Shown here one piece after another: positions 1 to 64,000 of a stretch of 64,000 bases of DNA. The stretch comes from a virus. The translations under genes were made by a program, and so were the position numbers. Every line of letters starts with the position of its first letter. Position 1 is the first letter of the stretch. Below the pieces are notes generated by a model. That model was not told where the DNA came from. It worked only from the letters and a program-made list of their open reading frames with translations, and ran no database searches. The stretch is from positions 2,763 through 66,762 of the IMG/VR virus record IMGVR_UViG_3300028559_000035. The stretch is one strand, 5' to 3'.

Positions 1-911
1 TATAAACTATACAGAAAAATTATAGGAGTTGTTGAAAAAGTAGAAGATTCTTTGAATTGGAAAGAATTAAATTCAGCTTACAATGTATTATCAATTGATA
101 TAAATGAAAATATAGTAGAAATATCAAATTTATCAAATCGAATAGAATGTTATGATATAATTAGTTATGAATCTGAATTGGTTGGTGTTTTACCAACCAA
201 CTCAAAAATTAGTACTAGATTAAGTGTTTTTATAGTATCTGATGAAAATGGAATTAAATGTAATTTAACTAGTGTATTAATAGATAAAATTATTTATCTA
301 TTAATTATAGATTACAAAAGTTATATGGTAGGTTATAAATTAATTAAACAACGTCTTGATTAGGATCAGGTTCTGGATTTGAATCTAATTTTTTGTCTCT
401 AAAAGACATAAATGAATTATATCCACCATAAGCTAACCAAACAAGTACTATTTCTAAAAAATCTCTAGGTTCTAATGTAGTTATATTTTTTAAAACATAA
501 AATATAGTTAAAACTAAAAAAGAATTAAATACAACAAATCTTTCAATTTTTTTAGAACTTAGCAAAGATTTTTTATTTGAAAATGTTAAAACAACTTCAT
601 CCATAAAATTATTATTCTTATTATCCTTATGTTCATTGACTTTTTTCATACATTATATATTTAATTTTTAATATGATAAAATCTAAAGTAGTAAAATTAG
701 AGAATATTTCATCTAAAAAACTTGAATCTGAAAAAAATATTAAAACTAATCATATTTTTTCTGGTCAATTCAGAGATTGGCCACAAGTAGGTGAGAAAGT
801 GAAAGAGAATCATTTTGGTATCCTATAACTGAAAAAGACTTTCATAAATATTTCATAGATATCGATAAATTAAGAGATGAAAAAATAGATAGAATTCTTA
901 ATATATAATGA

Positions 912-1610
912 ATGATATTAAATTTTAAAGATTTTATTTTTGAGAGTGAAGAAAAAAGTAAAAGCCAAATAAAACGTGAATTATGGCATCAAAATAACCC
1001 ATCACCAACTGGTACAAATATAACAACTGATGATTTACCACAATATGGAGTTCCTGACTCTATAATTGAAATGATGAAAAAATGGCCAGTTATACACAAA
1101 TCACCATATTCTAAATCATTTTATTCTTCAGATGATATAAGTTGGTCTCATAAACCCGATGAATCATACAGAGTATCTGACCATTGGAATTTTATTACTA
1201 ATAGAAGTAATAAAAGACATTGTAAAACATCAGAACCAGTAAAAAATGTTACACATTATTCAATTGGTAAATATGATAAAACAAGAGGTGTTTATGATAT
1301 AATTCTTTCAGAAGTTACAACTATTTTTGATAAAAAGATGAAAGATTATGAAGAAAAATTAAAATATCTTCAAGACCCAGAAACTATTTATAAAAAGAAA
1401 TTATTTAAAGATAATATATTAAAAGGTGATGTTTTTGCAGAATTTACAATTAAAGGTAAAGAATATTCAGGACAAGTTGATAAATATACAGGAAATAAAA
1501 TTATATTAAAAAATGATAAAGGTGAAATTATATTTACCGATAATAAGTTTGAACCTAGTAATATATCTTTAATGGATAAAAATAGAAATATAATTAGTAA
1601 TCCTTTTTAA
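912..1610 (+). CDS. Hypothetical phage protein with N-terminal CTS-like tag (MILNFKDFIFES)
   Basis: 232-aa ORF; TAATATATA box at 899-907 immediately upstream. Confidence 0.6.
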   Translation: MILNFKDFIFESEEKSKSQIKRELWHQNNPSPTGTNITTDDLPQYGVPDSIIEMMKKWPVIHKSPYSKSFYSSDDISWSHKPDESYRVSDHWNFITNRSNKRHCKTSEPVKNVTHYSIGKYDKTRGVYDIILSEVTTIFDKKMKDYEEKLKYLQDPETIYKKKLFKDNILKGDVFAEFTIKGKEYSGQVDKYTGNKIILKNDKGEIIFTDNKFEPSNISLMDKNRNIISNPF

Positions 1611-1963
1611 TTTAAATCAAATACAATATAAATGTAAACATTTAAATTTTTTGTTGTTTCACCATCACCATTAAAATTTCTATTACTTATATCAAAGAAA
1701 GTTATTTGAAAATTTTTAACAAAATTTGATATAGATTTAATACAATCATTTAATTCTGAGGAAAATTCACCAAAAGATTCAAAAGGTATTAAATTTGTAC
1801 CTCTTATTAATAATATATATTTTCCTATTGATTTATCTTTAATAATATTAAAATCTATTCCAAAATCTTTTAATCCAATTAAAATATCTTCAACATGATT
1901 GATATCCTCTTTATCTTCATTATTATATTTCTCATTACATTCTTTATAAGATTTTATTTTCAT
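1607..1963 (-). CDS. Hypothetical protein, CTS-like N-terminus (MKIKSYKECNE)
   Basis: ORF track; shared N-terminal motif. Confidence 0.5.
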   Translation of the reverse strand: MKIKSYKECNEKYNNEDKEDINHVEDILIGLKDFGIDFNIIKDKSIGKYILLIRGTNLIPFESFGEFSSELNDCIKSISNFVKNFQITFFDISNRNFNGDGETTKNLNVYIYIVFDLN

Positions 1964-1964
1964 A

Positions 1965-2642
1965 TTAAGTCCACCAACCTTTTACTTTTATAGCCTCAAA
2001 ATCTATTTGAGGTAATTTATCTTTAGTAATCTTTCTTACTTCTCTAATTGTTTTTGAATTATCATCATAAAAAACAGCTTTATTGAATTTACCATTTTGT
2101 ATAAGTTCAACAATGACATCTCCTTTCCAAGATGATGATTTTTTATTATATATTAATTGGCCTGGATAACAATATAAACCATGATTTGGCATATCAAATC
2201 CTAATTTTTCTAAATATTCTTCTACTTTATATCTTATCTTATCATACCTTGCAGTTACGATAGCTTTATTTTTAACTCTTTTATATATCTCTGATATATC
2301 TGTTATTTTATCTGGAAAACTTAAACTTGAATAATAATATCTATCTGGTGCTGTTAGATAAACTCTTTCTTTTTTTCTAACCCAATCAGTTTTTTTGGTA
2401 TTTATTTTATATTCTGGGTCATTCACATAATATCTACCATTATCAAATTTTAGATCACTAATCTTAGCATTTATTTGATTTAGAAGATACTCTAATAAAT
2501 CACTGATTTTTAAATTCTCATTCAAAAAATCAAATATTTGTTCTTCAATTTTTGGACTATCAACAAGTGTGTCGTCAAAATCAAAGATCCATAATGTGTT
2601 ATCATCATCAATGGATTCAAATAGTTTATATTTAATTATCAT
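1965..2642 (-). CDS. HAD-superfamily phosphatase (Swiss-army-knife RNA-repair-like)
   Basis: Motif I DFDDTL, VTAR motif II, FYDD motif IV; N-terminus MIIKYKLFES. Confidence 0.7.
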   Translation of the reverse strand: MIIKYKLFESIDDDNTLWIFDFDDTLVDSPKIEEQIFDFLNENLKISDLLEYLLNQINAKISDLKFDNGRYYVNDPEYKINTKKTDWVRKKERVYLTAPDRYYYSSLSFPDKITDISEIYKRVKNKAIVTARYDKIRYKVEEYLEKLGFDMPNHGLYCYPGQLIYNKKSSSWKGDVIVELIQNGKFNKAVFYDDNSKTIREVRKITKDKLPQIDFEAIKVKGWWT

Positions 2643-2897
2643 TTAAGCATATATATTAAATTTTTAATTATATTTGTATATGATGAATCAAATAGAATTT
2701 GGCAATTTTTTTAATAAACTTAATGAGTTGCTTGAGAAAGAAAAAAGAGGTGAACAGATTGATCTAGATGAGCAGATTGATTTTATTCTAATGACTGGTC
2801 AAACTAATCATGATGAGGAATTGCAAGATTTTTCTAGAAGGTTAAAAAACCGAAAAAATAATTTGAAAAAATTATTAGGAGATTGAAAACTTTTTAG

Positions 2898-2905
2898 TAT
2901 ATTTG
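2898..2905 (+). promoter_or_regulatory. Bacteroidota-type -7 promoter box driving amber tRNA operon
   Basis: TATATTTG matches TAnnTTTG; lies 15 nt upstream of the tRNA; identical boxes at 2669, 24121, 29241, 30495, 31730, 32091, 60209, 60856 and 35029-35036 (-). Confidence 0.7.
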
Positions 2906-2920
2906 TAATGTAATAAATAA

Positions 2921-3002
2921 GCGAGTAGAATCTTAAATGACACGTGGTGTGACAACTAGATTCTAAACCTAGAGATAAGGCGTTCGACCCGTCCTACTCG
3001 CA
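2921..3002 (+). tRNA. Atypical amber suppressor tRNA, anticodon CUA
   Basis: Acceptor GCGAGTAG/CTACTCGC (8 bp); anticodon arm CTAGA-TTCTAAA-CCTAG; T arm GGCG-TTCGACC-CGTC; enlarged D region; no encoded CCA. Confidence 0.8.
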
Positions 3003-3088
3003 CAAATAAAATAAAAATAAGTAAAATGAGTAATATGTAGGTTAAAATCCAGAAAAAAAATGATTTTCAATATTTTATATATAACTAT

Positions 3089-3994
3089 ATGAAAAATCAA
3101 TTTATTAAAAAATCAATAATTATACATAATGGTAAATATGATTACTCTATGGTTGAGTATATAAATACCAACACTAAAGTTAGTATAATATGTTCTAAAC
3201 ATGGTGTATTTAACCAAACACCAAAAAATCATATAAACAATCACGGATGTCCTAAATGTGCTTTAGAATATAAAAGTTATAAACTTAGAGAAGATATTTT
3301 TTATTTTATTTCTAAATCAAATAAAATTCATTTAAATAAATATTCGTATGAAAAATCATTTTATAAAAATAACAAAACCAAATTAATTGTAACATGTCCA
3401 TTTCATGGTGAATTTATAATAACTCCTATACATCATTATAAAGGACACGGATGTAAAAAATGTACTAATCAACATAGAAGAAGTACCGAGGAATTTATTT
3501 TAGAATGTAATAAAATACATAATAATAAATATAATTATAGTGAATCTAAATTCACATCATTGAAAAATAGTGTTGATATTATTTGTAATAGTCATGGGAA
3601 TTTTAAACAACAGGCAGGACATCATTTAAGAGGACATGGTTGTCCAGGTTGTTCAACATCAAATGGGGAAAAATTCATAAAAAAATGGTTAGATAATTGT
3701 GGAATTAAATATATTACTCAAAGTAAATTTAATGATTGTTTAAGTTTAAAAGGTAGAAAACTAAAATTTGACTTTTTTATACCAAGTTTAAATTTATGTA
3801 TAGAGTTTGATGGGAAGCAACACTTTGAACCATTGGAATTTTTTGGTGGAGAAAAATCTTTTAATATATTGAAAGAGAACGATGATATTAAAAATATATA
3901 CTGTGATAAAAACAATATCTCATTAATTAGAATAAAATATAATGAAGATATAGAAAAAATATTAAAACAAAAAATAAATTATATTATGAACTAG
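3089..3994 (+). CDS. Free-standing homing endonuclease (CxxHG/GCxxC Zn-finger repeats + C-terminal PD-(D/E)XK/Vsr-like domain)
   Basis: Repeated YDYS..I.C..HG.F......H..G.GCxxC units; C-terminal FDFFIP...IEFDGKQHF; ends in TAG in frame with the downstream gene. Confidence 0.75.
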   Translation: MKNQFIKKSIIIHNGKYDYSMVEYINTNTKVSIICSKHGVFNQTPKNHINNHGCPKCALEYKSYKLREDIFYFISKSNKIHLNKYSYEKSFYKNNKTKLIVTCPFHGEFIITPIHHYKGHGCKKCTNQHRRSTEEFILECNKIHNNKYNYSESKFTSLKNSVDIICNSHGNFKQQAGHHLRGHGCPGCSTSNGEKFIKKWLDNCGIKYITQSKFNDCLSLKGRKLKFDFFIPSLNLCIEFDGKQHFEPLEFFGGEKSFNILKENDDIKNIYCDKNNISLIRIKYNEDIEKILKQKINYIMN

Positions 3995-4345
3995 ATTGAT
4001 AAATTTCAAGAAACAAAGTTAATCACTATAACAAGAAGTGATTTAAAAACAGATGGATATATTGTACCACAAACAGTACATTCGCTCGCAGACTTCGCTT
4101 ACGAGCATCCAGAAGTCTTTAAAAAGTGGAAACAAGAATCTAATTCCATTATCTGCCTATCCTGTAATTCAGAGGCACAATTATTAAAACTTTACGAAAA
4201 ATATTCTCAATTAACACCCGCGGTCAAATTTTTTGAACCTGATGTTGATCAATGGACATCTATTTGCCTTTATGGAACTAAAGATATTCGTAAGAGCTTA
4301 TCGCACCTACCATTATCTCTTAAAAATAAATCTGTTGTAGTATGA
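3986..4345 (+). CDS. Peptidyl-tRNA hydrolase Pth2/PTRHD1-like protein with in-frame TAG at codon 3 (missed by ORF track)
   Basis: ATG AAC TAG ATT..., then an open frame KLITITRSDLKTDGYIVPQTVHSLADF...SIICLSC.SEAQL...FFEPDVDQWTSICLYG...LSHLPL to TGA at 4343-4345; no other ATG in frame. Confidence 0.75.
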
Positions 4346-5013
4346 GAATATTAAATTTTTTTCGAAAAAATAAAAAACCTAAATCTGTGGTTAAACCAGA
4401 TTATTATTATACAATTAATAATAAAGATTGGGCTGTTGAAGATTCAATTAACTTCCAGACACAAGGTATTGTAGAAGGTATGAAACCATATGGATGGGCA
4501 ATTGAAGTTAGATGGAAAGATAGTAAAGGTGAATTGTATCCATGGGAAACATCTTGGAATAGAAAAATATACCATTCAGCAGTTTCAGCATCAGAAGCAG
4601 CCCTTAAATGTTATCTATCTAAAAATCATGGATATGAATGGAGACTAAAACCATTATATTCAATGGAACAACAAGAATATAGAAGCTTTAAACTTGATAA
4701 GTTATTGAATGTTAATAGACAAGAACCAAAAAAATATGAAATAAAAGGTTGGAAGGTTAAAGAAGATACTGAAATAGTTTATGATAATGGTGTTAAAGCT
4801 AAATATAAAAAAGGGACTTTATTCATTCAAATGGAAAATGGTAGTGTATTTAGAATTAATGGGACATCTGATAAAACTTATAATATCAATTTATATCAAT
4901 TTAGAAAAGATTTAATAACTAATGAGAATGTAATAGAAGTAGAGATAAAGGATGAAAAGTGGTCACACCCACATTTATTAAAAGAATTAAAAACAAAATT
5001 AAAATTAAAATAA
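4342..5013 (+). CDS. Hypothetical protein (internal YRSFKLDKLL motif)
   Basis: 223-aa ORF coupled to the Pth2-like gene by an ATGA overlap. Confidence 0.6.
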   Translation: MRILNFFRKNKKPKSVVKPDYYYTINNKDWAVEDSINFQTQGIVEGMKPYGWAIEVRWKDSKGELYPWETSWNRKIYHSAVSASEAALKCYLSKNHGYEWRLKPLYSMEQQEYRSFKLDKLLNVNRQEPKKYEIKGWKVKEDTEIVYDNGVKAKYKKGTLFIQMENGSVFRINGTSDKTYNINLYQFRKDLITNENVIEVEIKDEKWSHPHLLKELKTKLKLK

Positions 5014-5014
5014 T

Positions 5015-5599
5015 ATGAATTAGATTAATAAATCAATTGTCATCTCCGCGATGAAAAATTGTGAACAGACCAAAGGTGTTTCTGTTCTTGACCATGGTAT
5101 TTCTGTAAAGAATTATCTCTTTGACCTTATAAATCACCTAAGAACCGGTGATGAACTTAAATATGATTGGATATTACCAGATTGGTTATTAACCAATAAA
5201 GATCTGATCTTATCATCTCTACCTGATGATGATACCCTTAAATTATATACAAAATATCATGATTCTGGAAAACCATTTTGTCTAACAATAGATGATGATG
5301 GTAAAAGACATTTCCCAAATCATGCAGAGGTATCATATCAAATTTTCAAACAAATTTCTAATAATGATGTTGCGGCAGAATTAATTCGTCACGATATGTA
5401 TATCCATCTTTTAAAATCAGATGGTGTTGATGAATTCTGTAAAAATCCTTTTGCATTAACTTTACTATTAACTGGGTTATCAGAGGTACATTCAAACGCT
5501 CAAATGTTTGGAGGATTAGATTCTCTTTCATTTAAAATCAAATGGAAATCAATCAATCAAAGAGGTAAACAAATTTTAAACAAACTAAAAAATAAATAA
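5015..5599 (+). CDS. HD-domain phosphohydrolase, probable true start at 5015 with in-frame TAG at codon 3
   Basis: H...YHDSGK...H...HD motifs; ATG AAT TAG ATT AAT AAA at 5015 is in frame with ATG 5051 and begins 1 nt after the previous stop. Confidence 0.7.
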
Positions 5600-5604
5600 T
5601 AATT

Positions 5605-5943
5605 ATGAAAACACTAGATCAAAACAGACAACAAGTAATCAACTATCTTAAAAAAACATCTAATCATGTTTTTTTAAACCCTAAATCAACTTTTAAATGG
5701 GGAACAGATAAACCAGGTCATTATGAATATGATTTTGATAATGGTACATATTTTAAAGTATTCACTAGAGATGATAAATGGTTTTATTTAAAAGATAATA
5801 AGATATATTCTTTAGACATTGATCATTATTTAAAATATTATGAAAATAACGCTAAATGTGTTATTAGTAATTTACTATTTCTTAATAATAATATGAAAAG
5901 TATTAGAAATACTAAATTTGTTCAATCAAAAATTAATATATAA
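5605..5943 (+). CDS. Hypothetical protein
   Basis: 112-aa ORF continuing the operon. Confidence 0.5.
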   Translation: MKTLDQNRQQVINYLKKTSNHVFLNPKSTFKWGTDKPGHYEYDFDNGTYFKVFTRDDKWFYLKDNKIYSLDIDHYLKYYENNAKCVISNLLFLNNNMKSIRNTKFVQSKINI

Positions 5944-5946
5944 ATT

Positions 5947-6786
5947 ATGAAAATATTATTAATACTCTTATTATTTATATCAACACTATCATATTCTCAA
6001 AGAATTGAAAAAGTTGATGGTAAATACAAAGCTAAAATTGAATATTCAGTTAACGGTAAGAGTATTGATTTTATTTTTAATAATGCTAGTTGTTGGTTGA
6101 AAAATGAATTTCCAAAGATAAAACTTGATACTAATATTTATATGAAAAGTAAAAATTTATCAGCAGTAATAAATGATAATAAATTAAAATTTCATATAGA
6201 AATATCGTGTTATGATGGTTATTTTATTACAAAGTTTAGTGATTTTTATATAGCTGAAGATAAATCAAAACAAAAAAAGATATCTAAAATAATCAATATT
6301 TATTTGAATTATCAGGAAGAATGCAAAAATATATTAGATATAATGAAATACATTAAAAAATTTAATGAATCTGATGATTTAGAATCAAAAATTGAAGATT
6401 ATCTTAAAAAGGAATATCCAACACAATGGTTTGATTCTCAATTACAAGAAAGAGTTTATGAGTACATAGGCACAGATGAGGCAGAAGATTATGATGGAGA
6501 TCCAGTTAAGGCTTATAAAAATCTATCTACTGGTGGAGCTGTTGAATATGATCTTCTTGATGAAATGGTAAAGGATGTTTGTGAAAAATTTGGACTCAAT
6601 TATGATGATAAAATTTTAAATAGAACTCCAATGAATATTGTGCATGATCATTTAATGGATCATTGTACTTGGAAAGATAATTTTATATTTAATAGAAGAT
6701 CAACTGAACCATATAAAAGTCCATTTGGCAATTCATATAAGAATTTAATGAAGAGATGGGATGATGATAATGAAATTAAACTTTAA
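5947..6786 (+). CDS. Apparent fusion: signal-peptide protein plus a CTS-tagged protein starting at 6343
   Basis: N-terminal hydrophobic signal peptide MKILLILLLFISTLSYSQ; internal MKYIKKFNES at 6343. Confidence 0.5.
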   Translation: MKILLILLLFISTLSYSQRIEKVDGKYKAKIEYSVNGKSIDFIFNNASCWLKNEFPKIKLDTNIYMKSKNLSAVINDNKLKFHIEISCYDGYFITKFSDFYIAEDKSKQKKISKIINIYLNYQEECKNILDIMKYIKKFNESDDLESKIEDYLKKEYPTQWFDSQLQERVYEYIGTDEAEDYDGDPVKAYKNLSTGGAVEYDLLDEMVKDVCEKFGLNYDDKILNRTPMNIVHDHLMDHCTWKDNFIFNRRSTEPYKSPFGNSYKNLMKRWDDDNEIKL

Positions 6787-6808
6787 GTAAATAAAACATA
6801 TATTTATT

Positions 6809-7069
6809 ATGAATTTAAAATTCAAAATATATGATAAAGTTCATCAGATAGAAATATCTCCGGATAAAACAATTCTTAATAACTTAAAAGATTTTGAAAT
6901 ACCTTGGTCTTGTCTTGAAGGTCATTGTTCAAGTTGTATGTGTAAACTAATATCTGGTGAAGTTAATATGATAAATAATTTAGCTTTGACTGACAAGGAA
7001 GTTGAGAATGGTTATATTCTTACTTGTCAGTCATTTGCTAAATCAGATATTGAATTAAACTTTGATTAA
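6809..7069 (+). CDS. 2Fe-2S plant-type ferredoxin
   Basis: PWSCLEGHCSSC...ILTCQ: Cx4Cx2C...C motif. Confidence 0.85.
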   Translation: MNLKFKIYDKVHQIEISPDKTILNNLKDFEIPWSCLEGHCSSCMCKLISGEVNMINNLALTDKEVENGYILTCQSFAKSDIELNFD

Positions 7070-7633
7070 TTACTTAACTTGACCAATTTTCTTTGGTGAA
7101 AATTTTATATTTTCTCCAGTAGAAAGATTAGAATCTTGCATTTTATATGAGTTTATAAAATAAAGACTATCTTTTAATTCGAACTCATAGATATTATCAG
7201 TTACTAAATTTTCAATTATAACTTTTTGTGTTGGAATTGTTGATAAAATATCAGATTGTTCTTTATTAAATCTAATATAAGAAATTATTTTACAACTCAT
7301 TCTTTTTAAAGAATTAACACTAAATTTACCATTTTTATTTACAATAGTTATTTTAGATTGATCTGAGCAATAATGTTTATCTTTATAAATAAATTTAATA
7401 TCTTTAATATATTTTTTTCCTGAAATATCAGAATTATCAAGAATAGGATATACCATAAAAGTGGAATCAACATCATGTAAATATGGTTTAGGTTGATTTT
7501 CATCAGTATATATAGATGATTCATACTTAATTATATTTTTACAATGTGTGCAATCAACGTTTTGTTTAAATTCAACAAAACCCGTAAATAGGCTAAACAA
7601 ACTAACAGAGAAAAGGGCTACTATTATTTTCAT
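7070..7633 (-). CDS. Hypothetical secreted/membrane protein
   Basis: N-terminal hydrophobic segment. Confidence 0.5.
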   Translation of the reverse strand: MKIIVALFSVSLFSLFTGFVEFKQNVDCTHCKNIIKYESSIYTDENQPKPYLHDVDSTFMVYPILDNSDISGKKYIKDIKFIYKDKHYCSDQSKITIVNKNGKFSVNSLKRMSCKIISYIRFNKEQSDILSTIPTQKVIIENLVTDNIYEFELKDSLYFINSYKMQDSNLSTGENIKFSPKKIGQVK

Positions 7634-7705
7634 AAATTATTTTTTATTTTATATATAAACAATTTATGATATTAATTTATCAAAACCCTTGATTTTAAAG
7701 GGATT

Positions 7706-7954
7706 TCAAGATGTGAACTTCTCTAATGCAATAGAAATATTAAATTCAGGGTCTTCAACTAGTTGTTCCGGGTTATGGTCACGAACTAATTCTTCTGGTA
7801 GTTCATATTTGACAATAGTTTGCATATTTTCTTTTTGATATATTTTTAAAGTATTTAAACAATCATTTACTATTTTAGTAATCTCATCATTAACTGGTAT
7901 AGAAGATGATTCAGAATATTTTATTATACCTTCATATGTTTTTAAATATTTCAT
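7706..7954 (-). CDS. Hypothetical protein, CTS-like N-terminus (MKYLKTYEG)
   Basis: Shared N-terminal motif. Confidence 0.5.
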   Translation of the reverse strand: MKYLKTYEGIIKYSESSSIPVNDEITKIVNDCLNTLKIYQKENMQTIVKYELPEELVRDHNPEQLVEDPEFNISIALEKFTS

Positions 7955-8445
7955 ACCTCAGAGTAATCAATTTTTAGACTAATTGTATCACTCCAAAGAT
8001 CTCCCACACTGGCAGATCCATTTGATATTTTAACTTTATAACCAATAGTTTCAATTCTTTTAATAAAATTATTATTTATTTTTTGAATAATATCATCCCA
8101 TTTTGAAGTATGTTTTATTCCACCATATTTATTTTTATATTCTATTTCTTCATTAATATTAACTAAAATACTAAAATATTTAGTAGTGATCATATCATTC
8201 AGTATCTTAGTGGCTAATTTACTTTTATTTTCATTTGGTTGATTTTCCAATTCTATCCAAGTAAAATATGAATAATGTATTCCAATTTCTTCTGGACTTG
8301 AATTGAGTTCCCACTCAAATTTATAGAAATTATTTTCTTCAGCAAATTCATTAAATATAGATTTAATTTCTTCTAAGCATTCAGTATCAAACTCATCAGG
8401 TTTTAAATTATTATTTAAATTTTCAAAGTATTTTAAATATTTCAT
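7951..8445 (-). CDS. Hypothetical protein, CTS-like N-terminus (MKYLKYFEN)
   Basis: Shared motif; TAATATATA on - strand at ~8450-8458. Confidence 0.55.
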   Translation of the reverse strand: MKYLKYFENLNNNLKPDEFDTECLEEIKSIFNEFAEENNFYKFEWELNSSPEEIGIHYSYFTWIELENQPNENKSKLATKILNDMITTKYFSILVNINEEIEYKNKYGGIKHTSKWDDIIQKINNNFIKRIETIGYKVKISNGSASVGDLWSDTISLKIDYSEV

Positions 8446-8472
8446 ATTTTATATATTAAAACTTATTGTTAA

Positions 8473-9492
8473 TTAAAGATCTTTTGAAATTATACTTTTT
8501 ATCCTATCTTCATATTTTTTGGTAAATTTAACATCATCATTTAGATACAACTGAATCAATTCTTTCTTTTTTATTTTAGAACAATCAACTCTTTTTAAGA
8601 TATATCCTTTTTCTTCACATTGAATTTTACCAAATTCATATTTCAATATATTTATCTCTGTGTTCCATAGTTTTTTTGGTTTACACTCTATGACATATTT
8701 GTTATTTATTATGAAGTCTGGAAAGTAATTTCTGCAAATACCATTTATAAAATAGGTCATTTTATTTTTTCTATTCTCACCATTTTCCCACGCTAGATTA
8801 AATCTTTCTATAATAAATATCATGTATGATAACTCTAATAAACTCCTGAAATACCAATTTTTATACCATCCAGACCACCCATTACCGGATCCAACGGGTG
8901 CCGGTTTTCCATACATAGGATTAAGTTTTCCACTATTTAAAATTGATATTTTCTTTTTAAAAATCTCATTTCTTTTATCAGCTTCAATTTTTCCATATTT
9001 AATTATCCAATACTCATAATTAGTCTTTTGATCTGGATTATGATGTCCTTTTTTAAATTCTGTTTCTTTAGAGTACCTTTTACCTTTATGTATTGATCTA
9101 TAACGGATTTTATTTTCTTCTGTGTGTCTTTTACCATAAAATGGATTTCCATCACCCTTATAAATATCTTTCTTTATCAAAGATATACACTTATAACATT
9201 TTTTATCATCATTTTCACATCTTATTCTATTTTTAACATTTTTATGAAAAACAATTTCATTACAAAAACTACATTTCCTGTAAGTTCTTTCATCTACTAT
9301 ATTATTATCTTTAATTATCTTATTAAGTGTCCTGCGGTGTAAATTTAAAAAATTAGCTATTTTATCAAGTGATGTATTTTCTAAATTTGATTTTATATAT
9401 TCTATGATGTCCATAAACAAAAAAGTTATTTTAGAATATATATTTAAATCCGAAAGTTGGAAAACCAAAAAATGTAAATAAAATGACGTCAA
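8473..9492 (-). CDS. Homing endonuclease with NUMOD3 motifs and TnsA-like PD-(D/E)XK domain
   Basis: NPFYGKRH/NPMYGK NUMOD3 motifs; FRSLLE...YFPDF...IECKP; true start probably the internal Met (MDIIEY). Confidence 0.7.
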   Translation of the reverse strand: MTSFYLHFLVFQLSDLNIYSKITFLFMDIIEYIKSNLENTSLDKIANFLNLHRRTLNKIIKDNNIVDERTYRKCSFCNEIVFHKNVKNRIRCENDDKKCYKCISLIKKDIYKGDGNPFYGKRHTEENKIRYRSIHKGKRYSKETEFKKGHHNPDQKTNYEYWIIKYGKIEADKRNEIFKKKISILNSGKLNPMYGKPAPVGSGNGWSGWYKNWYFRSLLELSYMIFIIERFNLAWENGENRKNKMTYFINGICRNYFPDFIINNKYVIECKPKKLWNTEINILKYEFGKIQCEEKGYILKRVDCSKIKKKELIQLYLNDDVKFTKKYEDRIKSIISKDL

Positions 9493-10040
9493 AACTTATA
9501 ACGATATTCGGTGCCCCGAATTCTGGAAAATCAACACTAGCAACTGATGTTCACACAAAACTAAAAAAATTAGGGGAAAACTCAATCTTTATATCTGAAG
9601 AGGCTACTGACTTCATAGCACAATATGGTATACCAAACACTCCAGTAGATCAAATAACAATCTTCTATAAACAATCTAATCGAGAGAATATGTTTATTGG
9701 ATCTAAAGATTATATTATTTGTGATTCTTCTGGAATATTAAACTATTTTTATTTTAGGAGATTATTTAATAATCCATTATCAGACAAAGATATTGCAACA
9801 ATAAATCATCTTCAAAAAGAAATACTCAAATCTTTGTCAAAATGGGATTATATATTTTATGTTCCTCCGATTCCAACAAATCCAGATGATGGAATTAGAT
9901 ATCATAATGAAGAAGATATTAGAAATTTAGATATGTGGATTAAATCTTATTTAGAAATTGAAAATATACCTTATATTGATTTATCTAAAATTGATTATAA
10001 AACTCGTCAAGATTATATAATAAAAGAAATATTAAAATGA
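9483..10040 (+). CDS. P-loop kinase/ATPase (NadR/Ttd14 AAA_28-like)
   Basis: Walker A GAPNSGKST; IICDS; DDGIRY. Confidence 0.7.
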   Translation: MTSKLITIFGAPNSGKSTLATDVHTKLKKLGENSIFISEEATDFIAQYGIPNTPVDQITIFYKQSNRENMFIGSKDYIICDSSGILNYFYFRRLFNNPLSDKDIATINHLQKEILKSLSKWDYIFYVPPIPTNPDDGIRYHNEEDIRNLDMWIKSYLEIENIPYIDLSKIDYKTRQDYIIKEILK

Positions 10041-10396
10041 AAGATCCAAAAGAATTAGGAATACCAAATATAAATTTCTCTATTTACACAGATGACGATA
10101 AAAGAGAAGAAATGTTTTTAAAACAAAGACTTGAAAGAGGATTTGATGAATCAGAAACCTGGTCATTATATTCAACTATTTCTGCATTTATTATACCAAG
10201 ACTTAAAACATTTAAAGAATGTACAATTGCTTATCCACCAGAATTAACAACAGAAGAATGGGATCTAATTTTAGATAAAATGATTAGATCATTTGAAATA
10301 GCTACAAATTCTGATTTTATGAAAGAAGAAGAATCGGAAGAGTTTAGGGAAGGTTTTAATCTTTTTAGTGAATATTTCTTTGCACTTTGGTGGTAA
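10037..10396 (+). CDS. Conserved phage hypothetical protein
   Basis: ETWSL...I.PRL..FK...W..ILDKMI...GF.LF..YF..LW pattern typical of large phages. Confidence 0.55.
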   Translation: MKDPKELGIPNINFSIYTDDDKREEMFLKQRLERGFDESETWSLYSTISAFIIPRLKTFKECTIAYPPELTTEEWDLILDKMIRSFEIATNSDFMKEEESEEFREGFNLFSEYFFALWW

Positions 10397-10668
10397 AAAT
10401 AATATAATATTTATGAAATATATTTATAGAGAATCACACACGGTTTATGTTGATTATGAAATAGAACTTAATGAGGAACAACTGATTGAATCAGGAGTTA
10501 GTCCATATGATGATATTGAAATATCAGAATATATAAAATCTAATTATTTAAACTTACAACCAAATTCTACTGAGTGGTGGATATCTGCACAAGAAGGAAC
10601 ATTTGAAAAAAATGTTGGAATATTATCTGAAAATGATGATTCAGAAAATTCAATAAAATGGATATAAT

Positions 10669-11025
10669 ATGTTTGGATTAATTAAATTAAGTAATATTGG
10701 TGATAGTATATCAATAAAAGAAAAGATTAAAAATGGTTATGAAGTTATAGGTGTTTATGATACACTTATTGATATTGAGAAATTACATCTAAATTATTTT
10801 GCACATAAATATAGACTAAGAGATAGTTTTTGGTGTTATTTCAGTAAGAAACAAAATGATTGGAATAAAGATATAGATTCTCATAAACTATCTGACATGG
10901 TTATTATAGATTTGGATAATATAAAAGAATCAATATTCGATTATCAAACAGGTAAAAATTTTAATAAAGAAGATAACTTTATTAAAGATGTTTTAAGAGA
11001 AATTAAATTATCAATGATTTTATGA
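10669..11025 (+). CDS. Hypothetical protein with C-terminal LREIKLSMIL tag
   Basis: Shared C-terminal motif. Confidence 0.5.
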   Translation: MFGLIKLSNIGDSISIKEKIKNGYEVIGVYDTLIDIEKLHLNYFAHKYRLRDSFWCYFSKKQNDWNKDIDSHKLSDMVIIDLDNIKESIFDYQTGKNFNKEDNFIKDVLREIKLSMIL

Positions 11026-12839
11026 TTAAATTAAATATAATAACACGTTGTACAAGACCACAATTCTTACAAAAAGTAAAAGAATCAATATTTAAAACAA
11101 TTCTTTTTGATATAAAATGGTGGGTTGTTTTTGATACAAGAGTTATCAAAGATATTGATGCTGACTTCTTAGCTGATTTACAACTACTTGGAGGCCAATC
11201 ACTTTTCCTCAAAGGAGAAGAAGGTGATATGGCTCATTCACTATTATCAAAAGTTATTGATAAAATAGATGATGGATTTATTTATTTCTTAGATGATGAT
11301 AATATCATGCATGAAAATTTCTATGATGTATTATCAAAATGTATTAAAGAAAACCCAGAAAAAAGAGGATTTATTTTCTCACAAAAAGTTGGAGGTATTG
11401 ACTTTACTGGACTAGATATAAGAGAAGCTAAGCCAGAAAATACAAAAGTTCAACACATAGATATGGCACAATTCTTATTAAGAAGAGATTTAATTGGTGA
11501 TATTAGATTTGTTACAGGTGATTATAAAGCTGATGGATATTTTATTGAGAAAATATATAATTCAAATAAAGATAACTTTCATTTTATACCTGAAGTTCTT
11601 TGTTACTATAATTATTTAAAAAAACCTGCAAATTTTACACCAAAAATATTATACATTGGTAATGATGAACCAGTTTTAAAATCTTGGAAAGCTGCGGATT
11701 ATGAAAGTGATGATTTAAGATTATTTTATAGAAAAGATGATTCTAACTTACAAATAGATTTAAAAGAAATAAACCCAGATTCTATAATAACTTGTGCTGA
11801 TAATTGGTCAGTATTTCAAAATCTTGGAAAACAACCACTTGATATAAGATCAAGATGGATTCATACTAAAGATATTGATAATTCAACTGGAGAGAATGTT
11901 TATCAATGTGCAATGAATTATATACTAAATCAAGATAATAAAAAAGAATTTGTATCGTATTTCACACCTATTTATAATACTGGAGAAAAACTTAAACAAG
12001 CTTATACATCTTTAAAAAATCAAACAAATTATAATTGGGAATGGGTTTTAGTAAATGATTCAACAGATGGTGGATTAACTCTTAAAATAGCTGAAGAGTT
12101 GTCTAAAAATGATAATAGAATTAAGTTATATGATTTTAGAGAGAAATCAGGAGGTATTGTTGGTGAATCTAAGTATAGAGCTGCTATGATGTGTAGTGGT
12201 GAAATAATAGCAGAGTTTGATCATGACGATTATTTAATGCCAACTTGTACAGAAACATTAATTAAAGCTTCTAATAAATATCCAGAGTGTGGATTTTTTT
12301 ATACAGATTGTGTAGAGATTGATAATAACTGGAACTCATTAACATATGGAGAAGGGTTTGCATTTGGGTATGGTTCTTATAGAGAAGAAAGTGTATTTGG
12401 AAAATCTATGCAAGTTGCTAAATCATTTAATATTAATCCAAAAACAATTAGACATATTGTAGGTGTTCCAAATCATGTAAGAGCTTGGAGAAGAAATGCT
12501 TATTTTAATGCAGGTTGTCATAATAGACGACTATCAATAGCTGATGATTATGAGTTAGTTATTAGAACATTTTTAACTACTAAAATGCTAAGAATTCCAA
12601 AACTAGAGTATTTACAATTCATTCATAATGATGGTGGTAATACTCATAATATATCTAGAGCAGATATACAAAGAAGAGTTAGAACAATATCAAATTATTA
12701 TAATTTAAAAATAAAGTCTAGGTTTGAGGAATTAGGATTAAAGGATTGGGCATATGAAGATAATCCAGTTAATCCAACTTGGTGTGATAGTAAATTTGGT
12801 GAGTTTGAAAATGTAGCAAATTTAATTTGGGAAGATTAA
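11022..12839 (+). CDS. Two-domain family 2 glycosyltransferase
   Basis: Two GT-A domains: YFLDDDN and TPIYNT...VNDSTD...FDHDD...ADDYEL. Confidence 0.85.
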   Translation: MIKLNIITRCTRPQFLQKVKESIFKTILFDIKWWVVFDTRVIKDIDADFLADLQLLGGQSLFLKGEEGDMAHSLLSKVIDKIDDGFIYFLDDDNIMHENFYDVLSKCIKENPEKRGFIFSQKVGGIDFTGLDIREAKPENTKVQHIDMAQFLLRRDLIGDIRFVTGDYKADGYFIEKIYNSNKDNFHFIPEVLCYYNYLKKPANFTPKILYIGNDEPVLKSWKAADYESDDLRLFYRKDDSNLQIDLKEINPDSIITCADNWSVFQNLGKQPLDIRSRWIHTKDIDNSTGENVYQCAMNYILNQDNKKEFVSYFTPIYNTGEKLKQAYTSLKNQTNYNWEWVLVNDSTDGGLTLKIAEELSKNDNRIKLYDFREKSGGIVGESKYRAAMMCSGEIIAEFDHDDYLMPTCTETLIKASNKYPECGFFYTDCVEIDNNWNSLTYGEGFAFGYGSYREESVFGKSMQVAKSFNINPKTIRHIVGVPNHVRAWRRNAYFNAGCHNRRLSIADDYELVIRTFLTTKMLRIPKLEYLQFIHNDGGNTHNISRADIQRRVRTISNYYNLKIKSRFEELGLKDWAYEDNPVNPTWCDSKFGEFENVANLIWED

Positions 12840-13612
12840 GATAGGTCATATTTAATGAATTCAATATATTTTATATATTTTCTATCTAAAAAAACTTTAG
12901 AGTCATTATATAACCAATCTAAAACTTTTAAAACCTGTCTATTTCCAGTTATATATATTCGGTAAATAGATTTACACTTACCAAAGCTAACATTAACTCC
13001 AATATTAATTAATATATTTCTCACTGAAATCATTAAATTTTCTGATCCAACTATTGAGAATACATATTTTCTATAATTTTTATAATTACTATAGCTTAAA
13101 CAACCATCACCATCAAATAAACCTCTTATAAAGTCTCTATCTTTACTAACATCAATATTTGGATATTCTGTTATAAAACTTTTTTTATTTACTATTCCAA
13201 ATTTTTCACAATCCATAACTATATTTTTATCATGAATTGTTAAATAATAAATATATCCACCATTAGGATTATTTTTTATTCTAACTGGCATGTCTTTATT
13301 AAAATAAACCTCATCTCTTAATTTTTCTAAATGTTTATCATCTTTTATATCTATTCTAATATATTTACCGCTGTTATATCCATCAGCCATTAAAAATCCT
13401 AACCAATATGCCTTAGATTCTGTATCTATTTTGTTGAAATAATTATTTCTTAATTCATATTTTTTAGTATATTTTCTTATTTCAATATTATTAGTTTTTA
13501 ATCTATTTATTATTGTTTTTGTATCAACTAAAAAATGTTTAGCAATTTTATTGGCACTCCAGTTTTTATTATAAAGTGTAATTATTTCAGATTCATTTAA
13601 ACTTTTTTTCAT
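12836..13612 (-). CDS. LAGLIDADG homing endonuclease
   Basis: AYWLGFLMADG and FIRGLFDGDG motifs; N-terminal HTH. Confidence 0.85.
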   Translation of the reverse strand: MKKSLNESEIITLYNKNWSANKIAKHFLVDTKTIINRLKTNNIEIRKYTKKYELRNNYFNKIDTESKAYWLGFLMADGYNSGKYIRIDIKDDKHLEKLRDEVYFNKDMPVRIKNNPNGGYIYYLTIHDKNIVMDCEKFGIVNKKSFITEYPNIDVSKDRDFIRGLFDGDGCLSYSNYKNYRKYVFSIVGSENLMISVRNILINIGVNVSFGKCKSIYRIYITGNRQVLKVLDWLYNDSKVFLDRKYIKYIEFIKYDLS

Positions 13613-13677
13613 AAGTTATATATATAAATATAGGTTGTTCCACACACTTATTTGTGTAATAACTAAATAATTAATTT

Positions 13678-14022
13678 ATGGGAGCATCTAGAAAAAGTTA
13701 TAGTCTTCAATCAGACTTAAAAGATAAAAATTATAAAAGGTTCTGGAAAAATCTTAGGACATTACTTTATTTAAGATTACCAGAAATTAATTATAAAAAT
13801 CGTAAAAAATTTTCAAATAGTAGGTACGAAAGAAAAGTAATAATTACAGATTCATTCGTAACTCCATTTAATAAAAAATTTGGATGTAAATGGTTTGGTC
13901 ATAATTGGAAATTTGATGAAGAAGATAATTACTATGTTTGTTGGAAATGTTTTAAATATGAAAAACCAGATGTTTATAAAGCTATAAATCGTGATGATAA
14001 AATTGATAAAATTTTAAGATAA
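13678..14022 (+). CDS. Small Zn-binding-like protein with C-terminal NRDDKIDKIL tag
   Basis: CKWFGH...CWKC; shared C-terminal motif. Confidence 0.5.
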   Translation: MGASRKSYSLQSDLKDKNYKRFWKNLRTLLYLRLPEINYKNRKKFSNSRYERKVIITDSFVTPFNKKFGCKWFGHNWKFDEEDNYYVCWKCFKYEKPDVYKAINRDDKIDKILR

Positions 14023-14046
14023 TTTATACTAATTAATATATAGCTT

Positions 14047-14970
14047 GTGGATAAAAATAAAATATTTATAGATAAAGCTGAAAAGTTATATGGTAAAAAA
14101 TATGATTACTCTTTAGTAAATTATATAGGATCTTCGGATAAAATAATAATTATTTGTCCAAAACATGGAAAATTTATAAAATCGCCAAATTTACATTTAC
14201 AAGGTCAAGGATGTCCAAAATGTATTTTTGATATAAATAATAATAAAAAATATTCTAATACTGAGAATTTCATAACAAAGTCAAATAAAATACATAAAAA
14301 TAAATATACTTATTTAAAATCTGAATATAAACATAATAAAGAAAAGCTAATAATAACTTGTCAGAATCATGGTGATTTTTTACAAACTCCTCATGAACAC
14401 TTATTAGGTAGAGGATGTAAATATTGCTCTCAAGAATCAATGAGAAAAAAATTCTCAAGAACTAATAATGATTTTATAAAAATCTCAAAAAATGTTCATA
14501 ATGGATATTACGATTATTCAAAAGTAGAATACATAAATACAAATAGTAAAGTTATAATAACATGCCCAAAACACGGTGATTTTTTACAAACTCCTAAAAT
14601 ACATATAAAGGGTTCTGGATGTTCAATTTGTAATCAATCTAAAGGTGAGAATATGGTTATGAAATTTTTAAATGAAAATAATATTAAATTTGAGATACAA
14701 AAGACATTTGATAATCTTAAAGGAATATCAAAGAAGTTAAAATTTGATTTCTTTATCCCAAATAGAAATATTTGTATAGAGTTTGATGGTAGGCAACATT
14801 TTGAACCATTTTCAAATATCGAAAAATCAATATTAAAATTTACTCAAACTAAGATTAATGATGAGAGGAAAAATAAATTTTGTATTGATAATAATATTAA
14901 ATTAATTAGGATTCACTTTAAAGATTTAAATAATATCAGTATAATTCTTAAAAAAGAATTAGGTATTTAA
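14047..14970 (+). CDS. Homing endonuclease, paralog of 3089..3994
   Basis: CPKHG.F...GCxxC repeats; FDFFIP..IEFDGRQHF. Confidence 0.75.
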   Translation: MDKNKIFIDKAEKLYGKKYDYSLVNYIGSSDKIIIICPKHGKFIKSPNLHLQGQGCPKCIFDINNNKKYSNTENFITKSNKIHKNKYTYLKSEYKHNKEKLIITCQNHGDFLQTPHEHLLGRGCKYCSQESMRKKFSRTNNDFIKISKNVHNGYYDYSKVEYINTNSKVIITCPKHGDFLQTPKIHIKGSGCSICNQSKGENMVMKFLNENNIKFEIQKTFDNLKGISKKLKFDFFIPNRNICIEFDGRQHFEPFSNIEKSILKFTQTKINDERKNKFCIDNNIKLIRIHFKDLNNISIILKKELGI

Positions 14971-15262
14971 TTAAATTTTAGATATATTTATTAAATAAAT
15001 GTTGAGATGAAAAATTGGGATCATGATATAATTAAAGAATTTATCCCAATTGAGGATAAAAGTAGTTTCTTAGCTTTTGATAATATTATTCTACGTGGAG
15101 ATGTAATTCTAGCACTATATAGGACTTTATTAGGTACTGAAAGAGTCGCAATATCTTTATCGGTCTATTTATCAAAGAAAAGAGAGAAGAAAATTAACGA
15201 AATATTATATGGAATATAAAAACATTTTAAAAAGAATTAAAGGAAATTTTAAACTCTTGGTA

Positions 15263-15472
15263 CTAAGATTTAAAATAAGGAGCTAATACTAATTCCATTA
15301 CATTATGTATATTAGATTCTAATAATTTAGCCTCATCTTCTGTTAAATTTAATTTCATTGGCAATTCTACTTCAACTGAAACTTTTTCATCTTTTATCTC
15401 AATATTAAATTGAGCATCAGGTGTCTGACATTCAGTTTTAAGTGCTTCATTAAATTTTTTTATATATCTCAT
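15263..15472 (-). CDS. Small protein, CTS-like N-terminus (MRYIKKFNE)
   Basis: Start reassigned to 15472, which directly follows a TAATATATA box. Confidence 0.5.
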   Translation of the reverse strand: MRYIKKFNEALKTECQTPDAQFNIEIKDEKVSVEVELPMKLNLTEDEAKLLESNIHNVMELVLAPYFKS

Positions 15473-15570
15473 AGGTTTATATATTAATAAATAAAACACA
15501 TTAATTAAAATAGAATATAAAGTGAACAGATTGGTAATTTTATAAATAAATAAATTATTGACTTAAAATA

Positions 15571-16950
15571 ATGAAAAAATTACATCTAATAATATTTATT
15601 CTTTTATTAAAATTACCATTGTATTCACAAGTAGGACCCAATTCCAATTGGTACTTTGGTAATCTTGCTGGAATAACATTTAATTCTGGATCACCAGTTG
15701 CATTAACTAATGGCGCTTTATCAACAACTGAAGGAGTTGCTACAATGTCAGATAATTCTGGTAATTTACTTTTTTATACAAATGGTGTAAGTGTTTGGAA
15801 TAGAAATCATGTTGTAATGACAAATGGTGCCGGATTATTAGGACATATATCATCTACTCAATCTGCAATTATAGTTCAAAAACCATTATCTAATAACATT
15901 TATTATATCTTTACAAGTGATAATGATGCTGGCACAGATGGTATATGTTGGTCAGAAGTAAATATGAATTTATCTTTAGGATTAGGTGCAGTAACGGCTA
16001 ATAAAAATATACCACTACTTGTGCCTCCACAATTATCAAGCGAGAAACTTTGCGCTGTTAGAAACTGTAATAATAGAGATTTATGGATTATAACTAAAGA
16101 TTGGAACTCAAATGTATTTAGAACTTGGTCAGTTGATCCAATAGGAGTTGGTAACATACAAGCTTGGTCAGTAGGTGGTTTAGTACCTACTGGTGTCACA
16201 CAATCATCTTATGGTCAGTTAAAATCTAGTCCAGATGGACGAAAGTTAGCTGCTTGTTACTATGGTTTAAATAGAATAGAAATATATGACTTTAATCCAA
16301 CAACGGGGTGGGTTAGTAATGCTCAAGTTTTATCAACTGAAACTGGTATATATGGTTGTGAATTTTCACCTAATGGTAAAGTTTTATATGGTGGATGTAA
16401 TCAAGGATTACTTTTACAATGGAATTTATGTGCTGGAACACTTCCACAAATTCAAGCAAGTAGAACGGTGATATCGAATGCAGGTGCTTTTATAGGATCA
16501 TTACAGATTGGGCCGGATTCAAAGATATATGTAGCTAGAAATAATACATCATTATCAGTTATAAATTCACCAAATACTGTTGGTGTAGGATGTGGATATT
16601 CTAATCTTAGTATATCATTGGCAGGTAGAAATAGTTCAATGGGTCTTCCAAATTTTGCATCATATTATAATATACAAACTGTATCTATACCAACACCATC
16701 AGCTTTAAGTTGTAATTTATTTCAATTTAATGCTCCTTTTTTAAATTCTTCTTGTAATCCGGTAAATTATACGTATATTTGGGACTTCGGAGATGGAACA
16801 CAATCTAATTTACAAAACCCAACTCACCAGTTCCCAACTGGAAATTGGAATGTAACTTTAACAATAAATACAGGGTGTATTCCAATATCAGGAAATTTAA
16901 ATGTAAATATAACTAATAGTGTCTTAACCGGACCAATTTATAGAGAATGA
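15571..16950 (+). CDS. Secreted beta-propeller + PKD domain protein (Bacteroidota-like)
   Basis: Signal peptide; NWYFG..AG..F; LLFYTNG; GLPNF; PKD motif WDFGDG...NPTH. Confidence 0.75.
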   Translation: MKKLHLIIFILLLKLPLYSQVGPNSNWYFGNLAGITFNSGSPVALTNGALSTTEGVATMSDNSGNLLFYTNGVSVWNRNHVVMTNGAGLLGHISSTQSAIIVQKPLSNNIYYIFTSDNDAGTDGICWSEVNMNLSLGLGAVTANKNIPLLVPPQLSSEKLCAVRNCNNRDLWIITKDWNSNVFRTWSVDPIGVGNIQAWSVGGLVPTGVTQSSYGQLKSSPDGRKLAACYYGLNRIEIYDFNPTTGWVSNAQVLSTETGIYGCEFSPNGKVLYGGCNQGLLLQWNLCAGTLPQIQASRTVISNAGAFIGSLQIGPDSKIYVARNNTSLSVINSPNTVGVGCGYSNLSISLAGRNSSMGLPNFASYYNIQTVSIPTPSALSCNLFQFNAPFLNSSCNPVNYTYIWDFGDGTQSNLQNPTHQFPTGNWNVTLTINTGCIPISGNLNVNITNSVLTGPIYRE

Positions 16951-17282
16951 CAGAAGAATTATTACACAGATTAATTGAACATGAAACCAATTGGTTAAAT
17001 TATTATGGTCTTAGAACAGATCGTGAAAAATTAAATGAAGAATCTAATATTTATAGAGATATTAGATCAATTGGATACACAAAAAGAGTAATTGAGTTAT
17101 CACTTAGATGTTCTCCAGGTCTAATAACATCAGATAATTTAATTACAAAAGATACTAAAATTGAAGATTTAAAAGAGGATAGTTTTCCAAGAAGTAATAA
17201 TAAATTCACACCAATTGAAATCTATTTTATTCTTTTCCCTGAGAGGAAAATGGAAATAATTAATAAACTAAAACCAATTTAA

Positions 17283-17810
17283 ATGATTTACTCTACTATT
17301 GAACATTTAAAAGAAGCTGAATTACATCTACCCAGATTACTAAAACAACCAGAAATTTGGAACACACTAGATGTAGATTATTATCCACCAAGAGTTGAAA
17401 GGCTTTGGACACAATACGATAATGATCATCGTTTATTTATACATCTAATACATCCAACTGATCAACCTTGTTTATTTCATAAACATAGATGGCCATCATC
17501 AATTAAAATAATTGACGGATCATATGAAATGGGTATAGCTTACTGTGAAGAAGAAATTAATTCTGAAGAAGCTTATAAACTTCCAACTGTATCAAAATTA
17601 ATTATGTCTGCTGGATCTTATTATCAAATGACTAACACACATACTTTACATTACGTAAAACCGATGGAAGGAATATCAACATCTTTGATGATATCAGGAC
17701 CTTTATATCCTGAGGCAGATTTTAGAAAAGAAGTTATAGATAGGGAATTGAAACCACTTTCCAATTTAAGAAAAAATACTATACTTCAATGGATGCAAAA
17801 AATTTACTAG
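17283..17810 (+). CDS. Cupin-like protein
   Basis: FHKHRW...GSYE...LHYV His motifs. Confidence 0.5.
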   Translation: MIYSTIEHLKEAELHLPRLLKQPEIWNTLDVDYYPPRVERLWTQYDNDHRLFIHLIHPTDQPCLFHKHRWPSSIKIIDGSYEMGIAYCEEEINSEEAYKLPTVSKLIMSAGSYYQMTNTHTLHYVKPMEGISTSLMISGPLYPEADFRKEVIDRELKPLSNLRKNTILQWMQKIY

Positions 17811-18184
17811 ATTGTTTTAATGAGAATTTTGATGATTGGTTAGTTAAAAGTAATCATCCAAAAATAAATGAAATTAAAGAATTACTTATTTCATTTCAAA
17901 TCGATGATGATTCAGTACTACACAGTAATATTCAAAATTTAAAAATAAAGGTATTCTCTGATTGGGAAAAAATACGATCAGAATCATTATCAGAAATACT
18001 AAATATTTTACTTAGAAAACCTGAGGCTGATTATTTTTGGTATACTTATAAAGAAAATAATAATATTTTAACTTATTCAATGCCTCATGGTGTTACACCA
18101 TCTAGTGCTTTAAGGGTAGATAAAAAAAAGATTAAAATATTTTTAAGAGAATTAAAAATTAATAGAATTTTAAATGAAGATTGA
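17789..18184 (+). CDS. Hypothetical protein with C-terminal LRELKINRIL tag
   Basis: Shared C-terminal motif. Confidence 0.5.
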   Translation: MDAKNLLDCFNENFDDWLVKSNHPKINEIKELLISFQIDDDSVLHSNIQNLKIKVFSDWEKIRSESLSEILNILLRKPEADYFWYTYKENNNILTYSMPHGVTPSSALRVDKKKIKIFLRELKINRILNED

Positions 18185-18496
18185 TTTTTCAAGCCAAGAT
18201 TTTTTATTTATTTCTAAACCAGAAAAATATTATATTGAAGGACATCCTGTTCAATGTGATTCAGATTATTCTAACTGGAAAAATAACAAAATTATTGAAT
18301 CTGGATGGGATTTTTTAATGGACTAACAATGGTTAGTTATAGAGGATATAATGGAGAACTTCCAAGATTTGATGGTGATACCACATCATTTAATGAGTTT
18401 AACATTTACTATAAAGGAATATTGGTTAATGAAATGACTTATGAGGGTTTGTATAATATGATTAATCGCGATATACAATTAGATAAAATATTATAA
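18174..18496 (+). pseudogene. Frameshifted hypothetical gene (or read error) ending NRDIQLDKIL
   Basis: ORF from ATG 18174 stops at 18326; one extra G at GGATGGGA (~18303-18310) would join it to 18305..18496. Confidence 0.4.
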
Positions 18497-18864
18497 TGGA
18501 TTACGAGAAAATACTTGAAGATATAATTGAACTTGATGAATCAGGTGTTGTTATAGTATCTGGATTTGGAGATTTAATCTTAAATGAATTTTTCGACTTT
18601 AAATTTAAAGATCTTAAAGAAGATAATTTTTATATTAAACTTGGTAGAGCAGATCACTCACAAGTTTTAAAATCATTAGTAGAAGATGAATTTGTATTTG
18701 ATAAAGATTGTATTGAAGGTGAATACTCTTTTGATATGATATTTAGATGGGAAAAAGATGAATACTATGGTTACTTAGAACTTAGATATGTAAAATGGAA
18801 ATTTATTCAAACATTTGAACAGAGAAATAGAGAAATGAGGATAGATAGTTTATTCGATTTATAG
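18496..18864 (+). CDS. Hypothetical protein with C-terminal NREMRIDSLF tag
   Basis: Shared C-terminal motif. Confidence 0.5.
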   Translation: MDYEKILEDIIELDESGVVIVSGFGDLILNEFFDFKFKDLKEDNFYIKLGRADHSQVLKSLVEDEFVFDKDCIEGEYSFDMIFRWEKDEYYGYLELRYVKWKFIQTFEQRNREMRIDSLFDL

Positions 18865-18869
18865 ATAAT

Positions 18870-19673
18870 TTATTTGGACTTTGATTTAGTTTCGTATAAT
18901 TTCATGGATATAGATCCCCTTTCATTTAATAGGTTAATTGCAAAAAACATAGTAAGTCCCATAGAATTAAAAGTCTTACTAATATTATTTATTTCAGAAA
19001 TAATTTTAGAATATGTATCCATTTGCTTATCAACCTTTATATAATCGCTACCCTCATATCTTTTATTAAATTTAAAGTCTAAATCTATATATAAATTATA
19101 ACCTATACTATCATCACTTACGCTTTCCATTTTAGAGACTTTAAATTTTGATTCAAATTCATCACCTAATTCAACTAACCTATCTTTTATTTCTTCAATT
19201 GGAAAGTTTTCATAAAAAGAATTTGCATCTTTCTCTGTTTTATTTCTTATTAAAATTTCATGCTTACAAGAATTTAAAATACTAAATAATTCGTTAGCAG
19301 CTGGTTCTATCTTTTCTAAAGAAAGAAAACTTGTTCCCGTAATAGAAGAATCATCTGATTTTATAATACCACCGTCAAGTAATTGGTTACCTTCAACTAT
19401 TCCTTTTATATATGGTTTATCTAAAATATTTTCTTTTATTAGATTAACCTTCATCAAATACTTAATTGTTATATTATCAAATTTTTCTATAATAGTATAA
19501 TCCTCGGTTTTTAAAATACTTTTAATTGATATACCAGTAAATATTTTATTTGGTTCTTTTTTAAATTCATATCCACCATCTACTAACTTTTTTTCTAGAT
19601 CCTTAATTATTTCAGAAAATGCTTTTTCAGCTTTACCATTGAATAAACCTTCATTAGTTTTAATATATTTCAT
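18870..19673 (-). CDS. CTS-tagged hypothetical protein, tandem paralog of 19675..20460
   Basis: Starts MKYIKTNEGLFNGKAEKAFS at 19673. Confidence 0.6.
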   Translation of the reverse strand: MKYIKTNEGLFNGKAEKAFSEIIKDLEKKLVDGGYEFKKEPNKIFTGISIKSILKTEDYTIIEKFDNITIKYLMKVNLIKENILDKPYIKGIVEGNQLLDGGIIKSDDSSITGTSFLSLEKIEPAANELFSILNSCKHEILIRNKTEKDANSFYENFPIEEIKDRLVELGDEFESKFKVSKMESVSDDSIGYNLYIDLDFKFNKRYEGSDYIKVDKQMDTYSKIISEINNISKTFNSMGLTMFFAINLLNERGSISMKLYETKSKSK

Positions 19674-19674
19674 A

Positions 19675-20460
19675 TTATTTTTTTTTATTTTTAGCATATA
19701 AATGAAGATTTATAGAACCACTATCTATAATAGAAGATAAATTAATTACTAATTCTAATCCCATTGAATCGAATTTCTTTGTTAAAGAATCTATTTCATT
19801 TATAAATTCTACAAATGCAGTAGAACATTTTAAATACTTATTTGAATAAATTTGTGATGTATTATTAAAAAATTTATAGTTATCAATAAATGATATACTA
19901 TATGAAGCTATTTTTATTTCACTTTTAGTAATTTTATATTCTCCATAAGTATCAGATAAATCAAATAAATTATCTTTTATATCATCAATACTGAAATTAT
20001 CATAAAAATTATCAGTTATATTTTTTACTGCTCCTTGATTATCTATTTTATTTTTACAAATATGTAAAAGTTCATAAATATTTGATAGTGGATTTTTATA
20101 TAAATCAATGTTATCTAATTCATTATGTCCATATCCATAATCTGAGTTATTAATTTTTATGATGCTACCATCATCATGTTTTTTAGTAGCATCAATTCTA
20201 GCATGAATAAAAGATTTTGCAAAAGTTTCTTTAACTAAAACAATTTTTAATAAATATGTAATATTATTTTTATCAGTTATTGTATAAGATTCAGTTTTTA
20301 AAATATTTTTATTTGGTCTATTAATAAGTAATTTATTAGGTTCATTCGTAAAATTATATCCATCACTTGTTAATTTATTTTCAAAATCTTGAATTAATTT
20401 AGAAAATGCTTTTTCAGCTTTACCATTGAATAGACCCTCATTTGTTTTTAAATACTTCAT
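19675..20460 (-). CDS. CTS-tagged hypothetical protein, tandem paralog
   Basis: MKYLKTNEGLFNGKAEKAFS; late-type box upstream. Confidence 0.6.
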   Translation of the reverse strand: MKYLKTNEGLFNGKAEKAFSKLIQDFENKLTSDGYNFTNEPNKLLINRPNKNILKTESYTITDKNNITYLLKIVLVKETFAKSFIHARIDATKKHDDGSIIKINNSDYGYGHNELDNIDLYKNPLSNIYELLHICKNKIDNQGAVKNITDNFYDNFSIDDIKDNLFDLSDTYGEYKITKSEIKIASYSISFIDNYKFFNNTSQIYSNKYLKCSTAFVEFINEIDSLTKKFDSMGLELVINLSSIIDSGSINLHLYAKNKKK

Positions 20461-20479
20461 ATTTTATATATTAAAAAAA

Positions 20480-21439
20480 TTAACTTAAAACCTTTTCTAT
20501 TATTTTATTAGTAGGATCTTCCCAATTTTTATTAATTTTATTTTTAGATATTAAAAAGCCGGGAATTGTATCTAATGTTCCTGACATTATTCCAAGATTA
20601 TTTAATGATTCAACATTACATAATTGTTCATATTGACCAATAATAGGAATTACTAATAGTTTTTTGCCACACCATAATGCTTCTGATGTTGTTTGAAATC
20701 CACCAGTTGTAATAACACCGTGTGATGAAGTGAAACTTAATAAGAATTTATCCTTGTTAAGTGGATTTATTTTACAATTTCGATAAATTAAAGGTGATTT
20801 TACTTCATTTGAAAATAAGTGAAAATTAACTTTTGGATATTCATTTAATTTTTTTAATATTTCGGATAATCTAAAATTTGGTAAATATACAGTATAATGA
20901 CCATTGTCACATTTACTAGTAATCATAACATCATCTCTTATTATTGGATAATTAATAAAATTATCATATGGTTCAAAATGTAATCCAATTGGATTTGTTA
21001 CTGGTGACATGTGTTTTAATACAAATTCTCCTATAAAACTTCTTGACTTTGGTCTTGGAGTATTTTTTGATAAAAAGGAATATTGATTACCTATTCCCCA
21101 TATTTCTCTATCTTGAAATTTAGCAGCCCAAGAAGTTATAGGTTCAAAATCAGTAATTATTTTATCATATTCTGATAAATCTAGTCTAGTATCTTTAATG
21201 AATTTAAAAAGGTTATTATCAAAAAATGTTTTTATTTTATTGATACTACCATCAGAATTATGTTTAAAGTTAAATCCTTTGAAATTAAATTTAATATTAT
21301 GTGATATATCGATCTGATGGAATTCTCCAGATATTAAAATATCAACATCACATCCTAAATTTTTAAGTCTGTGTATAATCTTAGATGATCTAGTTATATG
21401 ACCATTTCCAGTTCCTTGTATTCCATATAATATTTTCAT
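20480..21439 (-). CDS. GT-B glycosyltransferase (MJ1255/VC2487-like, GT28-related)
   Basis: MKILYGIQGTGNGHITRS; ITDFEP; GGF.T.SEAL..GK; GQYEQ..N. Confidence 0.85.
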   Translation of the reverse strand: MKILYGIQGTGNGHITRSSKIIHRLKNLGCDVDILISGEFHQIDISHNIKFNFKGFNFKHNSDGSINKIKTFFDNNLFKFIKDTRLDLSEYDKIITDFEPITSWAAKFQDREIWGIGNQYSFLSKNTPRPKSRSFIGEFVLKHMSPVTNPIGLHFEPYDNFINYPIIRDDVMITSKCDNGHYTVYLPNFRLSEILKKLNEYPKVNFHLFSNEVKSPLIYRNCKINPLNKDKFLLSFTSSHGVITTGGFQTTSEALWCGKKLLVIPIIGQYEQLCNVESLNNLGIMSGTLDTIPGFLISKNKINKNWEDPTNKIIEKVLS

Positions 21440-22164
21440 TTTTTAAATAATAATTTCATATTACCATCTAAATCCTCGATGATATAAGAACATGATTCTA
21501 CCCAATCACCTGTATTATAATATTTGCTTAATTCTATTTCTGGAGTATGTGTATGTCCAATCATTATTGAATCACATTTAACTTCTTTTAATTTAGCTTC
21601 TGACATAATTTTATATTCTGATATAAATTTAATGGCATTTTTTACTCTTGTTTTTAGATAAGCTGATAAACTCCAATATTGAAATCCAAATATTTTTCTA
21701 ATTTTATTATAATATTTATTAATAAACATTGATAAGCTGTATGCTTTATCACCTAAACCATATAAAAATGGATGTAATCTAACAAATCCATCAAAACAAT
21801 CACCATGTGTTATAAATATTCTTTCACCCTTAATTGTTGTATGGATATACTCATCACATATAAGTATTTCACCAATATTAATTGGACCATCTTCAATTAA
21901 ATCTCGAATATAAAAATCATGATTTCCTATTAAATAAACTATTTCAACATCTTTTCTAGATAATCTTAAAACTTTTTGTATAACAGTTGAGTGGTCTTGG
22001 GTCCAAAAAAACTTTTTTTTAAGTGAAGTCATATCAATAAAATCTCCTACTATTATTAATTTTTCAAATTCATATTTTTTAAATACATCTAATAGTTTTG
22101 ATGCTTGTGAATTAGGACTTCCTAAATGTACATCACTTATAAATAATGTTTTAATTTTTTCCAT
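21436..22164 (-). CDS. LpxH-like metallophosphoesterase (UDP-2,3-diacylglucosamine diphosphatase family)
   Basis: SDVHLG, GDFID, GNHD, HGD, GHTH, NTGDWVES motifs. Confidence 0.85.
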   Translation of the reverse strand: MEKIKTLFISDVHLGSPNSQASKLLDVFKKYEFEKLIIVGDFIDMTSLKKKFFWTQDHSTVIQKVLRLSRKDVEIVYLIGNHDFYIRDLIEDGPINIGEILICDEYIHTTIKGERIFITHGDCFDGFVRLHPFLYGLGDKAYSLSMFINKYYNKIRKIFGFQYWSLSAYLKTRVKNAIKFISEYKIMSEAKLKEVKCDSIMIGHTHTPEIELSKYYNTGDWVESCSYIIEDLDGNMKLLFKK

Positions 22165-22185
22165 ACTTTATATATTAATATTATA

Positions 22186-23145
22186 TTAAATAATATCAAT
22201 ATAAACAACTAAATTAGATATTTTACCTTCAAGTGACCATTTTTCATGTTTAGAAAGTGTAATATTTTTCCTAACAGGATCACCTATGAATAAAACTCCA
22301 CATGTAATTGTATCTGAGCCAAATTCAGAAATTAATCTTAAAAGTAATTCTGATACATCTGTTATTAAAAATCCATTATAAAATTTACTTTTATCATCAA
22401 TCATAATTAAATAACTTCTTCCAGATGAATGTTTTGTTCTAACCGGACCAACTGTTGCTTCAAATTCTTTATTATCAGCTTCATAATTATCTTGATTAAA
22501 ATTATAAATAATATCTTTTATAGATTCATAATCATCTTCTGTAGCTTTCATATCAATATCCATTCTAAAATCTTTAGACTCTTCTATTAAAGGTTGTCCA
22601 GTAAATAGAATTCTAACATCAAAAATAGATCTAAAATTTTCTTCATCTTTTATTTTCAAATTATCTACTTTACTAACTATATTATTTAATTTTTCTTTTC
22701 TTGACCAATCAATATGATTAATTAAATAATCTATATTTTCATGTGAAAATAATTCTAGTTTTCTTTGCCATGTGTTGGCTTTATTTTTAATAACATTTTC
22801 GTTTGTAAAAATTCCTTTAATTACTAGATCTTCATTTAAAATATATTTGTAAACAGAAACAATTGTATTTATAAAATTTTCTAAATGTTCTTCATTTTTA
22901 AATTTCTCTCTATTTTTAGAAATATCAAATTTTATATAAATTACTTGTTTACCCCAAGAGGTCTTTCTAATAATTAAATCATCAAGTTTTGTGTCATAAA
23001 AATTAGCATAATCTGTTGACATAACTCCAAAATTTACATCAAAATCATCATCTTTAATATCTAAACACATATCATTTATTGTTTCTAGAACATCTTTCAG
23101 ATTAAGAAATTTAGTTGACTCGTTATAAGGTATTAAATATTTCAT
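22186..23145 (-). CDS. CTS-tagged hypothetical protein (MKYLIPYNES)
   Basis: 319-aa ORF; shared N-terminal motif. Confidence 0.55.
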   Translation of the reverse strand: MKYLIPYNESTKFLNLKDVLETINDMCLDIKDDDFDVNFGVMSTDYANFYDTKLDDLIIRKTSWGKQVIYIKFDISKNREKFKNEEHLENFINTIVSVYKYILNEDLVIKGIFTNENVIKNKANTWQRKLELFSHENIDYLINHIDWSRKEKLNNIVSKVDNLKIKDEENFRSIFDVRILFTGQPLIEESKDFRMDIDMKATEDDYESIKDIIYNFNQDNYEADNKEFEATVGPVRTKHSSGRSYLIMIDDKSKFYNGFLITDVSELLLRLISEFGSDTITCGVLFIGDPVRKNITLSKHEKWSLEGKISNLVVYIDII

Positions 23146-23245
23146 CTATTTTATATTTTTTTAAATATCTTAAATTACTAATATAATCAGAATCTAAATC
23201 ATCTACCGATTCTGTCAAAGAATTAAAACTTTTTAAGTATTTCAT
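23123..23245 (-). CDS. 40-aa CTS-tagged peptide (MKYLKSFNSLTES...), not in ORF track
   Basis: Manual translation; TAATATATA box upstream on - strand. Confidence 0.4.
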   Translation of the reverse strand: MKYLKSFNSLTESVDDLDSDYISNLRYLKKYKIDEIFNTL

Positions 23246-23271
23246 TATAAACTATATATTAAACTATATCT

Positions 23272-24608
23272 ATGAATTCGAAAAATCTATTAAATCTTGA
23301 GTTAATTAAAGTTACCCTAGAATCAATTATAAATTCTAGTAATGAGTATGTAGTTGAATTAGGTCTATATCTAAATGGTATCACAAATTTAAATATAATT
23401 AAAGATTTTAGTGTTAAATTAAAAGATGTAGATATTAAAAGATCTATTAGAGAATATAAAATTAATCATTTGTTAGAAAAAAATGAAGAAAAAACTTTAG
23501 AATCTTTTGATAAAATTATTGGTGAAAAATTTTTAAAAAATCCTGTCCCACATCCACTCGAACAAATAACTATTTCTTTAATTTTTCCAGAGGAAGTTGA
23601 AATAATAAGTTTAAATATTACTAAAATTACATAAAATAAATGAAAGAATTTATAAAACTTTATAAGAGTAAAAAATTAGATTGGCATTATACTGGGTTTT
23701 TAACTAGTTTGGCACCAGACCAAGAACCACAGGTTATTGAATTATTTGAAAAAGGAATGCAACATATTTTAAAAAATGATATAGATGATGTTAGAAACGG
23801 ACTTATACTTCCAATAATTAGAAAAATATATGTAAGTTTAGTTACACATAACTGGGTTAATGATAATAATAAGTTATTACTTTATAACTTAATAGATATT
23901 GATGATTTAATAAATGATATATATTCACAATATAAAAAATCAATGGGATGTTTATCTAATTTTGAATATATTGATCATGAATGTGAATTTTGTTCATTGT
24001 TTACAAAAAGTTATATAGGAAAATTATCAAAGGAATTTTTTAAAAATAAAAGTGATAGAGAAATTATTTTAATATTAAATAGAGAAGATAGATTGAAGAA
24101 AATAATATAATAAATTTTATTATATTTGTATATGTTAAAAACCCAAATTGATAATCTCATACAATTCTGCTTCATGTTTCATCCATCTATGTCTAATTGG
24201 AAAGAACAATCTCCAGATTACATTAAAGAAAAGTGGGATAAATATATTGGAATAGATCTTACAAATACTTGTGATGATAAATCATATTATCATAATACTT
24301 CAAATTGGATAAAAACATGGAATTTAAAAGATGAAGATTTTTTAAAAATAAAAGGAATTATTAGATTTATAATTTCTCTTTCAGAAAAACCTATATTAGT
24401 GAGACACCAAACTCAATTTCAAGGAAAAATAGAAATATGGACTTTATGTGAAATTATTGAAAATTTTGAAAACCAAATTTCACCAGTAAATAAAATAACT
24501 GATATTCGATACAATTCTACACATGAGTTAATAAATATAGAAATTAGAAACTGGTTAAGTATTACTCAAAATAATAGAGATTACAATCTATATAGAATAC
24601 TTGAATAA
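23272..24608 (+). CDS. Three hypothetical proteins carrying the RExK(I/L)xx(I/L)L motif (23272..23634, 23640..24110, 24126..24608)
   Basis: IREYKINHLL, NREDRLKKII, NRDYNLYRIL. Confidence 0.5.
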
Positions 24609-26760
24609 TTATCTTATTAAGTTTACTGTTCCAGAATTATATTGCTTAGTTCTATTTAAATTTCTCCAATTAATAACATAGATATAAACATCTTGTGGAC
24701 AAATTTTGTCACCATATGTACCATCCCAACCATTATCTACATCAAATGAATGGTATATTTGCTCTCCCCATCTATTGAAAATAGATATCTCAAAATCTGT
24801 AATCATAGAACCTGTAGCTAAAAACCTATCATTAACTCCATCAAAATTTGGACTGAAAGAATTTGGAATATAAAGAACTGATATTGGATTTACTTTAATA
24901 CATGTTTCTGTTGAATCTATACAGAAAGGAATACCAGTTGAAAATTGACTAGTTGCTACTAAATTAACACAATAATCACCAATTAGTTTATATTTATATT
25001 TTAATTCAAATTGATTTGAAGTTGTTCCATCACCTAAATCCCAGAAGAATGAATCTCCATTCTCTGATATATTTTCAAATTCAAAATTAGCATCTAAAAT
25101 ATCTAATGTTTTAGATGGTTTTACTAAAAAATTAGCAACTGGTGATTGGTTAATAATTATATAATCTAGTTTTAATAAAGTATCTGAACATCCTAGATTA
25201 GTTAGACCAGATAAAGAAACTGAATAAATACCTGAATTTTCAAAACAATTTTGAACAGATTGTCCATTTTTTAATTCATTATTAAAATTCCAAGTATATA
25301 ATATTGATGATATAGGAAAATCAACTGTAAAATCTATACAGAATGGAGTACATCCAGTACTATCTGATTCACTAAATTGAACATCTGGAAGAGGATTTAC
25401 ATTAACAAGGTAATTATATGTTTCTATACAACCATTTGCATCAGTTAATGTAGCTGTATAGATAGTTGTTATAATAGGATTTACAGTTGTAATATTAGGA
25501 TATGTTTGAATATTTTGAGAATTAGACCAAATTATACTAAATGGTGAAATCGATCCATTTTGATTTACATCTAATAGAATATCTTCTCCTTGACAAATAG
25601 TTGTTAAATTTTTACCAGTTAAACTTATATCAATAGGTTGTGTTAATATAAAATTATCTACTAATACACAACCATTATTATCAATAACACTTATTTGATA
25701 ATTTCCTGCAAATAATCCTGTAATTAGTGGAGTATTTTGAACCGGAACTGTATTCCAAGTAATATTATACGGTAGTGTGCCTCCATTAATATTACTCTGA
25801 ATTTGACCATTTGAATATCCAAAACATTGTGGTTGTATTGATGTGAAAGTATTTGAAAGAGGTAAACTCGGTCCCAATATTTGAATATTACTAACTTGTA
25901 ATACACAACCATTTTGATCTGTTATATTAATAGTATAAGTGCCTGTTCCTAAATTTTGGAAGAATCCGGTATTATTCACTTCAGTTGTAATATCATATGA
26001 ATAAGGACCAACTCCACCATTTGCATTTATAGATATTTGTCCGTTTGTATTACCAAAACAATCAATATTTGTTATAATTGGTGGATTATTTGTTAATTGA
26101 GTAGGTTCAGTTATATTAACATTTATATTTGATAAACATCCATTAAAATCTTGTACTAAAACATTAGAAACTCCAGCACCAATTCCAGTAAATTGTCCAG
26201 TATTATTTGATATTGAACCCAATGTATATGTATATGGTGCAATTCCATTTACTGAGTTTAATGTAAAACTTCCGGTTAAATCACCATTACATAATATATT
26301 TTGTTGATTTATTATACTATTCATAACTGGTGTGTTTTCATTAACTTGTACTATTATAGGTAAAGATTGACAATTATTATTATCAATAGCAATAACTTGA
26401 TAACTTCCAGAACCAATACCACTATATGGCATCACTACTGGATTTCCATCCACAGTAAAAGTATAAGGTGGTGTGCCACCATTAGCATTAAAATTAAATC
26501 CACCATCTAAAAATCCATTACAAGTAACATTAGTAACTGATAATTGATTAAGTGTTGGTAACACATTACATCCAGTAACAATGGTTCCTGGTGATAACTG
26601 AGATTGATAAAATCCATTACAACCAACTGTTACCCAACTTCCAGCATATCCATCAGATACCGGTGAAACATTAACAGTTAATGGTAATCCAATATTATTG
26701 GATGCAATCACACTAAAACATATAGTCCAGGGACCGGTTCCCATATCACCCCAATCATCT
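24609..26760 (-). pseudogene. 5'-truncated SprB-repeat/PKD protein with type B T9SS C-terminal (gliding-motility-associated) domain
   Basis: Repeats C.G..G......GG..PY.Y; PKD WDLGDG; C-terminus YIPNSFSPN.DGVND.F...IFNRWG...GWDG...G.V.LIR; no signal peptide, coding character lost near 26760. Confidence 0.75.
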
Positions 26761-27135
26761 AATGAATTTTTTGAAAGAGTTCTTAAATTTAAACAAAGTA
26801 GAGGTAAATTATTTAATGAAGGAATTGTTTTTAAAGAATTTTGTAACTTAAGAAAGTATGGTGAAAAAACAAATGAATATAGGATTTTTGTTTATAATCA
26901 TAATATAATATCGGTAGAGCAAAATACAGATCTTGGATATGGTCAAGTGCCTAATTATGAATTTATTAAAGAAATTATTCCAAATATTGATTCTAATTAT
27001 TTCACAATTGATATAGCTGAAAAAGAAGATGGATCTTGGATGATTCTTGAGTGTGGTGATGGTCAAGTATCTGGTATTAGTTCAGGACAAAGTGAATTTG
27101 TTTATTATTCTAATTTTTTGGAAAAAAGTTATTAA
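26761..27135 (+). pseudogene. 5'-truncated ATP-grasp (R2K/DUF4343-like) protein
   Basis: EYRIFV...FTIDIA...W.ILE.GDGQVSG C-terminal ATP-grasp motifs; the ORF-track N-terminus is antisense of the neighbouring gene. Confidence 0.6.
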
Positions 27136-27156
27136 AAATTTACTTATATTTACATT

Positions 27157-27549
27157 ATGAGTCATAGCATATCAGTCTATTTAATTAGAAAAGAAGAAAT
27201 AAGAGATTCTAAAATCGAAACAATTTTAGAAGGAAAGAATATTGAAATTAAATTCAAAGAATTGGGTTCTAACATTCTTGCAACAACTAAAATACCAAAT
27301 ATTAGAAAATTTGGTGAGAATCGAACTATTGCTAAAATTGAAACAGATTATTTTGGTGGTTCAGGAAGTCAATCTGCTAAACTTTTTGTTAATAACAAAA
27401 AAATTTATGATAAATCAGACGAACAAGACTGGTTATCTAAACCGATTAATGATGTTCTAAAAGAAATGGGTGTTCAAAAAATCCTAGGACAAGATGAATT
27501 TGATACTATCGGTTTAGGAAAATATCGATCAAATAAAGATTTTAATTAA
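27157..27549 (+). CDS. Hypothetical protein (ETDYFGGSG.Q.A family)
   Basis: Conserved-looking motifs ETDYFGG and DEFDTIGLG; internal IRDSKIETIL. Confidence 0.5.
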   Translation: MSHSISVYLIRKEEIRDSKIETILEGKNIEIKFKELGSNILATTKIPNIRKFGENRTIAKIETDYFGGSGSQSAKLFVNNKKIYDKSDEQDWLSKPINDVLKEMGVQKILGQDEFDTIGLGKYRSNKDFN

Positions 27550-27553
27550 ATAA

Positions 27554-28096
27554 ATGAATAATAATAATAAAAGACTTCCTCAAATAAAGGAAAAAAAGCA
27601 TAAAACAAATAGTGAAATAAGATTTTCACAAGTTAGAGTTACTGGTGATATAGGGAAAGGAGAAATAATGTCTTCCTATGAGGCAGCTAAACTTGCAGAA
27701 TCTCTTGATAAAGATTTAATTCTTATATCAGAAAATTCAAATCCACCAGTTGTTAGAATTGATAATTATGGTAAATTTCTATATGAGATAGAAAAAAGAG
27801 AAAAGGAAAGTCGTAAAAATCAAAGAAAAACAGAATTAAAAGAAATTTCACTTTCAGTTAGTATTGCAGATCACGATTTAGGTGTTAAATCTAAAAAAGC
27901 TATAGAATTTTTAGAAGATGGTAATAAAGTTAAATTAACACTTTTACTTAGAGGTCGTCAACATAATATGTCAGAACAAGGACAAGTTGTTATGTTAAAA
28001 TTTGCAACTTTAGTTGAAGAAGTGGGTTTAGCAGAGGCTATGCCTAAATTAGAAGGATCAAAATGGAATATGATATTAAAACCTAAAAAAAAATAA
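27554..28096 (+). CDS. infC: Translation initiation factor IF-3
   Basis: N.EIR..QVRV, DLILIS....PPV.RI..YGKFLYE, KEI......I..HD...K......FL..G.KVK.....RGR. Confidence 0.92.
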   Translation: MNNNNKRLPQIKEKKHKTNSEIRFSQVRVTGDIGKGEIMSSYEAAKLAESLDKDLILISENSNPPVVRIDNYGKFLYEIEKREKESRKNQRKTELKEISLSVSIADHDLGVKSKKAIEFLEDGNKVKLTLLLRGRQHNMSEQGQVVMLKFATLVEEVGLAEAMPKLEGSKWNMILKPKKK

Positions 28097-28425
28097 AATG
28101 GAACTAAATTTAGAAAACCCAATATTTGTTGTTTATCTTAATGTTGATGGAATGTCTCGTATGAGTGCTCATGAATCAATGGAAGTTGCAAAATTATATT
28201 TATTATTTGATAATGTCACCACATGGATTCTTCCAATAAAATCAGAAACAAAGATAGAAATAATTTGGCAAGGCTCAAAATATTCAACAAATACTGATAT
28301 AACAGATTTTAATAATCTCGGAAATTTAATAAATAGATTTAACGAGGTTATTGAGGTTATTTCAAATGGGACAGACGATGAATCCATTAAACAACAACTA
28401 AGAAACCTACAATTGAAAAAAATAA

Positions 28426-29235
28426 TTGTGGACGATGATACAAATATTTAAAGGATTTTGGACAATTGAAGATGTTAAAAAATCGCCAAATAAAATTTTT
28501 ATATACGGGGATAATGATTTGCTAACTGGGTTAGGTGGTCAGGCAATAATTAGAAATGAATCTAATACTTTAGGAATTAGAACTAAAAAGAAACCATCAC
28601 ACGAAAAAGACGCATATTATACTGATGATGAGTTTGAAGATAATAAGAAAAAAATAACTCAAGATATTAAAAAAATATTAGATGAATTATTATTTGGAAC
28701 TATAATTGTATTCTCAGAGGGCGGATATGGAACTGATAGAGCTAAATTAAAAGAAAAAGCTCCAAAAACTTATCAATTTTTATGTGATATTCTTCTCCAA
28801 AAATTTGGATATCATAATGATTTGGGGAAAATAGTTCCAAAACCTTCTGATTTAAAAAAAGCTAAAGAATTAGCAATGAATTATGAACATAATAAACTAG
28901 GTCATAGTCAGTTAGTTCCTGGTCAATTTAGGAAAGAGTTATTAGAAAAAAAAGTCTATACAACATTTGATGCTATTAAATTAGGATTAAGAACAGCAAC
29001 AACTCGTTCAGATAAATTTAAAAAAGGTGAAAATGTAATATTCAAATCTAATACATCTGAAAGACTAGTTTGTAGAGTATTATGTGATTCATATCCAGTT
29101 AAAGATATGAAAAGAGAAGATTGGTCAAAATTAGAAGGATGGTCTACAAATTATTTTGATTTAAATCCTGATATTATAAGAAAATTTCAATTTAGATTCG
29201 AATATTTATATTCATATTTTGTAGATAGTAAATAA
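28426..29235 (+). CDS. Two-domain protein: phage FxYGDN...GGQA domain + ASCH/PUA-like domain
   Basis: FIYGDND...GLGGQAIIR.E.N..GI.TK; C-terminal DAI..G.RTATTR. Confidence 0.55.
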   Translation: MWTMIQIFKGFWTIEDVKKSPNKIFIYGDNDLLTGLGGQAIIRNESNTLGIRTKKKPSHEKDAYYTDDEFEDNKKKITQDIKKILDELLFGTIIVFSEGGYGTDRAKLKEKAPKTYQFLCDILLQKFGYHNDLGKIVPKPSDLKKAKELAMNYEHNKLGHSQLVPGQFRKELLEKKVYTTFDAIKLGLRTATTRSDKFKKGENVIFKSNTSERLVCRVLCDSYPVKDMKREDWSKLEGWSTNYFDLNPDIIRKFQFRFEYLYSYFVDSK

Positions 29236-29726
29236 TTTACTATATTTGTGTAAATAAATACACTATGTCTGAGCAATATTTTGAAGAAGTTAAAGAAAAT
29301 TTTGATTTTGATTCAGAATCACAATATTTGGCATTTTGTCAAATGTATCAAAATCTACAATATCAAGAATTACTTGAAGAAATAAATAAAGAAGAAATCC
29401 AATGACAATAAGTAGTCTAAAAATTGCCCTCAAATTATTACCTCTAAAAAAAGAGGTTAAAAATTCCATTATTAAAAATTCTGAATCAATAATTGAATTT
29501 GGAAAATTTATTTCTGATAAATATTCAATTACATTTAAAGATGCTGAAGCTAAAATACAATCAGATCTAAGTTTAGAAATAAATTCAATGCTCAACTCAA
29601 TGGGTAATGATATTGTATTAAATGCTGCAAATAAATCATATGAATATGCCTTAAAAGAAGGATATCCTAAAGCAGAAGAGTTAAAAACTGCTATAATTAA
29701 TTTAAGTGAATCTTTGAGTAAGCAGT

Positions 29727-30254
29727 TTAGTTAGATCTTTCTAAATTTGTAGCCCTATTTAAATAATAGTCTTCATTAAATCCTAATCTTTTTAATAAAG
29801 GTAAAAAATTATTATTTAAAATATTGATAGTTTCATCTATATCTATATTATCAAACTCTTCTAAGTAACAATAATCGGTTTCACCAGTTGTTATATCTTT
29901 AATAAAAACATCTCCACGATATTCAGATTTTTGATATAAAATACACATATCTATTGTAGATTTACTTCTAAAATAGATAGAGACAGAGACATGGAAAGAT
30001 TCATTTCTAATTATAAATACAAAAACATCATTATCATTGGTTACAAAATGATTATCATCTTCAACAATACACCTGTTAATAACTGGAACAAAATATCTTA
30101 ATTTTTTAAAAAAAATTGATACAGGCATTTGAATACTTAGAACACTTGCAAAATTATTGTCTATATCTTTATTCAAATCATCTTTAGATATATCTGGATT
30201 TAGATTCTTTTGAATTTCATCATCAAATAGTTCATTTAGTTTCTTAATATTCAT
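29727..30254 (-). CDS. CTS-like tagged hypothetical protein (MNIKKLNE)
   Basis: ORF track; late-type box upstream. Confidence 0.5.
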   Translation of the reverse strand: MNIKKLNELFDDEIQKNLNPDISKDDLNKDIDNNFASVLSIQMPVSIFFKKLRYFVPVINRCIVEDDNHFVTNDNDVFVFIIRNESFHVSVSIYFRSKSTIDMCILYQKSEYRGDVFIKDITTGETDYCYLEEFDNIDIDETINILNNNFLPLLKRLGFNEDYYLNRATNLERSN

Positions 30255-30507
30255 AATATTTATAGTTTTTCTTATATATTAATAATTAAATTTTAGTAAC
30301 CAGCAAGATAGATAAATTTTTTTAAGAAATTTATCATTTTATTTTCACTATTTCCAGAAGAAACTTGTACCCATGAACCACACACCTTAGTCTAAGTACC
30401 GGATAATCTGTATAATTTGTATCAATTATGTATAATGGATAATTTTCATCCCAATCTTCTTTAAAATAAAATTGTTTATATAGAATTTTATAACTATATT
30501 TGTAAAT

Positions 30508-31146
30508 ATGAAGTATAACTCCTTTAGATATCTGTATCCTCCCAGACCTAAAAACGCGATTCCAGATTCAGATTTGAATTTCTGGGATAATGGTTCATTG
30601 CTTGGTCAACCAAAAATAAATGGTTCAAATGCAACTATCTATACTAATGGAATAGAACTATTAGTTATGAATCGACATGGACAATATCTAACCAATGTTA
30701 ATATTTCGAAAGAAGAAATTCTTCGTTTATTTCGTGGTGAAGTTGGTAAATGGTTGGTATTAAATGGAGAATATTTAAATAAATCTAAGCAAGACGAAAA
30801 TCGTCTCGTATTCAATCATAAACTTGTTATTTTTGATATACTAGTTTATAATTCAGAATACCTTATAGGAGAAACATTTCAAGATAGAATAAATCTTCTT
30901 GATGAATTATATGAGCAAAAATATTCTGAAAAGCCTTATTTATACTCAATTTCAGATAATATTTATCATGTTAAGTCATTTGAAACCGGATTCAAATCTA
31001 TATTTGATGAATTAACAAAAATAGATATGATCGAAGGTTTAGTATTAAAGAGAAAGAATGCTAAACTTGAACCAGGAAATAGTGAAAATAATAATATCAA
31101 ATCACAAATTAAAGCTCGTAAAAGATCCAAATCTTATAAATATTAG
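30508..31146 (+). CDS. Minimal ATP-dependent ligase/capping-type nucleotidyltransferase domain
   Basis: QPKING (motif I variant), LNGE, FDIL, EGLVLK, QIKAR; no OB domain. Confidence 0.7.
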   Translation: MKYNSFRYLYPPRPKNAIPDSDLNFWDNGSLLGQPKINGSNATIYTNGIELLVMNRHGQYLTNVNISKEEILRLFRGEVGKWLVLNGEYLNKSKQDENRLVFNHKLVIFDILVYNSEYLIGETFQDRINLLDELYEQKYSEKPYLYSISDNIYHVKSFETGFKSIFDELTKIDMIEGLVLKRKNAKLEPGNSENNNIKSQIKARKRSKSYKY

Positions 31147-31158
31147 AAAGTAAATTAT

Positions 31159-31716
31159 ATGATAAAAAAATTTGAATCTTATTCCCAAGAATTACATGAT
31201 TATGTAAAGGGAAAAACAAAATTGACACCACAGACTAATATTCTTATGAATGATAGGAGTAAAAATTGGTATGAGGAACTTGGAAAATATTTTGTTGATG
31301 TATTTGGTAAGAATTTACCAGGTGGATTATCATTTTATAATGATAAGATAGATAAACTTGGAATATTGGATAAATTAAGTGGTAAATCTGAAAGGTTATA
31401 CGCTAATATAGGAATATTCGTATTCACATCAGTTTTTGATGAAGATGTTCTTAGATCTTTATTTGGTGAACCACTTTATCATGATGAGTTTGGTGAGGGA
31501 TTTGAAGGAGAATATGATGAAGAAACAGATGATTATTTAGAACCAGAAAATAAATTTCAATATGCTTCTCATTTTGTTGAAATTGAAGGTGTTAAATTTC
31601 ATATTGGATATGACCACCGAGGAACTTCAATGGAAGTTGAAGTAGGAACATCACCTCAAAAATTATTTGAGTGTATTAAAAGTTTAATTGATAAATATAA
31701 AACAATTTTGAAATAA
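31159..31716 (+). CDS. CTS-like tagged hypothetical protein (MIKKFES)
   Basis: ORF track. Confidence 0.5.
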   Translation: MIKKFESYSQELHDYVKGKTKLTPQTNILMNDRSKNWYEELGKYFVDVFGKNLPGGLSFYNDKIDKLGILDKLSGKSERLYANIGIFVFTSVFDEDVLRSLFGEPLYHDEFGEGFEGEYDEETDDYLEPENKFQYASHFVEIEGVKFHIGYDHRGTSMEVEVGTSPQKLFECIKSLIDKYKTILK

Positions 31717-31750
31717 ACTTATTTATTATTATATTTGTAATAAGATATAA

Positions 31751-31856
31751 TTACTGATTTACGAATGGTGCGGTCATAACAGTTATCTTTTAGTTAACGG
31801 AGTTAACACTATAAGATATAGGCTGATGGCGGTATACTCACAGTAAAATATTAATT
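31751..31856 (+). ncRNA. Candidate rod-shaped structured ncRNA (~106 nt)
   Basis: Closing stem TTACTG/CAGTAA; CGGTC/GGCTG; TATCTT/AAGATA; TTAAC-GGA-GTTAA; own TATATTTG box at 31730; no ORF. Confidence 0.5.
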
Positions 31857-31883
31857 TTTTATAAACTAGTAAAAAATACTACA

Positions 31884-32060
31884 ATGTATAGAACTATTGA
31901 AGAATTAGAATCTTTAAACTTTAAAGAACTTCCACAAGAAGAAAGACTTACTATTATGTTATCTATTATAGATAACCTTGATATCGATATTTCTCAATTC
32001 AAAAAATACTTTCTTAAAGAAGATATAGATATTCTTAAAAAAAGAAATAAATATTCTTAA
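31884..32060 (+). CDS. 58-aa hypothetical protein (not in ORF track)
   Basis: Manual translation MYRTIEELESLNF...NKYS. Confidence 0.45.
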   Translation: MYRTIEELESLNFKELPQEERLTIMLSIIDNLDIDISQFKKYFLKEDIDILKKRNKYS

Positions 32061-32143
32061 AATAAAATTTGGAAGTTTAAAAACTTTCTGTATATTTGTA
32101 ATATAAAATCAAAAGAGACATAAACTTTTTAATATATAAAGAA

Positions 32144-32245
32144 ATGAAAACATTAATAAACATATTAGTTAACCCTCAACCACAAGTTGTTGTCGATCAG
32201 GATCAAGATCCCGATACGAATGAGGCTAACTGCATGTTTATGTGA
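32144..32245 (+). CDS. Putative attenuator leader peptide (33 aa, PQPQVVVDQDQDPD)
   Basis: MKTLINILVNPQPQVVVDQDQDPDTNEANCMFM; lies between promoter boxes (32091, 32130) and a terminator. Confidence 0.7.
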   Translation: MKTLINILVNPQPQVVVDQDQDPDTNEANCMFM

Positions 32246-32268
32246 TGTGAAAACATTATAAAGAACTG

Positions 32269-32305
32269 AACCCAGTTAGTCTAAAAAAGATTAACTGGGT
32301 TTTTT
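32269..32305 (+). terminator. Intrinsic terminator (attenuator) upstream of tRNA-Asp/Pro/Pro
   Basis: AACCCAGTTAGTC-loop-GATTAACTGGGTT followed by a T run. Confidence 0.8.
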
Positions 32306-32314
32306 ATTTTATAT

Positions 32315-32386
32315 AGTTCGTGAGTATGTTGGTATAAATATCCGGCTGTCAACCGGAAGAAGCGGGTTCAATTCCCGTACGAACTG
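32315..32386 (+). tRNA. tRNA-Asp(GTC)
   Basis: TCCGG-CTGTCAA-CCGGA; T arm GCGGG-TTCAATT-CCCGT; G discriminator. Confidence 0.8.
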
Positions 32387-32444
32387 CGAGTGAGACTGTT
32401 ACTAATACATAGAAGGCTTGGGCCTTGCATAGAATTAGATTTTT

Positions 32445-32521
32445 CGAGTAGTGACTAAGGTTATAAGCACGGGAGCCCTGGAAGCTTCAGTTAACAGGTT
32501 CGATTCCTGTCTACTCGACCA
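32445..32521 (+). tRNA. tRNA-Pro(TGG), C33 variant, encoded CCA
   Basis: C1-G72, A73, CCA; GGAGC-CCTGGAA-GCTTC. Confidence 0.7.
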
Positions 32522-32525
32522 AATA

Positions 32526-32601
32526 CGAGATATTGTGGAGTCAGGTACCCCGCCTGGTTTGGGACCAGGAGAACTCGCAGGTTCGAATCCTACTATCTCG
32601 A
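32526..32601 (+). tRNA. tRNA-Pro(TGG)
   Basis: CCTGG-TTTGGGA-CCAGG; GTTCGAATCC; C1-G72, A73. Confidence 0.85.
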
Positions 32602-32652
32602 CTATAAATTTAGGGAAACCGACATTTTTAATATATAAAAATAAAATATCGT

Positions 32653-33174
32653 ATGAATTTAGAAGAAGAAATAAAAAATTGTTATAGTGTAACAGATTTT
32701 TGTAAACTATTAAACCTATCATCGGGTGGTGGTGGATTTAATAAAGCAAAAATGATAATTCAAGATAATAATCTGGATATATCTCATTTTAATAAAGGAT
32801 ACTTTAAAAGACAAAAGAATCCTAGAATTGAAAAGATTTGTCCAGTTTGTGGTGAAAATTTTGAAACAGTAACTTGGAGTAATAAAAAAGAAAAAACTAC
32901 ATGCTCAAAATCATGTGCTAATTCTTATTTTAGAAGTGGATTAAATAATCCTAACTGGAAAGATAATTCTTACAGAACTACTTGTTTCTATTACCACAAA
33001 AAAGAATGTGTAATATGTGGGGAGGAAAAAATTGTGGAAGTACATCATATGGATGAAAATCATATGAATAATAAACCAGAAAATTTAGTACCCTTATGTC
33101 CTACACATCATCAGTATTGGCATTCAAGATATAAAATAGAAATAGAAGAAAAGATAGATAATGAAATCATATAA
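32653..33174 (+). CDS. HNH homing endonuclease inside tRNA cluster
   Basis: CVICG...EVHHMDEN..NN..ENL..LCPTHH; CPVCG...CSKSC. Confidence 0.8.
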   Translation: MNLEEEIKNCYSVTDFCKLLNLSSGGGGFNKAKMIIQDNNLDISHFNKGYFKRQKNPRIEKICPVCGENFETVTWSNKKEKTTCSKSCANSYFRSGLNNPNWKDNSYRTTCFYYHKKECVICGEEKIVEVHHMDENHMNNKPENLVPLCPTHHQYWHSRYKIEIEEKIDNEII

Positions 33175-33973
33175 ACAATTTATTACAGAATCTAAAACAG
33201 ATATTGATTCTATTTGTAAAAAATATAATATAAAGAATTATATCATAAATGAAGATGGTTCAATTAATGTGGATGGAGATGTTGATTTTGATAGATATAA
33301 CTTAATTGAACTGCCATTAAAATTTGAAAAAGTTACTGGAGTATTTGATTGTGATAACAATAAATTAACTTCTTTGAAAGGTGCTCCTAAAGAAGTTGGT
33401 GGCACCTTCTATTGTAATAGAAATAAATTAACTTCACTAGAAGGTTGTCCAAAAAAGGTTGGTGGTGATTTTTATTGTAGTAATAATAAATTAACTTCTT
33501 TAGAAGGAGGTCCAGAAACTATTATAGGGGATCTTAATTGTGATAATAACATTATTAACTTTAGAGGAATACCTGAATTCTTTGAAGGTAATTTTTATTG
33601 TGCATTTAATGAATTAACTTCTTTAGAAGGTTGCCCAAAAAAAGTAAAGAATTTTGATTGTAATGATAATTTATTAAATTCACTAGTTGGATGTCCAGAA
33701 GAGGTTGGTGGTTATATTGATTGTAGAAATAATAGAATAATTGATTTTAGAGGTATATCTGAATTTTTTGAAGGTAAATTTTATTGTGGAGGTAATCCAA
33801 TATATGAGATTTATTCATTATTTGATGAGGATGTTAGATGTATTTGTCTAATTAATGAATTTGATGTTATTGACGGAGAGAAAGTTATCTTAGATCGATT
33901 AGAGGAAGTATTTCATCAATTAGGAATGGAAATTCCACAAAATATAAGATTTAGAAATTATGAAATCGTATAA
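33161..33973 (+). CDS. Leucine-rich-repeat protein (21-aa NNKLTSLEGCPKKVGGDFYC repeats), CTS-tagged
   Basis: Visible repeats; N-terminus MKSYKQFITES. Confidence 0.8.
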   Translation: MKSYKQFITESKTDIDSICKKYNIKNYIINEDGSINVDGDVDFDRYNLIELPLKFEKVTGVFDCDNNKLTSLKGAPKEVGGTFYCNRNKLTSLEGCPKKVGGDFYCSNNKLTSLEGGPETIIGDLNCDNNIINFRGIPEFFEGNFYCAFNELTSLEGCPKKVKNFDCNDNLLNSLVGCPEEVGGYIDCRNNRIIDFRGISEFFEGKFYCGGNPIYEIYSLFDEDVRCICLINEFDVIDGEKVILDRLEEVFHQLGMEIPQNIRFRNYEIV

Positions 33974-34598
33974 ACAATTTATTAAGGAATCTAAAACAGA
34001 TATTGATTTAATTTGCCAAGATTTTGATATAGAGAATTATACTATTAATCCAGATGAATCTATTGATGTTGATGATAATGTTTATTTAAATAATAGAAAT
34101 CTATCTAGTATTCCATTAAAATTTGGCAGGGTAAGTGGATATTTTAGTTGTTATAATAACAACTTAACTTCATTAGAAGGTTGTCCAGAAAAAGTAGGTG
34201 GTGATTTTTATTGTGATAGTAATGATTTAATTTCATTAAAGGGATGTCCAAAAAAAGTAAATGATTTTAATTGTAAAAATAATCAATTAACTTCATTAGA
34301 AGGTTGTCCAGAAGAGATTGGTGGTTATTTTGATTGCAGAAATAATAAAATATATGATTTTAGAGGGATATCTGAATTTTTCGATGGTACTTTTTATTGT
34401 GGAGATAATCCAATACAAGAAATTTATTCATTATTTGTCACCCAAGGACGTGAGGATGTTAGATGTATTCGACTAATTAATGAGTTTGATGTTATTGATG
34501 GAAAGAAAGTTATCTTAGATCGATTAGAAGACGTATTCCATCAATTAGGAATGGATGTACCAGAAAATATAGAATTTAATTATTATGAAATTATATAG
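33960..34598 (+). CDS. Leucine-rich-repeat protein paralog, CTS-tagged
   Basis: Same repeats and caps; MKSYKQFIKES. Confidence 0.8.
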   Translation: MKSYKQFIKESKTDIDLICQDFDIENYTINPDESIDVDDNVYLNNRNLSSIPLKFGRVSGYFSCYNNNLTSLEGCPEKVGGDFYCDSNDLISLKGCPKKVNDFNCKNNQLTSLEGCPEEIGGYFDCRNNKIYDFRGISEFFDGTFYCGDNPIQEIYSLFVTQGREDVRCIRLINEFDVIDGKKVILDRLEDVFHQLGMDVPENIEFNYYEII

Positions 34599-34670
34599 AT
34601 ATCTTGCCTGGATTCGAACCAGGATCTTTACTTTCAGAGAGTAAAATATTAGCCGTTATACGACAAGACA
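34599..34670 (-). tRNA. tRNA-Gln(CTG)
   Basis: TTACT-CTCTGAA-AGTAA; U1-A72; GGTTCGAATCC. Confidence 0.8.
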
Positions 34671-34678
34671 TTGTATTT

Positions 34679-34707
34679 TGTTATGGAAGTAGGATTCGAA
34701 CCTACAC
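34679..34707 (-). pseudogene. tRNA 3' fragment (T arm + 3' acceptor strand)
   Basis: GTAGG-TTCGAAT-CCTAC-TTCCATA with no matching 5' half. Confidence 0.5.
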
Positions 34708-34726
34708 TGTGCATCTTCAATGTTAG

Positions 34727-34799
34727 TTGGAAAAATAGGAATCGAACCTATATCTTCTGATCCAAGGTCAGAAATAATTTGCCATTATACTATTTTCCA
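34727..34799 (-). tRNA. tRNA-Gln(TTG), C33 variant
   Basis: TCTGA-CCTTGGA-TCAGA; acceptor TGGAAAA/TTTTCCA. Confidence 0.75.
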
Positions 34800-34806
34800 A
34801 AAGTTG

Positions 34807-34877
34807 TTTTCTCGTTTGGATTCAAACCAAAGATAAGGGGGCCAAAGACCCTTGTGTTATCGCTACACTACGAGAAA
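34807..34877 (-). tRNA. tRNA-Gln(TTG), slightly degenerate
   Basis: AGGGT-CTTTGGC-CCCCT; T loop TTTGAAT; acceptor TTTCTCG/CGAGAAA. Confidence 0.7.
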
Positions 34878-34879
34878 AT

Positions 34880-34913
34880 AAAAAACCCGAACCAATTAGA
34901 TTGATTCGGGTTT
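34880..34913 (-). terminator. Intrinsic terminator (attenuator) upstream of tRNA-Gln cluster
   Basis: AAACCCGAATCAAT-CTA-ATTGGTTCGGGTTT followed by a T run on - strand. Confidence 0.8.
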
Positions 34914-34942
34914 ATATGTTTTTAGACAAAACTATACCATTA

Positions 34943-34993
34943 TCAATCTGTTCGATTAATTTGTTGTTGTTGGTATTGAGTTGTTGTTGTCAT
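34943..34993 (-). CDS. Putative attenuator leader peptide MTTTTQYQQQQINRTD
   Basis: Five CAA codons; promoter boxes upstream (TATATTTG at 35029-35036 on - strand, AATATATA); terminator downstream. Confidence 0.75.
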   Translation of the reverse strand: MTTTTQYQQQQINRTD

Positions 34994-35044
34994 ATTCTTT
35001 ATATATATTTTATTTATTCCTTGTTTTACAAATATAGTAATTTT

Positions 35045-35386
35045 TTATTTTTTACCAAAACCTTTTTTAGGTTTATATTTTTGATTTTGTTCACTTCTCA
35101 TAGAAAGTTTAGATTTAATTTCATCAATAACATCTTTTTTGGTAGATTTTTCATCAATTTTAATATTAACTCCGTTAAATTCACCAGTAACAATCGATCT
35201 TTTACCAGCAACAAATTGTGCATAAGCAGCCACTTTATTATGTTGAACATCTTTAAAATGTTTTAACAATCTATCAACATATTTTTCAATACTTTCACCA
35301 CCCATTGCTTCCAAATTATACTCTAATTTTTCAGATTTAGTTTTTATTGAAACAGGCTTTATAAATCTACTAATAAATCTACTCAT
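35045..35386 (-). CDS. Basic hypothetical protein
   Basis: 113-aa ORF; late-type box upstream. Confidence 0.5.
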   Translation of the reverse strand: MSRFISRFIKPVSIKTKSEKLEYNLEAMGGESIEKYVDRLLKHFKDVQHNKVAAYAQFVAGKRSIVTGEFNGVNIKIDEKSTKKDVIDEIKSKLSMRSEQNQKYKPKKGFGKK

Positions 35387-35432
35387 TATTATATTATTTT
35401 TTATTATATATTAAAAATATATATTTATTTTG

Positions 35433-35522
35433 TCGAGATGACAGGATTCGAACCTGCATGTTCACTTTCGTTACTCTCCTGGTCCCAAACCAGGCCGGAA
35501 GCCAATTACCGATTACATCTCG
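35433..35522 (-). tRNA. tRNA-Pro(TGG) with long variable arm
   Basis: CCTGG-TTTGGGA-CCAGG; ~20-nt variable region AGAGTAACGAAAGTGAACAT; C1-G72, A73. Confidence 0.75.
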
Positions 35523-35592
35523 TCTTGTAGATTGATCATTACCAGTCCGACACTTTCGGCGGGTTAAGATTCCGAGACAATCTACTTTATTG

Positions 35593-35665
35593 CGGTCCAT
35601 ACCGGATTCGAACCGGCACCACACACCTTGACAGGGTGGCATTGTAACCATTCAACCAATGGACC
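35593..35665 (-). tRNA. tRNA-Asp(GTC)
   Basis: Loop CTGTCAA; GCCGG-TTCGAAT-CCGGT; G73. Confidence 0.85.
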
Positions 35666-35670
35666 TTTTG

Positions 35671-35744
35671 CGGATATGAAGGGATTCGAACCCTCGATCT
35701 CCTCCGTGACAGGGAGGCATGTTAGGCCACTACACCACACATCC
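35671..35744 (-). tRNA. tRNA-Asp(GTC)
   Basis: CCTCC-CTGTCAC-GGAGG; canonical cloverleaf; G73. Confidence 0.9.
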
Positions 35745-35750
35745 TTTTAG

Positions 35751-35839
35751 CGGATACACCTGGACTCGAACCAAGATCTACCCCAACACACTAGGGCCAC
35801 TCTACCAACGACGTTTTCGTCTAGTTAAGCTATATATCC
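35751..35839 (-). tRNA. Atypical tRNA-like RNA (identity undetermined)
   Basis: Acceptor GGATATA/TGTATCC; T arm CTTGG-TTCGAGT-CCAGG; D loop with inserted GACG-AAAA-CGTC hairpin; irregular anticodon loop AGTGTGTT. Confidence 0.55.
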
Positions 35840-36579
35840 TTTTTAAATCTTTTTATATAATAATTCTCAAATTTTATATTTTCTGCTGCCAACATACCTA
35901 ATTGATGAAATACTTCTTCAAGTCTATCCAAGATAACTTTTTTTCCATCTACAATAACATCAAACTCGTTAATCAATCGAATACATCTAACATCACTATA
36001 AAATAAATTAAATATTTCCCATATTGGATTACCCAGACAATAAAATTTACCATCAAAGAAATCTGATATTCCCTTAAAATTAGTAATTTTATTTGATAGA
36101 CAATAAAAATCTGTACCGATAATCTCTGGACATCCTACTAATGAAGTTAATTTATTACCACTACAATAAAAATCTCCACCCACCTTTTCTGGACCACCAT
36201 TTAGTGAAGTTAATTTATTACCACTACAATAAAAATCTCCACCCACCTTTTCTGGACCACCATTTAGTGAAGTTAATTTATTATTATGACATCCAAAATC
36301 ACCATTTACTAATTTTGGACATCCTTTAAGTGAAGTTAATTTATTATTAGAACAAAAAAAATTTCCACTAATTTTACTAAATTTTACTGGAATTTCTTTC
36401 AAAGAAGTATTTGATGCCTCCTTGGCGGTGTACGAAAATACAGGTTTTAAATAAACACTCCCATCTACGTCAATAGATCCATTATCATTTATGGTATAGT
36501 TATTAATATTAAACTTTGCACAAATTGGGTCTATTTTATATTTATGAAAAACACTTTTAAACTTTTTTAAATATTTCAT
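35830..36579 (-). CDS. Leucine-rich-repeat protein paralog
   Basis: Same 21-aa repeats and C-terminal DVRCIRLINEFDVI..KKVILDRLEEVFHQLGM cap. Confidence 0.8.
   Translation of the reverse strand: MKYLKKFKSVFHKYKIDPICAKFNINNYTINDNGSIDVDGSVYLKPVFSYTAKEASNTSLKEIPVKFSKISGNFFCSNNKLTSLKGCPKLVNGDFGCHNNKLTSLNGGPEKVGGDFYCSGNKLTSLNGGPEKVGGDFYCSGNKLTSLVGCPEIIGTDFYCLSNKITNFKGISDFFDGKFYCLGNPIWEIFNLFYSDVRCIRLINEFDVIVDGKKVILDRLEEVFHQLGMLAAENIKFENYYIKRFKKDI
36142..36283. repeat. Exact 63-bp tandem duplication (one LRR unit)
   Basis: Unit starting TGAAGTTAATTTATTACCACTAC at 36142 and 36205, partial third copy at 36268. Confidence 0.9.
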
Positions 36580-36601
36580 ATTTTATATATTATAAAAATT
36601 T

Positions 36602-37653
36602 TTGTATATTTATGAAATGAAGTATAATGATAGAGGAACAAAATTATTAACCTACAAACATAAAAATAAACAAGAAACCACAACAGATTTCTATGAAGTT
36701 TATCGAAACAAGATTGTTAAAAAATTTAGTAGAGAAGTTCTTATATCTGGTGTTGATCCAGAATGGTGGTCTCTTGTTAGCAAAGAAAAAAGATATTCAT
36801 TATGTCAAAATTATGAGTTTCATAAAACCTTTACATCTGGTGAAGAAGTAAATCTTAAAGATTATATAGAAAAAAATAAAAAAGGTCTTGTTGATATTTC
36901 AAAATTAAGAGAGTTGAAATTACGTAAATTATTAAAATAATGGAACAGATACTAAAAAATAAAATTCCTGGATTATTTAGGTTAATCTCTATTGATAAAA
37001 TACCTAATAGTGAACCTCTGGAGTGGAAATCTGGACAACATTTTATTAAATATGTAGAACTATCTTATAGAACAGATAAATCTCCTGTATTTTTTATCAA
37101 AAATACAATATTAGATTTAACAACAGAATATAGGGAACTTAATATTTCTAAAATATTAAGTTCCGATGATAAAATAAATTTTGAAGTAAATGAGTCATTC
37201 TATACAGAAGAACAAATTAAAAAAATAGAACTTCTAAGAAAAAATAGAAAATTAGAAAATTCTAATAGATGTATTTTACAAAATTGTAAAATTGAATGGT
37301 CTAATAAATTTAAACTAGGAGATAGAGTATATTATAAGGGTGATATAGGAATTATTACTTATAAACATAATATGAAATCTCCAGATTCTCCACAAGAATG
37401 GACTGTTAGATCTAATGGTGTTGAATATAGATATGTTAGTGGATCTTCATTGAAAATACACGAAAAAGTAGATTTATCATATATTGAAGTTGATAAAGAA
37501 TTAGATAAACTACCTACTTCAAAGCTTTTAAAGATGTATAAAAAATCATTAAAAGTAGGTAAAGGTGTGGGTAATAGAAGGATAAAAAGAGTTCTTTACG
37601 AAAGAGAAGATTTAACAAATAAAAATCCAAGTAAAATTGTAAATGTCAGATAA
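36602..37653 (+). CDS. Two hypothetical proteins with RExK-type motif (36602..36940, 36940..37653)
   Basis: LRELKLRKLLK; internal YRELNISKIL. Confidence 0.5.
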
Positions 37654-37667
37654 TAATATATAGTTAA

Positions 37668-38075
37668 ATGAAATATTTAAAACTATATAAAATATTTGAA
37701 TCTGATAATATAGAAGATCAATTAGATACTATTAAAGATATGTTTACTGATATAACTGATGGGTATAATATTGATTCTAATATTTATTATCATCAGGAGA
37801 GTACAACATATCTGAGCTCAACTGGTCCGGTTAGCAAGAAAACTGATTATATAGTTATTGATATTGATATTGATAAAAAAATTGGAAGTAAAGATATTAT
37901 TAGAAATTTATTAAAAGATATATTTTCATTCACTGATAGAGTCGTTTCACATTTCGGAGTTAAAGTTAACTACTGTTTGGGTGGTAATGAAATAATAAAT
38001 AAGGGAGATCATATTTTAAAAAATTGGCACAATTGGGAAGGTGAATACTTTCAAATATATTTTACACAAGAGTAA
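37668..38075 (+). CDS. CTS-tagged hypothetical protein (MKYLKLYKIFES)
   Basis: TAATATATA box just upstream. Confidence 0.55.
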   Translation: MKYLKLYKIFESDNIEDQLDTIKDMFTDITDGYNIDSNIYYHQESTTYLSSTGPVSKKTDYIVIDIDIDKKIGSKDIIRNLLKDIFSFTDRVVSHFGVKVNYCLGGNEIINKGDHILKNWHNWEGEYFQIYFTQE

Positions 38076-38358
38076 TGTCAGATAAAAGAAATAAATTAAT
38101 AGAAATTGGATTTAAGTCTATTAATCATTTTACCATCATGAATTCACTTACCTATGATTTAGGTAGAGGTAGGCTTTTATCGTTTGGTTCAATTGATACT
38201 CCAAATGAGATGCTTTTTCTTGAGCAAGTTGAAAATAATGAGATAACAGATTTAATATGTCTTAGAAACTATGATTATGATGGTTATACATCTATTCAAG
38301 ATATTTTAAACATAATTTCATTCTTTAAACAAAGTCGAATTGAACAAGTATAATATTC

Positions 38359-39015
38359 ATGGAATATTTCTTTTTTGATATTGAGACTGTTGGTAGCTAT
38401 GAAAACTTTGAACAATTTAAATTAAATGATCAAAAAGGATCAGAATTATTTGAAAGTAAGTATAATAAAATTTGGAAAGACCAATTTAGTATAGAAGAGG
38501 CTTATATAAATAATGCTGGGATAATATCAACTTATGGTAAAATAGTTTGTATTTCTTATGGATACATACAGAATGATGGTAACTTATTTATAAGAAGTAT
38601 CTATGATGATAATGAACAAGATATTATAACTAAATTTAATAAGGTGTTAGAAAAAGTTCAAACAAAAAGCTTTAATTTATCTGGATTTAGGGTTATGTAT
38701 TTTGACATTCCTTGGTTCTTACACAAATGTCACAAGTGGAGAATAAAACCTGCTGAGATAATTAGTACTTATAAGACTAAGCCTTGGGATATGAGAATAT
38801 CTGATTTAGCAGATGATTGGAAAGGAAAATTTGCATGGTCATATACTTTTGATGAAATGATCTATGAGTTAGACTTACAAAGCCCTAAAGATAAAATGTC
38901 AGGTTCAGATGTTCATCAAAAGTATTGGAGTGGTAATTTGAAAGATATTGTTGAATATTGTGAAAAAGATGTTATATCTTGTATCGAATCATCAAAAATT
39001 ATTTATAATTTATAA
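38359..39015 (+). CDS. DnaQ/PolB-like 3'-5' exonuclease
   Basis: FFDIET (ExoI), FDIPW (ExoII), YCEKDV (ExoIII). Confidence 0.8.
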   Translation: MEYFFFDIETVGSYENFEQFKLNDQKGSELFESKYNKIWKDQFSIEEAYINNAGIISTYGKIVCISYGYIQNDGNLFIRSIYDDNEQDIITKFNKVLEKVQTKSFNLSGFRVMYFDIPWFLHKCHKWRIKPAEIISTYKTKPWDMRISDLADDWKGKFAWSYTFDEMIYELDLQSPKDKMSGSDVHQKYWSGNLKDIVEYCEKDVISCIESSKIIYNL

Positions 39016-39056
39016 TTAATAATTTATCCGTATATTAGTCATATATATTTATCAAA

Positions 39057-39470
39057 ATGAATGTTATTTTTACTGATGTGGATGGTGTTTTAAATTCCAA
39101 TTTGCCTTTTAAGACAGATTGGAATCCCACTGCGATAGATATTTATAATAGGTTATGTAGAGAGTTTGATTTAAAACCTGTAATTTCTTCTACTTGGAGA
39201 ACAAATCATACTATTAAAGAACTTCAAAGAATTTTTGATTACTGGGGAATAGAAACTCCTATTTATGATTATACACCTATATTATATAATGAACCTCGTG
39301 GTGTAGAGATAGATACTTGGTTAAGAGAAAACTGGTGTAGTAAATGGGTAGTTATTGATGATAATGTGTCTGGTATAACTCCGTATGTTTTAAATGTTGT
39401 AAAATGTACAGGTTCAATAGGATTAACAGAGGAAGATTATATTACTATTTCGAATATTTTAAGAAAATGA
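39057..39470 (+). CDS. HAD domain protein (Swiss-army-knife RNA-repair-like)
   Basis: DVDGVLN, ISSTWR, RG.EI..WL, VIDD, GLT. Confidence 0.8.
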   Translation: MNVIFTDVDGVLNSNLPFKTDWNPTAIDIYNRLCREFDLKPVISSTWRTNHTIKELQRIFDYWGIETPIYDYTPILYNEPRGVEIDTWLRENWCSKWVVIDDNVSGITPYVLNVVKCTGSIGLTEEDYITISNILRK

Positions 39471-40515
39471 GTTTAATAGTTGATGTTGAAAAAATGCCTT
39501 ATTTATATAGTGATTTAGATGATAATGTATATAAAGTTTATAGGGTAATTTCTAATAATGATTATTTAAATAATTCTTTTATTTTAGTTGAATTAGGATA
39601 TAATACTTATGATTCATCTTATATCAAGAATTTTTTAGAAACCCAAAGTTTTATTGAAGGTGATCTTCATTTTCTTTATAATAAAAGAAGTAATGAAAAT
39701 ACTAAAGGATATAAAGATCTTATAAAATTATATAGAGAATTTAAATTAGATAAAGTATTAAAAAATGATTGATGATTTAAAAGAAGGAGATCCTGTTATT
39801 GTTTATAAACAAATATGGATGGATGATAAACCTAAAAAAGGTATAATAACTAAAATATTTTATGCGCCATTTAGTGTAGGCGGTAGTGTCTTAAATAACA
39901 CAAAAACATTAATATATCGAGTTTCTTTCTATAAAGATGGTAAATATATTTCGGGTTGTAATATATTCAAAAATCATGGTGAAACAATAGAATTAGATAT
40001 ACAAGAAATTAGAAATAATAAAATATGGAATATTTTAGATTAGAACCAAGTATTGCTCAAAATAATGAGCTAATTTCAATTATTTTAGAATTTTTTTCAA
40101 TTCATAGAATAGATTTTAAAATGTTCTTACAAAACCAAGAGGGAGAACACTACCATTTTATAGTAGAGGGAATTTGTATTAGAACAACATATGGTGGTAA
40201 AGGTGTTAGGGTTCAAGAAACAAAATTATATTCTAAAGCAGATAATAAAATTATTTACAATAAATTATTACAATGGTTTAAACCACATTTTAGAAATTGT
40301 AAAATTGAATCTTTATTAGATTAAATATGAAAGAAAAAATTGAATACGAGGATTATACAAGGGGATTTCTAGAAAGAATGATCGATAAGCACCGATGTAA
40401 AAAATGCGGTCATTTAGGTAAAATGATTATTATCACATATGATCCATTTGATATTATATGTGAGTCTTGTGAAAGAGATGAAAAAATAAATTCTATATTA
40501 GAAATACAAAATTAA
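39404..40515 (+). CDS. Run of four small proteins each ending in an RExK(I/L)xx(I/L)L tag
   Basis: YREFKLDKVL, IRNNKIWNIL, FRNCKIESLL, ERDEKINSIL. Confidence 0.5.
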
Positions 40516-40524
40516 AAATTAATT

Positions 40525-41007
40525 ATGATAATATTAGTAGTAGCAACTGGAAAAAATAATGTAATTGGTAAAGATAATAAATTACTTTGGCATTTACCAA
40601 TTGATTTTAAATTCTTTAAAACAATTACACTTGGGCACCCCATTATTATGGGTCGAGCTACTTTCGATTCTGTTGGAAAACCTCTTCCAGGTAGAAGAAA
40701 TATAGTTATTAGTAGGAATAAAGATTTAGTGATTCAAGGATGTGAAGTTTGTCATAGTATTGATGATGCAATTGCTTTGTGTAAAGATGAAGAAACTATT
40801 ATGATTATTGGTGGTGAAGAAATTTATAAACAATCTATGCCAATTGCTGATAGAATTTATAGAACATTGGTGGATATTTCACCAGATGGTGATAGATTTT
40901 TTCCAGATATTAATTTAGATGAATGGGAATTAGTAGCTTCTGATTTTAAAGTAGCTGATGATAAAAACTTATTAGATTGTACATTTGAAACTTATGATAG
41001 AATATGA
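40525..41007 (+). CDS. folA: Dihydrofolate reductase
   Basis: IG..N.L.W.LP.D...FK..T.G..IIMGR.TF.S....LPGR.N.V; IIGG..IY; GD.FFP. Confidence 0.95.
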   Translation: MIILVVATGKNNVIGKDNKLLWHLPIDFKFFKTITLGHPIIMGRATFDSVGKPLPGRRNIVISRNKDLVIQGCEVCHSIDDAIALCKDEETIMIIGGEEIYKQSMPIADRIYRTLVDISPDGDRFFPDINLDEWELVASDFKVADDKNLLDCTFETYDRI

Positions 41008-42634
41008 AATTATATTTAGTTGAAATTGGTGATGATCACTTTGAGTATAAATATTTATATGATAGTCGTTTTTTAAATCTTAAAGATATAAATTATTTAC
41101 TTATGGATACTGGTAAGTGTTATCCAATACTTACACATAATCATCATAGGTTAATTACTGATTGTGGTGGAACAATTATTTTACATGGTAGAGTAATTGA
41201 TAATATAAAACATAAAGTTTGGATTATAGATGCTGATTATGGAAAAGATAATCATGTAACTTTTGTTGGTAAATTAAATCATGTATTTGAGAAAGAATTT
41301 ACTCAAAAAGTTAATGAAATAATAGTTGCTTTAAATAGAGATATAAAAATAAAATCAATTTACGATGAATTTAATAGAGTGTTACCTTTGTAATAAACAA
41401 TTTGATCCAAATAAAAGAAGATCTAAAAATAAATCTAGACATTCTAAAAAATTTAATTCTTTATATTCAGGACAATGCAATTATTTAATCCTACCCTCTT
41501 CTGAAAAAATACCGGTTTCAAATGTATTAGATATGTTTTGCTCTAAAAATTGTATTAATAAATATATTAAATCTGATGTAAAAAATTTAACACAATTATT
41601 AAGAGATCTTAATTTTAGAAAATTAGGTATATGATAGAATATAATATTGAAATATCAAAAGAACAATCAAAAGAATTATTTAAGTATGGATTTAAAACAA
41701 TTATATCTATAATATACAAAAAGAATCCTAAAAATGGAAATCTACCAAATGAATTTATTGTAATAAAACATCAAGGTTGGTTTGGCGATACCGTAAATAA
41801 TTACACATCAAATAATTTTCATGAAGAATTCCCTTACTTAATGGAATGGATTAGACCTTTTATAAGAGAACATGTAATAGAACAATTGATACAAGATAAA
41901 AATTAGATTTTGTAATTTCAATAATTTCACATATATTTACTATCTAAATATACTCATATGTATCCACAACAAATTGAAGATTACTCTACTTTAATATCTG
42001 ATTATTTCAAACCTTGGGCAATCGAAGAAGGTGGCGAAAATCCTGATAATTTAATTTCATATTTGAAAGACTCTATTTCTAAGAAAATATTTCCCAAATG
42101 GTTAAATAGTGGAGATATGATTATTACAGAGGATGAATTGACTGAGTGTTTAAAATATTCTTGGGCTGAATACAATCTAAACTCTTTAAAAAGTAAAGGG
42201 ATGATTGATAGTATTGAAAATGAAAATGGTGAAGAAGTTTGGTTTCCAACTGAAAATGGTAGAAAAATTATTATGGATTTAAAATAATGAAATATTTTGC
42301 TTTAGTGAAAAACAAACATGGGTCCATAATTACGGGACACATATATCAATTTGATATATTTGACGTTGATACTGGATTAATATTTTTTAGATTTGAAGAT
42401 CATCGTTACAAAAACATTTCAGTAGCTTTAGATTCTGAAGTTTATGAAGATAAATGGTTTAAACACATACAATGTACCCCAGAATGGGAACTGCATAAAG
42501 AACTTTTACCAAGTATTTTGTGTGAATTGAGTGGTGGGGTCAATTATGAGTATAGCATATTATTGAATGTAAGAACTCGAAAAATAAGAGAGGATAAATT
42601 AAATGAAATATTAACTAATAATCAACTAACATGA
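41004..42634 (+). CDS. Small hypothetical proteins, mostly with C-terminal RExK-type tag
   Basis: NRDIKIKSI, LRDLNFRKL, IREHVIEQLI, IREDKLNEIL. Confidence 0.45.
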
Positions 42635-43700
42635 CAACATTTCTTTGGATGCTATATTTAGCATTTACTTTATTTATGACTGCAACATCTATTAAAATAA
42701 CATTTAATTTAAATAAAGATAAAGTAACAACAAATTTTCACGTAAATTGTGTTTTACTTACTTGTATATTGTGGTCAGTATGGTACTTTTACTTTCTACA
42801 TTAACATGAACTTTTAATATAAACTATTATATAAATCCTAATGTGGGTTATAGTAGTTAGCAATAGTATTCAAGAACATAGAGATAATAGAATATCTGAA
42901 TTAGTTGGAGAATTTTCAAATAATAAATATCTTTCATTAAGAAATGGTAGCTCAAAATACGGCACAACATCAAATTTTAGACATGCTAAATTCTTTAAAA
43001 AAGAATCAGGAGCTCGTAAAATTTTAGATGATTTTATTAGTTGTGATTTAGGATCAAGAAAATCAATGAATAGTAAGTTTAGATATATATCAGAATATTA
43101 TTTAAGTGTTTATAAACTAACAAAAGATGAATGGGATTTTGTTATAAATTCTGAACTATTAGAATTAGATCGAAAATTTCAAATATTAAGAGACAATTTA
43201 TTAAAAAAGAAAAATCAATATAAATAATGAAATGGGATATAATTTGTAATAAAAAAGAAGGTCAGGAGAGAATTATTAGTAAGTTTTTATTCTTTCCAAA
43301 GAGAATTGGTAGTCAATTAATGTGGTTAGAAAGAGTAAGTATTAAACAAAAATTACATTATATGTTTGATAATACTTCTGGTTCTGCTTGGTGGGAATGG
43401 AGAGATTTAGAATTCATACCTACTGAAAAACAACATTGGAAAATTGTGACTAAGAAACTTGATGAGATTCTTAATGGTGAAGTATATAGAACAGGACGAA
43501 GAAAAAGAATTAAGGATGAATAAGTTAAAAAATGATATTTATCATTGGATGATTATGAATCTACCAATTAGATTGATGTATAAATTTACTTCAATAGATA
43601 ATCAGCATAAAATGTGGTTACCTCGTTGGGGATGGAGTAAAAAACAATTATTAGATGCTGAAAAAAAAGTTAAACAAAAATATTCAAATATTTTAAAAAA

Positions 43701-45486
43701 ATGAAATATTATACTTTTGATTTAACAGATGAACAATCTATTCAATTTGAATCAGTTGTTTATTTTAATAAAGTTTATTCTATAGAATATGCAGAAGATA
43801 AAATAGGATGTAAAATTATGTTAAATTATTTCAATAATAGCGGGCTAAAATCATTTAGATATCTTTATAAAGAATTTAATGATAGTAATCATCATGAATT
43901 TGACTATATTTTTAGTTTAATAAAACCATTTATTAGAGAACATAAAATTAATAATTTAGTAAATTAATTAATCAAATACAATATGTTTTCGATTTGACAT
44001 ATGAGCAATCTGATTTTTCCAGAGTTTATTGTATAAAAGAAGAAGGAAAAAAAGAATATAAATTTATTTGTTACACATCAAATGGTGAAAAAGAAGTCTA
44101 TACAATAGAAAATAATAATGATAGTTTTAATTCTATTAAAGATTTAATAACACCACTTATTAGAGAACATAAAATTAATAATTTATTAGAGAAATGAAAT
44201 ACAAAGTGATAGAATATAATTTCGATTTAACAGATGAAAAATCCAAGGAATTAGAATCTTTGTTAATTGAAAAAGGTTGGTCTAATATTACATGTAAATT
44301 TTATTATGTAAAATACAAGCAATATCCTTTTTTTTCAAGAGATAAAAATATTTTTCCATATAAATTCATTGAATTACATCATTATACCGGTATTCATCCT
44401 AAACCGGTTGTAAACCCTGTCATTAGGCTGGATAATACTGCTGATATTTTTAATTCTATTTTAAATTTAATAACACCACTTATTAGAGAACATAAAATTA
44501 ATACTTTAATAAATGAATAGAGAAATGATAGAATATGCCTTTGATTTAACAGATAAACAATCTAAGGAATTAGAATCTATGTTAATTAAAATTGGTTTGT
44601 ATCCACCATCAACCGCAAATCCATTTAAATTTAGCTATAAATATTATTATGTGAAATACACAGAATATTCTAAAATTTTATTAAACCCATCAGAACGAGT
44701 AGAAAATCTATATAAATCTATTCAATTACATTATTATGGTGGTCTTGGAAAAACACAGATTTTTAATATTGATAATACTTGGAGCGGAATCAATAATTTT
44801 AATTCTATTTTAGAATTAATAACACCACTTATTAGAGAACATAAAATTAATACTTTAATAAATGAATAGAGAAATGATAGAATATGCTTTTGATTTGACA
44901 GATGAACAATCAAATCAGTATGAATCTATGTTATTGAGAATTTTTTTTAAAATTCCAGCGGATCCATTTAAAATTAATTCTGTAAAATATACAGAATATA
45001 TGGCTAGTGATATGATGGAGAATATTACTAGAGAATATTCTTTTTTATCACATGAAAGAATGGCATACAAATTCATTACAATTCATTATACTCAAAATGA
45101 AACAAATGAAATTTACAAAGTAAATGATAAAGATGGTCAATTTCAATCATTTTTCAATTTAATAAAACCATTTATTAGAGAACATAAAATTAATACATTA
45201 ATAGATGAATAATTTAATAATAAATATTACAAAGGAACAATCTGATAATTTAGTTAGATATGGAATTTTTTCAGTTTATGGAATTATTGAAATTTCTAAG
45301 ATAGAATATTCTGAGTTTGATTATGCTTCCTTTTTTAAAAAACAAATTACTGTACATCACACATCATATTCTGGAAAAGGAGTTTTTAATATTGATAATA
45401 TTAATAATGATAGTTTTAGTCATATTTTCAATTTAATAAAACCACTTATCAGAGAAAATAAAATTAATACATTATTAAATGAATAA
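43701..45486 (+). repeat. Tandem array of six paralogous small genes (FDLTDEQS ... LIxP(L/F)IREHKINxL)
   Basis: ORFs at 43701, 43994, 44194, 44513, 44862, 45205; near-identical ~70-bp junction DNA at ~44468-44538 and ~44816-44887. Confidence 0.8.
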
Positions 45487-45706
45487 ACTAAATATTAAAA
45501 ACAAATATTTAACTAGTTATTACTTAGACCAATATTTTGGTGGTGAGTTTAAAGAAACTGGTTTAAAATTTATCCCGGATGGTGATCCAGATGTGGGTAA
45601 GGAAAAAATTGAATTACATTATGATAGTCTTGAGGATTTGGAAGAAAAGATTTCATATATTTTGATGATTTTGACTGATAAATAAAAACTTTTACTATAT
45701 TTACAT

Positions 45707-47923
45707 ATGAAAATAACACACCTCTCAATTTATCAAATCTCAGATGAACAAGTATTTGATAATGTTAATTCTTATAAAGAATTAAATGATGCTATTAAAA
45801 CATTTGGAGAATTTGGAGGTAATCCAGGTTCTGATGAATATAATACAAGAGTAGGTAATGCTTTTGAAATATTTACACAATTCTTTTGCCTTAAATATGG
45901 TGATACTCCACTAATCGGTATTAAAAATATTACTGATACAAGTGATGATGCTTTTACCGTTGGTTACGACTTTACATATAATAGTTTTTATGATAAGCCA
46001 GGTCAAATACAATCTAAATGGCGTAGTAATCCAAGTCACCAATTTACAATAGGTGAATTAGCTACAAATAGTGCAATTGCATCTGATAATGATATTGAAA
46101 AGGATAATAATATACTTTTCACTAATTTAGATGATACTGATGATTTATTTCACTATTCGTATAAAACTGCAAGAAATAAAAGACGAGTTTTTGGTAGGAA
46201 TTCACAAGAAGAACTAATTAATAGAGATCCTAATTTCTGGAATGATTTCAGAAAATGTATTAAAGATTCATCCAAAAATGATTTCGAAAATCCATTCACT
46301 CCAAGAGACATACAAAATTGGATTCTTAATGGTGTTACTAACAACGGTGTAACATATGAAGGAACTGAATCAGTTCTTAATGGAACATATAATAAAGGAA
46401 AAATTGAAGCATCAACTGGTGCAGGTAAAACTCTTTGTCAGTTCTATAATATTGATAGATCATTCAAAGAATATAATAAAAGTCTTGCGGTAATGATATT
46501 ACCAACAAGATCACTTATAAGCCAATCATTTAGAGAATTCTATCTTTGGAAAATGTTTGGTGATGATAATGGTCAAAGTAATGTTTCTTGTTTAATTATT
46601 ATGTCAGGGTCTAAACCAAGATATAATGATCAAATTGCTGATGTATTACAAACCCTTAGTATTGACGAATCTATTAAATTTGTTTCTGATAGAATCGCAT
46701 TAGGTAGAAAGGTCGTAATATTTACAACTATGAAATCTCATGGACTTAAATATTCGGATATTATTGATGGATTAAAAGAAAAGGATATTAGAGTTGGACT
46801 TGAAATTGTAGATGAATATCATAATGTTATTTCAACATCTGCTGAGAGAAAAGAACAATTGGAAATTGCTGAATATCTTAAAAATAGTGAATTGAGAACT
46901 GATGGTGCTCTTTTTTATAGTGCCTCTAATAAAGGTGGTCAAATATTAAGTTCATTTAATGAAGAATTATTTGGGAAATTACTTTGTAAAGTTACTAGAA
47001 ATGATTTGAGATTACGGGGATATGTTGCTCCTAAATTAGTATTTAAAATCATTAGAGTTAAAAATAAATCAAATGATTCAGAATCTCGTAGAGATGCTTC
47101 TCGTATTAAATTGGACATAGATAAAGCTCAAAGTGAAGCTGTTGCTATTATATCAGCTTATAAAGATTTATCAACATATTATAAAAATCCGAATTTAATT
47201 ACATTTGGAGATCATGTTGAGGGGTGTAGATATATTTCTGAGAATCCTGAAGTTCATAGTAACTTACCAGGTGTTAAGAATCACTTTATGGCATCTGAAA
47301 CAAGTAATGGGGATCGTGATAATATATTAAGAGATATAAGAGAATCTGGTGGTAATATATTACATCAACATTCTGTTGCTAAGGAGGGGATTAATGTAAA
47401 TAATTTACATGGTTCTGTTATAGGAAGGAATATGAGTATTATTTCTTTACAACAATCTATTGGGCGTAGTGATAGGGCATTGTATATTGATACGGTTAAT
47501 TTGCTTAATGGTAAAATATCATTAGATAATCCGGAAGGATGGATAAAATATTATAATTTAGTTTATGTTATAGTAGATTCTGATGAATCATTTTATCAGA
47601 GGGTTAAGGAGATTATTGGATATTTATTAGATCAAGGTATTCCTGAAAGTGAATGGGATATTTCAGAACTTGAAGATGATGGTAAAGGTGGTGCTGAATA
47701 TAAAAAGCCAGATTTTTCTCCAACTATTGGTGTGAGTGTTAAATTTGATAAAAAGAAATTTAATGATATGATTCAACAAGTTAAGATTGAAATCATAGAA
47801 GAAGAGAAGAAAATTCAGGAGGATTTAGAGGAACAAAAGGAAAGAGATTTTCTAGAAAGTTTGTCGCCAGAAGATAGAAATAAATATATTTTGGAACAAG
47901 AATTTGGACTTAAAATCGTTTAA
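45707..47923 (+). CDS. SF2 helicase/ATPase, restriction-subunit-like
   Basis: ASTGAGKT, LPTRSL, VDEYH, YSAS, EGIN, QSIGRS.R; N-terminal G..FE...D...QSK nuclease-like motif. Confidence 0.75.
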   Translation: MKITHLSIYQISDEQVFDNVNSYKELNDAIKTFGEFGGNPGSDEYNTRVGNAFEIFTQFFCLKYGDTPLIGIKNITDTSDDAFTVGYDFTYNSFYDKPGQIQSKWRSNPSHQFTIGELATNSAIASDNDIEKDNNILFTNLDDTDDLFHYSYKTARNKRRVFGRNSQEELINRDPNFWNDFRKCIKDSSKNDFENPFTPRDIQNWILNGVTNNGVTYEGTESVLNGTYNKGKIEASTGAGKTLCQFYNIDRSFKEYNKSLAVMILPTRSLISQSFREFYLWKMFGDDNGQSNVSCLIIMSGSKPRYNDQIADVLQTLSIDESIKFVSDRIALGRKVVIFTTMKSHGLKYSDIIDGLKEKDIRVGLEIVDEYHNVISTSAERKEQLEIAEYLKNSELRTDGALFYSASNKGGQILSSFNEELFGKLLCKVTRNDLRLRGYVAPKLVFKIIRVKNKSNDSESRRDASRIKLDIDKAQSEAVAIISAYKDLSTYYKNPNLITFGDHVEGCRYISENPEVHSNLPGVKNHFMASETSNGDRDNILRDIRESGGNILHQHSVAKEGINVNNLHGSVIGRNMSIISLQQSIGRSDRALYIDTVNLLNGKISLDNPEGWIKYYNLVYVIVDSDESFYQRVKEIIGYLLDQGIPESEWDISELEDDGKGGAEYKKPDFSPTIGVSVKFDKKKFNDMIQQVKIEIIEEEKKIQEDLEEQKERDFLESLSPEDRNKYILEQEFGLKIV

Positions 47924-47959
47924 AAGCTTAGGAAAATCAAGGTTTTTAATATATAAATT

Positions 47960-49465
47960 ATGATTATAACAGGAACAACATACTCAGTAGCACATTATGA
48001 TGAATATAGAAAAGGTAACTCAAATATATTTGAGGAGATAATAGACTCAATGGTTTTAGATGGAGTCGCGGGTATGAATGAATCATTTAAAAATGCGATA
48101 TCTTCTTTACCGATAAGAGAAAAAAGATTGGCAATTTTATCTTTATTGGATAAGGACTTAAATCTATTTAAGAAGATAAAGTCCTTTATTAAATCTGAAA
48201 AACTATCTAAAATTGATCACTTAAAGGAAGTTATCCTAATGCTTCGTGAATATGTTAAAGTTGGTGAGGTTGAGAAGAAAAAATTTGGAGAGGTTATGAC
48301 TGATCTAAATTTGACTAAACATATTTTAAGTAGAATTCCAAAAGAAGCATTTGAAAATCCGGTTAATACATTTGTTGATTTGGCAAATGGAACTGGAGTA
48401 TTTCCCCTTATTATTATTTATAGATTAATGATTGGATTAGAAAAATGGCAACCTGATCCCGAACTCAGATATAAACATATAATTGAGAATCAAATTTTTG
48501 TATCGGAAATTCAACCAAAAAATATGTTTCTATACATGTGTTTGGTGGATCCATATGATGAATATAAATTGAATATTTACACTGGTTCCTCTTTAGAAGA
48601 AGGTTTTAGAAAACATATGAAAGAAGTTTGGAATGTAAATTCATTTAATTATTCGGTAGGTAATCCACCGTTTAATCAGATGATTGATATGAAATTTGTT
48701 CGACTTTCATATGAAATCGCTGATGTAACTTGTATAGTTCATCCTTCTACTTGGTTGTTGGATGAAAAGGGAAGACAAAAAAAATTTACTGAGACTAAAG
48801 AATTAGTTAAAGACCATTTGGAAAGTATTGAGTTATTTAATGGAAATAAAATATTTGGTATTCAGCTATTTGTACCCTGTGTAATTACTTACATAAATAA
48901 AACTAAAATAATAGCAGTAATTAAATGTGTTGATAAGATAAATGACGTTGAGATATCATATGATAATATTTACCAAATAAATAAATATTCTAATAGAGAA
49001 TTATATTTAACATTGAAAGAGAAGATATTTAATCATACAAAAAATGATAACCTATATAAAAGATTATTGAATGATAAAGGTGGTGATTTTTATGTCAATT
49101 TATCACAAATTCGTGGACATGTTGACTTAAATTCAAATAAAATAATGGTTAAACCTGATTTTTATACAATGGTAACAAAAGATTTGAAACCAACAAAACT
49201 ACCAAGAAAACAAAGAGAAAAGACACAAGCTTCTTTTAATACAATTGAAGAGTCTAATAATTTAATTTCTTATGTTAAAACAAATTTTGCTAGATTTTGC
49301 TTAAGTCTTAATAAAAATAATCAAAATTTATATTGTGGTGAGATGGAGATGATACCTTGGTTAGACTTCACTAAGGAATGGACAGATGAGAAATTATACA
49401 AAGAATTTGATTTAACAGAAGAAGAAATTAAATTTATTGAAGAAAATATACCAAAATACTACTAA
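47960..49465 (+). CDS. N6-adenine DNA methyltransferase (Eco57I-like, gamma class)
   Basis: GEVMT, DLANGTG (SAM-binding), GNPPF catalytic motif; C-terminal WTDEKLY..F.LT.EEI..IE. Confidence 0.85.
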   Translation: MIITGTTYSVAHYDEYRKGNSNIFEEIIDSMVLDGVAGMNESFKNAISSLPIREKRLAILSLLDKDLNLFKKIKSFIKSEKLSKIDHLKEVILMLREYVKVGEVEKKKFGEVMTDLNLTKHILSRIPKEAFENPVNTFVDLANGTGVFPLIIIYRLMIGLEKWQPDPELRYKHIIENQIFVSEIQPKNMFLYMCLVDPYDEYKLNIYTGSSLEEGFRKHMKEVWNVNSFNYSVGNPPFNQMIDMKFVRLSYEIADVTCIVHPSTWLLDEKGRQKKFTETKELVKDHLESIELFNGNKIFGIQLFVPCVITYINKTKIIAVIKCVDKINDVEISYDNIYQINKYSNRELYLTLKEKIFNHTKNDNLYKRLLNDKGGDFYVNLSQIRGHVDLNSNKIMVKPDFYTMVTKDLKPTKLPRKQREKTQASFNTIEESNNLISYVKTNFARFCLSLNKNNQNLYCGEMEMIPWLDFTKEWTDEKLYKEFDLTEEEIKFIEENIPKYY

Positions 49466-50153
49466 AAAATTAATATAAATGAAAAAAATAATCGATTTAA
49501 TAAAATTAATTTTTGGATCTACGTTTAAATCCAATATTAAGAATATAAAGAATAAAAATAATAATGGAATTATTATTCAATCAGAAGGTGGTGATATCAA
49601 TATTAATAATGATAATGATAAAAAAAGAAATTTTAAAATAGACATATCAATTAATAAGAGTGAATTTATTTTTGAAAAATATACAAATAATTATAAATTA
49701 AATGGATTAGAATCAATTTCAAATATTGGTAGAATTATTCAAGAAGATTTTGATTTTGAAATAATTAAATTTATTATTTCAAATAATGGTGACACGATAA
49801 ATAACTTCAAAATAGAATTCGAAATAAATGATTCTGATTTAGAATTAAACACATTTAAAAGTATTCATAATGGGTATAAAACTGACACAATGTTATATAA
49901 TAACGGTGAAGGTGGTATTATTCCATTTGAAAAAGTTCTTGTTTGTGGAGATAAGTATATTTCAAATGGATTGGAAATAAAACCATTAAGATTGATAGAT
50001 AAAAAAATATTAATTAAATGGAGATTAATTTCAGATGGATTTTCAGATAGTGGAAATTTTGAAATATATGTGAAGTCAAATAATATCGAAATAAATTCAT
50101 ATAAAGAATATGAAAAATACTCTTATTTTCCAACTATAAATCTTAGATAATAT

Positions 50154-50348
50154 ATGGATTTTTTGTTTTTAGACTTCTATATAAAGAAGAAATATGATAT
50201 TAAACTTGAAGAATATTTTAATGTTGGTCGCCAATCAGTTTCAGATTGGAGAATATCTAATACTATTCCTGAAAAAAGACTTTTACAATTTCAAGTAAAA
50301 GAAGGATCGATAGATCCCAAAGAACTATTTAAACAATTTTACAACTAA
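50154..50348 (+). CDS. Small HTH (Cro/CI-like) DNA-binding protein
   Basis: L.EYFNV.RQSVSDWR....IP. Confidence 0.55.
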   Translation: MDFLFLDFYIKKKYDIKLEEYFNVGRQSVSDWRISNTIPEKRLLQFQVKEGSIDPKELFKQFYN

Positions 50349-50414
50349 TTTGTAAGGAAAGGGTGACAAATAAATATATACTATATGGTCTTAAAATTGT
50401 TTGTTCCATATAGT

Positions 50415-50623
50415 AATGTCAATTGTCTATTAAATGAAAGCACATCGTTTTGGTTGATAAAGCTTATATCCTAACCTTGATATAAGAAAATATCAGAATC
50501 TACAAAATTCCTGCAATGACTTTGCCGATTGTCAACAGGGCCGTGAAAGTAAAATTAAAGTAGATATCTGCCCTTACGGAGTGGGGATTCAATTACAAGG
50601 CATTGAAGAGTGAATTGACAATT
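50415..50623 (+). ncRNA. Candidate multi-stem structured ncRNA (~210 nt)
   Basis: ORF-free, GC-elevated; TGTCAATT/AATTGACA closure; CTTATATC/GATATAAG; ATCTAC/GTAGAT; CCTG/CAGG; TTCAAT/ATTGAA; AATATATA box upstream. Confidence 0.5.
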
Positions 50624-50635
50624 TAAATCTCACTC

Positions 50636-50701
50636 AGACTTCTGTGAAAAATTTCCCTTTCACGGAGTAGAATCGGTCATGAAATATATAGAGATATGAA
50701 A
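50636..50701 (+). repeat. 66-bp stem-loop + promoter + start cassette, copy 1
   Basis: AGACTTCTGTGAAAAATTTCCCTTTCACGGAGTAGAATCGGTCATGAAATATATAGAGATATGAAA. Confidence 0.9.
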
Positions 50702-50989
50702 CATATAAGAAAAATAAATGAGTTTATTAATGATGCTGAAATATATTCATTAATTGAAAAAGCAGAAAATACACCATCTTCTGATCCAGAACATATATCT
50801 AATAGAGATTCATATAAAAAAGTAGTTCAGATGGGAGAATCTGTTATTACGTATTTGGTAGATAGAAAATCATATATATGGAATATAGCATTAAAGAAAC
50901 TAACAGGTGTTGAGCCAATAGGAGAGACTAGTAGCGAAATAGTTAATTTTTGGGAAAATTGGGCAATTGAAAATGGATATAAGAAGTGA
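50696..50989 (+). CDS. Small helical (HEAT-like) protein, CTS-tagged
   Basis: Y..VV.MG..V..YL......W..AL..LTG..P.....W..W pattern. Confidence 0.5.
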   Translation: MKHIRKINEFINDAEIYSLIEKAENTPSSDPEHISNRDSYKKVVQMGESVITYLVDRKSYIWNIALKKLTGVEPIGETSSEIVNFWENWAIENGYKK

Positions 50990-51404
50990 TATAGAATCTT
51001 GGTTTCCGAATATAATTGGTAATAATTTTAAAATAATTAAAACAACTGGAGATTTTAATTGTGTTTCATATACTTTAGATATTTTTGATGGTTGGATGTG
51101 GACAAATACAGAAATTTGGCCATATAAAGAAGTTCCAAGAAATTTAGGACTAAATAGTTTTAAAATGTTATATAATCTATATGGATATGTAGAGTGTTTT
51201 AATTCTGAATATGAGATAGGTTTTGAAAAAATTGCTTTTTACTCAAAAGATAAAACACCTACACATGCTTGTAAACAATATAGGAATATATGGAGGAGTA
51301 AATTAGGACCTTCTGTTATAATAGAACATGAATTAGACTGGCTATGTGGTAATTCTGATGATGCCTATGGAGAGGTTGCTTTTATAATGAAAAGAGGTAA
51401 GTAA
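50967..51404 (+). CDS. Hypothetical protein with Cys/His motif (papain-like fold candidate)
   Basis: FNC.SY...EKIAFY......H......W.SKLG......H. Confidence 0.45.
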   Translation: MKMDIRSDIESWFPNIIGNNFKIIKTTGDFNCVSYTLDIFDGWMWTNTEIWPYKEVPRNLGLNSFKMLYNLYGYVECFNSEYEIGFEKIAFYSKDKTPTHACKQYRNIWRSKLGPSVIIEHELDWLCGNSDDAYGEVAFIMKRGK

Positions 51405-51427
51405 TTTTTGGATAATTAACTAAAATG

Positions 51428-51493
51428 AGACTTCTGTGAAAAATTTCCCTTTCACGGAGTAAAATCGGTCATGAAATATATAGAGATATGAAA
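51428..51493 (+). repeat. 66-bp cassette, copy 2 (1 mismatch)
   Basis: Same sequence as 50636..50701 except GTAAAATC. Confidence 0.9.
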
Positions 51494-52009
51494 GAATTAA
51501 AAAAATATATTGAGTTTATAAATGAAGAAATTGAATTTAAAATGTTTCCGGTTGATTATGAAGAAAGAAAAGATTTAATTTTTAATAAGGAAACTACAAT
51601 TTTTGAATTTAAAACTAAAAATGATGAATATTCTCTATACTTTTCAAATACAGATGAGAGAAATCATATTTTATCTGATGGTAAATATTTATATGATTAT
51701 TGTGATGGTAAAGATATACCAACTATATACTTTTCTCTAAAAAATAGAGGACTTTCTATTGACTTTGATGTTTTAACTGGATATGATGAAGAACTTACAG
51801 TTTTGGGTTCTGTTATTTATCTTATAAATGAGTATGACAGAAGATATAACAATCCAGTTTATACTATTGGATATGTTGATCCAAAAAAGGAAAGATTCTA
51901 CATGTATTATCTACACAATTTAAAGAGATTTAAATTATTAAAGGGAGATTCTTATTCATATGAGGGATCAGGTGCTTATTATCTTATAAAAATTAATAAT
52001 CATCTATGA
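51488..52009 (+). CDS. CTS-tagged hypothetical protein (MKELKKYIEFINE)
   Basis: Start codon supplied by repeat copy 2. Confidence 0.55.
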   Translation: MKELKKYIEFINEEIEFKMFPVDYEERKDLIFNKETTIFEFKTKNDEYSLYFSNTDERNHILSDGKYLYDYCDGKDIPTIYFSLKNRGLSIDFDVLTGYDEELTVLGSVIYLINEYDRRYNNPVYTIGYVDPKKERFYMYYLHNLKRFKLLKGDSYSYEGSGAYYLIKINNHL

Positions 52010-52755
52010 AATCTGGTGATATAGTTAAAATAATTAAAGTAGCATACCCTTTTATTAAAGAAGATGCTATTGGTAAAATATCAAAATTATTAATAAATGA
52101 GAATGGTAAATACTATTTAGAAGATTTGAAAGTCTATGCAGCAGAAGAAATATTAACAACAGACTTAGATTATCAAATAGATAAAAACAATTATTCAATT
52201 GTTATAAAGCGTAAAAATACTAAATTAGTAACTATAGATGATTCAATTAAAAATTTTATTAAAAAAGTAGAAGATGGATCAGAATTAGAATTTGAAACAT
52301 ATGTTAGACTTTATAGTAATAGATTATTGGAATTGGTTAAAAATAAAAATCATCCAAAATGGGTTGAAGCTTTATATATATTAAATGAAAACAGGTGATG
52401 AAAACAGAATATCAGGAGATAAATAAAAACAATTTTTCTTGGATTACCAAGAATCAAAAAAATTTTAAAATTTTATGAAACACATAAATGAATTTGTTAA
52501 CAATAATGATTTCTCAGAAAAAATAGAAGAGTTGATATATTTTGATGAGTCATGGAAGTTTCCAGAATATAATCTAAACACACACTTAGATATATTAGAA
52601 AATGAATATGTTGAATTAATTAATATATCTAGAAAAGTTGTTAGTGAGCTTAACAAACAAAATATTGATCCTGGCCTTTATACTAAAGATATTTTTTTTA
52701 AAATATTAAAGTCTATTTAATACTAAAAATACATTTTTGGATAATTAACTCACTC

Positions 52756-52821
52756 AGACTTCTGTGAAAAATTTCCCTTTCACGGAGTAGAATCGGTCAT
52801 GAAATATATAGAGATATGAAA
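52756..52821 (+). repeat. 66-bp cassette, copy 3
   Basis: Identical to copy 1; its ATG opens only a 24-aa ORF. Confidence 0.9.
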
Positions 52822-54047
52822 ATATCAAATTTTAGATTAAATGACTATTACTTAGATAGTAATAATAAAAAAACAAACGCTATTATTTAATAAGATGAAA
52901 TATAAAAATGGTGAAGAAATTAAAATAGGAGATTATGTAAGAGTAGTTATGTGTTGCTACCCAACACCTTCTATTGGATTACTTGGTAAAATTAGTAAAG
53001 TAGAAGATATATTTGAATCAATTAGATCAATTAGATTGTTAAGATGGGGTGTACATGTTAATATAAGATTTATTGAAAAGGTAACAGATAATTTAAATGA
53101 TATTGAAATGGAATTGAATGAGAATACAATATTTAATCCATTTTTATAAAATTTAATATAAGTTTTTCCTTATCATATAAAGAAATTCCTAAGTGAAGAT
53201 ATACTTTATATTAACTTCGTTCCCCAAATGATGAGCACACCAACCGGTATTATAATATGGTCAGATAGTGATGATCTCAGTCCAGGTAGTGTTGGAAGTG
53301 TAGAATGCCAAAAAAGTAAATTTATTAGAGTAGTAGAATTTAATGACTTCTTTAAACTTTAATATATGAGAATAAGATTGTATAAAAGTTCTGATTTTAA
53401 AAAGTCAGAAAAGAAAATGTGGAAACATATTTTAAAAAATTGGATTACATTTAATTTTAAACACTCTCCTAACTCGATATATACAATAGATAAAAAAACC
53501 ATTTAATCGGAGAAGTTGTTGAAGTATTTTGTAATTGCGGAGAATGTTTTCATAAAAATATCGATTGGTATGTTTGAAAATCATTTAGGATTAGTTTATA
53601 TTGGGGAGCCCCGTTTAGATTTTATTTATGGTAAAACCTATAAGGCAATTTATTTCACTACTGATCTCACTACTTTTTTAGATAAAGATTATTTACCAGT
53701 TGAATTTCCAAATCATCTAATACATCTAAATTTTATACATAGAGATGAATGGAGAGAAGAACGATTAGAGAAATTAGGTATATAGAATGAAATTAATAAA
53801 ACAAAATGATAATTATTTACTTATGGATGGTAAAACTATATTAGCAAATACAGATCCTAAACAAGTATCTATTTGGCCCACCGGAGAATTTTGCTTAGAT
53901 ATAGAACAAATTAATACTTTACTACCAATTGACGATGATGATGATTTTCAAATTGAAACAATTAGTGTTAAAGCAGAATATCAAGTTATAAATCTAAAAA
54001 GAAGTTTGAGAACTATTAGAAATAAAAAAATTGAAGAAATTCTAAAA

Positions 54048-55114
54048 TTATTTTGAGTTACTTATCACCATAAATATTTTATAAATTACACAAGAAATAT
54101 GTAATTTATATTCTTTATTTCCTTTATCAAAAAATTCTTTAACTGGTAACTCCGACTCAATCTTGTCAAAAACTAAATTCATTATATTTCGATATTCAGT
54201 ATCATTTGATTGTTTTATTTTATCCCAATAAGGTATTATTAACTTTATTATAACATCCTTTTCAAGATCGATATTTTCCTTATCAAGTTTAAAATTAAAT
54301 TTATTATAAGATATATCTAATTCTTCATCAATTATTGATTTAATAATTTCTACTTTAGAATCAGAATTTTCAAAAAATGTTTTTAAATATTTCACTTATT
54401 TGGAACAATCTTTATATTACTTATGGTTAAAATACCAGGTCTTACCATAGTTTCATTTTCAAATCTAGGAACTTGAACTTTCACATCAAATGTATAATAT
54501 CCATTGGTTGTTCTTAACCTCTTTGATGATGATGAATATTGTGAATAATATCTATCACCGGAATCTTTAACCCAATTAGATAAAGTTTTAAATTTACTTT
54601 GTGTATTAATTTCACCAGTTGATCTTATTATAACATTATCTCCTTTATCTTCAATGATAATATCATCATTTCCAAATGATGTACTATATGTATTTTCATG
54701 TATTCTTTTTTTAATTGCGGTAATGAAATCATTCATAAATTGAGTTGTTTCATCAACCTTTTCATCAAATGGTTCTTTTAAAGAACATTTAAAATGATAA
54801 TTATGAGTTCCACCAAAAGAATGTTCAAAACTATAATTCTTTATTTCAAATCCTTCTAACTCACAACATTTATTTATAGAATTGATGAAATCTTCTTCAT
54901 AACTTTTATATTCATTCGATTTTTTCAAAAGAATATCAATTGAATGTTCAATATAAGCAAAACCAGTAAATGGATAGGATTTATAGTTGAGACCGTTTTG
55001 ATCACAATATTTTTTATCACCGATTGAGAATCTAAAATCATCATCTATAAAATCGATAAAATAGTCTTTTATATTATCTTGTTCAATACTCTCATTAAAT
55101 CTTAATAATTTCAT
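54048..55114 (-). CDS. Two CTS-tagged hypothetical proteins (54392..55114 MKLLRFNES; 54048..54395 MKYLKTFFEN)
   Basis: Shared N-terminal motif; late-type box upstream of 55114. Confidence 0.55.
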
Positions 55115-55704
55115 ATCATTATATATTAATATTTTAAACTTAATTATATCAATAAAGTATATATTAGAAATTTAATTAATATGAAATTTGATTTAACTAA
55201 AATAGAATTTGATCAATCTGATTTGAATACCCTACACGATGTAATTTTTAACGCACTTGGTAAAGAAGACTTAACCAATGAACAAATTATTGAATACTGG
55301 AATATGTTTCCAGAAGATATAAAATTAGATGCCTTAAAATGGGGTGTAGGTGATACTCCTACTAGAGATAATATGCATGATTGGCTTGAAGAAAATTGTT
55401 TATGAAAGCAATTTGTATAAAAGATACAACATTCGACTTTGGAACTAAAAACACCTCTTTTAAGTTTGAAGTTAAAAAGAATGAAATATATGAATATTCA
55501 ACAACATTTTTTGGATATAGTATTAAAGATAAATTTAGAAGAGATTTAGAATATCCTATATTACCTAAATCTTTTGAAGATTCTTTTATAGATATATCTA
55601 AATATCGAGAGGTGAGTCTATATAAATTATTGGATAATTAGGTTAATATATTAAAAAATAATAAGTTTACATGAAAGTGATGTTATATATTTAATATATA
55701 TAAT

Positions 55705-56967
55705 ATGAAAAATAAAAAAAATTGTTTTATAGAAAAAGCTAAGTTAATATATGGTGATAAATATGACTATTCATTAGTTGAATATATTAGAAGTGATATC
55801 AAAGTTAAAATTATCTTTAATGGTGAAATATATGAACAAATACCAGCATCACATTTATCTGGTAAGTGTCCTGAAAATTTAAATAAAAGATTAACTACTG
55901 ATATTTTTATTAAAAAGGCTAAGTTAATACACGGTGATAAATATGACTATTCACTTGTTAACTATATTAACTCCTCTACAAAAGTTAAAATTATCTTTAA
56001 TAATATTATATATGAACAAAAACCAGAAGCACATTTATCTGGTAAATGTCCTGATAATTTATCAAAAAAATCCAATACTTATGAATTTATAAATAAAGCT
56101 AAATTAATACATGGAGATAAATATGACTATTCACTTGTTAATTATATTAATAATTCAACAAAAGTAAAAATAATACTAAATGGTTCCATTTATGAACAAA
56201 GACCATTAAAACATTTAGCTGGTAAGTGTCCTGAATTAGTAAAAAAATTTAATACTTATGAATTTATAAATAAAGCTAAACTTATACACGGAAACAAATA
56301 TGACTATTCACTTGTTGAGTATAAAGGAATGGAGGAAAAAATAAAAATATCTTATAAAAACAAGATATTTTATGTTTTACCATATAGCCATTTACTCGGT
56401 AAAAAAGTTGAAAAAATGATAGTTAAAAATACAAAAGATTTTATAGAAAAGGCTAAACTTATACACGGAAACAAATATGACTATTCAAAAGTTGAATATG
56501 TTAATAATTATACTAAAATTATACTTATTTTTAATAATAAAGAATATTTATACTCACCAACAGAACATTTAAATGGTGGCAATCCGAAGGGTGCTTTGAA
56601 AGGTAGTCGAGGAGAAGAAAAGATAAAAAATATTTTGATAAAATATGATATAGATTTTAAATCAGAATTTACATTCGAAAATTGTAGACATATTAATAAG
56701 TTACCATTTGACTTTTATCTAAATAAATTAAATATATTAATCGAATATGATGGCGAGCATCATTTTAAAAAAATTAAATACTATCATAAAGATAACTTTA
56801 GTAATACACTAAGAAATGATTTTATAAAGAATAATTACGCTTCCGAAAATAAAATACCTTTACTTAGAATACCATACACTGAAAATAATAATATAGAAAA
56901 TATTATTATCGATTTTATAAAAAATAATAATGTAAATTGTCAAGAAAGTCAAGTATTAATAAAATAA
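55705..56967 (+). CDS. Homing endonuclease with five tandem KAKLIHGDKYDYSLV repeats + PD-(D/E)XK/Vsr-like domain
   Basis: Internal repeats; LPFDFYL...IEYDGEHHF. Confidence 0.75.
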   Translation: MKNKKNCFIEKAKLIYGDKYDYSLVEYIRSDIKVKIIFNGEIYEQIPASHLSGKCPENLNKRLTTDIFIKKAKLIHGDKYDYSLVNYINSSTKVKIIFNNIIYEQKPEAHLSGKCPDNLSKKSNTYEFINKAKLIHGDKYDYSLVNYINNSTKVKIILNGSIYEQRPLKHLAGKCPELVKKFNTYEFINKAKLIHGNKYDYSLVEYKGMEEKIKISYKNKIFYVLPYSHLLGKKVEKMIVKNTKDFIEKAKLIHGNKYDYSKVEYVNNYTKIILIFNNKEYLYSPTEHLNGGNPKGALKGSRGEEKIKNILIKYDIDFKSEFTFENCRHINKLPFDFYLNKLNILIEYDGEHHFKKIKYYHKDNFSNTLRNDFIKNNYASENKIPLLRIPYTENNNIENIIIDFIKNNNVNCQESQVLIK

Positions 56968-57443
56968 AAAGAGATAACTCCAAATCAAAAAATATAGAAG
57001 CTGCTCTATGTATGTATTTATATCTAAAAGGACACTCACCTATTAGCTCTCATGTTACTATATCTAAGTTATCTGAGTGCGATGTTATATCAGTTTCTAA
57101 ATCAGATTATATTTATGAGTATGAAATCAAAATAAGTCGATCTGATTATAAAAAGGACTTCATAAAAGAAAAACACTCTCAGATGATAAAAGAGAATCAT
57201 ACAAAGATTATAAAGGGTGAAATGATGTATCTATCTCCAAATTATTTTAACTTCATTACACCAAAAGGATTAATAAGTTTAGAAGAAGTTCCAGAATATG
57301 CCGGTTTGATTTATATTAATGATGATTTAACATTTGATATTATCAAAAAACCAGTTTTACTACATAAAACTAAAGCTAATCCACAATTTATAAGAAAGCT
57401 AGCACACAATCTTAGTTGTAAATTAGTTTTCAAAAATATTTAA
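56937..57443 (+). CDS. MmcB-like PD-(D/E)XK nuclease
   Basis: ECDV.......YEYEIKISRSDY..D..K; F.FITP.GL....EVP.YAGL. Confidence 0.7.
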   Translation: MSRKSSINKIKRDNSKSKNIEAALCMYLYLKGHSPISSHVTISKLSECDVISVSKSDYIYEYEIKISRSDYKKDFIKEKHSQMIKENHTKIIKGEMMYLSPNYFNFITPKGLISLEEVPEYAGLIYINDDLTFDIIKKPVLLHKTKANPQFIRKLAHNLSCKLVFKNI

Positions 57444-58317
57444 GGTAAGTTAAATATTGAATATATATTTAATGGAAAAATTTATTGAAAAGTTTATTGA
57501 TTTAATTTCAAATTATGATAGTAGAAAGATGAAAATAGATCTAACACATGACTTTAAAAGTGATGATCTCTATTCTAGAATATTAAATCTTGTTCATCTT
57601 TATTATGATGTTAATATTTTATCTAAAAAAGTTATAGATAAAGAAATTATAGATATTTTTAAAACTTATAAATCAGAATTTAAATTTATTAGGAAATCTA
57701 TTTTTATTATTGATAAGAATTTAGAAAATAATTCAACTGAAAGAATATTATATCCCGATATATCTAATTTATATTATAAACATAATCAATTTAAAGTAAT
57801 TCTTAATTTATTTAATGATTATATAGAAAATAAATTATAAATTGGTAGATGATGTTTTTATATATATTTAAAATTAATATAAAATATGGAATATAAAATA
57901 ATATCTATAAGACAAGATAAAGAAACTCTATTTACAAAAGTTGAATTTACTTTTGATTTTGGCACTGAAATAGTTGAAATACCACATAATTATCCAGAAA
58001 CATATTCAGAAGAAGCTTTTCATAAAAATATTGAACAAAATATTAAAAATGTAGCTGATGCTTTAATTGCTAAAGAAGTTAAATCAAAAGAAATTGAAAA
58101 TAAATTACCAACAATTGAAATTGGAGTAACTAAAAGTTTAGAGTAAAATTTTACTCTACTATTTTTATTTTTTCTCCAAAATAAGGAGCTTCAGGATCAA
58201 TTCCTATACCAACTTGGAGTAATAAATATTCTAACTCCTTATCATCAAGAAATTTAAAATCAGTTTTTGATAATTGTTCTTTAATTATTTTAACTACTTC
58301 TTCTCTTTTTAATTCTA

Positions 58318-58665
58318 TCATCCTGTTGATTGTATAAATTTCATATCTTTAACAGGTATTTTATCAGGACTCTCATAACTCTTACTACGAGCTCTATGTG
58401 TATGAATAAAATACCCGTTTTTATCAATACCCATACTAAATCCTGATGGATACCCACCTTTTTCTATTTTATCTAATAAACTTTTACTTAAATTTAATTC
58501 CGTTATTTTAGATTTACCAGCTTTAGTATAAGGTTTTAACAAAGTAATTGCTTCTTCTTTCCTCTCCTTTGAAATTCCTCTTAAATTCCGAATAATATCT
58601 TTAATATCTTTAATATTACCAATATCTTTACTATTATTTTCTAAAAATGTTTCTAAATATTTCAT
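58318..58665 (-). CDS. CTS-tagged hypothetical protein (MKYLETFLEN)
   Basis: GYFIHTHRARSKSY motif; late-type box upstream. Confidence 0.55.
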   Translation of the reverse strand: MKYLETFLENNSKDIGNIKDIKDIIRNLRGISKERKEEAITLLKPYTKAGKSKITELNLSKSLLDKIEKGGYPSGFSMGIDKNGYFIHTHRARSKSYESPDKIPVKDMKFIQSTG

Positions 58666-58915
58666 AATTTTATATATTAAACTTTAATCATATCCATTTA
58701 TAGAATTATAAATAAGATTATGAATATGAAAACAATAGAAATTAATGAAACATCTGAACCTTGGGGCGCACCAAGTTATTACTCAGCTAATAAGATAATT
58801 TTATTAGAAGCAATTATGAATCAGTTAGGATTAACTGAAAGTGACTTAGAAAAAGAAACATCTTGGATAAGATCTAAAATAAGAGAATCTAATATAAATA
58901 AAATTTTAAGTTAAT

Positions 58916-59524
58916 ATGACAAGTACTCAAAAATTTGCAAAGCAAGAATTAGATATTCTCAAATCAACAACCCCAGATTCAATTATTACACCTTTTGAAA
59001 AAGAAATTTTAGCTTTATGTGAAGCCTTTGGAAAGAGTGGACAAAGTGGAGGATCTGCCCAATACACAGCTTCTGCAATTTCACAAGCAGTAAAAAAGCT
59101 AATGTTACATGAACCTATCTGTGATGTAATTGGAAACGAAAATGAATGGGTTGATATAAGTGAAATTAGTAGTGGTGATTTATGGCAAAATTCAAGATGT
59201 AGTGGGTTATTTAAGAATCCCGATGGTAAATTATCTTATGTAGATGCAATTGTTTGGAAAGGTGAAGAAAAATGGGACACTTTTACTGGTAGAGTTTATA
59301 TTGATGATAAAGATTTTGAATTAATAGGAAGTAGTCAATATGCAAGACTACCATTTAAACCTAAGACATTTTATATTGATGTTGTTAGAGTTCCGATTAC
59401 AAAAATTGAAGCAGAAAGTAGAGATTTACATTATATTGAAGATGGTTTTAATGAATGTTATTATACAATATTAAAAGATCCTAAACAACTTGAAGATGTT
59501 TTTAAATATTATGATAAGAAGTAA
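58916..59524 (+). CDS. Conserved phage hypothetical protein (G.SGGSA motif)
   Basis: A..EL...F...GQSGGSA...EW...QN.RCS..FK. Confidence 0.55.
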   Translation: MTSTQKFAKQELDILKSTTPDSIITPFEKEILALCEAFGKSGQSGGSAQYTASAISQAVKKLMLHEPICDVIGNENEWVDISEISSGDLWQNSRCSGLFKNPDGKLSYVDAIVWKGEEKWDTFTGRVYIDDKDFELIGSSQYARLPFKPKTFYIDVVRVPITKIEAESRDLHYIEDGFNECYYTILKDPKQLEDVFKYYDKK

Positions 59525-59528
59525 ATTT

Positions 59529-60188
59529 CTATTTTTTTATACAAATTACTAAACCTCTAGTATCCTTTATATAATTGATTTTAAATTCATTATCTAAATC
59601 TAAATTCATTTTAAATTCATGAAAACAATCATCTATATCTAGATTATTAAAATCACTCAAGTTATTCATGCCTAATATAATTCCACAAATAAAAGTAGAT
59701 ACTCCTCTATAACGATGATATTGAACTAAGTCATAATTATCACTATCTTCTAAGGATCCATATAAATATCCATATTCTAATTTAGATATTTCTATTCCTT
59801 CATCAGTGAATGGATATAGACTATTTTCGATATCGTCTTTTTTTGGAAAAATATCTAGATTATTATAATAATCTAATTGGTTTTCACATATTTCACATGC
59901 AAATGAAAGAGGATCACTTGTATATTTTTTATAAATAATAGGATTTTGAATATCATCCATATAATTTATAGTTCCATTAGAATCTTCTAAATAGGCAATA
60001 TAACTATTTCCTATACTGGGATCAATTTCTCTTATTAAACAATTAAATCCTTTTTTTGATAATTTTTTTCTCCAAATTCTTAAAGCATGAAATCCTTCAG
60101 CTTTTGGATCAAATTCTTTCCACCCGAATCCAAAATAAATTTCTTTTTTATGCCCTATTCCTTCATTAAAATAATTTAAATATTTCAT
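59529..60188 (-). CDS. CTS-tagged hypothetical protein (MKYLNYFNEG)
   Basis: Shared N-terminal motif. Confidence 0.55.
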   Translation of the reverse strand: MKYLNYFNEGIGHKKEIYFGFGWKEFDPKAEGFHALRIWRKKLSKKGFNCLIREIDPSIGNSYIAYLEDSNGTINYMDDIQNPIIYKKYTSDPLSFACEICENQLDYYNNLDIFPKKDDIENSLYPFTDEGIEISKLEYGYLYGSLEDSDNYDLVQYHRYRGVSTFICGIILGMNNLSDFNNLDIDDCFHEFKMNLDLDNEFKINYIKDTRGLVICIKK

Positions 60189-60213
60189 AACAATATATAT
60201 AAAATTACTATAT

Positions 60214-62346
60214 TTGTTAAATATGGATTATAGCGAAAGAATATTTTATAAAAATGGATGGGGTATAAGTATTATATCTAACCAATACTCATATGGTGGT
60301 AGAGATGGATTATATGAAATAGCTGTTTTAATAGGTGATGAAGATTGTTTTGAGCTGAGCTATGATACTCATATAGCTAGTGATGTTATTGGGTATCTTG
60401 ATTTTGATAAAGTTGCTGAAATTGAAAAGTTAATTCAAGAATTACCAATTACAAAAGAAGCTATAATTAAGAATAGAGATGTTAAGATAAATGATATATG
60501 TGGGTAATTTGTGTTAATAATTCTTTTTGTGATGGTGCTTCAAGTGATAGTGTGAGTTTAACTATTGGTAAAAAATATTTTATTAATAAATTGATTAGAA
60601 ATGGAAATTGGTCAGAATATTTAATATCTAATGATTTTGGTAATATAAATTATTATCATTCTGATAGATTTTTAGATATAGATACTTATCGAAATAATAA
60701 AATATCTAATATACTTTATTAGTTCCATCTTTTAAGATGTAAATCTATTGAATCCATTATAATCCTAATAAGATACTCTCTTTTCTTATATCGCCTCTGC
60801 TTTTAAAATTATTAAATTTTAATATACTCATATTTTATATATTAGGATTTTTAATTATATTTGTAAAATGGAAGAATTTTATAAAGAACTATTAGTTCGT
60901 GAAAAAATACTTGAATCAGATTTTAAAAATGATCCAAGATTAGATATACAAGGCCAAATTTATGAACTTAAACTCATAATAGTTAGAGTTCAGCAAATAT
61001 TATTAGATAATTTAAATGTCAGAAGTTAAATATTGTCATATTTGTTATTCACTTCATATTTATGAGGAATGTGTTTGTGATGTTTGTGATAATTATTATT
61101 GTGAAGATTGCTCATATTCATTCACAATACATTATCAACATGAAGGAAATAGATGTTTCTGGTGTTCAAATCAAGATAGAAGAAAAGAATTAACAAAAGA
61201 AATGATTAGAGAAAATAAATTTAAAATAATTTTTTAAAATGGCAAGACAAATAAATCGTTGTGGTGGTCTTCTAAAACCATTTAAAGTTTCAAAAATGCC
61301 TAGTCCTTCAAAAGAAGAAATTGAATCTGAAATTTTTGGTGAGATATTATGGTAGTCATGTATATTAGATGTACTAAATCCAATTATAAGAGATAATAAA
61401 ATTAATAAAATTCTAAATGATCGTTATATCGAAGAGACAAACATTAAACCTAACAAGGGATAAGTTCTATAAAGTTATAGAGATTACATCTGCTAGATAT
61501 AAAATAATCTCAGATAGAAATTGTATTATTACCACAAGTTTCAATAATTTTTATGATTTAGAAGAATCTAGAAAATTAATACTTAACAATATATTAGATG
61601 AAAAATAAATCATTATTTCTTATTTCAGTAGGAATTTTAAACTTACTGCACGGACTAACACATATTGTACAATTTATACAATCTTTGTTTCTAATAACAT
61701 ATTCAATAGAAAAACACGAGCATCAATCTTTAATTGATAAGATAATGCATAGTCCTATTCTGGCTTTAATATGGGCCATTATTGGTATAATATCTTTAAT
61801 AATTGGTATTAGAGATTATAGACATCATAAAAATTGTAATCATGAGCATTAAAGAAATTCTAATAGAAAGATACCCAAATAGTAAACATGTAAATAATAT
61901 AAAATTTTGTAAATTATTTGACGATAGATTTATCTATTTAGAATTTTATGATGGAAAAGGAATTTTCTATGAAATAAAAAAAGAAAAACTTTATGTTTAT
62001 AAAAAAGAAGAAGTTTATAATGAATTAGATACTAAAAAATGGATTCAAATTTTCCGGGAATCTAAATTAAATAACTTACTAAGTGAAGATTTATAAAATA
62101 AAATATATTGGTGAAGATATTTATGGGAATTATAATTCATCTTTTCTTGGAAAGAAGTTGCTTACCAAAGGTAAAATATATGAACTTCAAATTGAATGGG
62201 ATTTAGGAATGTTTATCAATAATCATTGGATATTTTATATTTTTGATGATATAAATGACGGAACATCAAGAGGTTATGAATTAAATAAAAATGATATTGT
62301 AACTTTACGTGAATTAAATTTAAACATATTACTAAATGAAAATTAA
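60214..62346 (+). CDS. Run of small hypothetical proteins, most ending in an RExK-type tag
   Basis: NRDVKINDI, YRNNKISNIL, IRENKFKII, FRESKLNNLL, LRELNLNILL; 61598..61852 is a two-TM protein. Confidence 0.45.
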
Positions 62347-63144
62347 TACCTTTAATGAATTAAGCACTGATGATGTAATAGATGAATGTAAATTTGTTCT
62401 TTCGGATTTCATTGATGATGATTCTGGTGAAATTTCTATTAAAAACCATATAATGATTTTTAATAGAAAAGATTCTGGTTCTACTGAAAATATCACTTCC
62501 CTCTTAAAGGGCCTTGGTAAAATCGAAGTAATTAATATTTACTTTCAAAAATACTCTTCTGAGAGATTAATTAATCTTATTAACCATTTAGATTATTTAA
62601 ATTTATTTCTTGAAGATAATGGTTATTTTATAACAAGTATAATGGGTGATTATAAAGATTATGATGATAATTTTAATTGGAATAATGTTAATTTATTAGA
62701 GGAATTAAAAAAATCACTTAAAAATAAAAAAATTTTAAATCCTAATCTTTGGTATGAAAAAAAGACTATTTGAAAAATAAGAGTTTGAATTAAATTTAGA
62801 TATTTAATATATAACAAATGAAAATATTAAAATTTAATACCTTTATTAATGAATCTGAAGATAATGATCCTTTCGAGGGTATTAAACAAGAGTGTAAATT
62901 ATATGAATATAAAGAAGAAAAAACATCCGAAAAAATAGTAATAGACGTTGAAGTTGGTGACACAGTATATTTAGGAAAATTTAAAAATAAGAAAACTATT
63001 ATCAAGAAAATTGATAAAGATGAAACTGGAATGCCAACTATAAACGGTAAAAAAGTTGTCACATTTAGAATACAAGAACCCAAAAAGAATCCTAATTTCA
63101 AAGGGTATCGAAGTCGTTTCAAAAAGAAGAAAAAAGAAGACTAA
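62336..63144 (+). CDS. Two CTS-tagged hypothetical proteins (62336..62773, 62818..63144)
   Basis: MKINTFNE; MKILKFNTFINES with TAATATATA upstream. Confidence 0.5.
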
Positions 63145-63191
63145 ACAATTTCCATTATTTTAGATAAAAGTAATAAATATCAAAAATATAG

Positions 63192-64000
63192 ATGATAAGT
63201 TACATAGGGGCCAAATCAGGCTCAATGGGTAAATGGATTGAAGAGTTTATTCCAAAAGATATAAAAATATTTTCTGAACCATTTAGTGGGATGTTTAATG
63301 TTTATCTAACTATGGATTTAGACAAATACCCTGATTTAGAAAAAGTAATCTATAATGATTTTAATGTTTTAAATGCTAATATATTTGCTTGTGCTAGAAA
63401 ATATAAAGAGTTTTATCCTTTTTTAGAAAATCAAGAGTGCCAACAAAAAAGAAAAAATGTTTCACTAACAGATCCTAAATTTAAAAAATGGTTTGATGAA
63501 TATCAAAAAGAAATATTTACAAATCAACCTAAATTAGATATGGATAATCCTGATTATGAAAATGGTGTTAAATATTCATATGTCCTATCACAAGTTTTTT
63601 CCGGTTCTAAACCAGAAACCAGTTCTTTCATTGACTTAAAAGGTAAGTATAACTGTAAGTTTGAATCCTTTAGAAAGAAAATGAATGGTTCTAACCACGG
63701 TAAGAAAATATTAAACCATTTAGACAAGATTACAAATGTTGAAAGTATAGATTTTGAAGATTTAATGTTAAAATATGATAGTCCAGAAACATATTTTTAT
63801 TTAGATCCACCATATTATAACTGTGAAAAATACTATAGTAATCATGAATTTGGATTAGAAACCCATAAAAGATTAGCTGATTGTATTAAAAAATTAGAAG
63901 CTAAATGGTCACTATCTTATTATTATTTTCCAGAATTAGAAGAATGGTTTCCAAAAGATAAATATCGATGGGAACAAAAAGAATTTAATAAAATATCAGG
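63192..64000 (+). CDS. DNA adenine methyltransferase (Dam/D12 class), runs off window end
   Basis: Manual translation: YIGAK...EPFSG...YNDFN...FYLDPPY. Confidence 0.85.
   Translation, partial: MISYIGAKSGSMGKWIEEFIPKDIKIFSEPFSGMFNVYLTMDLDKYPDLEKVIYNDFNVLNANIFACARKYKEFYPFLENQECQQKRKNVSLTDPKFKKWFDEYQKEIFTNQPKLDMDNPDYENGVKYSYVLSQVFSGSKPETSSFIDLKGKYNCKFESFRKKMNGSNHGKKILNHLDKITNVESIDFEDLMLKYDSPETYFYLDPPYYNCEKYYSNHEFGLETHKRLADCIKKLEAKWSLSYYYFPELEEWFPKDKYRWEQKEFNKIS

What the first reader, a model, noticed from the sequence alone, without database searches (positions are those of the whole stretch)
32091..32601. Leader-peptide attenuator controlling tRNA-Asp/Pro genes
Seen: promoter boxes, then a 33-aa leader with PQPQVVVDQDQDPD (3 Pro, 4 Gln, 4 Asp codons), a strong intrinsic terminator (32269-32305), and tRNA-Asp, Pro, Pro. 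GGCTAACTG (32224-32232) near the leader end can pair with the terminator 5' arm CAGTTAGTC, forming an antiterminator that a ribosome at the stop codon would largely mask. Established: this is trp/his attenuator geometry, normally used for amino-acid biosynthesis operons. Inference: the phage senses shortage of specific charged tRNAs, for example after host anticodon-nuclease attack, and then transcribes replacement tRNAs. I know of no description of this for tRNA genes.
Basis: partly seen in the sequence, partly recalled or inferred. Interest (0 to 1): 0.87.

Follow-up and report, generated by a model that had tools for sequence, protein, structure and literature searches.

The report
Leader-peptide attenuators gating phage tRNA genes
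In this large lake-water phage, blocks of tRNA genes sit behind tiny test genes written in the codons those tRNAs read and wired to a switchable transcription stop, so the phage probably makes extra tRNAs only when ribosomes run short of them.

Summary
No experiment or RNA data exist; all evidence is computational.

It is one unit of a system. A Gln-rich leader and terminator precede three tRNA-Gln genes on the other strand. Related huge phages (LR745206.1, LR756502.1, IMG/VR contigs) carry at least seven leader types.

- 45 of 46 terminator-to-tRNA junctions have a short ORF ending 17-33 nt before the terminator.
- In LR745206.1 the real leader/tRNA-set pairing beats all other 5039 permutations for cognate codons.
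- It does so again for leader/own-terminator complementarity. LR756502.1 gives 1 of 720 in both tests.
- Folds show the trp-type alternatives, and a modelled ribosome past the test codons abolishes the antiterminator.

Most likely these are ribosome-mediated attenuators giving demand-driven tRNA synthesis. The anticodon-nuclease trigger is untested.

Eight literature searches, six aimed at this design, found no description of it for tRNA genes. This scan has reported the same design on other phage DNA.

The parts
32091..32098 (+). Promoter-like box of the form TAnnTTTG. That this is the Bacteroidota -7 type motif is recalled, not tested.
   Evidence: Sequence. A TAnnTTTG box lies within 110 nt upstream of 16 of 23 leaders, against 10% of random 110-nt windows.
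32131..32138 (+). Second promoter-like box (AATATATA), 13 nt before the leader ATG. It may be a phage-specific promoter or part of the translation start context.
   Evidence: Present upstream of 12 of 23 leaders, against 3% of random windows. The same box stands directly upstream of leaderless initiator-like tRNA-Met genes in relatives.
32144..32245 (+). Leader ORF, 33 codons plus stop.
   Evidence: No Pfam family. Eight further leaders of this type in other contigs.
32174..32215 (+). Test-codon block: 3 Pro, 4 Gln and 4 Asp codons interspersed with 3 Val codons.
   Evidence: Pro codons at aligned positions vary synonymously among the nine leaders of this type.
32165..32177 (+). Segment 1. It pairs with segment 2 in the untranslated full-length leader (anti-antiterminator).
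   Evidence: MFE and centroid structure (-48.5 kcal/mol, z -6.0).
32222..32240 (+). Segment 2. It pairs either with segment 1 or with the terminator 5' arm (antiterminator). It lies 3-21 nt before the stop codon.
32268..32310 (+). Intrinsic terminator: 5' arm 32268-32282 (segment 3), loop, 3' arm 32288-32302 (segment 4), T run.
32315..32387 (+). tRNA-Asp (GTC).
   Evidence: 47.5 bits.
32445..32518 (+). Atypical tRNA-Pro-like gene (TGG, with C at position 33).
   Evidence: 34.5 bits. Not called by ARAGORN. A homologous gene in L001 is called Pro(TGG).
32526..32602 (+). tRNA-Pro (TGG).
   Evidence: 46.2 bits.
35029..35036 (-). TAnnTTTG box of the second unit.
34943..34993 (-). Second leader ORF: 16 codons, 5 of them Gln (all CAA).
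   Evidence: Five homologues.
34935..34950 (-). Segment 2 of the Gln unit. It spans the leader stop codon. It pairs with segment 1 (34954-34960) or with the terminator 5' arm.
34883..34913 (-). Intrinsic terminator of the Gln unit.
   Evidence: -17.1 kcal/mol.
34598..34877 (-). tRNA-Gln(TTG), tRNA-Gln(TTG), tRNA-Gln(CTG).

Best explanation
This is a ribosome-mediated (leader-peptide) transcription attenuator whose output is tRNA rather than an enzyme.

Proposed sequence of events:
- Transcription starts at the boxes at 32091-32138.
- A ribosome translates the 33-codon leader while RNA polymerase moves towards the terminator.
- If the Pro, Gln and Asp codons are read promptly, the ribosome runs over segment 2 to the stop codon. 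Segment 2 is then masked, the terminator hairpin forms, and transcription ends about 12 nt before tRNA-Asp.
- If the ribosome stalls on those codons because the matching charged tRNAs are scarce, it covers segment 1. Segment 2 then pairs with the terminator 5' arm, the terminator cannot form, and polymerase reads into tRNA-Asp and the two Pro genes.

The Gln unit on the other strand works the same way for three tRNA-Gln genes. The result is negative feedback: each tRNA block is made in proportion to the decoding shortage of its own codons.

Shown: the anatomy, its specificity and its conservation. Inferred: translation of the leader, stalling, and read-through.
For: 1. Anatomy in the window. 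In the full leader, segments 1:2 pair and the terminator forms (-48.5 kcal/mol, z -6.0, 0 of 200 shuffles as stable). Truncated before the 3' arm, the 2:3 antiterminator is both the MFE and the centroid structure.

2. Ribosome-mask model.
- Pro/Gln/Asp unit: 14 of 15 terminator 5'-arm nt are paired upstream with the A site on codons 1-22. From codon 25 to the stop, only 4 of 15 are.
- Gln unit: 9 of 14 for codons 1-11, 0-3 from codon 13 to the stop, and 0 of 14 with no ribosome.

3. Codon/tRNA specificity.
- In LR745206.1, 7 leader types were tested against 7 tRNA sets. The true pairing is the single best of 5040 permutations, at both the amino-acid and the codon/anticodon level.
- LR756502.1 gives 1 of 720.
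- Every tRNA set has most cognate codons in its own leader (7 of 7 and 6 of 6 columns).

4. Antiterminator specificity.
- In LR745206.1 and LR756502.1, pairing each leader with its own terminator arm is again the best of 5040 and of 720 permutations.
- Across all 45 units, the own arm has median rank 4 of 45, against 22.5 under random pairing.
- All 45 units are more stable than their shuffle mean.

5. ORF constraint. All 45 units with a leader (of 46 junctions found) have an ATG ORF of 15-60 codons ending 17-33 nt before the terminator. Random positions show this 6.7% of the time.

6. Replication. In 117 newly fetched loci, 22 of 23 terminator-to-tRNA junctions carry such a leader, and 18 of 22 are enriched for cognate residues at P<0.05.

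7. Signs of selection on translation. Pro codons at aligned positions use all four CCN codons, and Gln alternates CAA/CAG.

8. In LR756502.1 the Gln unit is followed by four tRNA-Gln genes and then a GlnRS gene (glnS, 618 bits against a cut-off of 425.8). This links the design to the classical attenuation control of synthetase genes.
Against: - No transcript, Term-seq, ribosome-profiling or reporter data exist.
- Taken alone, the window's Pro/Gln/Asp leader is only modestly enriched over its whole length: 7 of 32 residues are Pro or Asp, against a background of 0.098 (P = 0.033). Its 4 Gln codons have no tRNA-Gln in its own block.
- Some relatives are weak. The LR756502.1 leader of this type keeps only one Pro codon (P = 0.24). 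Four of the 22 replication units are not significant.
- Antiterminator z-scores are as weak as -0.6 to -0.9 in four units.
- Terminators (-12 to -21 kcal/mol) are more stable than antiterminators (-9 to -22 kcal/mol) in most units, so the switch must be kinetic.
- For the Pro/Gln/Asp unit, the equilibrium fold of the untranslated truncated leader already shows the antiterminator (14 of 15 nt). The behaviour without translation is therefore unclear.
- In the Asn/Leu/Met/Thr/Val type, segment 2 ends about 24 nt before the stop codon. A ribosome parked at the stop would not cover it.
- Homologous units are not independent, and LR745206.1 and LR756502.1 are related genomes.
- 3 of the first 23 units were added by eye from upstream regions.
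Confidence: 0.8

Rival explanations
1. The modules are real attenuators but report general translation state or amino-acid supply (charging), not tRNA abundance. Any slowing of ribosomes, such as host shut-off, starvation or ribosome-targeting toxins, would open all the tRNA operons.
For: Attenuators cannot tell an absent tRNA from an uncharged one (established for trp and his; recalled). A GlnRS gene lies behind one Gln unit. The Anabaena tRNA array is induced by general translational stress (PMC10272220, abstract read).
Against: Each leader is written in the codons of its own tRNA block. That precision would be unnecessary for a general sensor.
Confidence: 0.1
2. Chance or unrelated elements: the hairpin simply terminates upstream transcription, the small ORF is not translated, and the tRNAs are expressed in some other way.
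For: Promoter-like hexamers are no more frequent than in shuffles in this AT-rich DNA (44 found, 37.3 +/- 5.9 expected). Short ORFs do occur by chance, at 6.7% of random positions.
Against: 45 of 46 junctions have the ORF at a fixed distance. Both permutation tests give the minimum possible values. There is no room for a promoter between the terminator and the tRNA.
Confidence: 0.03
3. A protein-free RNA switch that binds tRNAs directly (T-box-like), with the codon runs serving as specifier triplets rather than being translated.
For: The codon runs could in principle pair with anticodons. The controlled genes belong to the tRNA/synthetase sphere, as T-box targets do.
Against: No T-box or other riboswitch family matched at E<=1 in 30000-38000. 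The ATG start, the open frame, the stop at a fixed distance and the synonymous codon variation all point to translation. The leaders are far shorter than T-box leaders (recalled).
Confidence: 0.04
4. The hairpin is a processing or stability element of the tRNA precursor, and the small ORFs encode functional micro-proteins.
For: The N-terminal few residues of the leaders are similar across types.
Against: Peptide sequences are not conserved between types except in composition matched to the tRNAs. The hairpins carry T runs typical of intrinsic terminators. No protein family matched.
Confidence: 0.03

Closest known systems
Leader-peptide transcription attenuators of amino-acid biosynthetic operons (trp, his, leu, thr, ilv, pheA of enterobacteria; textbook knowledge, recalled)
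   Same: All have a short translated leader rich in the codons being sensed and an intrinsic terminator. All have mutually exclusive 1:2 / 2:3 / 3:4 pairings, with segment 2 masked by a ribosome that reaches the end of the leader. Multivalent leaders (thr, ilv) parallel the multi-amino-acid leaders found here.
   Different: The product here is the tRNA itself, so the loop closes on decoding capacity rather than on amino-acid synthesis. It sits in a phage, with Bacteroidota-type promoter boxes. There are many specialised units per genome (at least 7 types). Segment 2 lies inside the ORF or across the stop codon.
pheST attenuator (pheM leader) controlling phenylalanyl-tRNA synthetase in E. coli (recalled)
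   Same: Leader-peptide attenuation is applied to the translation apparatus. One Gln unit here is followed by a GlnRS gene.
   Different: The pheST attenuator controls a synthetase only. No tRNA gene is known to me to lie behind such a leader.
T-box riboswitches (Firmicutes and relatives)
   Same: They sense the state of a specific tRNA and act through a terminator/antiterminator choice upstream of genes of the aminoacylation sphere.
   Different: T-boxes bind uncharged tRNA directly and need no translation. No T-box match was found here, and an ORF is present.
Anabaena sp. PCC 7120 trn operon of 26 tRNA genes, silent until translational stress (PMC8421152, passages; PMC10272220, abstract)
   Same: An accessory tRNA array is switched on when translation is impaired, with a homing endonuclease nearby.
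   Different: It is controlled by the protein repressor TrcR. The words attenuat-, leader peptide and terminator do not occur in the main text of PMC8421152.

Membership tests
Leader-peptide (ribosome-mediated) transcription attenuator | A short ORF with a start codon lies downstream of a promoter and upstream of the controlled genes. | tested here: met
   The ORF is 32144-32245, with boxes at 32091 and 32131. All 45 units with a leader (of 46 junctions) have such an ORF, against 6.7% of random positions.
Leader-peptide (ribosome-mediated) transcription attenuator | The leader is enriched in codons whose decoding reflects the controlled pathway. | tested here: met
   The true pairing is 1 of 5040 and 1 of 720 permutations. 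18 of 22 replication units are significant at P<0.05. The window unit alone is modest (P = 0.033).
Leader-peptide (ribosome-mediated) transcription attenuator | An intrinsic terminator lies between the leader and the structural genes. | tested here: met
   A 15-bp stem plus T run, -20.6 kcal/mol, whose stem ends 12 nt before tRNA-Asp.
Leader-peptide (ribosome-mediated) transcription attenuator | An antiterminator is mutually exclusive with the terminator and is placed so that a ribosome at the leader's end masks it. | tested here: met
   Duplex energy -15.6 against -8.1 +/- 2.0 kcal/mol for shuffles. Swap test 1 of 5040 and 1 of 720. Masked folds behave as expected.
Leader-peptide (ribosome-mediated) transcription attenuator | A 1:2 pairing restores termination when the leader is not being translated. 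| tested here: inconclusive
   It is present in the full-length folds of both window units. For the Pro/Gln/Asp unit, however, the truncated untranslated transcript prefers 2:3 at equilibrium. It was not seen in every relative (which printed 20 of 23 units before it crashed).
Leader-peptide (ribosome-mediated) transcription attenuator | Read-through depends on leader translation and on supply of the cognate charged tRNA. | not testable with these tools
   No RNA data are available. This needs reporters or Term-seq.
Leader-peptide (ribosome-mediated) transcription attenuator | The controlled genes encode amino-acid biosynthesis enzymes or synthetases (the usual scope of the class). | tested here: not met
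   The genes behind the terminators are tRNA genes. A GlnRS gene follows only in LR756502.1. This is a difference of target, not of mechanism.
T-box riboswitch | A conserved T-box / Stem I architecture recognisable by the Rfam model. | tested here: not met
   Apart from tRNA, the only match at E<=1 in 30000-38000 was a sub-threshold sRNA hit.

The most novel reading that the evidence does not exclude
Huge Bacteroidota-type phages run a codon-resolved feedback network. A set of at least seven specialised leader-peptide attenuators each spells out the amino acids of the tRNA block behind it. The phage thereby measures decoding speed per codon family in real time and tops up exactly those tRNAs, and in one case the matching synthetase. 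A bolder sub-reading is that this is an inducible counter-measure to host tRNA depletion or anticodon nucleases. I put that sub-reading at about 0.2.
Probability: 0.7. Interest if true: 0.9.

Novelty: new variant of a known kind. Interest (0 to 1): 0.86.

Why it matters
Attenuation is a textbook mechanism, but it is known for amino-acid and synthetase genes. tRNA genes are usually thought to be controlled by promoter strength and growth-rate signals.

A phage that gauges the decoding rate of particular codons and answers by transcribing the matching tRNAs would bear on three points:
- It would explain how large phage tRNA repertoires are deployed without waste.
- It would give a direct, testable link between codon-level translation stress and tRNA supply.
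- It would provide compact natural sensors for individual codon families, useful as reporters of tRNA availability.

It also offers a way to test whether phage tRNAs serve codon-usage compensation or act against host tRNA-targeting defences. The test is to see which stimulus opens the switches.

Tried and rejected
- RNA evidence: the look-up of sequencing runs listed only DNA holders (lake-water metagenomes) and no RNA holder.
- Phage database search: no close relative was found, only 5-13% coverage by huge uncultured phages plus generic tRNA matches.
- Motif scans: 8 of 14 hits for the Gln-leader motif and 3 of 4 for the Pro/Gln/Asp motif were chance matches inside coding DNA and were discarded.
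- Sigma-70 type promoter scan: uninformative in this AT-rich DNA (44 found, 37.3 expected).
- Rfam: nothing but tRNAs at useful scores.
- Ribosome-mask script: my first version started the transcript 30 nt upstream and gave a messy result for the window unit, through spurious pairing with the 5' end. It crashed after 20 of 23 units. I redid it from the ATG for the two window units only.
- Terminator finder: it over-extended two helices (L033, L035). These were refolded.
- One of the 23 junctions in the replication set (L111, a 7-bp stem inside a tRNA region) has no leader ORF and was dropped from the counts.
- tRNA blocks without a leader in relatives: the Gly(GCC)/Ala(TGC) genes, several isolated Met genes, and the window's own Tyr-Asp-Asp-Pro block on the minus strand.
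- An old paper on E. coli pheV that I half remember as mentioning attenuator-like features could not be fetched. That recollection is unverified.
- Literature searches: none returned a description of leader-peptide attenuation of tRNA genes. Subscription journals and supplementary files were not searched.

Full report
**What is there**

The window is most of a 66.7-kb IMG/VR contig that CheckV estimates at 20% complete. It is therefore a fragment of a phage of several hundred kb.

- a TAnnTTTG box at 32091-32098;
- an AATATATA box at 32131-32138;
- an ATG ORF of 33 codons at 32144-32245, with 3 Pro, 4 Gln and 4 Asp codons clustered at 32174-32215;
- a 15-bp G+C-anchored hairpin with a T run at 32268-32310;
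- 12 nt after the terminator stem (about 4 nt after its T run), tRNA-Asp(GTC);
- an atypical Pro-like tRNA, found only by the Rfam model at 34.5 bits, with C at position 33;
- tRNA-Pro(TGG).

There is no room for a promoter between the terminator and the first tRNA.

**A second unit in the window**

Reading the other strand shows the same architecture again:
- boxes at 35029-35036 and 35002-35009;
- a 16-codon ORF at 34943-34993 with five CAA (Gln) codons;
- a terminator at 34883-34913;
- three tRNA-Gln genes.

I confirmed it independently.

**Relatives**

A distant blastn search hit two huge uncultured phages over exactly these leaders: LR745206.1 (634,780 bp) and LR756502.1 (642,428 bp). By length these fit the genomes above 634 kb that Al-Shayeb et al. 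2020 place in the Mahaphage clade and predict to infect Bacteroidetes (PMC7162821, passages read). That identification is my inference.

Motif scans of IMG/VR added three more contigs. I then listed all tRNA genes of these five records and fetched every tRNA cluster.

A script that looks for a hairpin plus T run within 70 nt upstream of a tRNA found 20 such junctions, each with a short ORF ending shortly before the terminator. Three more were found by inspecting the upstream regions of cluster-initial tRNAs.

The leaders fall into at least seven types. In each type the composition mirrors the tRNA genes behind the terminator:

| Leader type | tRNA genes behind the terminator |
|---|---|
| Pro/Gln/Asp | Pro and Asp; in several contigs Gln, Pro, Asp |
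| Gln | 2-4 tRNA-Gln; in LR756502.1 also GlnRS |
| Asn/Leu/Met/Thr/Val(/Ile) | a long block of exactly those tRNAs |
| His/Lys/Phe/Trp | His, Phe, Trp, Lys |
| Ser/Arg | Arg, Ser |
| Ile/Gly | Ile(TAT), Gly |
| Glu/Tyr | Glu, Tyr |

**Tests of specificity**

1. Codons against tRNAs.
- Within LR745206.1, pairing the 7 leaders with the 7 tRNA sets gives the highest count of cognate residues (78) and of codon/anticodon matches (67) for the true pairing. It is the single best of 5040 permutations.
- In LR756502.1 it is the single best of 720.
- Every tRNA set has its maximum in its own leader.
- The two genomes are related, so these are not two independent trials.

2. ORF constraint. All 45 units with a leader have an ATG ORF of 15-60 codons ending 17-33 nt (median 25) before the terminator. 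Random positions in the same loci show this 6.7% of the time. One further junction, a weak 7-bp stem, has none.

3. Antiterminator strength. In all 23 first-set units and all 22 replication units, the best duplex between the leader and the terminator 5' arm plus loop is more stable than the mean of 300 dinucleotide shuffles.
- The window units give z -3.8 and -4.4, with 0 of 300 shuffles reaching them.
- The weakest four units give z -0.6 to -0.9.

4. Swap test. Each leader pairs best with its own terminator arm.
- The true pairing is 1 of 5040 and 1 of 720 permutations.
- The median rank of the own arm is 4 of 45, against 22.5 under random pairing. The lowest median in 2000 random pairings was 12.
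- Homologous leaders with different terminators have correspondingly different segment 2 sequences.

5. Replication. A promoter-plus-start pattern brought in 117 further loci.
- 22 of the 23 terminator-to-tRNA junctions in them carry a leader.
- 18 of those 22 are enriched in cognate residues at P<0.05.
- New flavours appear: Leu/Arg, and Asn/Ile/Val/Thr/Cys followed by tRNA-Cys among others.

6. Translation signature. Among nine Pro/Gln/Asp leaders, the aligned Pro positions use all four CCN codons. Gln positions alternate between CAA and CAG.

**Structure and mechanism in the window**

- The full Pro/Gln/Asp leader folds into a 1:2 hairpin, a small hairpin over the stop codon, and the terminator (-48.5 kcal/mol, z -6.0).
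- Truncated before the 3' arm, both the MFE and the centroid show the 2:3 antiterminator.
- The Gln leader folds into a 1:2 hairpin immediately after the Gln run, plus the terminator (-30.3 kcal/mol, z -5.8).

I also modelled a 30-nt ribosome footprint on the nascent transcript:
- In the Pro/Gln/Asp unit the antiterminator persists (14 of 15 arm nt) with the A site anywhere on codons 1-22. It collapses (4 of 15) from codon 25 to the stop.
- In the Gln unit it persists (9 of 14) on codons 1-11 and disappears (0-3) from codon 13 on.
- Without a ribosome, the Gln unit sequesters segment 2 (0 of 14).

This is the classical logic: a stall on the test codons gives read-through, and smooth translation gives termination.

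**Weak points**

- The switch must be kinetic, because the terminators are mostly more stable than the antiterminators.
- The untranslated Pro/Gln/Asp leader prefers the antiterminator at equilibrium.
- In one leader type, segment 2 lies too far upstream to be covered by a ribosome parked at the stop codon.
- There are no expression data at all.

**Comparison with what is known**

The mechanism is that of trp/his/leu/thr/ilv attenuators and of pheST (recalled textbook knowledge). The difference lies in the controlled genes (tRNAs), the phage setting, the Bacteroidota-type promoter boxes, and the existence of a whole set of specialised units per genome.

It is not a T-box.

The nearest published case of an inducible accessory tRNA array that I could find is the Anabaena trn operon. 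That operon is controlled by the repressor TrcR (PMC10272220, abstract; PMC8421152, passages).

I ran eight full-text searches. Six targeted this design, sought the huge-phage paper, and the Anabaena array. None found a description of leader-peptide attenuation of tRNA genes. The huge-phage paper contains none of the words attenuat-, leader or terminator. Supplementary files and subscription journals were not searchable.

This scan has already reported the same design on other phage DNA, including giant Caulobacter phages and marine Bacteroidota phages. I did not test those loci.

**Verdict**

It is best described as a new variant of a known kind of regulator. The anticodon-nuclease trigger remains speculation. 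A ligase-like gene at 30508-31146 is the only weak contextual hint for it.

Noticed in passing
window 32445-32518; L001 3259-3333: A Pro(TGG)-like tRNA with C instead of U at position 33 of the anticodon loop. The same oddity appears in the homologous gene of LR745206.1, so it is conserved rather than decay.
   Followed up: partly
window 32653-33174 (+); L035 about 2360-3290: An HNH endonuclease-like ORF (Pfam HNH_2, E 1.7e-4) sits directly behind the tRNA block. Another HNH-like ORF separates the two attenuator units in the closest relative. The window's tRNA locus looks rearranged around such genes, with convergent blocks and duplicated Asp/Pro genes.
   Followed up: partly
L020 about 2137-2196; L025 about 1791-1846: Nine-codon mini-ORFs with Lys at every second position, each followed at once by a hairpin without a T run, stand just before the tRNA-Lys genes of LR745206.1 and LR756502.1. 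This may be an eighth, non-canonical unit.
   Followed up: no
L021 about 1340-1371; L030; L023: Initiator-like tRNA-Met genes have a promoter box directly upstream and no leader or terminator. That fits the idea that an initiator tRNA cannot be sensed by elongation stalling.
   Followed up: no
L002 1173-2774 (-): A glutaminyl-tRNA synthetase gene (glnS, 618 bits) follows the four tRNA-Gln genes behind the Gln leader in LR756502.1, with no terminator seen in between.
   Followed up: yes
window 30508-31146 (+): A 212-aa ORF matches the ATP-dependent DNA ligase and RNA ligase families (E 1.6e-9 and 3e-7), about 1 kb upstream of the tRNA locus. It may be a tRNA-repair function.
   Followed up: no
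window 35432-35522 (-); L013 904-994: A 91-nt tRNA-Pro(TGG) with a long insertion in the variable region, conserved in a relative.
   Followed up: no
window 31730-31856 (+): A TAnnTTTG box followed by about 120 nt without an ORF, upstream of the 58-codon gene at 31884. It may be a small RNA.
   Followed up: no
L027 about 960-1250: In LR756502.1 the terminator of the Asn/Leu/Met/Thr/Val type is separated from tRNA-Asn by an inserted 67-codon ORF.
   Followed up: no
window 35045-35386 (-): A 113-codon ORF with no Pfam family and its own AATATATA-type box lies between the Tyr-Asp-Asp-Pro tRNA block and the Gln leader. That tRNA block has no leader of its own in the window.
   Followed up: partly

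What the first reader, a model, noticed from the sequence alone, without database searches (positions are those of the whole stretch)
34599..35036. Second attenuator: poly-Gln (CAA) leader upstream of an all-Gln tRNA cluster
Seen on the - strand: TATATTTG and AATATATA boxes, then MTTTTQYQQQQINRTD* (five CAA codons), a terminator hairpin with T run, and tRNA-Gln(TTG), Gln(TTG), a fragment and Gln(CTG). AGATTGAT, spanning the leader stop codon, is perfectly complementary to ATCAATCT in the terminator 5' arm and loop. CAA is the codon read by the first two tRNAs. This independent copy of the architecture at 32091, with a different leader sequence, argues against chance. The four Thr codons have no clear matching tRNA here.
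Basis: partly seen in the sequence, partly recalled or inferred. Interest (0 to 1): 0.87.

Follow-up and report, generated by a model that had tools for sequence, protein, structure and literature searches.

The report
Glutamine-sensing attenuator gating phage tRNA-Gln genes
A huge lake-water phage puts a tiny test gene with a run of glutamine codons and a switchable transcription stop directly in front of its glutamine tRNA genes, so it probably makes those tRNAs only when ribosomes read glutamine codons slowly.

Summary
On the - strand lie a 16-codon ORF with five CAA codons (34993-34943) and a 14-pair intrinsic terminator (34913-34883). Its T run touches the first of three tRNA-Gln genes.

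I found the same unit in 25 distinct loci: the window, 2 GenBank huge phages of Bacteroidetes-type hosts, 9 IMG/VR contigs and 13 metagenome contigs. Leaders diverge almost completely except for an in-frame run of 2-7 Gln codons (3 or more in 24 of 25), varying only CAA/CAG.

In most relatives with downstream sequence, a phage glutaminyl-tRNA synthetase gene follows the tRNA-Gln genes.

Three mutually exclusive helices are conserved:
- 1:2, starting right after the Gln run.
- 3:4, the terminator.

The 2:3 helix is 87% paired, with compensatory changes at 6 of 11 pairs (0 of 500 shuffles). It starts 7-13 nt after the Gln run in 24 of 25 loci, wherever the stop codon lies.

Best reading (about 0.7): a trp/pheST-style leader-peptide attenuator sensing Gln-tRNA supply. 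No expression data exist. This scan reported the same family earlier on other phage genomes. I found no published account for tRNA genes.

The parts
35029..35036 (-). Host-type (Bacteroidota-like, TAnnTTTG) -7 promoter box TATATTTG. This is a candidate promoter of the leader transcript.
   Evidence: Read directly. The same box and following bases recur upstream of the L012 leader. That the consensus is Bacteroidota-type is recalled, not tested. The extended motif is not enriched in the window.
35002..35009 (-). AATATATA box about 10 nt upstream of the ATG. It may be a phage-type promoter, which would give a very short 5' UTR.
   Evidence: Read directly. A similar box lies before the leader ATG in L010 and L012. 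Its function is not tested.
34943..34993 (-). Leader ORF of 16 sense codons plus TGA, with Gln at codons 6 and 8-11, all CAA.
   Evidence: The frame, ATG and in-frame stop are kept in 25 of 25 related loci.
34961..34972 (-). Regulatory run of four CAA codons, the proposed ribosome stall site.
   Evidence: It is the only (CAR)4 in the window, with 0 of 100 shuffles giving any. Runs of 2-7 Gln codons occur in all 25 loci (3 or more in 24), with only CAA/CAG variation.
34954..34960 (-). Region 1 (ATTAATC). This is the 5' arm of the 1:2 hairpin and starts immediately after the Gln run.
   Evidence: Hairpin in the MFE of the free leader. The helix is 84.8% paired over 25 sequences.
34936..34949 (-). 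Region 2 (AGATTGAT spanning the stop codon, then GGT). It pairs either with region 1 or with region 3.
34918..34938 (-). Conserved block after region 2. It forms the inner hairpin of the antiterminator. It may also hold an RNA polymerase pause site (inference).
   Evidence: Alignment A2 has invariant or near-invariant G56, G57, T63, T65, T66, G67 and T68. The inner hairpin appears in truncated folds. No covariation with the leader 5' end was seen by eye in A2.
34898..34911 (-). Region 3: ACC at the base, and ATCAATCT at the top and loop, of the terminator 5' arm.
34875..34913 (-). Intrinsic terminator (3:4 hairpin at 34913-34883, then the T run). The T run overlaps the first bases of the tRNA.
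   Evidence: 14 pairs, 5 G-C. (-17.1 kcal/mol).
34806..34877 (-). tRNA-Gln(UUG), copy 1.
   Evidence: 52.4 bits.
34726..34799 (-). tRNA-Gln(UUG), copy 2.
   Evidence: 59.4 bits.
34671..34726 (-). Truncated remnant: the 3' half of a long-variable-arm tRNA-Gln(UUG).
   Evidence: Alignment A4 against the 82-85-nt tRNA-Gln of L001, L002, L008 and L010.
34598..34670 (-). tRNA-Gln(CUG).
   Evidence: 54.9 bits.

Best explanation
This is a ribosome-mediated (leader-peptide) transcription attenuator that measures how fast Gln codons, mainly CAA, are decoded. It sets read-through into the phage's own tRNA-Gln genes and, in relatives, into a phage glutaminyl-tRNA synthetase gene as well.

Proposed course of events:
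1. Transcription starts at the boxes upstream. In many relatives it instead continues from an upstream tRNA block.
2. A ribosome translates the 16-codon leader.
3. If Gln-tRNA(UUG) is plentiful, the ribosome runs to the stop codon, which lies inside region 2. It covers region 2, so regions 3 and 4 fold into the terminator and RNA polymerase stops at the T run just before the first tRNA.
4. If Gln-tRNA is scarce, the ribosome stalls with one of the last CAA codons in its A site. It then covers region 1, which begins right after the run, and leaves region 2 free, which begins about 10 nt after the run.
5. Free region 2 pairs with region 3 (AGATTGAT with ATCAATCT, plus GGT with ACC and an inner hairpin). 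The terminator cannot form, and the tRNA-Gln genes are transcribed.

The result is negative feedback on Gln decoding capacity in a phage whose genes use CAA for 91% of Gln codons.

Shown here: the sequence elements, their conservation, the covariation of the helices and the fixed geometry. Inferred: that the leader is translated, that stalling occurs, that transcription and translation are coupled, and that the terminator is efficient.
For: 1. Anatomy in the window.

2. Recurrence. There are 25 distinct leader-terminator units, each directly in front of a tRNA-Gln block (one of them, L006, has an inserted ORF between terminator and tRNA). They were found by blastn, DNA patterns and, independently of the leader sequence, through the neighbouring GlnRS gene. 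Every terminator-preceded tRNA-Gln block I found has a Gln-rich short ORF.

3. Only the Gln run is conserved in the peptide.
- Leaders are 14-26 sense codons with 4-7 Gln codons.
- The N- and C-terminal parts differ completely between classes.
- All variation inside the runs is CAA/CAG (121 CAA, 27 CAG).
- Run length varies in whole codons.
- The run ends in two CAA codons in 23 of 25 loci.

4. The antiterminator (2:3).
- The best duplex between the post-run segment and the terminator 5' arm plus loop beats dinucleotide shuffles at p <= 0.05 in 23 of 25 loci.
- In L013, L027 and L029 all these sequences differ, yet the cognate pair ranks first of 25 in both directions.
- On a MAFFT alignment not fitted to structure, 87.2% of 250 cells pair and 6 of 11 pairs change on both sides. 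0 of 500 shuffles reach the paired share or the covariation score. Slid controls give 20-50%.
- An alignment fitted by a covariance model gives the same picture.

5. Geometry. Region 2 starts 7-13 nt after the Gln run in 24 of 25 loci, and 9-11 nt in 20 of 25. The stop codon lies anywhere from 1 nt before to 23 nt after that start. In L010 and L012 the region 2 motif is kept in a different reading frame, so it is an RNA element and not a coding one.

6. The 1:2 hairpin begins 0-1 nt after the run. It is 84.8% paired, with 1 of 500 shuffles reaching that share.

7. State-dependent folds with the terminator 3' arm not yet made. With a ribosome stalled in the run, at least 6 nt of the terminator 5' arm are sequestered in 25 of 25 loci. 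With a ribosome at the stop codon, this holds in 6 of 25.

8. Functional link. The downstream genes are tRNA-Gln and, in most relatives with sequence held downstream, GlnRS.

9. Controls.
- Of 51 bacterial-type glnS loci, 2 have any (CAR)3 within 400 nt upstream, and neither of those has a terminator-like hairpin.
- The covariance model hits none of the bacterial-type loci at E <= 1.
- The leader pattern is absent from 185,579 species genomes.

10. Other tRNA blocks of these phages carry leaders that match their own tRNAs: an Asp/Pro(/Gln) type and an Asn/Leu/Thr/Val/Ile/Cys/Arg type. The matched fraction is 0.32 against 0.225 for permuted pairings, with 0 of 2000 permutations as high.
Against: - There is no expression evidence of any kind.
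- With the whole sequence present, the terminator is always in the MFE (12 of 12). The switch must therefore be kinetic.
- Without any ribosome, equilibrium folding sequesters the 5' arm in 16 of 25 loci. The classical 'no translation means termination' default is therefore not predicted uniformly.
- RNAalifold gave no consensus structure on the truncated alignment (0 pairs).
- Covariation in 1:2 is weak. 2 of 7 pairs change on both sides, and 96 of 500 shuffles do as well.
- The GGT:ACC part of the antiterminator is only 75% paired.
- The 25 loci are related, so the shuffle counts are not probabilities.
- There is no Shine-Dalgarno sequence. That is expected for Bacteroidota (recalled), but it leaves initiation unproven.
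- In many relatives the leader lies about 40 nt after an upstream tRNA, inside a tRNA precursor.
- Which RNA polymerase transcribes the unit, and whether it is coupled to ribosomes in this host, is unknown.
- The window has no GlnRS gene after the tRNAs, and none is in the 66.8-kb record, which is about 20% complete.
- An earlier check within this scan of a sister claim on other DNA put the mechanistic reading at only 30/100.
Confidence: 0.7

Rival explanations
1. The hairpin is a constitutive, possibly leaky terminator or a processing and stability hairpin that separates tRNA blocks. The short ORF is conserved for another reason, for example a micropeptide or a translated spacer that protects the precursor. 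Under this view the 2:3 complementarity plays no regulatory role.
For: - The terminator dominates every full-length MFE.
- There is no expression data.
- In several relatives the leader sits inside a longer tRNA operon.
- The conserved block after region 2 has no proven role.
Against: - Apart from the Gln run the peptide is not conserved, which argues against a functional micropeptide.
- The 2:3 pairing covaries and keeps a fixed distance from the Gln run.
- The T run abuts the tRNA, which leaves no room for a separate tRNA promoter. The tRNAs can therefore only be made by read-through.
- Leaders of other tRNA blocks mirror their own tRNAs.
Confidence: 0.15
2. This is an untranslated RNA switch. 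The CAA run would be bound directly, either by the anticodon of uncharged tRNA-Gln in a T-box-like manner or by a protein that recognises A-R-N repeats. That binding would decide between antiterminator and terminator.
For: - CAA is complementary to the UUG anticodon.
- (CAA)n is also an A-R-N repeat (recalled: the binding preference of the Hfq distal face).
- The logic of T-boxes, which is recalled, is the same as proposed here.
Against: - No T-box or other known leader family matched at E <= 1 in 30000-38000.
- The element is about 115 nt, far smaller than a T-box (size of T-boxes recalled).
- In 25 of 25 loci the run is in frame with an ATG 4-8 codons upstream and a stop downstream.
- Within the runs the first codon base never varies. 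An A-R-N reading would leave that base free, whereas a Gln codon fixes it.
- The conserved GG of region 2 is explained by pairing with the CC at the terminator base.
Confidence: 0.08
3. The arrangement is a chance one: a CAA microsatellite next to an ordinary terminator.
For: The genome is 24% G+C, so A-rich repeats and short A/T complementarities are common.
Against: - 0 of 100 shuffles of the window give any (CAR)4.
- 25 loci keep the unit although the flanking sequence has diverged.
- The helices covary.
Confidence: 0.02

Closest known systems
E. coli pheST operon attenuator with the pheM leader peptide (recalled from my own knowledge; my search returned no paper on it)
   Same: - A short leader ORF rich in the cognate codon.
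- An intrinsic terminator and alternative pairings.
- The controlled product belongs to the decoding machinery (an aminoacyl-tRNA synthetase) rather than to amino-acid synthesis.
- In the relatives described here, GlnRS lies in the controlled unit.
   Different: - Here the first and main controlled genes are tRNA genes.
- The element is phage-encoded.
- The amino acid is Gln.
- The host type is Bacteroidota, and no Shine-Dalgarno sequence is present.
- There is no sequence similarity.
Classical leader-peptide attenuators of amino-acid operons (trpL, hisL, leuL, thrL, pheL, ilv leaders)
   Same: - The four-region layout (1:2, 2:3, 3:4).
- Regulatory codons just 5' of, or inside, region 1.
- The stop codon near region 2.
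- The terminator directly before the first controlled gene.
   Different: - The targets are tRNA-Gln genes, not biosynthetic enzymes.
- No known Gln leader exists, to my knowledge.
- No Rfam leader family matched at E <= 1.
- The default state without translation is not clearly 'terminated' in equilibrium folds.
His-codon leader peptide predicted upstream of hisS paralogues and hisZ in bacilli (PMC2965389; passages seen)
   Same: A leader peptide with a run of cognate codons lies before a synthetase-family gene, in a lineage outside Proteobacteria.
   Different: It is bacterial and chromosomal, and it controls no tRNA genes. That paper has 0 occurrences of 'tRNA gene' and 0 of 'phage'.
T-box riboswitches (mechanism recalled)
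   Same: They sense the charging state of one tRNA and control genes of the same amino acid's decoding machinery through an antiterminator/terminator choice.
   Different: A T-box binds the tRNA directly and needs no ribosome. No T-box match was found here, and this element has a conserved translated frame.
Anabaena trn operon: a silent tRNA array switched on under translational stress (PMC8421152, term look-up only; PMC10272220, search listing and start of abstract only)
   Same: An accessory tRNA operon is expressed on demand when translation is impaired.
   Different: According to the abstract of PMC10272220, control there is by a transcriptional repressor. PMC8421152 has 0 occurrences of 'attenuat', 'leader peptide' and 'terminator'.
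Bacteroid-trp leader motif of Bacteroidetes (recalled; not tested here)
   Same: It would show that leader-peptide attenuation is used in the presumed host phylum.
   Different: It involves Trp codons and precedes biosynthetic genes. It is bacterial.

Membership tests
Ribosome-mediated (leader-peptide) transcription attenuators | A short ORF with start and stop codons that is enriched in codons of the sensed amino acid. | tested here: met
   In the window, 5 of 16 sense codons are Gln, against 2.3% genome-wide. Across the loci, 4-7 Gln codons occur in leaders of 14-26 sense codons in 25 of 25.
Ribosome-mediated (leader-peptide) transcription attenuators | An intrinsic terminator between the leader and the controlled genes. 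| tested here: met
   (14 pairs plus a T run, abutting the tRNA). Hairpins range from -13.4 to -21.0 kcal/mol, each followed by a T run, in 25 of 25 loci.
Ribosome-mediated (leader-peptide) transcription attenuators | [quoted passage not shown] | tested here: met
   87.2% paired, 6 of 11 pairs changed on both sides, 0 of 500 shuffles.. A caveat is that RNAalifold found no consensus structure.
Ribosome-mediated (leader-peptide) transcription attenuators | A region 1 that pairs with region 2 and is masked by a ribosome stalled on the regulatory codons. | tested here: inconclusive
   The hairpin starts 0-1 nt after the Gln run and is 84.8% paired. Covariation is weak: 2 of 7 pairs. It is poorly formed in L020, L029 and L039.
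Ribosome-mediated (leader-peptide) transcription attenuators | The controlled genes serve the same amino acid. | tested here: met
   tRNA-Gln x3 in the window. Relatives have tRNA-Gln x1-4 followed by GlnRS.
Ribosome-mediated (leader-peptide) transcription attenuators | The leader is translated, and read-through rises when the cognate charged tRNA is limiting. | not testable with these tools
T-box riboswitch | Stem I with a specifier loop, and the conserved T-box sequence in the antiterminator. | tested here: not met
   The Rfam scan of 30000-38000 at E <= 1 listed only tRNAs and one sub-threshold sRNA match.
Known Rfam leader families (His, Trp, Thr, Leu/Phe leaders and the like) | A match to the family covariance model. 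| tested here: not met
   No such match at E <= 1.

The most novel reading that the evidence does not exclude
Huge phages of Bacteroidota may run a modular 'tRNA on demand' system. Each block of phage tRNA genes, and the phage GlnRS, would sit behind its own leader peptide written in the codons those tRNAs read. Often these units lie in series on one transcript. The phage would then measure decoding speed codon family by codon family and top up only what is short.

Such a sensor would also respond if the host depletes or cleaves particular tRNAs as a defence. That would make it a built-in counter-defence trigger.
Probability: 0.45. Interest if true: 0.88.

Novelty: new variant of a known kind. 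Interest (0 to 1): 0.76.

Why it matters
Leader-peptide attenuation is textbook for amino-acid operons and for pheST. I found no account of it controlling tRNA genes, and none in a phage.

If real, it would show three things.
- Huge phages do not simply carry extra tRNAs. They regulate them by direct feedback from the ribosome.
- A tRNA and its synthetase can be co-regulated by the decoding rate of their own codon.
- Classical attenuation works in hosts of Bacteroidota type that lack Shine-Dalgarno-led initiation.

The element gives a compact, testable part of about 115 nt for studying how phages take over translation. It also gives a way to read, from sequence alone, which codons a phage expects to be limiting.

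Tried and rejected
- RNA evidence. The look-up of sequencing runs listed 24 DNA-type runs, 9 of which held at least 0.2 of the sampled words; 7 of those 9 are labelled lake water metagenome and 2 are not.
- RNAalifold on the truncated leaders gave no consensus pairs. I therefore counted pairs on a structure that I named myself.
- Equilibrium folding of full-length leaders, with or without ribosome masks, always keeps the terminator. It cannot show the switch, so I used folds lacking the 3' arm instead.
- Pairing of the conserved block after region 2 with the start-codon region is predicted in some MFEs. By eye in alignment A2 it shows no covariation, so I rejected it as a conserved helix.
- The same block as a Bacteroidota -7 promoter box: only a few loci fit the recalled consensus, and a promoter directly before a terminator makes no sense. 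Rejected.
- T-box or direct tRNA binding, an A-R-N/Hfq-type site, a micropeptide and a chance microsatellite are treated under the rival explanations.
- GlnRS in the window's own record: none found. The record is only about 20% complete, so this says nothing.
- Genome-contig scan with the degenerate leader pattern: 0 matches.
- The extended promoter motif is not enriched in the window.
- In one search my automatic choice of the longest short ORF picked an overlapping frame for L011 instead of its Gln leader. The row was kept in the count.
- Literature searches found no paper on leader-peptide attenuators of tRNA genes or of phage genes. The huge-phage paper PMC7162821 has 0 occurrences of 'attenuat' and 0 of 'leader'.
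Full report
WHAT THE WINDOW IS

The window is 64 kb of a 66.8-kb IMG/VR virus record estimated to be about 20% complete, with 21-31% G+C.

Its genes include phage-type helicase and homing endonucleases. One protein carries SprB, PKD and a type IX secretion signal domain, which points to a Bacteroidota host.

The tRNA region matches two GenBank 'uncultured phage' genomes of 634,780 and 642,428 bp. The huge-phage paper states that its genomes above 634 kb are predicted to replicate in Bacteroidetes and fall in the Mahaphage clade (PMC7162821, passages seen).

THE OBSERVATION

On the - strand I read the following:
- the two boxes TATATTTG and AATATATA;
- a 16-codon ORF (34993-34943) with Gln at codons 6 and 8-11, all CAA;
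- a hairpin of 14 pairs with a T run (34913-34883);
- tRNA-Gln(UUG), tRNA-Gln(UUG), a remnant and tRNA-Gln(CUG).

The remnant aligns with the 3' half of a long-arm tRNA-Gln(UUG) of relatives.

The T run overlaps the first bases of the first tRNA. These tRNAs can therefore be transcribed only by reading through the terminator.

The (CAR)4 run is unique in the window, and none appeared in 100 shuffles.

RELATIVES

I found homologous units by three routes:
- blastn against phages gave L001 and L002;
- exact and degenerate DNA patterns in viral contigs gave L003-L006;
- the GlnRS gene that follows the tRNA-Gln genes in L001-L004 gave further loci independently of the leader sequence.

Of the 9 GlnRS loci from viral contigs:
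- 2 are the contigs of L003 and L004;
- 1 is cut at the contig end just upstream of a tRNA-Gln;
- 1 (L015) has no tRNA and no leader;
- 5 have the unit.

Of the 80 metagenome loci kept (from 425 confirmed), 26 look phage-like, with GlnRS at least 60% identical. Among these 26:
- 17 have a tRNA-Gln upstream on the same strand;
- 15 of those 17 carry a Gln leader, and two of the 15 are contigs already held;
- 1 is cut 19 nt before the tRNA;
- 1 (L037) has an ORF instead.

Three further phage-like loci have GlnRS behind other tRNA arrays.

The remaining 54 loci are 54-58% identical and 30-51% G+C. They look bacterial and have no tRNA-Gln upstream.

In all there are 25 distinct leader-terminator sequences.

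WHAT IS CONSERVED IN THE PEPTIDE

Leaders are 14-26 sense codons long. Their N- and C-terminal parts differ entirely between classes. What they share is an in-frame run of Gln codons: 4-7 in 23 loci, 3 in L021 and 2 in the degenerate L026.

Within the runs the only variation is CAA/CAG (121 CAA and 27 CAG over all Gln codons of the leaders). The first two codon bases never vary. Run length differs by whole codons. The run ends in two CAA codons in 23 of 25 loci.

The window's own genes use CAA for 284 of 311 Gln codons. This is the pattern expected for regulatory codons of an attenuator. It is not expected for a functional micropeptide or an untranslated repeat.

RNA STRUCTURE

Every unit has a strong hairpin plus T run (-13.4 to -21.0 kcal/mol).

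For each locus I computed the best duplex between two segments. One runs from the end of the Gln run to the terminator. The other is the terminator 5' arm plus loop.
- It beats 500 dinucleotide shuffles at p <= 0.05 in 23 of 25 loci. The exceptions are L010 (0.09) and L021 (0.062).
- In L013, L027 and L029 both strands have quite different sequences, yet the cognate partner ranks first of 25 in both directions.

On a MAFFT alignment that was not fitted to any structure (A3), the named 2:3 helices score as follows:
- 87.2% of 250 cells are paired.
- 6 of 11 pairs change on both sides.
- 0 of 500 shuffles reach the paired share or the covariation score, and 1 of 500 reaches the count of covarying pairs.
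- Partners slid by 1-3 columns give 20-50% pairing.

A covariance model built on this structure found the 25 units. It also found six reverse-strand echoes and one weak extra hit (E 0.52). It hit nothing in the bacterial-type loci (92 sources). Its fitted alignment gives 87.7% paired and 7 of 11 covarying pairs. That alignment leans toward the structure and holds one echo row.

GEOMETRY

The duplex segment of region 2 starts 7-13 nt after the last Gln codon of the run in 24 of 25 loci, and 9-11 nt in 20 of 25. The outlier is the degenerate L026 at 17 nt. The stop codon lies anywhere from 1 nt before to 23 nt after that start.

In L010 and L012 the region 2 motif is kept although it is read in another frame and is no longer a stop codon. 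The fixed point is therefore the Gln run, not the end of the ORF.

A second hairpin, 1:2, begins 0-1 nt after the run and uses the same region 2. It is 84.8% paired (1 of 500 shuffles), but only 2 of 7 pairs covary, which is not significant.

A ribosome with one of the last Gln codons in its A site should cover roughly 10-12 nt downstream (recalled footprint size). That span is region 1 and its loop, and it leaves region 2 just free.

In folds where the terminator 3' arm has not yet been made:
- masking a ribosome stalled in the run sequesters at least 6 nt of the terminator 5' arm in 25 of 25 loci;
- masking a ribosome at the stop codon does so in 6 of 25;
- with no ribosome it does so in 16 of 25.

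The untranslated default is therefore ambiguous at equilibrium.

With the full sequence the terminator always wins (12 of 12). The choice must be kinetic, as in known attenuators.

A block after region 2 is nearly invariant and forms the inner hairpin of the antiterminator. Its invariant G...TG spacing fits the recalled consensus for an elemental RNA polymerase pause. A pause there would give the ribosome time to reach the run. This is inference only.

FUNCTIONAL LINK AND CONTROLS

The controlled genes are tRNA-Gln (1-4 copies) and, in most relatives with downstream sequence, a phage GlnRS. In the window the unit ends after the third tRNA, because a convergent ORF follows.

Controls:
- Bacterial-type glnS loci lack the element. 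Of 51 scanned, 2 have any (CAR)3 upstream, and neither has a terminator-like hairpin.
- The degenerate leader pattern has 0 matches in one genome for each of 185,579 species.

Other tRNA blocks of these phages also sit behind terminators preceded by short ORFs that mirror their own tRNAs (L021 seen):
- an Asp/Pro(/Gln) type occurs in the window at 32144-32245 and in L001, L002, L003, L005, L008, L021 and L026;
- an Asn/Leu/Thr/Val/Ile/Cys/Arg type occurs in L003, L028, L030 and L032.

Over 31 distinct leaders, the mean share of residues served by the downstream tRNAs is 0.32. Permuted pairings give 0.225, and 0 of 2000 permutations reach 0.32. The rows are related, and one row used a wrongly picked ORF.

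In several relatives the Gln unit follows the Asp/Pro block within about 40 nt. The units therefore act in series.

COMPARISON WITH WHAT IS KNOWN

The layout is that of classical leader-peptide attenuators. The closest in purpose is the pheST/pheM attenuator (recalled), together with the His leader predicted before hisS paralogues (PMC2965389, passages seen).

It is not a T-box or any Rfam leader family.

On-demand expression of an accessory tRNA operon is known in Anabaena. There it is controlled by a repressor (PMC10272220, listing and start of abstract only). The primary paper has no mention of attenuators, leader peptides or terminators (PMC8421152, term look-up).

Six full-text searches found no report of leader-peptide attenuation of tRNA genes or in phages.

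EARLIER FINDINGS OF THIS SCAN

The same family was reported on other phage genomes. One of them is the 519-kb phage that is my L013/L025. One later check put the mechanistic reading of a sister claim at 30/100.

My results were obtained independently of those notes. They agree with them and add three things:
- the 25-locus covariation counts;
- the spacing rule relative to the Gln run;
- the bacterial-locus control.

VERDICT

This is a real, conserved element. Most likely (about 0.7) it is a ribosome-mediated attenuator that senses Gln decoding and gates the phage tRNA-Gln genes. It is a new variant of a known kind. Expression, translation of the leader and regulated read-through remain to be shown.

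Noticed in passing
window 32144-32302 (+), and L001, L002, L003, L005, L008, L021, L026: A second leader type has Pro, Gln and Asp codons followed by a 15-pair terminator. It lies directly before tRNA-Asp/Pro blocks, which in two relatives also hold a tRNA-Gln. The peptide core is conserved across 8 loci.
   Followed up: partly
L003 (- strand), L028, L030, L032: A third leader type is rich in Asn, Leu, Thr, Val, Ile, Cys and Arg. With its terminator it precedes arrays of exactly those tRNAs.
   Followed up: partly
L001 1730-1814, L002 2542-2623, L003 657-738, L008 2323-2405, L010 2151-2232; remnant at window 34726-34671: A tRNA-Gln(UUG) of 82-85 nt with a long variable arm is conserved among relatives. 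This is unusual for tRNA-Gln. The window keeps only its 3' half.
   Followed up: partly
L006 about 5330-4870 (- strand): An ORF with Cys-rich and nuclease-like motifs sits between the Gln terminator and the next tRNA-Gln. It looks like a mobile endonuclease inserted inside the controlled unit.
   Followed up: no
L003 about 470-410 (- strand); also the longer GlnRS matches in L009 and L011: Some phage GlnRS genes carry an insertion of about 10 residues just before the HIGH-type motif.
   Followed up: no
window 33161-33973 (+), 33960-34598 (+), 35830-36579 (-): Three paralogous repeat proteins flank the tRNA clusters. They share N- and C-termini and internal leucine-rich-like repeats. There was no Pfam hit for the one tested.
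   Followed up: no
window 34918-34938 (-): A nearly invariant block lies between region 2 and the terminator in all Gln leader classes. It forms an inner hairpin, and it may also be a polymerase pause site.
   Followed up: partly
L015 1800-2100: Upstream of a phage-type GlnRS that lacks tRNAs and a leader lies a G+C-richer stretch with several near-identical repeats of roughly 60-70 nt.
   Followed up: no
window 24609-26744 (-): A 711-aa protein carries SprB repeats, PKD domains and a CHU_C type IX secretion signal. This is a host-like Bacteroidota surface protein in a phage.
   Followed up: no
window 32445-32518 (+): Rfam finds a tRNA here at 34.5 bits that ARAGORN does not list.
   Followed up: no

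Follow-up and report, generated by a model that had tools for sequence, protein, structure and literature searches.

A candidate structured RNA with alternative tail pairings, carried behind a Cro-like regulator gene in a large phage

The locus and its genes

The window analyzed here, 64,000 nucleotides in length, covers most of a 66.7-kb IMG/VR virus record with a CheckV completeness of 20%. It has a G+C content of about 25% and contains two tRNA clusters, several HNH endonucleases, nucleotide-metabolism genes, and a phage-type helicase. The tRNA clusters, at 32315-32601 (+) and 34599-35744 (-), hold 9 tRNAs in total on opposite strands, with an HNH gene between them (32653-33174). The ORF at 55705-56967 encodes a 420-aa HNH/homing-endonuclease-like protein (phrog_559, E 1e-72) with four to five internal tandem repeats of 177-180 nt (55699-56628), and similar HNH genes are present at 3089-3994 and 14047-14970. 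Immediately before the helicase, five tandem units of ~330 nt at 44125-45564, which are 60-89% identical and each carry a small ORF (44194-45486, 93-118 aa), make up an array of small paralogous genes. Unusually for a phage, 27554-28096 encodes a 180-aa protein with a match to the phage family "translation initiation factor" (phrog_9787, E 5e-42). Loci related to the one studied here carry intrinsic terminators followed by TTAAAC-N17-TATAAT promoters; as these signals are bacterial, the source is a large phage, and the giant-virus bin label on one related contig is taken as a mislabel. Lake-water metagenome runs contain near-identical DNA, and Logan contigs from four lake-water DNA runs confirmed the sequence, with the contigs breaking at the repeats described below. 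No credible cassette deletion was found in the Logan contigs of these four runs; a joint of 50221 to 51503, seen in three of them, was considered as a deletion and rejected, its shorter side being only 21 letters. No RNA runs are listed as holding the window sequence, a result that is uninformative on expression.

The locus starts with a gene on the + strand (50154-50348) for a 64-aa Cro/Xre-like helix-turn-helix (HTH) protein. An AlphaFold model of this protein (pLDDT 91) has five helices in a lambda-repressor-like fold, and among known structures N15 Cro matches it best (Z 5.1, rmsd 1.8 over 49 residues), heading a list dominated by Cro/Xre/C-protein HTHs; for a small helical protein such a Z is modest, and the best Foldseek E-value was 2.6. 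Against Pfam, the protein scored below the cut-offs for Phage_CI_repr (14.6 bits versus 22, E 0.044) and P22_Cro (12.7 bits versus 30.2, E 0.12). The preliminary description of this DNA had called the following spacer ORF-free, and no ORF of at least 40 aa overlaps 50349-50695 on either strand. It had also singled out three strings, all of which are correctly transcribed and located: CCGTGAAAG at 50541-50549, CCCTTACGGAGT at 50571-50582, and CTTTCACGG at 50657-50665. The last of these is present in all three copies of a repeat (starting at 50636, 51428, and 52756) and is the complement of the first, a 9-mer.

The 66-nt repeat has three + strand copies, 98-100% identical over 65 nt (98% for copy 2), and occurs nowhere else in the 66.7-kb record. 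Copy 1 (50636-50700) comprises the linker, hairpin P7, and segment a' described below and reaches the ATG of a 97-aa ORF at 50696. Copy 2 (51428-51492) lies ahead of a 173-aa ORF (51488) and has one change, G to A, in a purine linker. Copy 3 (52756-52820) is followed only by a short frame from 52816 of about 24 codons, as read by eye. The flanks are mosaic: copy 3 has CTCACTC like copy 1 and ATTTTTGGATAATTAAC like copy 2. While the 65 nt stay 98-100% identical, identity in the adjoining coding sequence has fallen to 74-90%, which suggests either homogenization or constraint. No terminator-like site was found at the three copies. Each contains a sigma-70-like match (GTGAAA-18-TAGAAT/TAAAAT, 9/12), with a total of 39 such matches in the region versus 35.6 in shuffles. 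The cassette genes at 50696 and 51488 have their first ~15 codons in common, and the second gene of the first cassette (50967-51404) encodes a DUF7689 protein (Pfam E 7e-24). The remaining cassette proteins had no match in Pfam, PHROGs, or PADLOC, and PADLOC returned nothing for nine neighboring proteins.

Searches for known families, as had been proposed for this spacer, gave no Rfam match to the RNA described below in either the window or four homologue loci. Rfam 15 (4227 models) at gathering thresholds detected only 9 tRNAs in the whole window, all elsewhere. With E-values up to 10, the best match in 50100-50900 had 22.6 bits versus a threshold of 60, and with E-values up to 5 nothing was matched within the RNA at the four homologue loci. 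The C4 antisense RNA family was absent among the Rfam matches for 50100-50900 and these four loci. There was likewise no Rfam intron match indicative of a group I intron, and the HTH ORF stops normally, as it does in RNA-less paralogues. ARAGORN found 0 tRNA or tmRNA genes in 49500-53500, and blastn of the region against GenBank phages gave no match. A word search of the literature, covering the text open to such searches, returned no described phage structured RNA matching this motif; an unnamed motif could escape a search of this kind.

Homologues and compensatory changes

Homologues of the spacer were obtained through its neighbors and through its own conserved blocks. The neighboring 501-aa gene led to three related phage loci, among them L005, on a 276-kb record (G001), which aligns with window 50153-50677 at 66% over 563 columns spanning the HTH gene and the entire spacer. 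The HTH protein alignment led to a further copy, L025, which is cut by a contig end. A pattern made from the blocks common to the window, L005, and L025 detected 18 metagenome loci, of which 4 are true homologues (L033, L036, L045, and L046) and 14 are unrelated; this pattern fixed TAAAGC, CCTGCNNTGA, and TCAACAGG for four of the six rows of the final alignment and biases which homologues were recovered. Full-length RNA homologues are therefore present in five other sequences (L005, L033, L036, L045, and L046), equivalent to four further lineages. L036 is near-identical to L005, and L045 represents L025 in full, giving ~5 independent lineages with the window included. Partial copies cut by a contig end are L025 and a second copy in L036, the latter belonging to a second HTH-RNA unit in tandem with the first. 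A covariance model, R1, scored 291 bits for window 50352-50686 and 301-340 bits for the five other full copies, but these six matches hold by construction because the six are the training rows of R1. Independent matches were those to L025 (200 bits) and to the second L036 copy (86 bits), both cut at the 3' side.

Other searches returned known records or unrelated DNA. An exact IMG/VR scan for the repeat hairpin gave 0 matches and two further IMG/VR patterns gave known records only. The 17-mer GGTCTTAAAATTGTTTG was found at seven loci, a known homologue and six unrelated stretches of coding DNA, and the pattern CCGATTNTCAACAGGG(N)CC at six, a known homologue and five unrelated, GC-rich loci. 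A scan of genome contigs produced one match, in an unrelated coding region of a Bacteroidales MAG, and a weak 22-bit R1 match in G001 did not recur. R1 matched none of five records with more distant HTH homologues (G002 to G006), which are fragments.

All eight RNA copies, two of them partial, lie directly downstream of a member of the HTH family (63-67 aa). The earlier proposal that the RNA, the HTH gene, and the cassettes make up one regulatory or mobility system is thus upheld as regards the HTH link; its mobility part is not, there being no conserved adjacent recombinase or nuclease. No RNA was found beside more distant HTH members (42-59% identity) in the fragments examined. In one locus with such an RNA-less distant homologue (L007), four tandem paralogous genes of ~108 aa follow directly after the HTH gene (7734-9018, - strand). 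Ahead of the HTH gene, L005 and L036 carry a terminator and then a TTAAAC-N17-TATAAT promoter, L045 this promoter with no visible terminator, and L046 a terminator and a weaker promoter. L036 carries two promoter-HTH-RNA units in tandem. PeSLs are described as composite terminator/promoter motifs mediating indels in T4-like phages (PMC4122927). A near-identical motif of ~45 nt before the HTH genes (L036 505-580 and 1490-1560; L005 ~11290-11355), consisting of a T-run terminator hairpin and then TTAAAC-N17-TATAAT, is a true PeSL-like terminator/promoter repeat bounding the HTH-RNA units. On the other side, the gene 3' of the RNA is codirectional in the window, L005, L036, and L033 and convergent in L045 and L046 (2 of 6 readable 3' flanks). 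This gene is not conserved, and with a convergent gene in these two loci the RNA is not a conserved 5' leader.

For the analysis of structure, all column pairs were scanned for complementary runs, R1 was built from nested helices only, and the sequences were realigned to give A9, an alignment of six rows (~5 lineages) in which pairs were counted with slid-partner and shuffle controls. Standard pairs occupied 95.2-95.5% of 311-312 cells in A9, compared with 33-43% when the 3' partners were slid by 1-3 columns, and 17-19 of the 52 pairs had changed on both sides, compared with 0-4 when slid. The observed covariation score was reached by 0 of 500 shuffles, a control that related sequences can beat without structure. 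The fold has at least nine helices, including three long-range ones (s1, a, and b) that were left out of R1, so that the alignment is not fitted to them; these paired in 100%, 90%, and 91% of cells, respectively. Folding energies were modest relative to shuffles and no better on the + strand (z = -2.2) than on the - strand (z = -3.1). Folding energy says little here, and the decisive support comes from the compensatory changes in homologues. P2 and P7 contain invariant U.G pairs, which would turn into A.C mismatches if the opposite strand were read, and the RNA is therefore assigned to the + strand. These comparative data argue strongly that the spacer specifies a structured RNA, ~330 nt long and not described before, extending from just past the HTH stop codon to the end of tail segment a' (50349-50677, + strand). 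The preliminary description was right in proposing a structured noncoding RNA, for which there are now covarying homologues and a strand. Its size of ~210 nt was an underestimate, and in place of a terminal 8-bp helix under the whole there is a pseudoknotted architecture with no simple closing helix.

The 5' part of the RNA is poorly defined across homologues in hairpins P0 and P1. P0 is a tentative hairpin (50349-50370) of UUUGU and ACAAA with a purine-rich loop, AAGGAAAGGGUG, in which the motif GGGAAAG is conserved; its stems differ among homologues, and RNAfold does not pick the same hairpin in all of them. A box at 50372-50381, AAATATATAC in the window with a consensus of TTTWATAWATAC, is conserved in 7 of 7 aligned sequences and may be a promoter or an RNA junction. 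This box (AATATATA) is kept in homologues without being recurrent (9 matches in the window versus 11.4 expected). An early promoter starting from AAAATTG in the conserved 17-mer was also considered and rejected, as L045 and L025 carry AACAGGT instead. P1 (50380-50414) is specific to the window and pairs ACUAUAUGG with CCAUAUAGU, a 9-nt exact complement, around a conserved block, GGUCUUAAAAUUGUUUG; other homologues have a different short hairpin, P1a, directly 3' of the box (CUUAUGU/ACAUAAG, CUUCU/AGAGG, and CCUCU/AGAGG).

Pairing is far more regular in the remainder of the RNA, where all cells (100%) of P3, P5, P6, and the pseudoknot s1 are paired and each of these helices has two to three compensatory pairs. 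Segment s1 (GUCAAU, 50418-50423) pairs with the start of the P6 loop, s1' (AUUGAC, 50614-50619), in 30 of 30 cells from five lineages, with the variants GUCAAA/UUUGAC, GCCAAU/AUUGGU, and ACCAAU/AUUGGU and changes on both sides in three of six pairs. The 5' strand of P2, (C)GUUUUG with the extension GUUGA (50446-50457), was matched by column-pair complementarity to 50589-50602 (UCAAU, a bulge UA, and CAAGGC(A)); 86% of its cells are paired, one pair is U.G in six of six rows, and L045 has UUAUU/AAUGG. P2 is the weakest long-range helix, with an extension that was recovered inconsistently. It replaced a long-range helix, GUCUU/AAGGC, which had been drawn from two sequences and was broken by the added ones. 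Between the strands of P2 lie P3 (CUUAUAU/AUAUAAG, 50463-50486, three of six pairs changed on both sides), P4, and P5. In P4 (50510-50539), the stems CCUG..UGA and UCA.CAGG flank a 12-nt loop and are invariant; this invariance is not evidence for pairing because the search pattern demanded it in four rows, and the stem has no covariation. The P4 loop carries segment a (CCGAUU, 50525-50530), which covaries with a' in the tail. P5 (50571-50586) has the stem CCCU/GGGG, with the variants CCCC/GGGG, CCAG/CUGG, and CCCG/CGGG and changes on both sides in two of four pairs, and the loop UACGGAGU. P6 (GAGUGA/UCACUC, 50608-50635) has changes on both sides in two of six pairs. The invariant unpaired bases in the junction are CUAAAG, GAAAAYAUC, and UCAACAGG.

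Pairing of the tail and its copies

The 3' end of the RNA can be paired in two ways. Locally, it may form P7 (50642-50665), with the 5' arm CUGUGAAA, a loop, and the 3' arm b', (C)UUUCACGG; five of nine pairs change on both sides, and the second pair is U.G in six of six rows, the 5' arm having U where b has C, a one-base difference in each row. Alternatively, b' may pair with segment b, the 9-mer of the preliminary description (50541-50549), which lies just after P4. Although the sequence varies, b is the exact complement of b' over 8-11 nt in all five lineages: CCGUGAAAG and CUUUCACGG in the window, ACCUUAAAGA and UCUUUAAGGU in L005, ACCGUAAAAG and CUUUUACGGU in L033, ACCGUAAG and CUUACGGU in L045, and UACCGUAAAGC and GCUUUACGGUA in L046. 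In L005, L033, and L046 no other exact complement is as long as this pairing, which is tied for longest in the window (9 nt) and L045 (8 nt). The match enters the P7 loop in L005, L033, and L046, and hence b is more than a copy of the P7 5' arm. The covariation between the 9-mer and the repeats that had been suggested as a check is present, in that the 9-mer covaries with both arms of the hairpin, 5' and 3', in five of five lineages. When folds of the segment from b to b' were forced, the b:b' state was better than P7 by 3.0-5.6 kcal/mol in all five lineages, in calculations that ignore pseudoknots and tertiary contacts. Between b' and a' (AAUCGGU, 50671-50677), the partner of the P4 loop, lies a linker of 4-6 nt made up of purines only. 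Variants of a and a' are CCGAUU/AAUCGG, CACCGAU/AUCGGUG, AGACUU/AAGUCU, and GUCGAUU/AAUCGAC, with a duplex energy of -9.1 to -10.4 kcal/mol in all five lineages.

An earlier remark that CCCTTACGGAGT resembles the repeat arm extends to the homologues, as the P5 loop mimics the tail (ACGGAGUAG) in every lineage when the sequences are read. The P5 loop copies the end of b' and the linker, as ACGGAGU in the window, GGUAGA in L005 and L045, and GGUAAA in L046. It may serve as a decoy or as a second docking site or option, or be a relic of duplication. Taken together, segment b, the 5' arm, the P5 loop, and the tail have the appearance of an ancient duplication within the RNA, which could explain part of their resemblance.

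These data alter the status of the repeat. G001 is the only related record of sufficient size for such a search, and it has a single copy of the tail module, located at the RNA end; copy 1 in the window is thus the RNA's own 3' end, and not an element adjacent to the RNA as first described. Copies 2 and 3 are best read as lineage-specific duplications of the module together with the ribosome-binding region and start codon, placed before two gene groups. It had been proposed that the RNA switches or targets the repeat hairpins in cis or trans. A cis switch between P7 and the long-range helix is the simplest reading, while trans targeting of the other two repeats is possible in this phage only.

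The reading that we prefer, and to which we would give about an even chance, is that the locus encodes a new family of structured phage RNAs with a built-in two-state tail-docking switch, made together with an early Cro-like regulator. The RNA would most likely be on the same early transcript as the upstream HTH gene. Its core would comprise P3, P4, and P5, closed by the long-range P2, and P6, whose loop pairs back to s1. In one state, the tail would fold into the local P7, with the 5' arm pairing to b' through the conserved U.G; in the other, it would dock on the core, with b' on b just after P4 and a' on the P4 loop, to give an extended H-type pseudoknot. The P7 and docked states are mutually exclusive, which is what would make this a built-in switch. 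P7 is likely to be the first, cotranscriptional state and the docked state the more stable one. The comparisons establish conservation, the helices, the three-way covariation, the strand, and the tie to the HTH gene, whereas we infer the formation of both states, their order of folding, the cotranscription, and any output of the switch.

Competing readings and known phage RNAs

The segments c4 a'/b' and P4 CI seqA/B/C are complementary to sites further along their transcription units. A comparable layout is present here, with a:a' and b:b' complementary to sites before a downstream gene, though this is a likeness of layout and not of family membership. The c4 RNA has a role in regulating ant (PMC8201110). 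Both c4 (P1/P7) and P4 CI share with this RNA that they are phage RNAs with short segments directed at downstream sites, that they have more than one target site, and that they adjoin small regulator genes. They are about 80 nt and unrelated in sequence, whereas this RNA is about 330 nt and has three long-range helices; the "target" here moreover belongs to the conserved fold of the RNA itself, and neither an immunity function nor an antirepressor is apparent. A trans-acting antisense regulator of the c4 or CI type, in which a and b bind b'-linker-a' in the cassette mRNA leaders, at the RNA's own downstream gene and at the two additional copies, and set translation or stability, would account for three modules with identical b' and a', each ~20 nt before a start codon, for a module that is 98-100% identical while the following coding sequence is at 74-90%, and for two short complementary segments that recall the c4 layout. 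We nevertheless consider it unlikely. The module of the 276-kb record is single-copy and within the RNA, and L045 and L046 have no codirectional gene 3' of the RNA, so that trans targets cannot be the conserved function; in addition, a' ends ~19 nt before the ATG, leaving the presumed ribosome-binding site outside both a' and b'. It is also possible, but quite unlikely, that the core (P2 to P6, with a and b exposed) is a trans-acting guide or ribozyme that docks on RNAs bearing the portable b'-purine linker-a' module, as presented by P7.

Between these two estimates we would place the reading of the repeats as PeSL-like recombination or promoter cassettes by which small genes are shuffled, which is rather unlikely; under it, the 9-mer and the P5 loop would be leftovers from a duplication of the hairpin module within the RNA, and only P7 would form. 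Both cases involve short repeated stem-loops between small variable gene groups, with mosaic flanks, in a large phage of lytic type. The sigma-70-like match in each module, the true terminator-plus-promoter repeats around HTH-RNA units in relatives, and the resemblance of b to the 5' arm and of the P5 loop to the tail all fit this account. A PeSL, however, is a terminator plus an early promoter, whereas the window hairpin derives from the 3' end of a structured RNA, has a promoter match at chance (shuffle) frequency, and, lacking a U-tract, is not a terminator. Furthermore, the homologue module is single-copy, b complements b' better and over a greater length than the 5' arm does, reaching the P7 loop, and b has remained an exact complement in five lineages despite changes in its sequence and divergence of the surrounding spacer. 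A complex junction with invariant unpaired bases, mutually exclusive 3' helices, and, in the window, a start codon 19 nt past a' could instead suggest a cis-regulatory, riboswitch-like leader controlling the downstream gene in response to a ligand or protein. This we regard as very unlikely, given that the 3' gene is unconserved and convergent at 2 of 6 loci, that the conserved neighbor is upstream, and that neither state sequesters a terminator or ribosome-binding site. Finally, the fold z-score, being no better on the + than on the - strand, is what might be expected of a DNA-level site (an origin, a packaging site, or a protein-binding array) or of a decayed gene, with no RNA made. Such an origin for the conservation is extremely improbable, as the invariant U.G, whose counterpart on the other strand is A.C, would be meaningless in duplex DNA, nine helices show compensatory changes, and no ORF of at least 40 aa overlaps the window spacer.

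The tail-docking reading has its nearest structural parallels in SAM-II and preQ1-II, H-type pseudoknot switches in which a tail further downstream pairs with the loop of a hairpin, the linker is rich in purines and placed to run along the stem, and a local hairpin competes. Loop-tail pairing, a purine-rich linker, and a competing local hairpin all recur in this RNA; unlike in those switches, the tail is ~140 nt from the hairpin and would be brought near by a second helix, b:b', and there is no conserved regulated gene. Large, multiply pseudoknotted RNAs with covariation support are rare, and each new one has begun a line of work. GOLLD and ROOL are presented in a recent preprint as large, ornate, conserved phage RNAs without a known biochemical role (bioRxiv 10.1101/2024.12.08.627333). 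The present RNA is similarly ornate, conserved, and phage-carried but is smaller, has no Rfam match to these families, and is adjacent to an HTH gene rather than to tRNAs. It is linked to an early Cro-like regulator, in jumbo phages of fresh and marine waters about which little is known, and is compact enough for probing and structure solution, and its two-state element could be tested by point mutations. Should the trans reading prove true, the phage would have wired several cassettes to a single RNA, amounting to modular, programmable RNA-RNA control or processing in a jumbo phage. The presence of the same tail module on three messages is a natural experiment in this respect, and trans action of the core is for that reason directly testable with reporters.
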